Source: a virus
Taxonomy: Duplodnaviria > Caudoviricetes
Reading direction: 5' to 3' (one strand)
Length of the DNA: 35,914 nucleotides
Virus record (IMG/VR): IMGVR_UViG_3300043414_000013
Coordinates: 1 to 35,914 of that record
Made by a program: the position numbers and the translations under genes. Of this stretch, positions 1 to 35,914 are shown one piece after another. Each line of letters starts with the position of its first letter. Position 1 is the first letter of the stretch. Under the pieces are notes generated by a model. That model did not search any database, was not told where the DNA came from, and saw only the letters and a program-made list of their open reading frames with translations.

Positions 1-337
1 AAGTGCGAAGATAAATTTCAATGATGTTGTCAATCAACTGCTGCAAAGATGAGTCAGATTCATCGCAGATTTCGTACCTGTTAGCTTCAATTTGCTTCAA
101 GGAATCTTCCAAGAACTCAATGACGTTGCTTGTTTTCTTTGCCGATTGTAGGGTAATTGGCCCCAATAAACCATGCCGCCCCTGATAGGCTTCGGCAAAA
201 TCATCAGCCGCACCAATGATGCGGTCATAAAAAATATTCAAGGCTACATGCTTGGAGTAGCTGCGGGTATTCAGATGCACCGAGTGCGTCACATCCCGAG
301 CCAAGAACAGCAGTCCTACAAAGTCACAGGCTTTCAT
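1..337 (-). CDS. Dps/ferritin-like protein, 3'-truncated duplicate of 35511..35873
   Basis: ATG at 337 overlaps the portal stop (ATGA). Same protein as the full copy at the right end. Confidence 0.9.
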   Translation of the reverse strand, partial: MKACDFVGLLFLARDVTHSVHLNTRSYSKHVALNIFYDRIIGAADDFAEAYQGRHGLLGPITLQSAKKTSNVIEFLEDSLKQIEANRYEICDESDSSLQQLIDNIIEIYLRT

Positions 338-2559
338 TGTGGCATTCCTTGTTGTGGTACTTGTGGCATTCCTTGTTGTGGCGACATTGATTGGTCAGGT
401 TGCATACCTTGCATTTCTTGCATTGGCATTTCCGTGTCACGCATTTCTGGCGATCCGGCAATGATGTCACCAGAATCCATTGCTGCGTGGAGTGTACCCA
501 TAACAATGTCTTGAATCTGCTCTGGACTCATGCTGGCCTGCACGGCAGAAATACGTTGCGTTTCAGCAGCATAGGCTTTGATCTCTGCTTCGTAATCCTT
601 GCGCTTCATGTCCTGTGCTTCCATAGACCTAGACACGTTCTGGAGCATGGTACTCATCTGCTCCATCTCAGCACCCATCGCCTGCATCTGCTGCTGTGCA
701 GCGGCCAAGGCTGGATTGTCTTCACCATCAGACAAAAACTTGGGATCAATAGTCTTGGCAAAGCGCTTGGACATTTCCGCAGCACCAGGCCAGTCCATGT
801 TCTTGACAAACAAGTCACCAGCCACAGACCAAAGTTGCGGGTTGCCTTGCAACAGTTGGGCCATTGCTTCCAAAGCCTCTTGGCGTTTGGTTGCGTAGCC
901 TGGGCCGGTGGTAGCCACTACGTCATACTTGCCTACGCCAGGGTTGTAGATTTTCTCAATGACGATGCCTTGTTCGTTTGCAATCTTGTTGACGGCTTGG
1001 GGCTGGTCAGGGTTAATCTTGACCATCTTTGTCTCGCCGTCTTCACCAATGATGCGGGCAATGCGCTGGGTGTCGTAAATCTTGGGGATCATGTCCACCA
1101 GTTGGCGAGCAATGTGCCGCACACCACGGGCCAAGTTATCACCATAGTGGTAAGTCCCGACATCGCCTTCACGTTGACGCGCAAGGATGGCTCTGCCACT
1201 GCGCTCATTGGAACCCATGCCCAAAGATGCGTTGTATTGGCCTGTGGTGGATTTAATGTCCTCTGCCGCGCCAGCTTTAGCCTGCAAAAGCCCACTTGAC
1301 GCCATTGGCGGTTGAGCGCGCTGTGGCAGTGGCAATGTTGCGCCCTGACCGTCGGTAACGTCAGGATTTACCTCCAAATACGGCCAATTCTGGGTGTTTG
1401 CGGTCTTCCACTTGTCCTCGTAGCCCTCAAACTGCCCGCCATAACCAATAAATGGAGCTTTAGGCGCCAAGGCCAGCATTTCTGCCTCTTGGGACACCCA
1501 ATAGTTGTACATCCGCTGTGCATCCTTGGCGTTTCGCACCAGTCCACTGACGTACAAACGGCCATCTACCTCAAATTCATTGCCAACAATGCGAATAACG
1601 GGTATCCACTTGCCTACCCACTCGCGCTGCTCAAGGATTTCGTAGCCATTGATCTTGCAATAGCGCACCTTGGGGCGGTCAGACTCACGCGACTTCAGCG
1701 GTTTGCCGTAAAACGCCTTTAACTGCTTGTCTTCCGGCGTCCCAGCAAAAGCCGTAGCGTTGCCAGGGTACAAATTCAGCGTAGCGCGGTCATAGTCTAT
1801 ATAGTAGTAGTCCGCAACGCGAATCGTGTCCTCATTCAACCAGTTGGAGATTGACTGGTCGCCCACACCCAGCGACTGCAAGGTCGTAATGGGTGCCGAA
1901 TCGGGGTACATGCGCTCGTACTCATCTCGGGTCAGGTCTTCCGTCACAAAACAATACTTGGCGTCAGCGCCAGTAGGGTCTTGCATGGTTGGATCCATGT
2001 ACACCGAGAAGGAATTGCGAATCCGGCCAATCTTGATGTCTTGGTCAAACGTGTTGTCATCGCAATACTCAGTCAGCAGCCGGATGTAGCCCTCACCATA
2101 GGAAACTTGGTTCTCGCAGGCGGTGTCATAGGCAACATCAGCGTCACTCATGTACTCAATGTGCCGGATCATGCCGTTAAAAATCTCAGCAATCTCCACA
2201 TCCGCATTGCTATCAACCGGAATCACCTTGGCGCCTGGGCGGTTCTGCCGTTGGTCATTGGTGACTTGTCGAACGTGCTGCGGTAGCTTATTAATAGTCA
2301 GTGTAGGACGCGCATTGATTGTCTGCCCCTGCACCGCCCCACGGGTAGCCAACACATCAGCAGGCCACTGCCAGCAGTTGTCCGGTGAACCAGCATAGAA
2401 CTTCAGGTCGTCGTTCTCATCCTCACGCGACTCAGAAGTTGCCGACATAGCCATGTCCAGCCGAGAACGGGCCGTAGCAAGGATTTCCGAATCGCTGTTC
2501 TTTGCCCTGCCGCCATTGGCAACATTAGCAACAGCCACCATGCCCGTTTGATCAACCAT
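334..2559 (-). CDS. Portal protein (P22 gp1-like)
   Basis: 741 aa with RPTLTINKL, GLVRNAKDAQRMYNYW, SGRAILARQREG and YDVVATTGPGYATKRQEA motifs, a C-terminal coiled coil and an M/Q/P-rich tail. Lies downstream of TerL. Confidence 0.95.
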   Translation of the reverse strand: MVDQTGMVAVANVANGGRAKNSDSEILATARSRLDMAMSATSESREDENDDLKFYAGSPDNCWQWPADVLATRGAVQGQTINARPTLTINKLPQHVRQVTNDQRQNRPGAKVIPVDSNADVEIAEIFNGMIRHIEYMSDADVAYDTACENQVSYGEGYIRLLTEYCDDNTFDQDIKIGRIRNSFSVYMDPTMQDPTGADAKYCFVTEDLTRDEYERMYPDSAPITTLQSLGVGDQSISNWLNEDTIRVADYYYIDYDRATLNLYPGNATAFAGTPEDKQLKAFYGKPLKSRESDRPKVRYCKINGYEILEQREWVGKWIPVIRIVGNEFEVDGRLYVSGLVRNAKDAQRMYNYWVSQEAEMLALAPKAPFIGYGGQFEGYEDKWKTANTQNWPYLEVNPDVTDGQGATLPLPQRAQPPMASSGLLQAKAGAAEDIKSTTGQYNASLGMGSNERSGRAILARQREGDVGTYHYGDNLARGVRHIARQLVDMIPKIYDTQRIARIIGEDGETKMVKINPDQPQAVNKIANEQGIVIEKIYNPGVGKYDVVATTGPGYATKRQEALEAMAQLLQGNPQLWSVAGDLFVKNMDWPGAAEMSKRFAKTIDPKFLSDGEDNPALAAAQQQMQAMGAEMEQMSTMLQNVSRSMEAQDMKRKDYEAEIKAYAAETQRISAVQASMSPEQIQDIVMGTLHAAMDSGDIIAGSPEMRDTEMPMQEMQGMQPDQSMSPQQGMPQVPQQGMPQ
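337..381. repeat. 21-bp repeat x2 (period 24) encoding PQQGMPQ in the portal tail
   Basis: TTGTGGCATTCCTTGTTGTGG at 337-357 and 361-381. Confidence 0.9.
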
Positions 2560-2708
2560 TATTTTTTACCTTTTGGGGTTGGCTTTGCAGCTTCTCGCTT
2601 AACCGAGTAAGCAATCGCCACAGCTTGCTTGACCGGTTTGCCTGCGGCCACTTCAGCCTTCACATTAGCACGGAAGGCTTTAGGTGTGGATGACTTAACA
2701 AGTGGCAT
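2559..2708 (-). CDS. Small basic protein, 49 aa (MPLVKSSTPKAFRANVKAEVAAGKPVKQAVAIAYSVKREAAKPTPKGKK)
   Basis: Translated by hand. Stop overlaps the portal start (TAATG). The KQAVAIAYS motif is familiar from phage head modules. Confidence 0.85.
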   Translation of the reverse strand: MPLVKSSTPKAFRANVKAEVAAGKPVKQAVAIAYSVKREAAKPTPKGKK

Positions 2709-2710
2709 GG

Positions 2711-2869
2711 CTATTTCTTAACCGGTTTAGCCGTCTTGGCTGAATCTTTAAAGTCTTTAGCAGAAGGCGCTGCCTTACTGCCGACCTTGTTCATCTTCTC
2801 GCCAGAGCCAGCCTTGATGCGCTCTTGCTTAGCGTGGATATTTGCGTAGAGTCCAGGTTTTGTAGCCAT
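2711..2869 (-). CDS. Small basic protein, 52 aa (MATKPGLYANIHAKQERIKAGSGEKMNKVGSKAAPSAKDFKDSAKTAKPVKK)
   Basis: Translated by hand. Fills the gap with 2-nt spacers. GLYANIHAK motif is typical of aquatic phages. Confidence 0.85.
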   Translation of the reverse strand: MATKPGLYANIHAKQERIKAGSGEKMNKVGSKAAPSAKDFKDSAKTAKPVKK

Positions 2870-2871
2870 GA

Positions 2872-3129
2872 TTAACACTTCCATCTTGCTAGTGCAGCAG
2901 CTTTGCGGGTGGGATTACCCTTTTCATCTTTCATTGGCCCAGGCACACCAGACATACGGGCGCAGAACGAATCCTTGCGCGCGCCACCTTGAGGCTGCGG
3001 CGCCTTAAGATTACTGCCTGTTGCAGCATTGTACTTTTCCCGACCCTTGGCCGTGAGTCCAGCACCTTGGCTTGCCGGCAGCTTCTCGCCACGGCCTACT
3101 GATAGAGAAACAGCTTTCTTCGTTGCCAT
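2872..3129 (-). CDS. Small basic conserved phage protein (SFCARM...RWKC; DUF6321-like)
   Basis: 85 aa, abuts the TerL stop, GLTAKGR and RKDSFCARM motifs. Confidence 0.85.
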   Translation of the reverse strand: MATKKAVSLSVGRGEKLPASQGAGLTAKGREKYNAATGSNLKAPQPQGGARKDSFCARMSGVPGPMKDEKGNPTRKAAALARWKC

Positions 3130-4656
3130 TTAACTTCCCATCCAACCAGTTGAAACTGCACCACGGTCAGTGGTACGCAATGTATGTGGCTTCTCGCGGT
3201 ACTCTCTGTGCGCCACAGGGAATGCAAAGGTCACGCAAATAGCGTCAGCCGCATCAGGCGAGGCCAAACCTCTTGCCTTCATCTCCCTCTTGCCTTCCAG
3301 AAAGATAGTACCAGAAGAATTAGGCTTCTTAGTCGGCCCTGTCAAGTCGGCCTTCAGTTGCCTGTCCTGCGGGATACTAGCAGATTTTAACCAGTTCCTC
3401 ATATCATTCCACATCTCGGCGCGCTTATTGCCAAAAGCAACTGACTGCTTTGCCCTGTTGCCAAAGTTAACGCCTCTGACTTTATACCGCTGCTCGGTCA
3501 GCCGGTCAAGGATGCCATAACCCAGACCACCTTCATCAATCACCGTCAGGGTAGGCTTAAACTCCTCAATCGCGTCAATCACCCTGCCCACAATCGTCAT
3601 GGTGTCCTCACCCTGATAGCGCATGATCTTGACAATATCCCTGCCCTGGCGCACCGCAATCACGGTGGCATCCGCGCCACCTCGAGCAGGATCCACTCCA
3701 AGAATAATGGGCGCTGTAATATCTTTCCATTTGGGGCGCTTCATGGCGTCATCTACCAGCATCGAGCCAATGAACTGATCCTCGCCTGCCGACGGAAACT
3801 CGCCATACACCTCAACCTTGGCCTGCGTCGAATCTTCCCCGTATTCCTCAATGATCTGCTCGTAGACCGCCTTGTCGGTATCTTCCACCGTTCTGGCGTC
3901 CACCGTGCGGGACTTCCAAAATGCGCGCTTGGCGTTGAAAGTCTCAAAGAAGTATCCCGTGTTTCGCCGTGGGTTGGAGAAGGCAAACCAGTACCTGTCC
4001 GGCGTGTTCTCTGTAAAGAAGCCAGCGCCAACGTCCCAAATCGGATCCGGTATACCGCTGGACTCATCAAAGATCAACATCATGCCGTCCTGATTGTGGA
4101 CACCGGCATAAGAGTCTGGGTTCTCTTCCGACCACAGCTTGCCCTCGCAGGCCCAGTAGCGGGTGCCCTTCTTTAGATCCCTCTCAACCAAGTCAGTCAA
4201 CCACTTGGCAGGCACCAGCTTAGTCGCGCTGATCTCCCACCAGTGGCTGTTAATCAACATCGCTGCCCACTTGGTAAGCTCTGCCCAGGTGACTGAGCGC
4301 AACTGATTCTCACTGTTCGCACTAACCACCACCGAGCCACCAATGCGGGTAGTCAGCATCCAAAGAACCAGCCAACTGACAAGCGCAGACTTGCCAATAC
4401 CTCGCCCGCTAGATACTGCCTCCCGAATGGTGTCAAAGTTAACCTTGCCCTTCTGCGCCCTAATGTGATCCGTCACATCGCGCAGCACTTCCCTCTGCCA
4501 CTTGCGTGGGCCACTGAACTTAGCCAGTGGCGTGTTCTTCCTGCCCCAAGGGAATGCGTAGAGGACAAACGCCTCAAGGTCGTCCGCAATCTGTGGGCTC
4601 CAAAGCTCCACCATCAGCTTCTGTTCTTCTTCGCCTTTGTAGATTGGGAGTTGCAT
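3130..4656 (-). CDS. terL: Terminase large subunit
   Basis: Walker A SSGRGIGKS, Walker B LIFDESS, coupling motif SNP, RNase H-like ILGVDPARGGAD and SPDAADA. Confidence 0.96.
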   Translation of the reverse strand: MQLPIYKGEEEQKLMVELWSPQIADDLEAFVLYAFPWGRKNTPLAKFSGPRKWQREVLRDVTDHIRAQKGKVNFDTIREAVSSGRGIGKSALVSWLVLWMLTTRIGGSVVVSANSENQLRSVTWAELTKWAAMLINSHWWEISATKLVPAKWLTDLVERDLKKGTRYWACEGKLWSEENPDSYAGVHNQDGMMLIFDESSGIPDPIWDVGAGFFTENTPDRYWFAFSNPRRNTGYFFETFNAKRAFWKSRTVDARTVEDTDKAVYEQIIEEYGEDSTQAKVEVYGEFPSAGEDQFIGSMLVDDAMKRPKWKDITAPIILGVDPARGGADATVIAVRQGRDIVKIMRYQGEDTMTIVGRVIDAIEEFKPTLTVIDEGGLGYGILDRLTEQRYKVRGVNFGNRAKQSVAFGNKRAEMWNDMRNWLKSASIPQDRQLKADLTGPTKKPNSSGTIFLEGKREMKARGLASPDAADAICVTFAFPVAHREYREKPHTLRTTDRGAVSTGWMGS

Positions 4657-5871
4657 TTACTTCATCAGGGCGCTGTTGTCAAACTTCTGGCCGTTGCGCT
4701 CAAGGATGGTCATGCTCTTTTCTTCGCCAGGAAATGTGACAAAGTTGCGGGTTACTTTTGGCGGGATAAGGGTTTGTTCAGGATTTCGTTTTAAAAACGC
4801 CTCTGCTGATTCTTTAGTAGAAAACACGTTTTCACCACCTTGTGGGTGGCGAACAATGTAGGTGTTTGCTAAGTTGCGTGAGCCTTCATCCAGATACTTG
4901 ATGCCGGGTATGCCAGCTTCACGCATTGCATTTGCACCAGCAGATCTTTTAGCATTCATTGCAGCCAAAAGATCACCACCCAAATGGTCTGCGTCAGTCA
5001 ATCCATATTGCTTTGCAAGTGCTTGAATTTCCGGTGTCTGATCTTTTAATGGCGCATCCCAATCCAACATCTTGGCAATCTTTTCATCTGGCAGATCTAT
5101 CTTGTAAAGATTGCCTTTGTTTTCCAAAGGCTTTTTGTAATCTCCAGATTCTAAGAAATTTAAAGTCTCTGTCAGTAACTTTTTTTGTTCATGGTTAGGA
5201 TTAGATTCAAGAACAAAACGAATATCATCAGCAGCATACTGAGGACTGCCAGTTAATTCAGCCAATCGTTGAGCATTTGCATGAGCCGTTAATCTACCCT
5301 GATTCATCTTGTCTGCATTAGCTAAATTCTTTGCATAACCTTCTGCTACCGGACGCGCTTCAGCCGTATATATGCCATATCCATACGCTTGGGCACCTTC
5401 ACCAGTGCCAATCTTGCTGGCATCAAACTCGCCAAGTGGGTTGCGGGCCGTTGGTGGCAGTCTGTGCGGTGTGCCGTGATAGACATCCAAGGGAAGGATG
5501 TTGCCAGTCTTAACCATGTACTGCTCTGCCAACTCGCCAACCTTGGGTGCTACAAACCGGCCAGTTGCCATTGCACCCTTACCGGCCAACTTTGCTGCTG
5601 GGCCAACCATGGGGGCTATTGCCATTGCTGACTCTAAGGCGTCGTTGTTGAACCTTGTTGTACCACCGATACCACCAGCGCCAGTTGTCAGAGGTTCGCC
5701 GTAGGACAGTCTATCCAATGTCCGGCTGATGGCTGGGACTGACAAGAACTGTGCCAGTTGCTGTGCCTGCTGGGTGCGCTCTGGGCTGTAGGTGCTTGCC
5801 AGTGCATCCGACAACCGGCCAAGCATGGCGTTGCGCGGTGTGGCCTGAATTAGGGCGTTGGATGGTGGCAT
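4657..5871 (-). CDS. ADP-ribosyltransferase-fold protein (ART-PolyVal-like), putative ejected effector
   Basis: VYHGTPH...FDASKIGTGEGAQAYGYGIYTAE...A..Y, LYKIDL, GIPGIKYLD and NFVTF motifs, with an Ala/Gly-rich N-terminal leader. Confidence 0.7.
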   Translation of the reverse strand: MPPSNALIQATPRNAMLGRLSDALASTYSPERTQQAQQLAQFLSVPAISRTLDRLSYGEPLTTGAGGIGGTTRFNNDALESAMAIAPMVGPAAKLAGKGAMATGRFVAPKVGELAEQYMVKTGNILPLDVYHGTPHRLPPTARNPLGEFDASKIGTGEGAQAYGYGIYTAEARPVAEGYAKNLANADKMNQGRLTAHANAQRLAELTGSPQYAADDIRFVLESNPNHEQKKLLTETLNFLESGDYKKPLENKGNLYKIDLPDEKIAKMLDWDAPLKDQTPEIQALAKQYGLTDADHLGGDLLAAMNAKRSAGANAMREAGIPGIKYLDEGSRNLANTYIVRHPQGGENVFSTKESAEAFLKRNPEQTLIPPKVTRNFVTFPGEEKSMTILERNGQKFDNSALMK

Positions 5872-5895
5872 GGCGTTCTGTGGGTTGGGGCGAAT

Positions 5896-6110
5896 GATAA
5901 ATCAATTTTTAAAAAATCAAAAATAAAATTGTGCGTGGGGGCGCCGTAACCGTGGCCCTTTCGCCGCGGGCCCCTCCCCCCCGGCCCCGGCGCGGCGGGC
6001 GGGTCGGGCGCGGCCACCGGCGCAGTTATCCACAGGGTATCCACAGCCAGATCAACTTAACATAACACCCGTTGTATAAAGTAGGCACGACAGAGAGAAA
6101 GTTATGCACA
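5896..6110. other. Structured non-coding region (A/T tracts, extreme GC block with C-runs, DnaA-box-like repeats); candidate pac or origin-associated site
   Basis: 5896-5930 is almost pure A/T, 5932-6025 is almost pure G/C, then TTATCCACA-type boxes follow. It lies directly after terS. Confidence 0.55.
6026..6110 (+). promoter_or_regulatory. Three co-oriented DnaA-box-like 9-mers
   Basis: TTATCCACA 6026-6034 (perfect), GTATCCACA 6037-6045 (1 mismatch), TTATGCACA 6102-6110 (fits TTATNCACA). Confidence 0.55.
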
Positions 6111-6118
6111 GGCACACA

Positions 6119-6628
6119 TTACTTGGGATTGACATCAGTGACGTTGTCAATGGTCAGTGTCTTTACCCTTGACTGCGCCTGCTCCAACGCATCGAGTACG
6201 CTGATGCGCTCATCGCGCACCGTCATGTCAATGCGGTCACCGTAAGTCCGCGGCTTCAGCTTGCTGGCTATCCACTTGCGAGCATCCACCTGCATCCGCT
6301 TCTGCTGCACCCAGGCGCTCGCCATCGCGCCCTCGAGGCCGTCAGGCATGACTTCATCCGATAGCTGCAGGATCTCATCAGCCAGCCGGTCTGCGCGGTC
6401 TTGCACCGCCTTGTCGTAGGCTGCGCGCAGCTTGTCATCAGCAGTCAGCATGTCTTGAAAGGTTGCCCAGCCTGGCATGTCAGGATCACGCAGCACCGTT
6501 GACAAACTCTTGCCTGCCGACACTCGCGCAACGATCTCACGCCAGACTGGATGGTCTTGCGGCCACTTTTCAGGTCTGCCCATGATTGCACCTGTTTTTG
6601 TAGTCTTTTCAGCCAAAGTCTTCATCAT
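6119..6628 (-). CDS. terS: Terminase small subunit (Sf6-like)
   Basis: GRP..., GKSL..V...PDMP N-terminal HTH and DARKWIASKLKPRTYGD motif. Confidence 0.88.
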   Translation of the reverse strand: MMKTLAEKTTKTGAIMGRPEKWPQDHPVWREIVARVSAGKSLSTVLRDPDMPGWATFQDMLTADDKLRAAYDKAVQDRADRLADEILQLSDEVMPDGLEGAMASAWVQQKRMQVDARKWIASKLKPRTYGDRIDMTVRDERISVLDALEQAQSRVKTLTIDNVTDVNPK

Positions 6629-6662
6629 TACCCCCAGCGCGTGCGCGTAATTAATCGGAATG

Positions 6663-6728
6663 TATGCGAAAAGCGCATAACCCTACCCCAAACCAAACCA
6701 GCTATGCAAAAACTGCATAACTGCATAA
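6663..6728. promoter_or_regulatory. Two 17-bp palindromes TATGCR-AAAAS-YGCATA exactly 40 bp apart plus a half site, upstream of terS
   Basis: TATGCGAAAAGCGCATA 6663-6679, TATGCAAAAACTGCATA 6703-6719, CTGCATAA 6721-6728. Confidence 0.6.
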
Positions 6729-6730
6729 CC

Positions 6731-7066
6731 TCATATCACCTCAATCTCAACCCGATAAACCTTCACCCCATCCGAGCGCTGCTTGTACTGCCAATCCAGT
6801 CGCTTATCCCCATCATCCACACCAAGCCAATCAGCCACCCCATCTCTGGTCGCCTTAAACGCTGATTGCAGATTATCCCCATCCAAGCCCCTAGGAGCTA
6901 CCCTAGTCAACACAATCGTACAAGGCAAGGGCATAGGCGCACCAACCGCACATAGCGCATTAAACGCCTTCTGGCGCTGTCCCTTCACCAACCGCGCCTT
7001 AACCGCCCAGTGCATCCTAATGTTGGCCACACTCACAATCTTCATCTCAACCATCACTTCAATCAC
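6731..7066 (-). CDS. rusA: RusA-like Holliday junction resolvase
   Basis: LDGDNLQSAFKATRDGVADWLGVDD has the D-x-D-N...K...D...DD pattern. Start reassigned to GTG 7066 after a GGGGGA RBS, because the longer ORF-track N-terminus is translated origin repeats. Confidence 0.75.
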   Translation of the reverse strand: MIEVMVEMKIVSVANIRMHWAVKARLVKGQRQKAFNALCAVGAPMPLPCTIVLTRVAPRGLDGDNLQSAFKATRDGVADWLGVDDGDKRLDWQYKQRSDGVKVYRVEIEVI

Positions 7067-7110
7067 ATTTTCCCCCAAATCTCCTGAACCCCAAAAAACC
7101 CCAAAACCAT

Positions 7111-7295
7111 GTACCGACGATTTGACCCGACTTTGTGTACCGAACCGAAGGGGGTATATATACCCCTTCGGTACGTTTCGGTACAACGGGCAAGTCGGGC
7201 ATCGGTACGTTTCGGTACGTTTCGGTACATCGGTACATCAATTCGGTACAGTACCGAGAGTACCGACATCGGTACGTTTCGGTACATATCGGTAC
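7111..7295. repeat. Iteron array with central palindrome; probable replication origin
   Basis: 14 copies of TCGGTAC/GTACCGA in both orientations, often at 10-bp spacing. Core GGGGTATATATACCCC at 7151-7166 sits within a larger inverted repeat. Confidence 0.8.
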
Positions 7296-7299
7296 ACGA

Positions 7300-8136
7300 T
7301 TAATCCCCACAAAAGCACGCAATGGCTTCTTCATTTGGATCAAACATATCAACCTGATCTTTGGTGAATTGCATCATATTGGCATAACTTGGTCGATCAA
7401 TCCTAAAAATAGAACCTGATGGGTCTTTTGATAGTTTAAGTGACTCAAGGTTTGCCCACCAAATGGCTCGTTCTGGCTTTTCAGAAATCAAGGATAGGAT
7501 TTGAGGCAATGGCTTTAAGAAACACAAGTCGCAATTGCCGTGCATGGTAACGCCGCCCATGTTGGGTAAACCAAGGTCAAATGGCTGGGCTTTCCAAAAG
7601 TCACCAATCATTTCTTTTGTAACCCCAGCCGTCCAAAGAGGAATTCTTGACTTGTCGGCAATCTTTGCAGCACGGCGCTCCTCGTCTTTGCGGATGCCGA
7701 CCCAGCCAAACTTTTCAATTGCAGAGTACCCATAATCAGGGAAAATTCCAAGGGATTTAACAAACAACGCTTGGGCGCGTATCTTTAATTGGCCTGTGCA
7801 GTTCCGAGAAACTGGGTTTGGAAGTGTTTTGTATTTTTGAATCAGCGCCTCAAATGGCTCACCATTCCTGCTGGCGGTATCAAAGTTAACTATTTTGAAA
7901 CCCACATCGTCAAAGACGCGCTCAATCCAATGTATTTTGACCCCCCAATTAACTTCGCAGTCCCTAATAAACCGCAAGGTTGCCTCCTCCTCCTTGCCTG
8001 TGTTTTGGAAAGTGACAATGCAATCATCTGGCAAGCCGCCATTTGATTGAATGATTCTCCAAAGCATATACGCCGAGGTACGGCCCCCTGAGAAGCCAAT
8101 GCAAGTTGGCTCAATGATTTTGAATGGATCGCTCAT
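7300..8136 (-). CDS. PAPS-reductase-like PP-loop (adenine nucleotide alpha hydrolase) protein, possible DNA modification enzyme
   Basis: FSGGRTS PP-loop, FQNTGKE, C...LK, GIRKDEERR, GNCDLCFLK and terminal CFCGD. Confidence 0.85.
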   Translation of the reverse strand: MSDPFKIIEPTCIGFSGGRTSAYMLWRIIQSNGGLPDDCIVTFQNTGKEEEATLRFIRDCEVNWGVKIHWIERVFDDVGFKIVNFDTASRNGEPFEALIQKYKTLPNPVSRNCTGQLKIRAQALFVKSLGIFPDYGYSAIEKFGWVGIRKDEERRAAKIADKSRIPLWTAGVTKEMIGDFWKAQPFDLGLPNMGGVTMHGNCDLCFLKPLPQILSLISEKPERAIWWANLESLKLSKDPSGSIFRIDRPSYANMMQFTKDQVDMFDPNEEAIACFCGD

Positions 8137-10175
8137 TCCGCAGCCTTTTCTACCTTTGGCACAGTTCGGTACAACTCATTACGGAAAACAACCATCTCTT
8201 TTTTGGATAACCCGTCTACCGATTCTTTGAACCTTCTGGCATTTATGCCATGCCCCTTGGCTGATTCACGCCACTCATCGTAGTTGGCAGAAACGTCCAT
8301 TCCGTCCATGCCATCGGTCTGTTTCTTGAGTTCAATGGCAACTAGGCAGTTCAAGGCAATCAACTGGTTGCCTGGCAGCACGGTGCGCTTCTGAACACTG
8401 CTCACCAGCCCGCTGATGTCTACGCTGGTCAGGTACGCACCCTTCACCGGCAGGTTGTGCTTGTCTAGAATTGGCAGATCCACCTGCGTGATCTGGAAGT
8501 TCTTGGCCGCTGGCATCTCGGCATCCTTCATCTTCTTGCTTTCAAACTGGATGGTCTTGGAGCCTGAGTCAAGCTGGCACTTGTACTCTGCATCCAGCGC
8601 GCCTTTGAGTGCCGTACTTCCACGGCTGCGGTCTTTGTCCATGGCGCCGCTGTGGTGTACTACTAGGACGCAGCAACGGTAGTCCTGCCGCAGGTAGGTA
8701 TCAAGGTGCTGGATAAACGAATTCATGTCTTGAGTTGAATTCTCATCGCCACCCATGTTCCGAGCCAAGGTGTCAATCACAATCATGGATGGAATATGCC
8801 CGCACTCGGCGCTCAGAGTCTTAATAGACTGCGCCACTAGCGCGGCCTCTGTCGCGTCGTATAGCTGCGCTGCACGGTGGCTCTTGAACAATGGTGCGCC
8901 GGTCAGGCTTACGCCGTTGCCGAGTTCCCAGCCCTTGAAACGCCTCGCCAACCCGTTGTGGCCCTCGCCTGCTATGTAGAACACTGCCCCCCTTTGTACT
9001 TGGTGCCCGTGCCATGCTGTGCCTGTTGCTATGCAGCAGGCTATGTCAATACTGACAAAAGACTTACCGCCGCCTGGATCTCCGAAGACCTGCGCCAAGC
9101 TGTCTGCCTCAATGTAGTCATCCACGATCCACTTGATCTCTGTCAATTGCAAGCTGTCAGCACGGCTGAACTCAAACTGCAACTTCTCACGCACTGGCCC
9201 TGCTACGCGCTCAATCTGGTCTTTGACAGCATCCAAGCCCTGCAGGCAGTGCAGGTCGTTGAAGTCCGTTGGTTTGTTGTCAGTCATGTCAGATTCGCTG
9301 AAACTAGGATAGACAATCTCGCCAAAGACCAATGCCGCCGCTGCACGGCCCTTAGTCACGCCAGGGTTGCCATCCGTGAACTGGTCATTATCCGCGCCAA
9401 TCACAATGCGACTGCCAGGGAACATCTCCTTTGCCGCCTTGGCTACCTTGGCTAAGTTCCCACAGTCAAACGCCACCATGACCGTGTAACCCGTCGCCTC
9501 ATGGATACTGGCGCAGGTTGCAAAGCCCTCGCCAATGAAGATGATCTTGCGATTACCGCGCAACTCAAAGAACCCGCCCTCAATCTTGCCGCCCTTCAGG
9601 AACCGCTTATTGCCTTCTGCGTCAATCGTTTGGTAACTCAAGATCTCACCATGCTGGTCAATCACCGGCACCACCAGCCGCCCCGCACGGTCAATCTTGA
9701 TCCCGTGTGGCTCTATGTGCTTGCGAATCAAGTACGGATGGTCAGCGCTCGCATCCGCATAGGTGCTAACCTCATCCTCTGCCTTCTCAGCAGCTACCGC
9801 TTGGCTTGCTACCCTGTCAGCCTCCTTCTTAGCCTTGAGGTCATTCATCCACTTATCATGCTCAAAGCGCTCAGTAAATGACATGGCCCTGCCAGTGTCA
9901 GCTATCCACTTGGCCTCAAACGTCGGCTCCTTCCAGCAGCCTGCAATGCCCACCGGCACCTTACCGCTGGTGTGCAAGATGTACCAACCATCCAGCGCAT
10001 TCTTCTTGCTGGAGATGTGCGCCACCCTGTGGATCTCGCCATCAGCAATGATCTCCTTGATCAATAGACCTGAAGCCTCACAATGCGCCCTGAACGCCGC
10101 CTCTGGATTAACCAGGTCTTGGCTCTCTGTTGCTGCGGCGAAGCCGTTGGGGAAGATGTTTGTTAAGGATGTCAT
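8133..10175 (-). CDS. Primase-helicase (TOPRIM + RepA/AAA_25-type helicase)
   Basis: HPYL..K, IGEGFAT and GADND TOPRIM motifs; GDPGGGKS Walker A, IVIDTL Walker B, VVHHSG, RGSTAL. Confidence 0.93.
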   Translation of the reverse strand: MTSLTNIFPNGFAAATESQDLVNPEAAFRAHCEASGLLIKEIIADGEIHRVAHISSKKNALDGWYILHTSGKVPVGIAGCWKEPTFEAKWIADTGRAMSFTERFEHDKWMNDLKAKKEADRVASQAVAAEKAEDEVSTYADASADHPYLIRKHIEPHGIKIDRAGRLVVPVIDQHGEILSYQTIDAEGNKRFLKGGKIEGGFFELRGNRKIIFIGEGFATCASIHEATGYTVMVAFDCGNLAKVAKAAKEMFPGSRIVIGADNDQFTDGNPGVTKGRAAAALVFGEIVYPSFSESDMTDNKPTDFNDLHCLQGLDAVKDQIERVAGPVREKLQFEFSRADSLQLTEIKWIVDDYIEADSLAQVFGDPGGGKSFVSIDIACCIATGTAWHGHQVQRGAVFYIAGEGHNGLARRFKGWELGNGVSLTGAPLFKSHRAAQLYDATEAALVAQSIKTLSAECGHIPSMIVIDTLARNMGGDENSTQDMNSFIQHLDTYLRQDYRCCVLVVHHSGAMDKDRSRGSTALKGALDAEYKCQLDSGSKTIQFESKKMKDAEMPAAKNFQITQVDLPILDKHNLPVKGAYLTSVDISGLVSSVQKRTVLPGNQLIALNCLVAIELKKQTDGMDGMDVSANYDEWRESAKGHGINARRFKESVDGLSKKEMVVFRNELYRTVPKVEKAAE

Positions 10176-11005
10176 TTAATTTCTTTCACTGAGTATTCTC
10201 CAAGCACTTGCTGCACAGAGTGGGACTTGTCCATTTCCAATGGCTTTAAGTCTGTCCACCCTAGCGGCCACCCCATCAGCCACTCTACCCACGTTGGGTT
10301 CAATTGCCCACTGGTCGGATGTACCGATTGACTTAGCGATATTTGCTTGCCAATGTCCACCCTTCTCTGCACCGATGGGTTGCTCATGTTGCCCCTGTCC
10401 CTGCAGTCTGAGGCTTGGGGCGTTGGGAATTTCTTCGCATGAGTCGGCAAATCGTGCTCCAATCCTTTCATACTTCGCCCACTGCTTCCCTTCCAATCTC
10501 TTGCCTGAGGTGTTGGTATTCTTTCCAACAATCCATATCCTGTCCCTCTGGTGTTTTGCTCCAACGTCCGCTGCTCCCAGCACTCCCCATCTCGCATCAA
10601 ACCCCATTGCGGCCAAGTCTCCAAGAACGGTTCCAAGTCCTCGACCAGTGAGCATTGGTGAGTTTTCCACAAACGCGAATCGAGGTCGTACTTCGTGAAT
10701 GATGCGCGCCATTTCTCGCCACATCCCGCTGCGCTCTCCGTCAATTCCTGCGCCTCGTCCTGCTGAACTAATGTCTTGGCATGGAAACCCTCCCGATACA
10801 ACGTCAACAATTCCTCTCCACGGTTTTCCGTCAAAGGTTTGAACGTCATCCCAAATCGGGAAAGTCGGGAGAAGACCGTCATTTTGTCGGGCGCACAGTA
10901 CGCTTGCTGGGTACGGTTCCCACTCAACGGCACAGACGGTTCGCCATCCAAGCAAATGTCCACCGAGTATTCCTCCACCAGCGCCTGCGAAAAGAGCCAA
11001 CTCAT
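10172..11005 (-). CDS. C5 DNA methyltransferase beta-like polypeptide (TRD + motif IX) in an alternative frame
   Basis: 277-aa frame fully overlapping the MTase, with PTPQA(R/S)D repeats and GQLNPTWVEWLMGWPLGWTD. Its stop overlaps the primase ATG (ATGA). True start uncertain. Confidence 0.8.
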   Translation of the reverse strand: MSWLFSQALVEEYSVDICLDGEPSVPLSGNRTQQAYCAPDKMTVFSRLSRFGMTFKPLTENRGEELLTLYREGFHAKTLVQQDEAQELTESAAGCGEKWRASFTKYDLDSRLWKTHQCSLVEDLEPFLETWPQWGLMRDGECWEQRTLEQNTRGTGYGLLERIPTPQARDWKGSSGRSMKGLEHDLPTHAKKFPTPQASDCRDRGNMSNPSVQRRVDIGKQISLSQSVHPTSGQLNPTWVEWLMGWPLGWTDLKPLEMDKSHSVQQVLGEYSVKEIK

Positions 11006-11009
11006 TCAC
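10176..11009 (-). CDS. DNA (cytosine-5) methyltransferase, alpha-like polypeptide
   Basis: Motif I LFAGAGG, IV GGFPCQDIS, VI ENS, VIII HQRDRIW and X RLKAIGNGQVP. No motif IX in this frame. Confidence 0.93.
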   Translation of the reverse strand: MNELALFAGAGGGILGGHLLGWRTVCAVEWEPYPASVLCARQNDGLLPTFPIWDDVQTFDGKPWRGIVDVVSGGFPCQDISSAGRGAGIDGERSGMWREMARIIHEVRPRFAFVENSPMLTGRGLGTVLGDLAAMGFDARWGVLGAADVGAKHQRDRIWIVGKNTNTSGKRLEGKQWAKYERIGARFADSCEEIPNAPSLRLQGQGQHEQPIGAEKGGHWQANIAKSIGTSDQWAIEPNVGRVADGVAARVDRLKAIGNGQVPLCAASAWRILSERN

Positions 11010-11221
11010 GCTGCCCCCACCAACTCAGGCCAAATATCAGCCCAAGAAGTGGTACAGACCATCTTGCGTGTCACCGCACCCTCGCTGGCCTGCTCAATCC
11101 TGACTGCCTCTGCTGCTGACATCTCACGCCTGCCGGTAAGGCACTGGTAAATGTACTGCTCATTCATGCCGACCTTTTCCGCTAGGCGTCGGCGCTCCTC
11201 TGGGGTGATTTGTGGGTTCAT
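11006..11221 (-). CDS. Cro/YdaS-like HTH regulator
   Basis: 71 aa, RRLAEKVG...YIYQCLTGRR...A.RIE..S.G.V....IWPEL. First gene of the leftward operon. Confidence 0.85.
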   Translation of the reverse strand: MNPQITPEERRRLAEKVGMNEQYIYQCLTGRREMSAAEAVRIEQASEGAVTRKMVCTTSWADIWPELVGAA

Positions 11222-11232
11222 AGGCTATAGAG

Positions 11233-11249
11233 TCTAGCAGGTTGCTATA
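11233..11249. promoter_or_regulatory. Operator O1 TCTAGCA-GGT-TGCTATA over the probable leftward promoter
   Basis: One mismatch to TCTAGCA-N3-TGCTAGA. Overlaps a minus-strand TAGACT -10-like hexamer (11231-11236). Confidence 0.7.
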
Positions 11250-11267
11250 GCTTGAACATCTAGGTGC

Positions 11268-11284
11268 AAACCCTATTAGGGTTT
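11268..11284. promoter_or_regulatory. Palindrome AAACCCTA-T-TAGGGTTT between the divergent promoters
   Basis: Perfect 8-bp arms. Confidence 0.5.
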
Positions 11285-11301
11285 AAAGTTTGAAATAGTT
11301 G

Positions 11302-11331
11302 TTGACGTAGTCTAGCAATCTGCTAGATAAT
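11302..11331 (+). promoter_or_regulatory. Rightward sigma70-like promoter with operator O2 in the spacer
   Basis: TTGACG (11302-11307), N18, GATAAT (11326-11331). Perfect palindrome TCTAGCA-ATC-TGCTAGA at 11311-11327. Confidence 0.75.
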
Positions 11332-11388
11332 TCAGCTATGCCACGAAATTGTTCATGGCACCACGCCGAAAGGCCGAAAGGAAATCAG

Positions 11389-11526
11389 ATGACCGATTCT
11401 CAAGTAATCGCCTCCGTAATTCGTTACCTGCAAGCAGAAGCAGGCGCTGGCGCAATCTCAGCAAACGTCTATCTGCCAAGTGGCAAAAACGTAGTTGTTT
11501 ACGTTGATGGCCGAGTCCAATACTAA
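11389..11526 (+). CDS. Hypothetical early protein, 45 aa (MTDSQVIASV...)
   Basis: ATG 11389 after an AAAGGA RBS. First gene of the rightward operon. Confidence 0.7.
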   Translation: MTDSQVIASVIRYLQAEAGAGAISANVYLPSGKNVVVYVDGRVQY

Positions 11527-11533
11527 ATCAATC

Positions 11534-11547
11534 GGGGCTACGGCCCC
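11534..11547 (+). other. GGGGC-TACG-GCCCC UNCG-tetraloop hairpin
   Basis: Intergenic stem-loop without a U-tract, same stem as the late-region hairpins. Confidence 0.6.
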
Positions 11548-11559
11548 CGAAAGCAAACC

Positions 11560-11643
11560 ATGAACAAACTCTACGACATCCTCTTTGCCACCGCCATCGG
11601 CGTAGCCCTTGCCGCAGTCCTTGTCTACGGGTGGCCGCTATGA
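11560..11643 (+). CDS. Single-TM peptide, 27 aa (MNKLYDILFATAIGVALAAVLVYGWPL)
   Basis: Translated by hand. ATGA overlap with the next gene. Confidence 0.65.
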   Translation: MNKLYDILFATAIGVALAAVLVYGWPL

Positions 11644-11900
11644 CCGACAAATGCCTCGCCCCACCCTGCCCAGATGGCATGGCCGAGTTCAACATCTTCA
11701 TTGAAGGTGTATGGCTGGTCTGCCACTTTGAGTACGAGCCTGCTGAACGTGGCTACGATTACGAACCGGCCACTGACCTGCTGCTTACCCTGCAAAGCGC
11801 CTACGTCCACGGCGTAGACATTGCCCACCTGTTGCTTGAAAGCATTGCGGTGGAAATCGAAAACTTAGCCCTGATTGAACTGGAGAACCAAGATGATTGA
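11640..11900 (+). CDS. Hypothetical acidic protein
   Basis: ATG 11640 coupled to the upstream stop; EYEPAERG...EPA motif. Confidence 0.75.
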   Translation: MTDKCLAPPCPDGMAEFNIFIEGVWLVCHFEYEPAERGYDYEPATDLLLTLQSAYVHGVDIAHLLLESIAVEIENLALIELENQDD

Positions 11901-12258
11901 CAAACTAATTGCAGAGCTACGCGCTGCCAAATCTGACGAAAACGCTGCCAAGGCTGAACGCATCCGGCTGGAAGGCTTGATTGAAGCCCAGTTTGCTAAG
12001 CCTGACGGCGGCGAAGGCACCCACAACGACGAAGAATTCAAGATCACTTGGAAGCTGAACCGCACCGTGGACACCTCCAAGGTGCAGGACGCTTGGGACG
12101 GCCTGTTCAAGAACGCACAGCGCGCATTCCGCTGGAAGGCAGAAGTAGATCTGTCCCACCTGCGAGCGCTCAACGAACTGGACGCCGTTGCCTACGCCCA
12201 AGCAGCAGAGTTCATCACCAGCAAACCCGCAAAACCCTCAATCGAACTGAAAGACTGA
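11893..12258 (+). CDS. Conserved phage protein upstream of the Sak4-like ATPase
   Basis: ATG 11893 after GGAG; N-terminal coiled coil; ends FITSKPAKPSIELKD. Confidence 0.8.
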   Translation: MIDKLIAELRAAKSDENAAKAERIRLEGLIEAQFAKPDGGEGTHNDEEFKITWKLNRTVDTSKVQDAWDGLFKNAQRAFRWKAEVDLSHLRALNELDAVAYAQAAEFITSKPAKPSIELKD

Positions 12259-12259
12259 C

Positions 12260-13006
12260 ATGGCATTTAACCTCGCATCCATCTCCAAGACCCGCCGCAT
12301 CCGTAGCCCTAAGATCGTTGTGGTCGGCCAGGGCAAGATTGGTAAGACTACCTTTGCAGCTATGGCGCCCAACGCCATTGGCATTCTGACCGAAGACGGC
12401 GCTGACATGGTCAACGCCAACGCATTCCCCTTGGCATCTAGCCTCGGTGATGTGTACGCCGCCATTGACACGCTGATCAACGAGGTGCATGACTTCCAGA
12501 CCCTGTTCATTGACTCTCTTGACTGGCTTGAGCCTATGGTGCAAGACCATGTCTGCAAGCAGAACAACTGGAAGAACATCGAGCAGCCTGGCTTTGGCAA
12601 GGGCTACGTTGCAGCCGCTGAAGAATGGCGCAACCTGCTGTCTGGTTTGGAAGTCCTGCGCGGCGAAAAGGGCATGGGCATCATCCTCATCGCCCACGAC
12701 AAGATCAAGCGCATTGAAGATCCGCTGACCGAGGGCTTTGACAGCCATGTCTTGAAACTCCATGACCGCGCTGGCGCCTTGGTGTCCGAATGGGCTGATG
12801 TTATTGGTTACGCTGGCTACCGAATCTTTACCAGCAAGACCGACGCTGGTTTTGGCAACAAAGAAACCAAGGCCACCACCACGGGTGAGCGCATCCTGCA
12901 CGTTGAACCTCACCCAGCACATTGCGGTGGTAACCGCTTTGGCCTCACCAATATGCCGCTTGACTGGGCGGCATTCCAAGCTGCGCTAACTGTGGCGCAG
13001 TCTTGA
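12260..13006 (+). CDS. AAA_24 / Sak4-like ATPase (recombinase)
   Basis: GQGKIGKTT Walker A, TLFIDSLDWLE Walker B, GFGKGY, ILIAH, EWADVIGY. Confidence 0.88.
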   Translation: MAFNLASISKTRRIRSPKIVVVGQGKIGKTTFAAMAPNAIGILTEDGADMVNANAFPLASSLGDVYAAIDTLINEVHDFQTLFIDSLDWLEPMVQDHVCKQNNWKNIEQPGFGKGYVAAAEEWRNLLSGLEVLRGEKGMGIILIAHDKIKRIEDPLTEGFDSHVLKLHDRAGALVSEWADVIGYAGYRIFTSKTDAGFGNKETKATTTGERILHVEPHPAHCGGNRFGLTNMPLDWAAFQAALTVAQS

Positions 13007-13038
13007 TCAACCAGTCCGTAAACTTCTGAAAGAACCAA

Positions 13039-13533
13039 ATGGCTCAATTCCACTTTGACGCATCTACCGTCGCCCCCCAAGCATCCACCGGCCCAGTGCC
13101 CGCAGGAACCTATCTCGCCCAGATCATGGAGTCTGATGTTGCACCGCTGAAATCTGGCAAAGGCACTGGCCTCAAACTCACGTTTGAGATCATTGACGGC
13201 CAGTACAAAGGTCGCCGCATTTGGGAAAACCTTAACATCCAGCATGAGAACGACGAAACCCAGCGCATCGCCCAGTCCCAACTGTCAGCGCTGTGCCATG
13301 CCGTGAACGTGATCAAGCTGCAAGACACCGCCGCGCTGCACCACAAGCCGGTCAACCTCCGTGTGGTTGTGCGTGAGGCACAAGGCCAATGGCAAGCAAG
13401 CAACAACGTAAAAGGCTATGAGTCTGCCGGTGGCCCTGTGCCTGCGTTCTCGGCACCAGTCCAAACCGTAGCGCCAGAGGCAATTCCCTCGCCGCTGACT
13501 GGCAAAGCACCCGCCTGGGCAAAGCGCAGCTAA
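13039..13533 (+). CDS. DUF669-like single-stranded DNA-binding protein
   Basis: PVPAGTY, LKLTFEIIDGQYKGRRIWENL, NNVKGY and PAW tail; follows the Sak4-like gene. Confidence 0.8.
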   Translation: MAQFHFDASTVAPQASTGPVPAGTYLAQIMESDVAPLKSGKGTGLKLTFEIIDGQYKGRRIWENLNIQHENDETQRIAQSQLSALCHAVNVIKLQDTAALHHKPVNLRVVVREAQGQWQASNNVKGYESAGGPVPAFSAPVQTVAPEAIPSPLTGKAPAWAKRS

Positions 13534-13535
13534 TC

Positions 13536-14621
13536 ATGGCTGCACTTCCACCCTCAGTCGTGGATCCTGTGGCCGACGCCATCTTTGCCCATTACAAAGC
13601 AAAGTTTGGTGCCGAGCCACAGCGACCCTACCTTGGTGCCAGCGCAATCGGCAAGCCCTGCCTGCGCCAGCACTGGTATTCCTTCCGCTGGTCAAAGCCA
13701 GCGGAGTTCCCTGGCCGCATCCACCGTGTCTTCCAGTCCGGCCACCTGCAAGAGCCAAGGGTCTACGCCGACCTGCAAGCCATTGGCTGTGTGGTGTACG
13801 ACATTGATCCAAACACCGGCAACCAGTTCAGTTGGAACGAGCCAGAAACTAACGGCCACTTTCGCGGCAACGCCGACGGCATCATTACTAACTTGCCACA
13901 GGCACCCAAGACGCCGCACATCTTGGAGATCAAGACTGCCAGCGACAAGATGTTTAAGATCATGCAGAAGGATGGAGTTAAGAAGGCCAAGCCTGAACAC
14001 TACGCGCAGATGATGATCTACATGCACTGGAGCATTGCCCAGTTCAAAGAAGATGGTTGCACCCGCGCCTTCTACATTGTCGTTAATAAGGATAACGACG
14101 ACATTTACACCGAGCGCATAGAGTACGACAAGGCAGAGGCCACAGCCATTGTGGACAAGGCCATCAAAGTAATCCAGTCACCCGAGCCGCCGGTGGGCAT
14201 TAGCACAGACCCGACATGGTACGAGTGCAAGTTCTGCGACTACCACAGCATCTGCCACGGCACCGACGTACCCGCACCGACCTGCCGGTCATGCGCCCAC
14301 GCCACGCCGGAGATGGAAGGCGCTATGGCCCGCTGGAGTTGTGCATCGAGTCATCAGGACATTACCATTGACACCCAGCGCGTCGGGTGCGAAAGCCACC
14401 GCTACATCCCTATCCTGCTGGAGAAGTTTGCCCAGCCGGTGGACATGGTTGACACTGCCGTTGTGTACCAAATGTCTGACAAGCAGTTTGTAAACGGCGA
14501 CCCAGGCGCTGACTCTACCTACCTTTCCAGCGCGGAGATCCATGCCTGCAAGGACAAGACGGCACTAACTGACATTGTTGCAACATCGCTGCGCTTGCGG
14601 CACGAGGCGAGGTTTGTATGA
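13536..14621 (+). CDS. Cas4-like PD-(D/E)XK exonuclease with Fe-S/Zn cysteines
   Basis: RPYLGASAIGKPC.R..WY, GNADG, LEIKT, HYAQM, CKFCDYHSIC, CRSCAH. Confidence 0.85.
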   Translation: MAALPPSVVDPVADAIFAHYKAKFGAEPQRPYLGASAIGKPCLRQHWYSFRWSKPAEFPGRIHRVFQSGHLQEPRVYADLQAIGCVVYDIDPNTGNQFSWNEPETNGHFRGNADGIITNLPQAPKTPHILEIKTASDKMFKIMQKDGVKKAKPEHYAQMMIYMHWSIAQFKEDGCTRAFYIVVNKDNDDIYTERIEYDKAEATAIVDKAIKVIQSPEPPVGISTDPTWYECKFCDYHSICHGTDVPAPTCRSCAHATPEMEGAMARWSCASSHQDITIDTQRVGCESHRYIPILLEKFAQPVDMVDTAVVYQMSDKQFVNGDPGADSTYLSSAEIHACKDKTALTDIVATSLRLRHEARFV

Positions 14622-16276
14622 TCTTGCGTGATTACCAAGCTAGGGCAGTCAACGACCTGTTTGGCTGGTGGACAAGACACCAAGACGAGGCTGACATTCC
14701 TCTGTTGGTGCTGCCCACCGCCGCAGGCAAGTCGGTGATCTGCGCTGAAATTGTGCGCCAGATGTGGGAGCAATGGCCTGCCTACCGCCCTCGCACTGTG
14801 GTGCTGGTGCCGTCCAAGGAACTGGCCGAGCAGAACGCCGCCAAGCTGACCGCGCTGTTGCCCGACGACATCCATGTTGGGTTTGTCAGCGCCAGCTTGG
14901 GGAAGAAGCAGCACCATGCCGACGTGATTGTTGCAACCATTGGCAGCATCCATAAGAGCGCCCACCTGCTGGGTGACATCAAGGTGGTGATCATTGACGA
15001 GGCCCATCTTGTCAGCACCAAGGCGTCTGACGCCGGTATGTATCGCACCTTCCTCGCCAAGCTGGCTGAGATCTGCCAGTTTCGCACGGTGGGCATGACG
15101 GCCACACCGTTTCGCGGCAATCAGGTCTGGCTGACCGACGGCGAGGAGCCGCTGTTCACCGGCATTGCGTCCAACGTCACCATGCGTGAGTTGCTTGACC
15201 AAGGGTTCATTGCGCCGCTGGTGCCGCCTCCCGTGCAGATAATGACCAAGATTGACGCTAGTAATGTCGGCATATCTAATGGTGATTACAAGGTCGGTGA
15301 ACTTTCAAATGTGGTGGAAGGCTACTTGTTGCAAGTGGCGCAAGAAGCTGTAGTGTTTGCCCAGCATCGACGCAAATGGATTGCATTTACTCCAAGCGTT
15401 GCCAATGCCGAAAGCCTTGTTAACAAGCTGAACGAGCGAGGCATCGCCAGCGAAGTGGTCTGCGGGGAGACACCGGCACAAGAGCGCGAGCAGCACATCC
15501 GCAACTTCCGGTCTGGTGAGATCCACTGCCTAGTCACCGTGCTGGCGCTGTCTGTTGGCTTTGATGTGCCGGATGTGGACTGCATCATCTGGTGCCGCCC
15601 AACAAAGTCGCCGGTGCTGTACGTCCAAGGCATGGGCCGAGGTTGCCGCATTGCTGACGGCAAAGATGATTGCTTGGTGCTGGACTTTACTGACACCGTG
15701 GAGCGCCTTGGGCCGGTGGACATTATTAAGGGCAGAGCAAAGCGCACCGGAGGGCCACAGGAGGCGCCGTTTAGCATTTGTCCCGAGTGCGGTGACCGCA
15801 ACGCTGCATCAGCACTTGTCTGTGCATCCTGCGGCGCTGTGATCCGCGAAGAAGTGGTCAAGCCACAGGACGCCAAGGTGTCGTATGCCGCGCTGTTGTC
15901 GGCCCAGATGGTGGCGACTGTGACCTGGCACGATGTCAGCCGAGTGGAATACAAACTGCATCAAAAGCAGGGCAAGCCAAATAGCATGAGGGTTGACTAT
16001 TACGACGGCCTGCTGCGCTGCGCTAGTGAATGGATCTGCTTTGACCACACCGGCTACGCACGGCAAAAGGCCGAAGCCTGGTGGCGTGAACGCAACCAAG
16101 GACAAGTTCCTAGAGATGTGGAAGACGCATTAGCCTATCTTGAATACGACACCATTGCAGAACCTAGCCGCATTGCAACCAAGCAAAACGGCAAATTTAC
16201 GGAGATCACACAACATGAATTTAGCTGGGCTTACGGCCATAAAGATGCACTTGCAAAAGCAACTGAACGAGCTTGA
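14618..16276 (+). CDS. Superfamily 2 helicase (RadD/YejH-like) with Zn finger
   Basis: LRDYQ, PTAAGKS, IDEAH, GMTATP, GFDVP, QGMGRG.R, CPEC..CASC. Confidence 0.93.
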   Translation: MILRDYQARAVNDLFGWWTRHQDEADIPLLVLPTAAGKSVICAEIVRQMWEQWPAYRPRTVVLVPSKELAEQNAAKLTALLPDDIHVGFVSASLGKKQHHADVIVATIGSIHKSAHLLGDIKVVIIDEAHLVSTKASDAGMYRTFLAKLAEICQFRTVGMTATPFRGNQVWLTDGEEPLFTGIASNVTMRELLDQGFIAPLVPPPVQIMTKIDASNVGISNGDYKVGELSNVVEGYLLQVAQEAVVFAQHRRKWIAFTPSVANAESLVNKLNERGIASEVVCGETPAQEREQHIRNFRSGEIHCLVTVLALSVGFDVPDVDCIIWCRPTKSPVLYVQGMGRGCRIADGKDDCLVLDFTDTVERLGPVDIIKGRAKRTGGPQEAPFSICPECGDRNAASALVCASCGAVIREEVVKPQDAKVSYAALLSAQMVATVTWHDVSRVEYKLHQKQGKPNSMRVDYYDGLLRCASEWICFDHTGYARQKAEAWWRERNQGQVPRDVEDALAYLEYDTIAEPSRIATKQNGKFTEITQHEFSWAYGHKDALAKATERA

Positions 16277-16418
16277 GTACATCAAAATCAACTGTCTTAC
16301 CTGTGAAAATTTACAGCGTAGAAGTTTCTGTAAAAAGTTTGAGGCCACGCCGCCAGATGACTGGCTGCACAAAAAAGTTGACTGTGAGCACTGGACTTGG
16401 GATACAATCCCCTTCTAG
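16215..16418 (+). CDS. Small 4-Cys protein, 67 aa, ending WDTIPF
   Basis: ATG 16215 after GGAG; CLTC..C...PP...C pattern; overlaps the helicase 3' end. Confidence 0.75.
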   Translation: MNLAGLTAIKMHLQKQLNELEYIKINCLTCENLQRRSFCKKFEATPPDDWLHKKVDCEHWTWDTIPF

Positions 16419-16430
16419 CAATTTGCTAGA
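16414..16430. promoter_or_regulatory. Operator O3 TCTAGCA-ATT-TGCTAGA
   Basis: Arms identical to O2. Lies just downstream of a possible TTGACT-N19-TACAAT promoter (16378-16408). Confidence 0.75.
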
Positions 16431-16742
16431 CAACGTAAAGGAACAAGATGAACCCAAAATCCTTTGATCTAAAAACGTGTAAGAGCCTAGTAGGCGATGA
16501 CTTGGTTCGTATCCTTGAGGCTGATGCTAAAGATGCGGCTGAATCTTTTAGGGATCGTTCTGCGATTTGGCGCGATGTTCCTAGGGAGGGGTTGATCAAA
16601 GAAGCAAAAACGTATTGGGAAACGATTGAGCGTACTGCACAGCTTACCGTTTGGTTTGCAGCACACCAGCAAAGAAAAAGCAAATTAGACCGAATGCCAG
16701 ACAACAGTTATTTTTTATCAACAACGTAAAGGAACAAGATGA
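16430..16742 (+). repeat. 22-bp direct repeat ACAACGTAAAGGAACAAGATGA flanking one gene
   Basis: Exact copies at 16430-16451 and 16721-16742; each contains an RBS and ATG. Confidence 0.92.
16448..16729 (+). CDS. Hypothetical protein, 93 aa (repeat-flanked, AT-richer)
   Basis: AAAGGA RBS; bounded by the 22-bp repeat. Confidence 0.7.
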   Translation: MNPKSFDLKTCKSLVGDDLVRILEADAKDAAESFRDRSAIWRDVPREGLIKEAKTYWETIERTAQLTVWFAAHQQRKSKLDRMPDNSYFLSTT

Positions 16743-16822
16743 TACGCCTGTACTTTTTCTACCGCCGCACTGGCCGCACCGTTGTCCAATCTATTAAATC
16801 TGCTTGGAAGGCTCGGAAATGA
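16739..16822 (+). CDS. Basic peptide, 27 aa (MIRLYFFYRRTGRTVVQSIKSAWKARK)
   Basis: Starts inside the second repeat copy; ATGA overlap with the next gene. Confidence 0.6.
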   Translation: MIRLYFFYRRTGRTVVQSIKSAWKARK

Positions 16823-17001
16823 CCTCGCAAGAAATCTATGAGGCAGGGTACGCACTCCCTATCTATAACATTTCCCGCACTGAGCGATGGTGGCGTTACA
16901 AAGACAAGGTGTTTTCAACACCAATAGATGTAGAGACAAAAGAAATACAGGGATTAAAAGTTCTTGAGGAGAAACACTATGACATGCAATCAAAATTGTG
17001 A
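16819..17001 (+). CDS. Hypothetical protein, 60 aa (MTSQEIYEAG...)
   Basis: Coupled start at 16819. Confidence 0.65.
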   Translation: MTSQEIYEAGYALPIYNISRTERWWRYKDKVFSTPIDVETKEIQGLKVLEEKHYDMQSKL

Positions 17002-17143
17002 GCAAGGCAGGCGTTGTACCTGCGGCTTGAAGGAGCGTGACTTGTTCTGGGACGTGATGGAGGGGTTTGTTACCCTGTCCGTTCTCATTGGAATCATTGC
17101 CAGCGTGTGCTTTATGTTTGGCTATTACTGGTACACGCCATGA
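16979..17143 (+). CDS. Cys-rich N-terminus + TM peptide, 54 aa (MTCNQNCEQGRRCTC...)
   Basis: GAGGAG RBS; CxxxCxQGRxC motif followed by one TM helix; ATGA overlap. Confidence 0.7.
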   Translation: MTCNQNCEQGRRCTCGLKERDLFWDVMEGFVTLSVLIGIIASVCFMFGYYWYTP

Positions 17144-17385
17144 CCTCAAAATGGCCCGTTACCATCCGACAAATATTGCGTAGCGAGGAAGATGGCTGCA
17201 CCATTGCCGAGCTTGCCGACCGCCTAGGCGCGCCGAAGATGTCCGTTGCGGCTGCATTAGAGCGTATGCCTGACACCTATGTTGACAGGTGGACTGAAGC
17301 AGGCCAGCAGCGACCCTACGAAGCCATCTGGTGCGTTGTTGTCCCCCCTGAAAATTGCCCTAAACCTGAGAGGAAAATCAAATGA
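17140..17385 (+). CDS. Winged-HTH-like protein, 81 aa
   Basis: IRQIL...DG.TIAELADRLG......AL..MPDTYVDRW...AIWCVV.PPENCP. Confidence 0.75.
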   Translation: MTSKWPVTIRQILRSEEDGCTIAELADRLGAPKMSVAAALERMPDTYVDRWTEAGQQRPYEAIWCVVVPPENCPKPERKIK

Positions 17386-17852
17386 AAGAAGCATTGAAGC
17401 TGGCGCTTGAGGCGCTGGAATCCATTGCAATGATTGGAGTTGGGGAGGGAGAGGTATGCGAATTTCTTGCAAAACGCGCTCAACAAGCCCTTGCCTCCGT
17501 TGATGAAGCCTTGGCACAGCCAGCGCAGGAGCCGGTGGCGTGGGGCTTTAGACACCATGATGGCGCAATCTACGATTGCATATCTCCCGAAGCACACGCT
17601 GACTGTGAAGGCGAATACACAGTTCCCCTCTACGCCACCCCACCCGCAGCACAGCCACCCCTGCCAGTGCAGCCAGCGCAGGAGCCGGACGAGCTAACCA
17701 TTGCCTACATGAACGGGCTTTACGACGGAAAGAAAAAGCGCCCGTGGGTAGGGCTGACGGAGGAGGAGCGCAGAACTGTGCTTTTTAAGTCTGACACCGC
17801 TGAAGAAGTTGCCATTGGTATTGAAGCCAAACTCAAGGAGAAGAACACATGA
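17382..17852 (+). CDS. Modular accessory protein (EALKLALEALE / AQPAQEPVAW / PLY..PP / PWVGLT / EAKLKEKNT)
   Basis: 156 aa with an internal 19-bp direct repeat CAGCCAGCGCAGGAGCCGG at 17517-17535 and 17670-17688. Confidence 0.8.
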   Translation: MKEALKLALEALESIAMIGVGEGEVCEFLAKRAQQALASVDEALAQPAQEPVAWGFRHHDGAIYDCISPEAHADCEGEYTVPLYATPPAAQPPLPVQPAQEPDELTIAYMNGLYDGKKKRPWVGLTEEERRTVLFKSDTAEEVAIGIEAKLKEKNT

Positions 17853-18028
17853 GGCTAGCCCTCCTTTGTTTGCTTCTATCGGGTTGCGGCCCTAGCTGTC
17901 AAGAGCAGGGCGGGACGCTAATTCAAGATGGTTATTACTACGTATGGCAATGGATTGATGTAACCAAAGGCATTGGTTATATGCAACCACACCCAAATTA
18001 TGTTTGTATCAAGGAGAAGAACACATGA
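17833..18028 (+). repeat. 20-bp direct repeat TCAAGGAGAAGAACACATGA flanking the lipoprotein gene
   Basis: Exact copies at 17833-17852 and 18009-18028; degenerate copy at ~18210-18228. Confidence 0.92.
17849..18028 (+). CDS. Small lipoprotein, 59 aa (MRLALLCLLLSG-CGPSCQEQGG...VCIKEKNT)
   Basis: Translated by hand; AAGGAG RBS; signal peptide with LSGC lipobox. Confidence 0.8.
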   Translation: MRLALLCLLLSGCGPSCQEQGGTLIQDGYYYVWQWIDVTKGIGYMQPHPNYVCIKEKNT

Positions 18029-18228
18029 ACCACCGTCCAATTGAATCAGACTACAAAAGCCAAGCAGCGTACGTCCGTGCGCTTGAAGCATATTGCGATA
18101 GGCTAGAACAGCCACGCCATTGGGTTGGCTTATGCTGGGAAGATTTGACAGATGATCTTGTCAGGAGTAAATTTTTTAGACAAGGCGCTGCATGGGCAGA
18201 GGCCAAGCTGAAAGGTAGGAACACTTGA
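18025..18228 (+). CDS. Modular accessory protein, 67 aa (..YVRALEAYCD..WVGL..EAKLKGRNT)
   Basis: Starts in the second 20-bp repeat; shares WVGL and EAKLK..NT modules with 17382..17852. Confidence 0.75.
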   Translation: MNHRPIESDYKSQAAYVRALEAYCDRLEQPRHWVGLCWEDLTDDLVRSKFFRQGAAWAEAKLKGRNT

Positions 18229-18443
18229 GCGACATACCTAACTTTGCCGCTTGGAGCAACGAGAACTTAGCCAAGTTTGCCAAGGATGCCTACTTGCGTA
18301 TGCAGGCCCAGCAAGAGGCCATTGAGCAGCTTCAGGGCGACTTTAAAGACGCTATGGTCGAGTTACGCAAGTTGACTGGCGGCAGATTGGACATGGGCCA
18401 CTCGGTTGCCCCAACCTTTGCCAAACGTGGGCCAAGTCGGTAG
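18225..18443 (+). CDS. Hypothetical coiled-coil protein (PNFAAWSNENLAKFA)
   Basis: TTG start coupled to the upstream stop; 3' end overlaps the endolysin gene on the opposite strand. Confidence 0.65.
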   Translation: MSDIPNFAAWSNENLAKFAKDAYLRMQAQQEAIEQLQGDFKDAMVELRKLTGGRLDMGHSVAPTFAKRGPSR

Positions 18444-18872
18444 CGACTCAAGAAACTGAAGTCTGGTGTCGTTGTATTTAGCAATTAGAGCCTGCACCGG
18501 CTGCGCTGCTACGGCGGCAAGTGTTGCTGGCCCGATAGACCCATCATCTTTAACGCCTACGGTTTGTTGTAGCCACTTGGCAGCGCGGCCTGGCCCGCTG
18601 TTGATGGCAGCATCGAACACAGCGTAGTCCAGCCCCTTGGGCAGTTGGTCGCCAACAACCTTGTCCCAATACTTGCGCCGGTACAGCGGAGCCACCATTT
18701 CAGGGGTCAGGGCGCGCATGTCAGCCTCGGATACCGGGTGGCCCACAAACTCTTCCCAGACAACCTTGGTGCAGCCTAAGTTGGTCATGCCGCCAGGGTC
18801 TTTTGGATGATTTACAAAGCCGCCCTCAGAGGCCAGCACACGGGCCAAGCAATCTTCAAAATTTGATTTCAC
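18363..18872 (-). CDS. Endolysin, glycoside hydrolase family 108 with C-terminal peptidoglycan-binding domain
   Basis: EGGFVNHPKDPGGMTNLG, FDAAINSG, LQ..VGV..DG.IGP.TL, FGKGW.NRV. Confidence 0.93.
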   Translation of the reverse strand: MKSNFEDCLARVLASEGGFVNHPKDPGGMTNLGCTKVVWEEFVGHPVSEADMRALTPEMVAPLYRRKYWDKVVGDQLPKGLDYAVFDAAINSGPGRAAKWLQQTVGVKDDGSIGPATLAAVAAQPVQALIAKYNDTRLQFLESLPTWPTFGKGWGNRVAHVQSAASQLA

Positions 18873-19363
18873 TTCAAACCACCTTTCATGGCGTCAGTCT
18901 TGTCTTTGCTGGACTTGCTGGAGCCGTAGAAAAAGCTGATGATTGTAGCCACCGCAGTGCCTAGTAAGAAGCCAAGGATAATGTTGCCAAAGTCTTTGCC
19001 ACTAGGCGGCACTGTGCCAAACGTGATGGCAAAGAAGTAGGACATCGAACCTACGCTCCAGAACCAGGCAAACCAGTAGATGAAGTGCTTGGCAAACTTG
19101 TCTTCTTGTTGCAAGGCAACTTCTTGCATGTGCCGTGCGCTGTCACGATCAGCGTTCTCCAGTTCAAACTGGCGCAGGTCTAGTTCAGCCAGCTTGGCCG
19201 CCGCCTCTGGGTCGCCAGCGATGGCTTTAGCCACAGCCTCCACAGAATCCTCAACGCCAAATTTACTAGCGATAGTAGAAATAGCGAGGCCACCCAGAGG
19301 GCCGCTAACGGCAGTAGCAACAGCAGGGGCAATGCCCTTGAGTAGATTGAGTAGAGTTTCCAC
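18869..19363 (-). CDS. Probable holin
   Basis: Amphipathic N-terminus, DRDSAR, two C-terminal TM helices, FFYGSS..S..K; directly upstream of the endolysin. Confidence 0.7.
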   Translation of the reverse strand: METLLNLLKGIAPAVATAVSGPLGGLAISTIASKFGVEDSVEAVAKAIAGDPEAAAKLAELDLRQFELENADRDSARHMQEVALQQEDKFAKHFIYWFAWFWSVGSMSYFFAITFGTVPPSGKDFGNIILGFLLGTAVATIISFFYGSSKSSKDKTDAMKGGLK

Positions 19364-19364
19364 A

Positions 19365-19847
19365 TTATTTCCTCATAAATGCAACATATTCCGCAGTGCC
19401 CCATGCGACAAAGGTAAGCACCAAAGCCACAAGCGCAATCAACAGCACCATCTCAATGCTTTCTTCAACCTCTTTCTTGCGCTTTGCCTTGGCCTTGTCC
19501 ATTGCTATTTCCTCGGCTTTGCGTTTGGCGACAAGGGAATTGCGCTCAATCATTATGGCCTGCCAGACATCAGCTTGGCCTGACCAAATCAACATCTGCT
19601 TCAACTCATTCTCAGCGTCCTGCAACTGCTTGGCGTGAATGACTGTCTCAAATGCCTGCGCTGTATCCGACTTAGCAAAGGTGGTTTTCTTGGGCTGGGC
19701 TGCTGCCTTGGAGACAACATCCTTGGCCTCAAAGAACTTCATCAGGTCGCCACTTATGGCCCCGATGTCTTTGCCCATCTTGATGGCGGCTTGGACTCCT
19801 TTAATCGCAGCCTGGGCGGTGGCGAAGGCTGTGATGGGGTCAATCAT
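19365..19847 (-). CDS. Hypothetical coiled-coil protein with C-terminal TM
   Basis: MIDPITAFA..; charged helix followed by a hydrophobic stretch; in the lysis region. Confidence 0.75.
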   Translation of the reverse strand: MIDPITAFATAQAAIKGVQAAIKMGKDIGAISGDLMKFFEAKDVVSKAAAQPKKTTFAKSDTAQAFETVIHAKQLQDAENELKQMLIWSGQADVWQAIMIERNSLVAKRKAEEIAMDKAKAKRKKEVEESIEMVLLIALVALVLTFVAWGTAEYVAFMRK

Positions 19848-19849
19848 GG

Positions 19850-20065
19850 TTACAAATTCAGAAGTTTCTTAACAAATTCAGCGGCGACACCAGGGCCAAG
19901 CAGCACAACACCAAGAAGCACATAAAGCAGATACTCAATCTTGGTCATGCGCTTAGAGCCATCATCAAACCGTGCTTGAATGCTCTCGTAGCGCTGGGCG
20001 CAAATGGCCTCATGGACGCTTAAACGCTTGTCAGTTTCGGTGGCAAGTTCTTGTATCTGTTCCAT
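19850..20065 (-). CDS. Small coiled-coil + TM protein (LSVHEAICAQRY)
   Basis: 71 aa with a C-terminal hydrophobic helix. Confidence 0.75.
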   Translation of the reverse strand: MEQIQELATETDKRLSVHEAICAQRYESIQARFDDGSKRMTKIEYLLYVLLGVVLLGPGVAAEFVKKLLNL

Positions 20066-20094
20066 GATGTTCTATTGAGTTTTGATTGCTCCAA

Positions 20095-21924
20095 TTATGG
20101 CGCAAGTGCGTTGGTTTTTTTACCAGCAGGAGCAAGTGCGTTAAAATTGACAGACTCAGCAACTTTCTTTTTTAGTGCAATGTTTTGAGCCACTTCAGCA
20201 GCCGTAGACGCACCGGGGAACCGGATTGCAGCCAAGGCATCAAGACCGCGAAGCACAACATTGCCGGTGTTGGAATAATTAACTGCCCGAGGGTCTTTGA
20301 CTAGCGCATCTTGCACCGTTGCCTTCAGATCCATCAAAGTGTCGCGGCCAGTTTTGCCAAACATGTAGTCCAACTTGCCCTCACGATCCAAGGCATCAAT
20401 AGATGTCTTTAGCTTGGCAAACGACAGTTGACCGCTAGAATTTTTGGTCAGTTGATCCTTCAAGTGTTGGATAGTCTGGCCTTGCAGTTCTTTATAGGCT
20501 TGCTGACCTTCTGGGCCAGCGTTCTTATTTTTAAGCAGCTTGGTGACAGTTCGCATTTCTTCCAAACTGCCATCCAAAACAACGTGCTTAAACACATCAT
20601 CCAAAGCCACGGCGCGGTCAGCATAATTGCCTTTGGTGTCAAGCAATTTGGCAACACGGTAGTTGTTATCAAAATCATTTGATAGTTCTCTACGCGCTGT
20701 ACGAGCTTGACGGTACAGATCACCGCCAGCGCCATTAGTTGCATCATCAATCAAACGCTTTAAGTCTTTCCCAAAGGTGGCGTTTGGAGTGCCTGGCTGA
20801 GACTTCTTACCAATGTTCTGGTAGATGTCTTCCAACGCACGAACTGAAATAGTGCCAACGCTGGTAGGATCATTTAGCTTCAACTGTTCAAATGTATCTT
20901 GCAAAATAGGAGCTAATGAAATCTTGGTAGTCGGCGTCTGCTTGTTGATGTAGTCAACAAGATTGTTGTACGGCACCTGCTCCAAAGTTTCCCCAGCATT
21001 GTCTGCTTTAAAGTATTTAGCCTTGTAGGCATCAAACTTTTTGGTGTACTCATTCACCAAAGCCTTGTCAACAATGATACCTATTTGCCTAGCATTTGCT
21101 GGATCTGCAAACTCAGCGCCAGTCTGACCGGCCAACCTTTCAAACTGGTCAACAATGGCTTTCTTCTGAGTTTCCTTCAACTCAATCAATGGCTTGCCAA
21201 GTTCTGGGTTTCGCTTAACAATGTCAGACTCAAACTGTTGCAAGCCAAGTTCAGGCATCTGCTCACCCTTGGTAAGAGGTATGCCCAGACGCTGCGCTCG
21301 TTCTTGGCGTACTGTAGCGGCTGCTGTCTCTGCCGCACCCATGCCAGGCATGACCGGCGCTGGTGTACGTTGCATGGCCGCAGTCAATGCGTTTGTTGCG
21401 GGCATAGCTGCCTGCCTCAAGATAGGACGCAGTTGATTCACAGCAGGGCCAGACAAAGTGCTAAGTGCAGTACCTGCGCTAGTCAACGGCGTTGGCGGTA
21501 TTGCACCTAAAAAGTCAGCCGCTTTTCCAACCAACTCAGGGCCGGTTTGAGTTCGCGGTTGATAGGTCACGCTTTGTTCAGCGCGCTGGCCCATCTCACG
21601 GCCTTGTGGCGTACCTTGACCACCATATGCCTCACCATACATTCGAGCAATCGGCCTGATTATTGCGCCGCCAAGGTTGGCAGCAACAATTGCTGGTGCT
21701 TCCACCACGCCCATAATTTTGTCACGCAATGATGGTTCTTCAGCTTTCGGGCCACCCGTAATGCTGCCAGGAATCATGCTGGCACCAGTCAAGTTGATTG
21801 ACTTGTAAAAGTCCATCTTCGGCATGTCCGAATAGAACTTTTGGTGCAACGCATCAGCCAATTGCACATCAGGAATATCCGCGTATTGCGGATACTGTTG
21901 GCGAATTTCAGCGATTGATGCCAT
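20095..21924 (-). CDS. Ejection / DNA transfer protein (P22 gp16 position), 609 aa
   Basis: Start reassigned to ATG 21924 (MASIAEIRQQYPQY.D..D.QLADALH.KFYSD); helical, Ala/Gly-rich; synteny. Confidence 0.7.
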   Translation of the reverse strand: MASIAEIRQQYPQYADIPDVQLADALHQKFYSDMPKMDFYKSINLTGASMIPGSITGGPKAEEPSLRDKIMGVVEAPAIVAANLGGAIIRPIARMYGEAYGGQGTPQGREMGQRAEQSVTYQPRTQTGPELVGKAADFLGAIPPTPLTSAGTALSTLSGPAVNQLRPILRQAAMPATNALTAAMQRTPAPVMPGMGAAETAAATVRQERAQRLGIPLTKGEQMPELGLQQFESDIVKRNPELGKPLIELKETQKKAIVDQFERLAGQTGAEFADPANARQIGIIVDKALVNEYTKKFDAYKAKYFKADNAGETLEQVPYNNLVDYINKQTPTTKISLAPILQDTFEQLKLNDPTSVGTISVRALEDIYQNIGKKSQPGTPNATFGKDLKRLIDDATNGAGGDLYRQARTARRELSNDFDNNYRVAKLLDTKGNYADRAVALDDVFKHVVLDGSLEEMRTVTKLLKNKNAGPEGQQAYKELQGQTIQHLKDQLTKNSSGQLSFAKLKTSIDALDREGKLDYMFGKTGRDTLMDLKATVQDALVKDPRAVNYSNTGNVVLRGLDALAAIRFPGASTAAEVAQNIALKKKVAESVNFNALAPAGKKTNALAP

Positions 21925-21925
21925 A

Positions 21926-23491
21926 TTATTTCCGCAGTCCAAGTGGGTCGTTTGCAGATGCAGGAGTGCCGCCGGTGTCTTCCTCGTATTGCTTAATAAA
22001 CTTGCCGCCTTGAGTCCCAGCAACTAATTTCATGCCTTGAACTACGCGCTCCCTAGCTTTGGCCTTTTGAGTAACCATTGCTTTGTCTTCCCCAATAGAT
22101 GGAAAAAATTCGTTCATGGTATTAACCAATTCAGATTGACCAAAAGCAGCACCCGAAGTTTTGCGAAGATAGGAAATTGCAAAAGCTAATTGAGCTTGTC
22201 CAACTTTTTGCTGTTCAACATCAGGCCCAAACAACTTAGTTGGATCTTGCTGGGCAACAGACATCACATCTTGCACCAACTTGTCACCAACACCAAACGG
22301 CACATATTTGACAATGCCCTGAACAATTGATGTGGTCACAGGTGCCGTATCAACGCCCTTGCTTGATGCTTTTGCAAGCACGTTTTGCGCTTGTGCCATG
22401 CCACTACCAAACAAGGCAGCATTACCTTGCGCTTCAGTCATTCCAGCAGATTTGCCAACAAACGGCACACCAGCGGCTGGCGCCGCACGGCCACCATCAG
22501 TAACGCCTATAGTTCCGCGAGCGCCTTGACCACCGCCCATTGGAGCCGCAGCGGCAGGAGCAGCGCCGCCAACCATCAGAGGCGTCATTACTCTGGTTTT
22601 TTTATCAACAGCAAAATACTCGCCGCCCTCACCTTGAACCAAATCATGGCCTGGGTTGGCTTTTTCCCAATCAAATTTTTGTCTGTCAAATGTTAGACGA
22701 GCAGCGGCAGTAGCTGCTGTTGATGTTTCTCCAGGCGTCATTCCCATCTCAAACCCAGCGCCACCAACTTTTTTACCAAATGTGGGACTTCTTGGATTGT
22801 CATCTACAAAAAACGAGGTTTTACCATCAGTTACCCTTTTGGGCGTAGGCGCTATGCTTTTTTCAAACTCAGTTTGCCCAAGTGTTGAGCGCTGCATAAA
22901 CTGAGCAATTGCTGCTGGGCCTTTAGCAACAGCAGCCTCAATTGCTCCTTGCGTTTGTTCTGCTGTAGAGCCACTAGCGCGAAGCGTATCACCCAACAAT
23001 CCTTGATGATTAGACTGATGCCATGCTAACAATTGCTCCCTAACATCTGGACTTGTGGGATCAATTTGATTCAGTCGTTCCTTGGATTGCTTTAATTGCG
23101 CTTCTACCGCTTGTGTTGTTTTCAACGCCAAATCTGGAGACTGCGCTGCAATTTCACCAACCAATTTTTTCTGTTTAAGTGCTGCTTCTTGTTGATCCAA
23201 ACGTGTTTTCTCAAGCGCAGGTATTTGACTACCTGCACCAGCAGCGCCCAAATATCTGCGAACTTTTGCGTAATCCATCTCACCCGTGTCTGGATTTACA
23301 CCACCAGCATACGCAGCATTCAAAGCATTTGCTTGCACATCAGCCCGTTGAGCTTGTGCAAGTTGGTACTGAGCCAAAGCATTCTGGTTCTGACCAACAT
23401 TCAATTGTTGCATCTTTGCATATTGAGCAAAGGGATCAATTTGCGCTTGGGGTTGGTAGCCCTGTGCAATTAGTGCATTTAGATCAGCCAT
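21926..23491 (-). CDS. Ejection protein (P22 gp20 position)
   Basis: Gln/Ala-rich; LRKTSGAA..E....FFP..G motif; synteny. Confidence 0.7.
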   Translation of the reverse strand: MADLNALIAQGYQPQAQIDPFAQYAKMQQLNVGQNQNALAQYQLAQAQRADVQANALNAAYAGGVNPDTGEMDYAKVRRYLGAAGAGSQIPALEKTRLDQQEAALKQKKLVGEIAAQSPDLALKTTQAVEAQLKQSKERLNQIDPTSPDVREQLLAWHQSNHQGLLGDTLRASGSTAEQTQGAIEAAVAKGPAAIAQFMQRSTLGQTEFEKSIAPTPKRVTDGKTSFFVDDNPRSPTFGKKVGGAGFEMGMTPGETSTAATAAARLTFDRQKFDWEKANPGHDLVQGEGGEYFAVDKKTRVMTPLMVGGAAPAAAAPMGGGQGARGTIGVTDGGRAAPAAGVPFVGKSAGMTEAQGNAALFGSGMAQAQNVLAKASSKGVDTAPVTTSIVQGIVKYVPFGVGDKLVQDVMSVAQQDPTKLFGPDVEQQKVGQAQLAFAISYLRKTSGAAFGQSELVNTMNEFFPSIGEDKAMVTQKAKARERVVQGMKLVAGTQGGKFIKQYEEDTGGTPASANDPLGLRK

Positions 23492-23501
23492 TATTTATTC
23501 C

Positions 23502-24431
23502 TTACGTTTCTTGATCATAAGCAAACCGTGCATATGGATTTATCATTGTGTTCTGAGGCGTCATATATGACGGCTGACTAACGGCTGGAATTTTATTTTG
23601 AGCCAACCAATTGTTAAAGTTGCTTTGATTTTGATACGCGCTTGCAGTAGACCCAAGAGTGTTTGCCAAAGTATTGGCAGCGCCTAAAGTTCCAGCAGCA
23701 GTTGCAGCGCCCGCACTTGTAATTGCATTACCTGCGTTGGTAGCATAGTTGCCAGCACCGGCTGCTTGGTTACTAGCAGCAGCCTGACCTGTTGACATTA
23801 AATTTCCCAAAGACTGAAGCCGTGCTGCTCGTTCAGCTTGGTATCGAGCAAACGCATTGCCGTACTCTTGCGAAGCCAACCCTTGAGAATAATCTTGGGC
23901 ACCCATCATGGTTCGGCCAGACACCGCACCACCTTTGGCTCGGGCATTGCTTTGCAATTGTTTCATGCCTTCACTTAATCGAAAGGCATAGCCTGGATCT
24001 GCCTTGTAGTCAGCCATGCTAAAATCTCTGCCGTACTTTCCATAATCGGCAGCGTTGACATCACCACCGACGTACGGGCCAGCCGTTACGTTAGACAATG
24101 CACCGCCAACACCGCCAAGAAATCCACCGCCGCCACCACCAGCCGGTGGCTGACCGCCAAGGCCCAGAAGTGTCATTAGTCGGTTTTGACCAATCAAACC
24201 TGCTTGACGGTATGGGTCTTGCAGCCTCATCTGCTCGTCAAACATTTGCTTTTGCAAGGCACCAGATTCTCTTGCTGCATCAGCTTGTGTCTGAGCAGCT
24301 TGTCCAGCGGCTTTTGATGTGCCCAATGCAGAACCTAAACCAAGGCCAAGCATTCCACCAGTAGCCATAGTTAGGCCACCAACTCCAGCGTACCCTAAAG
24401 CAGCGCCGCCTGCGGCAAGTAAGAATGTCAT
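23502..24431 (-). CDS. Ejection / DNA transfer protein (P22 gp7-like)
   Basis: Gly/Ala-rich hydrophobic N-terminus, PYRQAG, DPGYAFRLSEG, YSQGLASQEY.NAF.RY. Confidence 0.8.
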   Translation of the reverse strand: MTFLLAAGGAALGYAGVGGLTMATGGMLGLGLGSALGTSKAAGQAAQTQADAARESGALQKQMFDEQMRLQDPYRQAGLIGQNRLMTLLGLGGQPPAGGGGGGFLGGVGGALSNVTAGPYVGGDVNAADYGKYGRDFSMADYKADPGYAFRLSEGMKQLQSNARAKGGAVSGRTMMGAQDYSQGLASQEYGNAFARYQAERAARLQSLGNLMSTGQAAASNQAAGAGNYATNAGNAITSAGAATAAGTLGAANTLANTLGSTASAYQNQSNFNNWLAQNKIPAVSQPSYMTPQNTMINPYARFAYDQET

Positions 24432-24856
24432 GCTAATTCCTTCGCTTTAATCTTGTTGCCAACGCCAAACATGGATTCAGGATCATGTTCCACTAATTCA
24501 GCTTCAGCATCTTCTACATTAGTTGATTCTACGCGGTGAAACGTCATGCACAGTGCATCCGTTTCTGCGTATACCGCCCGTTTAGTACCGGGTTTGCTAC
24601 ATAGCAAATGAGGCCCAGTAACAATTTGCACACCGTCATCCGTAGTAATGGCAACAGTTCCACCAGCAATCAGATAAAAATGTTCTTTTTTGTGAACTTT
24701 GCCAACAATTAGAATGCCAGCTTCACGAAAAACTTCCCGGCAGTACATTCCACCATGGAACGTATGCTTGGTGATTGGCTCATACTGCGGAATTTTTAAA
24801 AGTTCCGCTTGTAATGCCTCAACCTTGCCGCGCATGTCTATCTGTAGGTCGGTCAT
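24428..24856 (-). CDS. Cupin-fold protein, 142 aa
   Basis: Start reassigned to ATG 24856; H.F..GMY.RE....G..IVGKVHKKEH..PGTKR...TFH. Confidence 0.7.
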   Translation of the reverse strand: MTDLQIDMRGKVEALQAELLKIPQYEPITKHTFHGGMYCREVFREAGILIVGKVHKKEHFYLIAGGTVAITTDDGVQIVTGPHLLCSKPGTKRAVYAETDALCMTFHRVESTNVEDAEAELVEHDPESMFGVGNKIKAKELA

Positions 24857-24857
24857 G

Positions 24858-25466
24858 TCACTCCAGTAACAGGCAGTTGTTAGCCGCAGCCTGCATAATA
24901 ATCCAATTGGTGCCATCTGACACCAATGTTGCCCAGTTGCCAGCCACATTCAAAAGAATCGAAGTGCCTGCTGCACCGCCGCCTCGGGGAACAACATTAC
25001 TTGAAGCTGACACCAGTGCCTGCGCTTGGTAGTTTTGAAAGTTCAACTCACGGCCAGAGTACGATGTTGGCGTTGGCAAAGTCACAACGCAGGTTGAACC
25101 TGCCTTGTTGTTGATTATCCACGAGTCTGTGGCCGCAACTGTGAAGTCAGCAGTCTTAGTCACAGGTGCTGTACTGGTGCTGGCAACAGAGATCGTGCCA
25201 GAACCATTGGTGATAACAATGCCCGTGCCTGCCGTTAGCGTGTTAAGGGTATACCCTGTGCCGTTGCCAATCAACAGTTGACCGTTGGTTGGAATAATCC
25301 CTAGGCCAGTGCCGCCGTTGATTACAGGAGTAACGCCGGTTCCCGTACCTGTAACCGAGTAGATGTTGTTGAACCACATGAACCACTCGCGTGAAACCGT
25401 GTTCGTCTGCACGTCTACCAATGGGACGCGAGGCGCTGGAATCTGCGAGATGTTCTGTGTAGCCAT
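24858..25466 (-). CDS. Tail needle/knob protein (P22 gp26 position)
   Basis: IPAPRVP..D......REWF.WF N-terminus, GGTG...GQLLIGNG..Y fibre repeat, C-terminal beta domain (LVSDGTNW); follows the gp10-like gene. Confidence 0.65.
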   Translation of the reverse strand: MATQNISQIPAPRVPLVDVQTNTVSREWFMWFNNIYSVTGTGTGVTPVINGGTGLGIIPTNGQLLIGNGTGYTLNTLTAGTGIVITNGSGTISVASTSTAPVTKTADFTVAATDSWIINNKAGSTCVVTLPTPTSYSGRELNFQNYQAQALVSASSNVVPRGGGAAGTSILLNVAGNWATLVSDGTNWIIMQAAANNCLLLE

Positions 25467-27028
25467 TAGGCATTTGTCGGTGACAAGACCAGTTCAGCAC
25501 CCATGATGGCAATCTTCACAGGGTCTGTGCCGGAAATTTCATACACACGGTCACGCAATTTCAGCGTCATGCCCAGCCGACGCCAAAAGACTCGTCGGTA
25601 ATATTCACCGATCTTGCCCATGTTAGACCAAGCCTCATTTGACCAAGTGTGACCGCCATCGTCTGAAAAACGCAGCATAACTTGGGGGTTGTAGCCGGGT
25701 GATGGCAAGATTGGGTTTGTTACCAAAATAACGCCATTCTCGGTGGTCAGTTCAATGCCTGTTTGAGTTGTAATTTCCTCTGAAGCATAGCCAGAAAAAA
25801 CATTTATTCCAACGCCACTTTCGCAATCAAGTTGAAGAGTGTGCTGCGCGGTACGTTTGAGGTTGTTCTGTCCGGTGGGCAGTGCGCGCCATGAGCGCAG
25901 CCACTTCTGAGTCTCACCATTGTCAGCGTACACATCCAAATCAAGTGTGTAGATGTTGCCGTTCTGAAAGTCGCCCACTACAGTGTTGCCACCAAAGTTG
26001 CATTGGCAATTGCTGCGGTGTCGAGTAAATTCACCATTGTCAAACCCTGCGCGCTCATGCCAGGCTTGGGTAGCCACATCGTAGACCCAAGTGGCGTTTG
26101 CGCTAGGAAACGTCAGCACATAAAAAGCATGGCCTTCTTGCTGATAGGTGTAGGCCAGCGCATTAGCCAAGTTACCGTACTGGGCAATCGCGTACTCAAT
26201 AGCATGGGTAGACACTCGGACACCAGCATAGCCGTTGGCTTTGTAGACGATGCCTTGTCCACGGGGGTCTGTGCCAAGCCAGAACAGGCTATTGTCCAAC
26301 TTGGCAATTGAGAATGCGGCTACACAGCCAATCTCGTTAAAAGCACCTTGAATGGGCGACAGTGGGAATCCCGTAAGGCCAGCGTCATACCAGACTTCAG
26401 TAGTATCTGTGCCGTACACCCAAAGCTGCCGGTGATCCGAAATAACACCTACTACGCCATCGGGTGATCCATCAGCGGTGGCGACTGTAAGTGGGTCAAA
26501 CACCAAAGGGTAGATGTAATCACCCGTAACTGCATCTTGGGAAATCACTGACCATATCCGCTGGCTGTCTGGCTCGTTAAACACAAACAGCAAGTTGATA
26601 TAGGTCACAGTCACAGCACCCACAAAGTTAGGGTCGGTGATTTGGTCAAACTCGCCCGTGGGCTCGTAATAGGTGTAGCTTGGGCCGTTACAGGCAAAGA
26701 AGATTGTTGCCCCATTGTCTGCAATTGAAACAGGGCCGGTGCCGGATACATCGCCAATCTTGACAGGTGTAGCTGTCAACCCTGTGAGCTTGTAGACCTC
26801 GGTGCCTGAGACAACGTAGAAGTCAGTGCCATTGGTCTGGTGCGCCCACAACCCACGGATAGGGCCGGTGCCTACGGTTTGCAGGAAGTTCAGACCTGGT
26901 GCGCGGCTCAGAAACCCGGCTTCTTTCCCGCCCTCGGGAATGATCTCGGGGAACAAGTTGACCATGCGGTTATCCGCAGCGTTGACGCTACGGGCCACAT
27001 ACGACGATCCAAGAATGGGTGTCTTCAT
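25466..27028 (-). CDS. Tail hub / DNA stabilisation protein (P22 gp10-like)
   Basis: RMVNLFPE, RVSTHAIE, YQQEGHAFYVLTFP...TWVYD..T..WHER, SDDGGHTWS, WRRLG. Confidence 0.9.
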   Translation of the reverse strand: MKTPILGSSYVARSVNAADNRMVNLFPEIIPEGGKEAGFLSRAPGLNFLQTVGTGPIRGLWAHQTNGTDFYVVSGTEVYKLTGLTATPVKIGDVSGTGPVSIADNGATIFFACNGPSYTYYEPTGEFDQITDPNFVGAVTVTYINLLFVFNEPDSQRIWSVISQDAVTGDYIYPLVFDPLTVATADGSPDGVVGVISDHRQLWVYGTDTTEVWYDAGLTGFPLSPIQGAFNEIGCVAAFSIAKLDNSLFWLGTDPRGQGIVYKANGYAGVRVSTHAIEYAIAQYGNLANALAYTYQQEGHAFYVLTFPSANATWVYDVATQAWHERAGFDNGEFTRHRSNCQCNFGGNTVVGDFQNGNIYTLDLDVYADNGETQKWLRSWRALPTGQNNLKRTAQHTLQLDCESGVGINVFSGYASEEITTQTGIELTTENGVILVTNPILPSPGYNPQVMLRFSDDGGHTWSNEAWSNMGKIGEYYRRVFWRRLGMTLKLRDRVYEISGTDPVKIAIMGAELVLSPTNA

Positions 27029-27046
27029 GGTTTAGGTTATTGTCAA

Positions 27047-27976
27047 TTAAGCAACTGCGCCACTGATGACGGCAAAGTTAAAAACCGGAGTTTCAGTAGT
27101 CGTGCCGCCTGTGGTTCGGAACGTAATGTTAAAACTTCCTGCTGCTACTGCTGTAACCATCAAGTCGTACAAGTCTGTACCTGACTTTTGGTTAAGAATA
27201 ATGACATCAGTTGCAGCAACCGTATTGTTGCTCACAGTAAATGTGGTGGCTGTGGTAGTGCCAGCCGCGCTAAACAAAGTGATTGCGCCTGTTGGCTTGT
27301 TCAACAACACAGTATTTGTTCGTGATGTTGCTTGCGTTACCGTGCCGCCAGCACCTGTCGTATAACCAGTTTTTCCAGAACTGTTGTTGACTAAAACATT
27401 ACCCGCAGCAGTCAATGCGCCATTGAATGTGGCGTCTGCCCCATTCCAGTAAGCGCAAACATTTCCATCACCATCGCTCAATACAACATAGTTGCTGCCT
27501 GTCAAGCTGATAGGTGCGCCCAAACCGCTGTAGTTTCCGATGATGGTGTTCTTGGCTCCGCTGGTAATCGAGCCGCCTGCATTTCGCCCCACGCCCGTGT
27601 TAAAACTTCCGGTGGCTGCACCTAATGCCAACAGACCCACAGCTACGTTGTTTGAGCCAGCTACATTTGCAATCATTGCGCCAAAACCCACGGCCACATT
27701 GCTTATGCCGGTAGTGTTTGCTTTTAATGAATCAGCCCCGACGGCCACATTGCCATTGCCGGTAGTGTTTACCAAAAAAGAATCATTACCTATCGTTGTG
27801 TTGGTAAGGCCGCTACTAGGGCCAACACCCAATGCAACACGGTTTATCTTGTTAACAGAATTAAACAAATTAGCATTTGTGATTTGACTTGTAACGCCGT
27901 TCTGAACGACTGGGATAACGTCACCCACAAGGCCAGTTGTAACCACCGGCAACGAGGAGATTGCAATAGTGCTCAT
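27047..27976 (-). CDS. Fibre protein: ISxLP N-domain + 17-aa NVAVG beta-roll repeats + C-terminal beta domain
   Basis: MSTIAISSLP..IPVVQ.G.T.QI; NVAVG repeats; C-terminus similar to 28942..29358. Confidence 0.7.
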   Translation of the reverse strand: MSTIAISSLPVVTTGLVGDVIPVVQNGVTSQITNANLFNSVNKINRVALGVGPSSGLTNTTIGNDSFLVNTTGNGNVAVGADSLKANTTGISNVAVGFGAMIANVAGSNNVAVGLLALGAATGSFNTGVGRNAGGSITSGAKNTIIGNYSGLGAPISLTGSNYVVLSDGDGNVCAYWNGADATFNGALTAAGNVLVNNSSGKTGYTTGAGGTVTQATSRTNTVLLNKPTGAITLFSAAGTTTATTFTVSNNTVAATDVIILNQKSGTDLYDLMVTAVAAGSFNITFRTTGGTTTETPVFNFAVISGAVA

Positions 27977-27977
27977 A

Positions 27978-28694
27978 TCAATAGTTTCCTGCGTAGATGT
28001 TGAACCGTTGACGAGTTGCCACCAGCGAGTACGGCATGGACATGATGTCGTCTGGGTTGTTGATGCGCTTAAGATCGCGCTTGCTGGTCATGGCAATGCG
28101 CTGCACTTGGGGGCTAGGCTCAACGCCAAACTCAGGTGCAAACTCCATTGCCAGACAGTAGGTAAACGCCCGCAGGTAACCCGGTGGATAGAACAATTCC
28201 GTTGCTAGATTGGCAGGCTGATTTAACTCTTGCACCGACACAAAGTGCCACTCCAAGTCCCGTGTGGGGCGTGGATAGATGGACATCGTAATGTCGGGAA
28301 ATCCCATGTTTGTGAAGATCACCTGTGGGTAGGTGGAGGTCACGGTCTTAACCGCAATACCGTTGTACTGCTGCTGATTGATGAACTTGATACCGAAAGA
28401 CACGTTGGTGCCTGGGTCACGGTAGTAAGTGGCTTCATCTAGCAACACAGGGCGCAAGCCAATGAAGTCACCCGATGGGCCAAGGGTGCGGGTGATAAGG
28501 CCAGCAGGCCAAGTAAATATCTGGTCTTGGGTGCAGAAAACCGCCAAACGCTCAATTGACCATGAGTCAATCATCTGATTTAAGGCAACCAGCGCGTCTT
28601 GCGAGGTAGCTGCCGATGGCGTTTCACCTTCGGCTAGGACACCGAGCAGTCGGAGTGCCCTGTTAATTTGGTCGCCCGCCGTGTAAATTGCCAT
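27978..28694 (-). CDS. Head-tail adaptor (P22 gp4-like)
   Basis: TAGDQINRALRLLGV..GE.P....DAL..LN.M.DSW; P.GY..A..Y.LA.E.APEFG. Confidence 0.85.
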   Translation of the reverse strand: MAIYTAGDQINRALRLLGVLAEGETPSAATSQDALVALNQMIDSWSIERLAVFCTQDQIFTWPAGLITRTLGPSGDFIGLRPVLLDEATYYRDPGTNVSFGIKFINQQQYNGIAVKTVTSTYPQVIFTNMGFPDITMSIYPRPTRDLEWHFVSVQELNQPANLATELFYPPGYLRAFTYCLAMEFAPEFGVEPSPQVQRIAMTSKRDLKRINNPDDIMSMPYSLVATRQRFNIYAGNY

Positions 28695-28695
28695 G

Positions 28696-28899
28696 TCAGA
28701 TTTCCTCGGTTACAGCCCTGCGCGTGTACTTGCGTTTGATGTTCAACGCATTGATTGGCAACTCATCCTCTGGTTTAGAGGTTGGAGCAGGCTCGTCTGG
28801 ATTGTACCGCGACCAGCCATTTGATTCATCATAAACGGCTTCAAGTTCCATAGTGGCAACTTTTCGCCCGTGGACAGGGTGCATTAAATAGATGTTCAT
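28696..28899 (-). CDS. Small conserved protein (YL.HP.HG.KVA..E.EA..DE.NGW), 67 aa
   Basis: ATG 28899; lies between the decoration genes and the gp4-like gene. Confidence 0.75.
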   Translation of the reverse strand: MNIYLMHPVHGRKVATMELEAVYDESNGWSRYNPDEPAPTSKPEDELPINALNIKRKYTRRAVTEEI

Positions 28900-28903
28900 A
28901 CCC

Positions 28904-28924
28904 AAAAAGGGGGCCGAAGCCCCC
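28904..28924 (-). terminator. Intrinsic terminator GGGGGC-TTCG-GCCCCC-TTTTT
   Basis: UUCG hairpin plus U-tract after 28942..29358. Confidence 0.8.
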
Positions 28925-28941
28925 CTCTTGTTAGGTGCAGC

Positions 28942-29358
28942 TTACGATGCGCCGTGGATGATGCTGAAGTTGATGATCACTGCTTCAGAATATGAAGTAG
29001 CGGCAGTCAAATTTCGCAACGTAATCAAAGCAGAACCAGCAGCCAGATAAGACACATAAGTGGTGTAAGCGCCAGCAGTACTACCCGTAGTATTACTGGA
29101 AATATTCACAATGATTGTGTCTTTAATAGAAATTGTGCTGTTGGTCAAAATAAACGACACAGCAGTAGCTCCTGCCAACGCTGCGTCGTGCATTGTGATG
29201 CGGCCAGCACTGGTATTTAGCGTAACGCCTGTGGATTTGCTGGTCAACTGCGTTACCGCACCTTGGGCTGCTGCGCTGTAGCCAATTTCTTGGCTTGCGT
29301 AGCAGGTAGTGAACTCAGGGTCGGTGTATGCAACACCGCTTGATTGTGAGTTTGCCAT
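28942..29358 (-). CDS. Putative capsid decoration / head fibre protein
   Basis: Thr/Ser/Ala-rich beta protein; strong RBS; second gene after the coat gene. Confidence 0.65.
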   Translation of the reverse strand: MANSQSSGVAYTDPEFTTCYASQEIGYSAAAQGAVTQLTSKSTGVTLNTSAGRITMHDAALAGATAVSFILTNSTISIKDTIIVNISSNTTGSTAGAYTTYVSYLAAGSALITLRNLTAATSYSEAVIINFSIIHGAS

Positions 29359-29371
29359 GATTGTTTCCTTT

Positions 29372-29392
29372 AAAAATAGGGGCCGAAGCCCC
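29372..29392 (-). terminator. UUCG hairpin GGGGC-TTCG-GCCCC-TATTTTT
   Basis: Directly after the stop of 29401..29823. Confidence 0.7.
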
Positions 29393-29400
29393 CATTCAAA

Positions 29401-29823
29401 TTAGCCAACGCGATACAAAGACCAAGCGCCGTCACCAGTCTTGACAGCACGGTAGTTTTGAGCCGTGCCAGCAGTCGTGACAGTCATCAAGCCTTGTGAG
29501 CCAGACGAACCAATTGACCAGCCGGTGTTGGTGGTGATCGTAATCACGCCGCTACCAGAACCATTGGTGTTGATCACCACAAACTCAAAGCTGCTACCAA
29601 TTTTTGCGCTGGACACAACTGCGTCCAAATCAGTAACCAAAGGCAATGTGTATGCCGCTGCGGTTGTGGTGGGAGTGCCCAAGATGATACCGTTCAACAA
29701 CTGGGTAGTTGTCAGCGTTGCCGTGACAGTTGCCGTTGCTGGGGTAGTCTGGGTGTTCATCTGAATTTCTGCCAGATTGCCGTCACCAATTTGATAACCG
29801 CCTGTGCCGTTAGGGAGAGCCAT
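29401..29823 (-). CDS. Putative capsid decoration protein
   Basis: MALPNG.GGYQ.GDGN..E; Thr/Ala-rich; immediately after the coat gene. Confidence 0.65.
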   Translation of the reverse strand: MALPNGTGGYQIGDGNLAEIQMNTQTTPATATVTATLTTTQLLNGIILGTPTTTAAAYTLPLVTDLDAVVSSAKIGSSFEFVVINTNGSGSGVITITTNTGWSIGSSGSQGLMTVTTAGTAQNYRAVKTGDGAWSLYRVG

Positions 29824-29849
29824 GATAATTTCCTTTGAAAGATGTTACG

Positions 29850-29869
29850 AAAGAAGGGGCCGAAGCCCC
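29850..29869 (-). terminator. UUCG hairpin GGGGC-TTCG-GCCCC-TTCTTT after the coat gene
   Basis: Stem-loop plus partial U-tract. Confidence 0.7.
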
Positions 29870-29876
29870 ATTCAAT

Positions 29877-31085
29877 TTAGCCCCAGATGCGGCAAGCCAT
29901 TTGAGGACGGATGGTGTTGAAGCCATACAGAACGTCAATACGGCAAGGCATACGGTCGTTGTTGATGTCGTACTGACGGACAACGCGCAAGCTAATACCG
30001 TTATGCACTGCGCGAGCAGCCATGTCAACGCCTTGGGGCAGCAACAAGTCAGCCGTAGCAAACGTGATTGCGTCCTTGTGATAGACCAAGTTCTGTGCGT
30101 AAGCAGTAGAAGCAGTGCCCACAAAGGTCACAACAGCGTTGATCAGTGGCAGGGCAGTCATGGTAGCCAGTGCGTGAGCAGCGGAGTACATGGGAGCCAC
30201 GGTCACAGTCCAAGTGCCAGACACAGCGGTTGCATCAGCCAGAGCCACAAACTGGAACAACGAACCAGTGGTTTCACGGGTTTGTGGGTTCACAGCAAAG
30301 ACGCTACCGCAGGTAAACACGTCACCAGCCTTGATGGTCGTGGACACAGAGGCTTGCGACAAGCTCAGAGTGGCAGAACCTTCCGAAGTCACCGAAGCGG
30401 CAACGATGGTAGCGGCAGTAGCGTCACGCGAACCAGTGGTGTGCTGCTTGATCGACTGAGACATGTTGATTTCTTCGTAACCCAAAACGCCAGTACCCAT
30501 CATGCCGTTCTTGAACTGCTTGCTGATAGTGTCGGTGGGGTTGAACAAACCTTTCATGCCTTCAACTAAACCAGCGTTAGCGGCTGGGTTGACGGTGGCG
30601 TAACGTGGGTTCATCACAGCAGCGTTCTCGTTCAACTTCTGCTGGGCTTGCAACAGCACCAAAGAAGTAGAAGGAGTGGTGCCAGGAGTGCCGACGGTGT
30701 TACCGATAGTGCGGTAAGCGTTTGCAACATCAGCATCAATGCTGGAAGCCAACTGGCTGATACGAGGCTTCAACACACGCTCTGCGAAGTCGTCCAATTG
30801 CATGGTCAGTTCAGCAGAGGTGAAGTTAACACCAATGTGCTTCTGGCTGGCAACGGTCAAAGTGGTGAACTGCTCGTTGTCGTCCTGAACTTGCAGGGCG
30901 GCACCGTCAGTGACCAAAGCGCGATCAGGCAGACGGATACGCAGTGTGGAGCCAATTTTGGCGCCTTGCACAGCGAAGCTGTCATCGTACTGGCGGTTCA
31001 CGTTGCGCGTGAGAACCAGGTTGTTTTCGAGAATCTCAAGCGCTTTGCGCGTGATCATGTCAATGGTTAGGATTGAGTTAGACAC
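29877..31085 (-). CDS. Major capsid protein (P22 gp5 family)
   Basis: ITRKALEILENNL, KIGSTLRIRLP, FTSAELT..LDDF, YHKDA.TFATADL..P, CRIDVLYG; GTG start with AAAGGA RBS. Confidence 0.95.
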   Translation of the reverse strand: MSNSILTIDMITRKALEILENNLVLTRNVNRQYDDSFAVQGAKIGSTLRIRLPDRALVTDGAALQVQDDNEQFTTLTVASQKHIGVNFTSAELTMQLDDFAERVLKPRISQLASSIDADVANAYRTIGNTVGTPGTTPSTSLVLLQAQQKLNENAAVMNPRYATVNPAANAGLVEGMKGLFNPTDTISKQFKNGMMGTGVLGYEEINMSQSIKQHTTGSRDATAATIVAASVTSEGSATLSLSQASVSTTIKAGDVFTCGSVFAVNPQTRETTGSLFQFVALADATAVSGTWTVTVAPMYSAAHALATMTALPLINAVVTFVGTASTAYAQNLVYHKDAITFATADLLLPQGVDMAARAVHNGISLRVVRQYDINNDRMPCRIDVLYGFNTIRPQMACRIWG

Positions 31086-31109
31086 AATTAAGTCCTTTAA
31101 AGTAAAAAA

Positions 31110-31877
31110 TTAGCGGATACGTTGTGCTTCGTACTTCTTCACTTGCCTTGCACGTTCAGCTTCAATCCACTGGCTGGTTGTCATGGTCTTGATAGACCGT
31201 GGGTCAGTCGTGTCTTGCGATGGTGATCCAGAGGATCGTGCATTAACAGGTGAAATCGGCGCGGGCGCAGACGTTGTTCTTTTCATGGGAGGTTCAGCGG
31301 CCAATTTGGCTTCGATCTTCCCAATTTCCTTTGCTTGGCCGAGTGGCGACAGACGGGCAATACGATCTGCATCTTTGGGGTTGGAGCCGAGGTAGTAAGC
31401 TAACTCAGGCCCAATGTCCGAAGACTGGATCGTTTCAGCCATGACGTTCGTGATGCTAAGTTTGGGGTTGTACGCGACTTGTTCAAAGTCATCGTATTTA
31501 CTCCGCGCTTCTTCTTCACGCTCGTGATAGCTCTCAAGAACTTGCGATTGCTGCTTTGCAGCTTCCCGTTTGGCAATCAATTCTTCTGCCTTCTGATATG
31601 CTAGTGCATCGGCATACGCTTCAGGTGTTTCAAACTGGTCAACCGTCTGAGTTGCTGGAGCCCTCAACACCTGCTGTTCGGCTTGGCGTTGCGCTTGATC
31701 TCGTTCCCACTTCCGTTGCTCTCTTGCAAGGCGTTTTCCAATTGCGGCATCAAGTTCCTCTTGCGAGAATGTTTTGGCGACCTCAACTTCCGGCGTTTCT
31801 ACTACAGTTTCAGGCGCAGCCGTTGCTTCCTGTACTGGCACGGGTGTAACCGCTAGGTTTTCGACTTCTTCAGTCAT
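31110..31877 (-). CDS. Scaffolding protein
   Basis: Acidic N-terminus, FSQEELDA.I.KRL, coiled coil, GPELAYYLG.NP, AP.PI.P; upstream of the coat gene. Confidence 0.85.
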   Translation of the reverse strand: MTEEVENLAVTPVPVQEATAAPETVVETPEVEVAKTFSQEELDAAIGKRLAREQRKWERDQAQRQAEQQVLRAPATQTVDQFETPEAYADALAYQKAEELIAKREAAKQQSQVLESYHEREEEARSKYDDFEQVAYNPKLSITNVMAETIQSSDIGPELAYYLGSNPKDADRIARLSPLGQAKEIGKIEAKLAAEPPMKRTTSAPAPISPVNARSSGSPSQDTTDPRSIKTMTTSQWIEAERARQVKKYEAQRIR

Positions 31878-31883
31878 TGTCTT

Positions 31884-31915
31884 GAATCCTTAGATTCCCT
31901 GGTGTTCTGCACCAG
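31884..31915 (-). promoter_or_regulatory. Two-hairpin leader sequestering the scaffold RBS
   Basis: Minus strand reads CTGGTG-CAGAA-CACCAG-G-GAATC-TAAG-GATTC-AAGACA-ATG. Confidence 0.55.
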
Positions 31916-31928
31916 TACAGTTAATATA

Positions 31929-32429
31929 TCAGAAATACGTCACTTCAATCAAAGATGTCAGTGGCGGCGCTTCTGAGAATGTTAGTGTAGCACCACTAAG
32001 GGTAAACGTAGACTTGTTCTGGTAGACGCCATTGATGTAAACCTGAATGTTGTTTTCAGACCTTGGGCTGTTACTCAAGGTAAACACAACTGTTGACCCA
32101 TTGCCAGTAAAGTTATCCACCACCATTGTGGTTGACCCAATACTAGGCACATTGTCGTAAGTGGCAATCGTGACATCAGCCGAGGTCTTCAATACAAACT
32201 TGTAGTCAATGCTTGCATTAACCCACACCTGCCCCCCAGGCACACGTCCAGCCGAGTCCAACACAATTGGGTTTGTGTGGTTAGTTGCACCCGTGTAGGT
32301 GGTGTAAGTGGCTACAGGAGTCGTAGAGCCCGCTTGGTAGGTGTAAATCTTCCCACCAGACAAGGGAACACCGTTGGCATCAAACAGTTGCCAGCCTACG
32401 CCAGCAAAGGAGGATAGAGCATAAATCAT
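31929..32429 (-). CDS. Tailspike head-binding-like domain + small C-terminal beta-sandwich (adaptor)
   Basis: QLFDANG.PLSGGKIYTY.AG.TTP..TY...NPIVLDSAGR, then FTGNGS...FTL...P...V.INGV.Q...LTFSEAPP..IEV.Y. Confidence 0.7.
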   Translation of the reverse strand: MIYALSSFAGVGWQLFDANGVPLSGGKIYTYQAGSTTPVATYTTYTGATNHTNPIVLDSAGRVPGGQVWVNASIDYKFVLKTSADVTIATYDNVPSIGSTTMVVDNFTGNGSTVVFTLSNSPRSENNIQVYINGVYQNKSTFTLSGATLTFSEAPPLTSLIEVTYF

Positions 32430-32626
32430 TTGTCAACCAATGCAGTAGTAGTCAGTTCACGTAGCACTAGCATTACAACGGGCCACAACATAACGATGTA
32501 GGCGCTGTAGGGCGCAGGCAACAACTGTCCAATGAAGCCACTATTGGCCTCAATGACAGTCAGCAGCGCACCTACTATGGCTACCCAGTATGTCTTAGAC
32601 TTTAAACGCTGGACAATAGCATTCAT
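32426..32626 (-). CDS. Two-TM holin-like protein, 66 aa
   Basis: ATG 32626; LKSKTYW + two hydrophobic helices + LR..TT..L. Confidence 0.65.
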   Translation of the reverse strand: MNAIVQRLKSKTYWVAIVGALLTVIEANSGFIGQLLPAPYSAYIVMLWPVVMLVLRELTTTALVDK

Positions 32627-32970
32627 ACCGTCACCCAAGGCAGAGCAGGTTCAGCAGTAGCTTGTGCCAATTGACGAGCAATCTGTTCAGTTACTTGTGC
32701 TTCACCTTCGTCTTTAATAAGGCGAGTAGATGTTTGCTCAACATTATCAAGATTTTTCCAAGTGGTAACTTCAGGTGAGAAACACCAGGCAAGCACTTGC
32801 GCTTCTGTAAGTTGGTCATATGGCGTAAAGAAGGTACTACGCATTAGATTGCGAGTGTAAGCAGCAGAGGCTGTGTTGTCGCCATCAGTAGCGGTGACTG
32901 TTAGGTCAACTTTGACAACCAGATTGTCTTCAGCGACTGTAACTTTGTTAACTGACCATTTGAATTCCAT
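32623..32970 (-). CDS. Fibre-associated small protein (PYDQLTEAQVL.W...LPW), possible chaperone
   Basis: Motif typical of genes following tail fibres; AAGGA RBS. Confidence 0.65.
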   Translation of the reverse strand: MEFKWSVNKVTVAEDNLVVKVDLTVTATDGDNTASAAYTRNLMRSTFFTPYDQLTEAQVLAWCFSPEVTTWKNLDNVEQTSTRLIKDEGEAQVTEQIARQLAQATAEPALPWVTV

Positions 32971-32985
32971 GATTTATCCTTTAAT

Positions 32986-34431
32986 TTAAGTATTAACGTA
33001 GGAGCCAATATTTATTTTTCCATCCGGCGTCTGAAAAAAAGTAAACATTGATTGAGAATTTGCTGTGACATTTGGTTGTGGGTAAGTAGTTAACGCTGTA
33101 TTACCCATTTGACCAGAACCTGCCCATGCTATTGATTTGTTACCAAAAGATGATTGTTTAATAAGTATTGAGAATGGTGTAAAGCATTCGTTAAGAAAAT
33201 ACAACGCACCAATATTGTCAGTCATTGTTAAACTAGCTGATTTTGCGTAAGGCCCAATTGTTGCGCCTCCACCAGATTGCGTGACAATTTGCTCTCCATT
33301 TGCTGTCGTTAGATTGCCCAAATAATCAACAATATATTTTCCAGCAGCCAATTCAGTGTTAATTACTGTTAAATCTTGACCGCGTACAACCGATGTTGAA
33401 ATGTTTATATTGCCAGAAAAAGTACACCCTTGAAAAATAAATTTCTGGTTGTACGAACTGGCTGCTGAAATAGTTACTGACGGCAAAGTTCCATTGCTAT
33501 AATCTTGGCAATTAATTAAAGTTGTTGGTTTAATTACTGCACCATTAGCTACTGAACTATACAACAATCCACCAGCCCCCGTTTCTTGCCAACAATTTTG
33601 TATTAACAGTCCTTGCGCACCAGCAGACCCAAGAATGGATTTATTAAAAATTAAATACCCAGAGCCAATAATTCCAGCGTTGTAACTTAGGGCACTGGCT
33701 ATGCAATTTGATACTGTGGATGATTGGCCACCATAATCAAACCAAATTCCATAAGCGCAGCCGTTTACCCATGTGGAAGTCCAATCCCTATAAAATTGAA
33801 GTTGGTCATAAACACCAAGATCAGCATTCCATTCATTAATATGAAGGCCAGATCGTTGGCATCCATAAAAAGTAATTTGTTGAAAACGATTGCAATAAAA
33901 CTGCCGCCCTCCTGGTATGGCGGTAGGGGTTCCCTCAGTCCCAACAATAATCCCATCGCGCTGAGCATTAGATATATTGCATTTTTGAACTGTATTAGTA
34001 ACACTTCCGTTTGTGGTGCTTGACGAGTAGATTTGAATCCCATATCCCGCAAGAAAATTACAGTCAATTGTTAGCCCTTCAATGACTAAACCATTGCATC
34101 GGTCAAAAGAAAACATTGCTGACCCAATAGCCGATGCCCCACCCCATTTAATAGTTACTTTGCTGCTTCCATTAATTATAGAGTTTGCGCCATCATATCC
34201 AGCAAGACCAATTATTTTTATGGAATCTTGCGATGTCATTGTTAATGAAGAATCAATACGATAAACACCTGATGGAAATTGAATTTCACGAATTCCACTT
34301 GTTGTGGCGTATGTAAATGCCGCCTGAATTGCAGCGTAAGAGTTTGTAGCCCCTGTTGCATCCGCACCAAAATCAAGAACATTGATAGGCGCTCCGCTTA
34401 TCATGGAGTTTGTTACTTTGGTAAGAGACAT
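32986..34431 (-). CDS. Tailspike / beta-helix depolymerase (pectate-lyase-3-like start)
   Basis: NVLDFGA..TG.T....AIQAA.....I.FPSG.Y.I; Asn/Ile/Gly-rich beta-helix; visibly AT-rich. Confidence 0.8.
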   Translation of the reverse strand: MSLTKVTNSMISGAPINVLDFGADATGATNSYAAIQAAFTYATTSGIREIQFPSGVYRIDSSLTMTSQDSIKIIGLAGYDGANSIINGSSKVTIKWGGASAIGSAMFSFDRCNGLVIEGLTIDCNFLAGYGIQIYSSSTTNGSVTNTVQKCNISNAQRDGIIVGTEGTPTAIPGGRQFYCNRFQQITFYGCQRSGLHINEWNADLGVYDQLQFYRDWTSTWVNGCAYGIWFDYGGQSSTVSNCIASALSYNAGIIGSGYLIFNKSILGSAGAQGLLIQNCWQETGAGGLLYSSVANGAVIKPTTLINCQDYSNGTLPSVTISAASSYNQKFIFQGCTFSGNINISTSVVRGQDLTVINTELAAGKYIVDYLGNLTTANGEQIVTQSGGGATIGPYAKSASLTMTDNIGALYFLNECFTPFSILIKQSSFGNKSIAWAGSGQMGNTALTTYPQPNVTANSQSMFTFFQTPDGKINIGSYVNT

Positions 34432-34433
34432 AT

Positions 34434-35033
34434 TTACACCGTGTAAGTTATAGTTGCAAATAAATATTTATTTAATCCTGCAACTATTGCTGATGATGTT
34501 GTATCGTTTGCATCAACTATATCCAAAGTGGTTCTTGTTGTAGAGCCAATAGCGGCGACACTTACTGATGCGCCTAATTGATATTTAGCAACTGTACCAA
34601 TTGCAGAATACGCTGTTGAAGCGGCGGCGGTAAACGGTATGCCAGTAACATACATAGCACCAACGCCGCCAGTAGTATTTACATTTGAAAACTCTATATA
34701 TAATGTAACTTGTCTGCCAATTCGAGTGTATCTACCAACAGCAGTTGGTGGAGTTATTGGAGGAACTAAACTTGTTAAAGTTCCAGTCCAAGTCCCCTCC
34801 TCATACCAATTCAGCAACTGGCTTGTCATTCCCGCTACTGGAGTGTTTGCAGTAAAGTTGTAGCCCGTTGCAGCAGTACCTTGCACAATACCGTTAGAAG
34901 TTTGTGTGCGTCCAGCCGTCAAGTTAGCAACAGACACTTGCCTTGTTGCGCTGCTTTGGACAATAGGCAGTACCTCAGTACCAGCAAGCGGTGTAGTTGA
35001 TGCCGGTAGGGCAGAGATTTTTAAGTCAGCCAT
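34434..35033 (-). CDS. Short fibre: ISxLP N-domain + YEEGTWT C-terminal domain
   Basis: MADLKISALP..LPIVQ...T.QV; L..YEEGTWT...G.YTRIGRQV...GIPF. Confidence 0.7.
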   Translation of the reverse strand: MADLKISALPASTTPLAGTEVLPIVQSSATRQVSVANLTAGRTQTSNGIVQGTAATGYNFTANTPVAGMTSQLLNWYEEGTWTGTLTSLVPPITPPTAVGRYTRIGRQVTLYIEFSNVNTTGGVGAMYVTGIPFTAAASTAYSAIGTVAKYQLGASVSVAAIGSTTRTTLDIVDANDTTSSAIVAGLNKYLFATITYTV

Positions 35034-35036
35034 TTA

Positions 35037-35201
35037 TCACTCCAAAAGGATCAGACCGCCGTCCTCTTGCACGAGGTTATCGCCGATCTCGGTTAACAAG
35101 TTGCTTTGTGCAATTGCATTGGCATCGCCAGACAGGAACGAAATCACGCTCCCAAGGCCAATGGCAACACCATTGCGGATGGGCATTCCAAAGAAGCTCA
35201 T
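35037..35201 (-). CDS. 54-aa peptide ending LLTEIGDNLVQEDGGLILLE
   Basis: Translated by hand; ATGA overlap with the upstream gene; 3 nt before the next ATG. Confidence 0.8.
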   Translation of the reverse strand: MSFFGMPIRNGVAIGLGSVISFLSGDANAIAQSNLLTEIGDNLVQEDGGLILLE

Positions 35202-35500
35202 TGGATATTAATGGGCTTGCAATAAATCGTGCCACCCGTGGACACTTGAATTGCACTTACGCGCCATTGACCGCTAACGCTAAAAGGCACTTTGAACGGG
35301 ATAGGTGTGTACGGTGGGACTGGGGTGCTGGCGGTTGTGGCCGTAACACCTTCGCCAACCAACACATAGCAAGCCTGGTCAGACCAGACAACCACACCTT
35401 GGGGGCCAGCGGGCCATGCACCAGTTACACCAGCAGTGCCGGTGTAGGTAATAGATTTGGCTGGGAAGTTGGTATCGGCTAACGGGTTTAAGAGTTCCAA
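35198..35500 (-). CDS. Hypothetical virion beta-sandwich protein, 100 aa
   Basis: TTG start with AAGGAG RBS; beta-rich. Confidence 0.75.
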   Translation of the reverse strand: MELLNPLADTNFPAKSITYTGTAGVTGAWPAGPQGVVVWSDQACYVLVGEGVTATTASTPVPPYTPIPFKVPFSVSGQWRVSAIQVSTGGTIYCKPINIQ

Positions 35501-35510
35501 GGTGTTCTCC

Positions 35511-35873
35511 TTATGCTAAGAAACGCAATTTGTACAAAGTGCGAAGATAAATTTCAATGATGTTGTCAATCAACTGCTGCAAAGATGAGTCAGATTCATC
35601 GCAGATTTCGTACCTGTTAGCTTCAATTTGCTTCAAGGAATCTTCCAAAAACTCAATGACGTTGCTTGTTTTCTTTGCCGATTGTAGGGTAATTGGCCCC
35701 AATAAACCATGCCGCCCCTGATAGGCTTCAGCAAAATCATCAGCCGCACCAATGATGCGGTCATAAAAAATATTTAAGGCTACATGCTTGGAGTAGCTGC
35801 GGGTATTCAGATGCACCGAGTGCGTCACATCCCGAGCCAAGAACAGCAGTCCTACAAAGTCACATGCTTTCAT
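35511..35873 (-). CDS. Dps/ferritin-like protein (DUF5856-like)
   Basis: H21-L-N...H30...D45..E49 spacing as in the Dps ferroxidase site; helical; coupled to the portal stop. Confidence 0.75.
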   Translation of the reverse strand: MKACDFVGLLFLARDVTHSVHLNTRSYSKHVALNIFYDRIIGAADDFAEAYQGRHGLLGPITLQSAKKTSNVIEFLEDSLKQIEANRYEICDESDSSLQQLIDNIIEIYLRTLYKLRFLA

Positions 35874-35914
35874 TGTGGCATTCCCATTTGTTGGTCAGGT
35901 TGCATACCTTGCAT
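35537..35914. repeat. Right copy of imperfect terminal direct repeat
   Basis: 378 nt matching 1-414 except 4 SNPs and the shorter portal tail. Confidence 0.97.
35870..35914 (-). CDS. Portal 3' end, short allele (..MQGMQPDQQMGMPQ*)
   Basis: In-frame variant of 334..414, 12 codons shorter. Confidence 0.85.
   Translation of the reverse strand: MQGMQPDQQMGMPQ

What the first reader, a model, noticed from the sequence alone, without database searches (positions are those of the whole stretch)
25715..35201. Candidate plug-and-socket code for attaching trimeric fibres: (h-x-x-E-x-G-x-x)x3 peptides paired with ISxLP domains
Seen: the 54-aa peptide ends LLTEIGDN-LVQEDGGL-ILLE, and the gp10-like hub contains ITTQTGIE-LTTENGVI-LVTN (25715-25774), the same 8-residue period three times. 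Each lies in a gene adjacent to a fibre gene with a homologous N-terminus: MADLKISALP..LPIVQSSATRQVSVANL (34434..35033) and MSTIAISSLP..IPVVQNGVTSQITNANL (27047..27976). The needle-like protein also ends in LLLE. Inference: a monomeric three-repeat peptide binds the three subunits of a trimeric ISxLP domain and solves the symmetry mismatch. Inserting a 20-codon tag into a virion protein would then create a new fibre attachment site. I know of no description of this as a general system.
Basis: inference. Interest (0 to 1): 0.8.

Follow-up and report, generated by a model that had tools for sequence, protein, structure and literature searches.

The report
Three-repeat plug docks phage fibres
A 20-residue, three-repeat peptide recurs on many unrelated phage particle proteins, mostly right beside a fibre gene with a matching 40-residue start domain, and is predicted to clip a three-chain fibre onto the virion, one repeat per chain, with a charge swap that likely keeps plug types apart.

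Summary
Confirmed and extended. This near-complete P22-like phage genome has two three-repeat, period-8 plugs (end of a 54-aa peptide; insert in the gp10-like hub) and two fibres with a homologous N-terminal ISxLP 'socket'.

The hub insert and an adjacent socket gene come and go together (18 both, 46 neither, 8 insert only, 1 socket only of 73 hubs). Plug carriers equal socket genes in 36 of 38 long loci. A model of 3 sockets + 1 plug scores 0.78 (best control 0.02), one repeat per chain.

Loci fetched by plug alone show a compensatory change at a modelled contact: Arg-type plugs go with an acid at socket position 23 (40/41 and 33/33), Leu-type never (0/21). The pair also occurs in sipho-, myo- and crassviruses, including crAss001 THB/gp22, whose cryo-EM paper (passages read) does not mention it.

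Not supported: strict adjacency and a role for the needle's LLLE. Binding and the 'insert a tag' idea are untested. No Pfam or PDB-profile match; my paper searches found no general description. The scan noted similar joints on other DNA (e1-8116588, e1-5763506).

The parts
35040..35099 (-). Plug A: three period-8 units (hh-x-E-x-G-x-x, last one half) at the C-terminus of the 54-aa peptide
   Evidence: modelled one unit per socket chain
35037..35201 (-). 54-aa carrier peptide: hydrophobic Gly-rich N-terminal half (likely virion anchor, inferred) plus plug A
   Evidence: 486 relatives among 540 pattern hits; no PHROG or Pfam family
35198..35500 (-). 100-aa small jelly-roll protein whose gene overlaps the peptide's start; candidate holder of the peptide's N-terminal half (inferred)
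   Evidence: precedes the peptide in most of 85 distinct peptide loci listed; model pLDDT 88; generic jelly-roll matches only, best Z 7.4
34896..35033 (-). Socket A: N-terminal 46 aa of the 199-aa fibre (ISxLP ... VLPIVQ ... T-x-x-V-x-V-x-x-L)
   Evidence: hairpin-plus-helix model pLDDT 78.5
34434..35033 (-). Fibre A (199 aa), directly behind the plug-A peptide
   Evidence: PHROG matches of unknown function
27839..27976 (-). Socket B: N-terminal 46 aa of the 309-aa fibre
27047..27976 (-). Fibre B (309 aa, tailspike-like middle), inserted between the gp4-like adaptor and the hub
   Evidence: absent in most relatives whose hub lacks the insert
25715..25774 (-). Plug B: three period-8 units inside a 39-aa insert of the hub; insert-free relatives have a 7-aa loop here
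25466..27028 (-). P22 gp10-like hub/nozzle carrying plug B
   Evidence: phrog_578, E 2.7e-114; PDB 9vyg and 7eeq by sequence
24858..25466 (-). Needle-like protein ending in LLLE; not shown to be part of the system

Best explanation
The three-repeat peptide is a portable docking plug that is predicted to bind the N-terminal ISxLP domain of a fibre trimer, one repeat per chain, and so likely anchors the fibre on whatever virion protein carries the peptide.

In the model, equivalent residues of the three units (8 apart) each pair with residues 4-6 of a different chain. The first residue of each unit also packs on residue 23 (Thr30 is nearby) of a neighbouring chain. One linear chain thus fills three symmetric sites and bridges a single-chain carrier and a three-fold fibre (predicted).

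In this phage, plug B would hang fibre B on each hub subunit (inferred). Plug A would hang fibre A on the 54-aa peptide, whose other half likely binds the virion through the neighbouring jelly-roll protein (inferred, site unknown). Plug position 1 and socket position 23 (or 6) change together, hydrophobic with Pro versus Arg with Glu/Asp (shown as covariation); this likely gives two non-cross-reacting classes (inferred).
For: (1) Hub insert versus adjacent socket gene in 73 of 86 distinct hub cores with at least 1.3 kb upstream: 18 both, 8 insert only, 1 socket only, 46 neither; Fisher p 5e-10. On a tree built without the insert the plug state changes at least 20 times; 9 independent pairs give 6.6 same, 0 opposite, 2.4 no difference, median p 0.016. 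About 1.2 kb of shared hub sequence lies between socket gene and insert.
(2) Plug carriers equal socket genes in 36 of 38 distinct loci with at least 8.5 kb upstream.
(3) Socket-first loci: the upstream gene's tail scores 8 bits or more with a plug profile built from other phages in 27 of 57 distinct tails, against 0 of 535 control tails; about 69 of 80 loci by eye.
(4) Plug-first loci: the next gene is a socket for 42/52, 32/41 and 21/46 C-terminal plugs; 19 of the 25 misses in the last set look socket-like by eye; opposite-strand control 0.
(5) Complex model: score 0.78 (runs 0.78/0.75/0.81), best of 3 controls 0.02, runs agree in at least 96% of contacts, partner pLDDT at least 78. The mark was reached by 116 of 157 solved and 2 of 215 mismatched pairs; those counts hold only roughly for this job.
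(6) Acid at socket position 23: 40/41 and 33/33 with Arg plugs, 0/21 with Leu plugs, p 2e-15; 0/32 in the socket-first and hub sets. The alignments folded held no Arg-type rows. The one exception (L375) has Asp at position 6, as do the crassvirus fibre starts.
(7) In one family of tandem-socket fibres a single hLVESG unit sits in cis before the internal sockets (43 of 59 internal copies overall).
(8) Plug carriers include tail-tip proteins, a sheath stabiliser and a wedge subunit.
Against: No binding experiment exists, and only pair A was modelled. Strict adjacency fails in 8 of 26 insert-bearing hubs (2 of these 8 inserts carry no clear repeat), and L038 has the socket gene without the insert. 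About 11 of 80 socket-first loci show no plug at the end of the upstream gene. Flavobacterium siphoviruses have an internal socket-like stretch and no plug in about 10 kb, and 16 of 59 internal tandem copies lack the cis unit, so the domain is not always plug-dependent. Counts are dereplicated by identity, not fully phylogenetically independent; only one search corrects for descent. The Arg-type viral set helped build the detecting profile; the other two sets were held out. Trimer state of the two window fibres was assumed, not tested.
Confidence: 0.85

Rival explanations
1. The plug binds the socket trimer but mainly as a folding or trimerisation template (donor strands); the fibre is held on the virion by other contacts, and the free 54-aa peptide is an assembly helper rather than an anchor.
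For: Single cis units precede internal sockets in tandem fibres, which looks like fold completion. Many carriers are small peptides with no family (16 of 34 carriers had no PHROG match). In crAss001 gp22 an N-terminal segment ahead of the socket lies within the residues said to dock in the hub.
Against: Plugs sit inside or at the end of core virion proteins: hub, tail-tip proteins, sheath stabiliser, wedge, crAss001 THB. A covalent part of the virion that binds the fibre start is an anchor. Some sockets occur with no plug nearby.
Confidence: 0.08
2. Plug and socket bind, but with another geometry, e.g. three plug chains each giving one unit, or several fibres per plug as in rope-and-bead fibres.
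For: Cis units are one per chain. Long hub inserts hold 4-6 partial units with only one adjacent socket gene. Only the 3:1 arrangement was modelled.
Against: The 2.5-unit length is constant across unrelated carriers. The model puts units 1, 2 and 3 on three different chains in exact 8-residue register.
Confidence: 0.04
3. The pairing is gene linkage in a mobile cassette; the acidic repeat folds on its own or binds a metal ion or another protein and does not touch the fibre.
For: The genes are mostly neighbours, so they can travel together. The repeat is acidic with regular Gly turns.
Against: The Arg/Glu covariation at a modelled contact, the model against its controls, the 1.2 kb of shared hub between the two elements, and the crassvirus pair about 20 kb apart with Arg plug and Asp socket.
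Confidence: 0.03

Closest known systems
crAss001 tail hub B (gp39) and tail fibre gp22 (Bayfield et al. 2023, PMC10172136, passages read; PDB 7qoj, 7qol, 8ckb by sequence)
   Same: THB ends in an Arg-type three-unit plug, kept in 4 of 4 crassviruses looked at. gp22 residues 22-56 match the socket profile (23.4 bits) with Asp at position 6. The paper says THB 67-107 reaches into the next hub and each hub holds residues 1-26 of trimeric gp22, so part of this joint is probably already in a deposited model (inferred).
   Different: The passages name no repeat, no one-unit-per-chain register and no wider family. gp22 has an extra N-terminal segment. I could not inspect coordinates or Extended Data.
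Fibre attachment loops FAL1/FAL2 of Pakpunavirus P7-1 gp89 (PMC13338283, section 9 and passages read)
   Same: A loop of about 21 residues on a single wedge chain anchors the N-terminal knob of a fibre trimer.
   Different: In the related phage PAK_P1 the corresponding loops are Gly/Phe-rich without the period-8 hh-x-E-x-G units, and its fibre starts give no socket-profile hit at 4 bits or more. Analogue, not member.
Rope-and-bead fibres of GP4, VP1, A1002 and the Bas63 collar (PMC13730344 and PMC12609058, passages read; GP4 paper itself not seen)
   Same: One extended chain binds oligomeric fibre subunits by beta-sheet augmentation; in A1002 the rope is part of the nozzle.
   Different: Beads are 140-170-aa dimers strung many per rope. 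Here a 20-residue motif is predicted to take one trimer by a 40-residue domain.
Bas63 wedge 1 and fibre 'baseplate binding domain' (PMC12609058, section 13 and passages read)
   Same: The unmodelled wedge-1 C-terminus holds a degenerate period-8 triple (9ndy_J); fibres of the related phage Rouille start with socket-like sequence.
   Different: The paper assigns the short fibre contact to wedge 2A and calls it unresolved. Membership is a lead only: the plug profile did not detect the Rouille wedge stretch.

Membership tests
P22-like podophage structural module (window) | P22-type portal, coat, gp4 adaptor, gp10 hub and ejection proteins | tested here: met
   PF16510, PF11651, phrog_637/12985, phrog_578, phrog_598
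crAss001 THB-gp22 joint | Hub-side chain ends in three period-8 x-x-T/S-E-D units | tested here: met
   4 of 4 crassvirus THB C-termini
crAss001 THB-gp22 joint | Fibre start homologous to the socket | tested here: met
   23.4 bits with the balanced profile; hhalign E 2e-4, probability 47.5; weaker in cr85_1 gp083 (12.3) and IAS (5.2); none in the DAC15 gene I tested
crAss001 THB-gp22 joint | Repeats contact separate gp22 chains in the deposited model | not testable with these tools
   coordinates not available; the paper gives only residue ranges
P7-1 fibre attachment loop / N-knob | Gly/Phe-rich loop on the small wedge subunit with its own fibre N-knob type | tested here: not met
   PAK_P1 wedge loops and fibre starts share no plug or socket profile hit at 4 bits or more; P7-1's own sequence was not examined
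Rope-and-bead fibres (GP4/A1002/Bas63) | Dimeric beta-sandwich beads of 140-170 aa | tested here: not met
   socket is 46 aa, one hairpin plus helix
Rope-and-bead fibres (GP4/A1002/Bas63) | The 100-aa jelly-roll neighbour is a bead on the peptide's N-terminal half | tested here: inconclusive
   generic jelly-roll matches only, Z 7.4 or less
Any curated Pfam family (DUF685, Mtd_N, T4_gp9_10_N as leads) | Socket matches the family profile | tested here: not met
   21 sockets gave one chance hit at E 0.17; the atlas lists these families only at 0.84-0.86, as leads
Solved fold for the socket monomer | Structural match in the PDB | tested here: inconclusive
   no match at Z 2 or more or E 0.001 or less; a 46-aa monomer model with pTM 0.41 is a weak query

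The most novel reading that the evidence does not exclude
A widespread, portable peptide-domain code for mounting trimeric fibres across podo-, sipho-, myo- and crassviruses. A 20-residue tag makes a fibre attachment site wherever it is placed (termini, internal loops, even nested inside another plug), and one charge swap (hydrophobic/Pro versus Arg/Glu) gives two orthogonal classes. That would be a natural 1:3 SpyTag-like connector on more than ten thousand protein clusters.
Probability: 0.55. Interest if true: 0.88.

Novelty: new variant of a known kind. Interest (0 to 1): 0.8.

Why it matters
How trimeric fibres attach to single-chain or six-fold parts of a virion, and how phages add fibres at new sites, has been answered phage by phage, often at the least resolved part of a map. 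This gives one sequence-readable rule.

It assigns a role to an unnamed domain found in 13,659 clusters at 50% identity and lets fibre position be predicted from genomes. It predicts specific salt bridges in the human gut phage crAss001. If the tag is portable, it offers a small 1:3 connector for protein assembly and for mounting receptor-binding proteins on laboratory phages.

Tried and rejected
Sequence and structure libraries:
- PDB searches with socket sequences and profiles and with the plug profile gave nothing significant.
- Fold searches with the socket monomer gave no PDB match; the weak Milano baseplate hit (E 4.9) was followed to its paper (passages) and shows no such repeat. BFVD gave mostly uncharacterised phage proteins.
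- The bacterial-genome scan with one socket word returned only 2 loci, which says little about cellular occurrence.

Needle LLLE as a plug: rejected for now. It is present in 19 of 49 needles behind insert-free hubs and 8 of 35 behind insert-bearing hubs, and socket counts balance without it.

A second code position (plug position 2 versus socket Lys5) was looked at in 11 hub pairs; too few lineages to claim.

Papers: ten searches found no description of the motif pair. One search (motif words) returned only irrelevant papers, and one search returned none. Passages of the phiTE, phi92 and Xacm4-11 papers describe other or unresolved fibre joints. Subscription papers (e.g. GP4) and supplements were not seen and may bear on novelty.

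Rows dropped: L166 (mis-parsed hub) from the tree and the count; L360 and L371 (false pattern hits) and L406 (signal peptide) from the detecting profile.
Full report
Setting. The window is a near-complete phage genome: its first bases recur at 35537 and the record is rated 98% complete. It has a P22-like structural module on the minus strand. A socket profile finds exactly two places in the genome. The plug pattern finds the two named places and one unrelated hit.

Hub insert and fibre B travel together. Among hub relatives the loop that holds plug B is 7 residues in most and 35-82 residues in the rest. Of 86 distinct hub cores, 73 had at least 1.3 kb upstream: 18 have insert and adjacent socket gene, 8 insert only, 1 socket only, 46 neither (p 5e-10). 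Of the 8, two inserts carry no clear repeat and one has a socket 5.5 kb upstream. Three further insert-bearing loci outside this table have their socket downstream. On a tree of hubs with the insert removed, the plug state changes at least 20 times; nine independent pairs go the same way 6.6 times and never the opposite way (median p 0.016). About 1.2 kb of shared hub sequence separates the socket gene from the insert, so simple linkage explains this poorly (inference). In 38 distinct loci with at least 8.5 kb upstream, plug carriers equal socket genes in 36 (0:0 six times, 1:1 twenty, 2:2 ten); both mismatches are cut short downstream.

The pair is general. The socket has no Pfam or PDB-profile match yet matches 13,659 clusters at 50% identity. 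In 80 loci fetched through a socket word, a fixed plug pattern hit 34 plus-strand and 0 minus-strand frames. The tail of the upstream gene scored 8 bits or more with a plug profile from other phages in 27 of 57 distinct cases, against 0 of 535 control tails; by eye about 69 of 80 loci have a plug there and 11 do not. In the reverse direction, loci fetched by plug DNA patterns alone have a socket as next gene behind 42/52, 32/41 and 21/46 C-terminal plugs, with 0 hits on the opposite strand; 19 of the last 25 misses look like divergent sockets by eye. Of 34 carriers scanned, 18 matched PHROGs: siphovirus tail-tip and J-like proteins, a sheath stabiliser, a wedge subunit and a nozzle-like protein among them. 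Cultured examples are Erythrobacter phage R6L, cyanophage KBS-S-2A and Aeromonas phage ZPAH14. Flavobacterium siphoviruses have an internal socket-like stretch and no plug in the 10 kb read.

Predicted structure. Three copies of socket A (residues 1-46) with the last 30 residues of the peptide scored 0.78 against 0.02 for the best control. Runs agreed in at least 96% of contacts and partner pLDDT was at least 78. The mark was reached by 116 of 157 solved and 2 of 215 mismatched pairs, counts that hold only roughly for this job. Plug residues 12, 20 and 28 of the piece each touch residues 4-6 of a different chain. First-position residues 11 and 27 touch residue 6 of one chain and residue 23 of another. 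This supports binding; it does not show it. If the crAss001 model holds part of this joint, the pass could be partly from memory.

An independent check of the interface. R6L and crAss001 THB have plugs with Arg at unit position 1. Scanning for that type alone, the neighbouring socket has an acid at position 23 in 40 of 41 (viral set, which helped build the detector) and 33 of 33 (held-out metagenome set) dereplicated cases. With Leu-type plugs it has an acid there in 0 of 21 (held out; p 2e-15) and 0 of 32 in the earlier sets. The one exception has Asp at position 6 instead, as do crAss001 gp22, IAS and cr85_1 fibre starts. Positions 6 and 23 are the two that the model sets against plug position 1, and the folded alignments held no Arg-type rows. 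In addition, one family of tandem-socket fibres carries a single hLVESG unit in cis before internal sockets (43 of 59 internal copies overall; other tandem families lack it), which fits one unit per chain.

Mechanism. Shown: the motifs, their co-occurrence, their counts and their covariation. Predicted: one plug binds one trimer, one unit per chain. Inferred: plug B gives the six-fold hub a set of side fibres. Plug A links fibre A to the virion through the peptide's hydrophobic N-terminal half and the 100-aa jelly-roll protein whose gene precedes it in most loci. That protein's fold matches are generic (best Z 7.4), with weak rows for capsid cement proteins, so a head or neck site is a guess at about even odds. 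Whether plugs A and B of this genome discriminate between sockets A and B is open: both are hydrophobic/Pro class.

What is known. crAss001 probably holds part of this joint in a deposited model, but the passages read give only residue ranges. P7-1 fibre attachment loops are a functional analogue with different sequence. Rope-and-bead fibres use chain augmentation with dimers. Bas63 has a degenerate triple in its unmodelled wedge-1 tail. Ten paper searches found no general description (listed under Tried and rejected); subscription papers and supplements were not seen. Earlier scan notes report similar joints on other genomes; I did not see their sequences and do not count them as evidence.

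Verdict. Strict adjacency and the needle LLLE do not. Fibre docking on a single-chain loop is a known kind of thing; a portable, family-wide three-repeat tag with a charge-coded partner domain is a variant I could not find described. Interest 0.8.

Noticed in passing
L013, L030, L076, L132, L177, L183 hub inserts (68-82 aa): Long inserts look like a second plug nested in the E-x-G turn of the first, with only one adjacent socket gene; possibly two fibres per hub subunit.
   Followed up: partly
L243:5206-5550 and L241:13947-14126 (crAss001 gp39, gp22): Arg-type plug at the THB C-terminus and Asp-type socket in gp22, about 20 kb apart; the plug is kept in 4 of 4 crassviruses looked at.
   Followed up: partly
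L236:6784-7632 (Erwinia phage Rouille wedge) and PDB 9ndy_J: Degenerate period-8 triple in the wedge-1 C-terminal extension; three following fibres start with socket-like sequence.
   Followed up: partly
L406, L471, L473: Sockets preceded by what looks like a signal peptide, next to plug genes.
   Followed up: no
L038:540-2848: The only hub with an adjacent socket gene but no insert; a possible recombination intermediate.
   Followed up: no
window 35198-35500; L162, L166, L206: At least four unrelated N-terminal halves carry the same C-terminal plug, and for three of them the type follows the type of the small protein gene upstream.
   Followed up: partly
window 31929-32429: A 166-aa protein whose relatives often sit between the plug peptide and the socket gene and are fused to tailspikes of many lengths.
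   Followed up: no
window 24858-25466: Needle-like protein: N-terminus ISQIP resembles the socket's first motif but does not match the socket profile; a C-terminal LLLE/LLIE-type end is seen in 27 of 84 distinct relatives.
   Followed up: partly
window 10172-11009: Two overlapping 277-aa frames on the minus strand; one looks like a cytosine methyltransferase by its motifs (recalled, not scanned).
   Followed up: no
window 4657-5871: 404-aa gene between terminase subunits with a weak ART-PolyVal hit (E 0.03, below cut-off).
   Followed up: no
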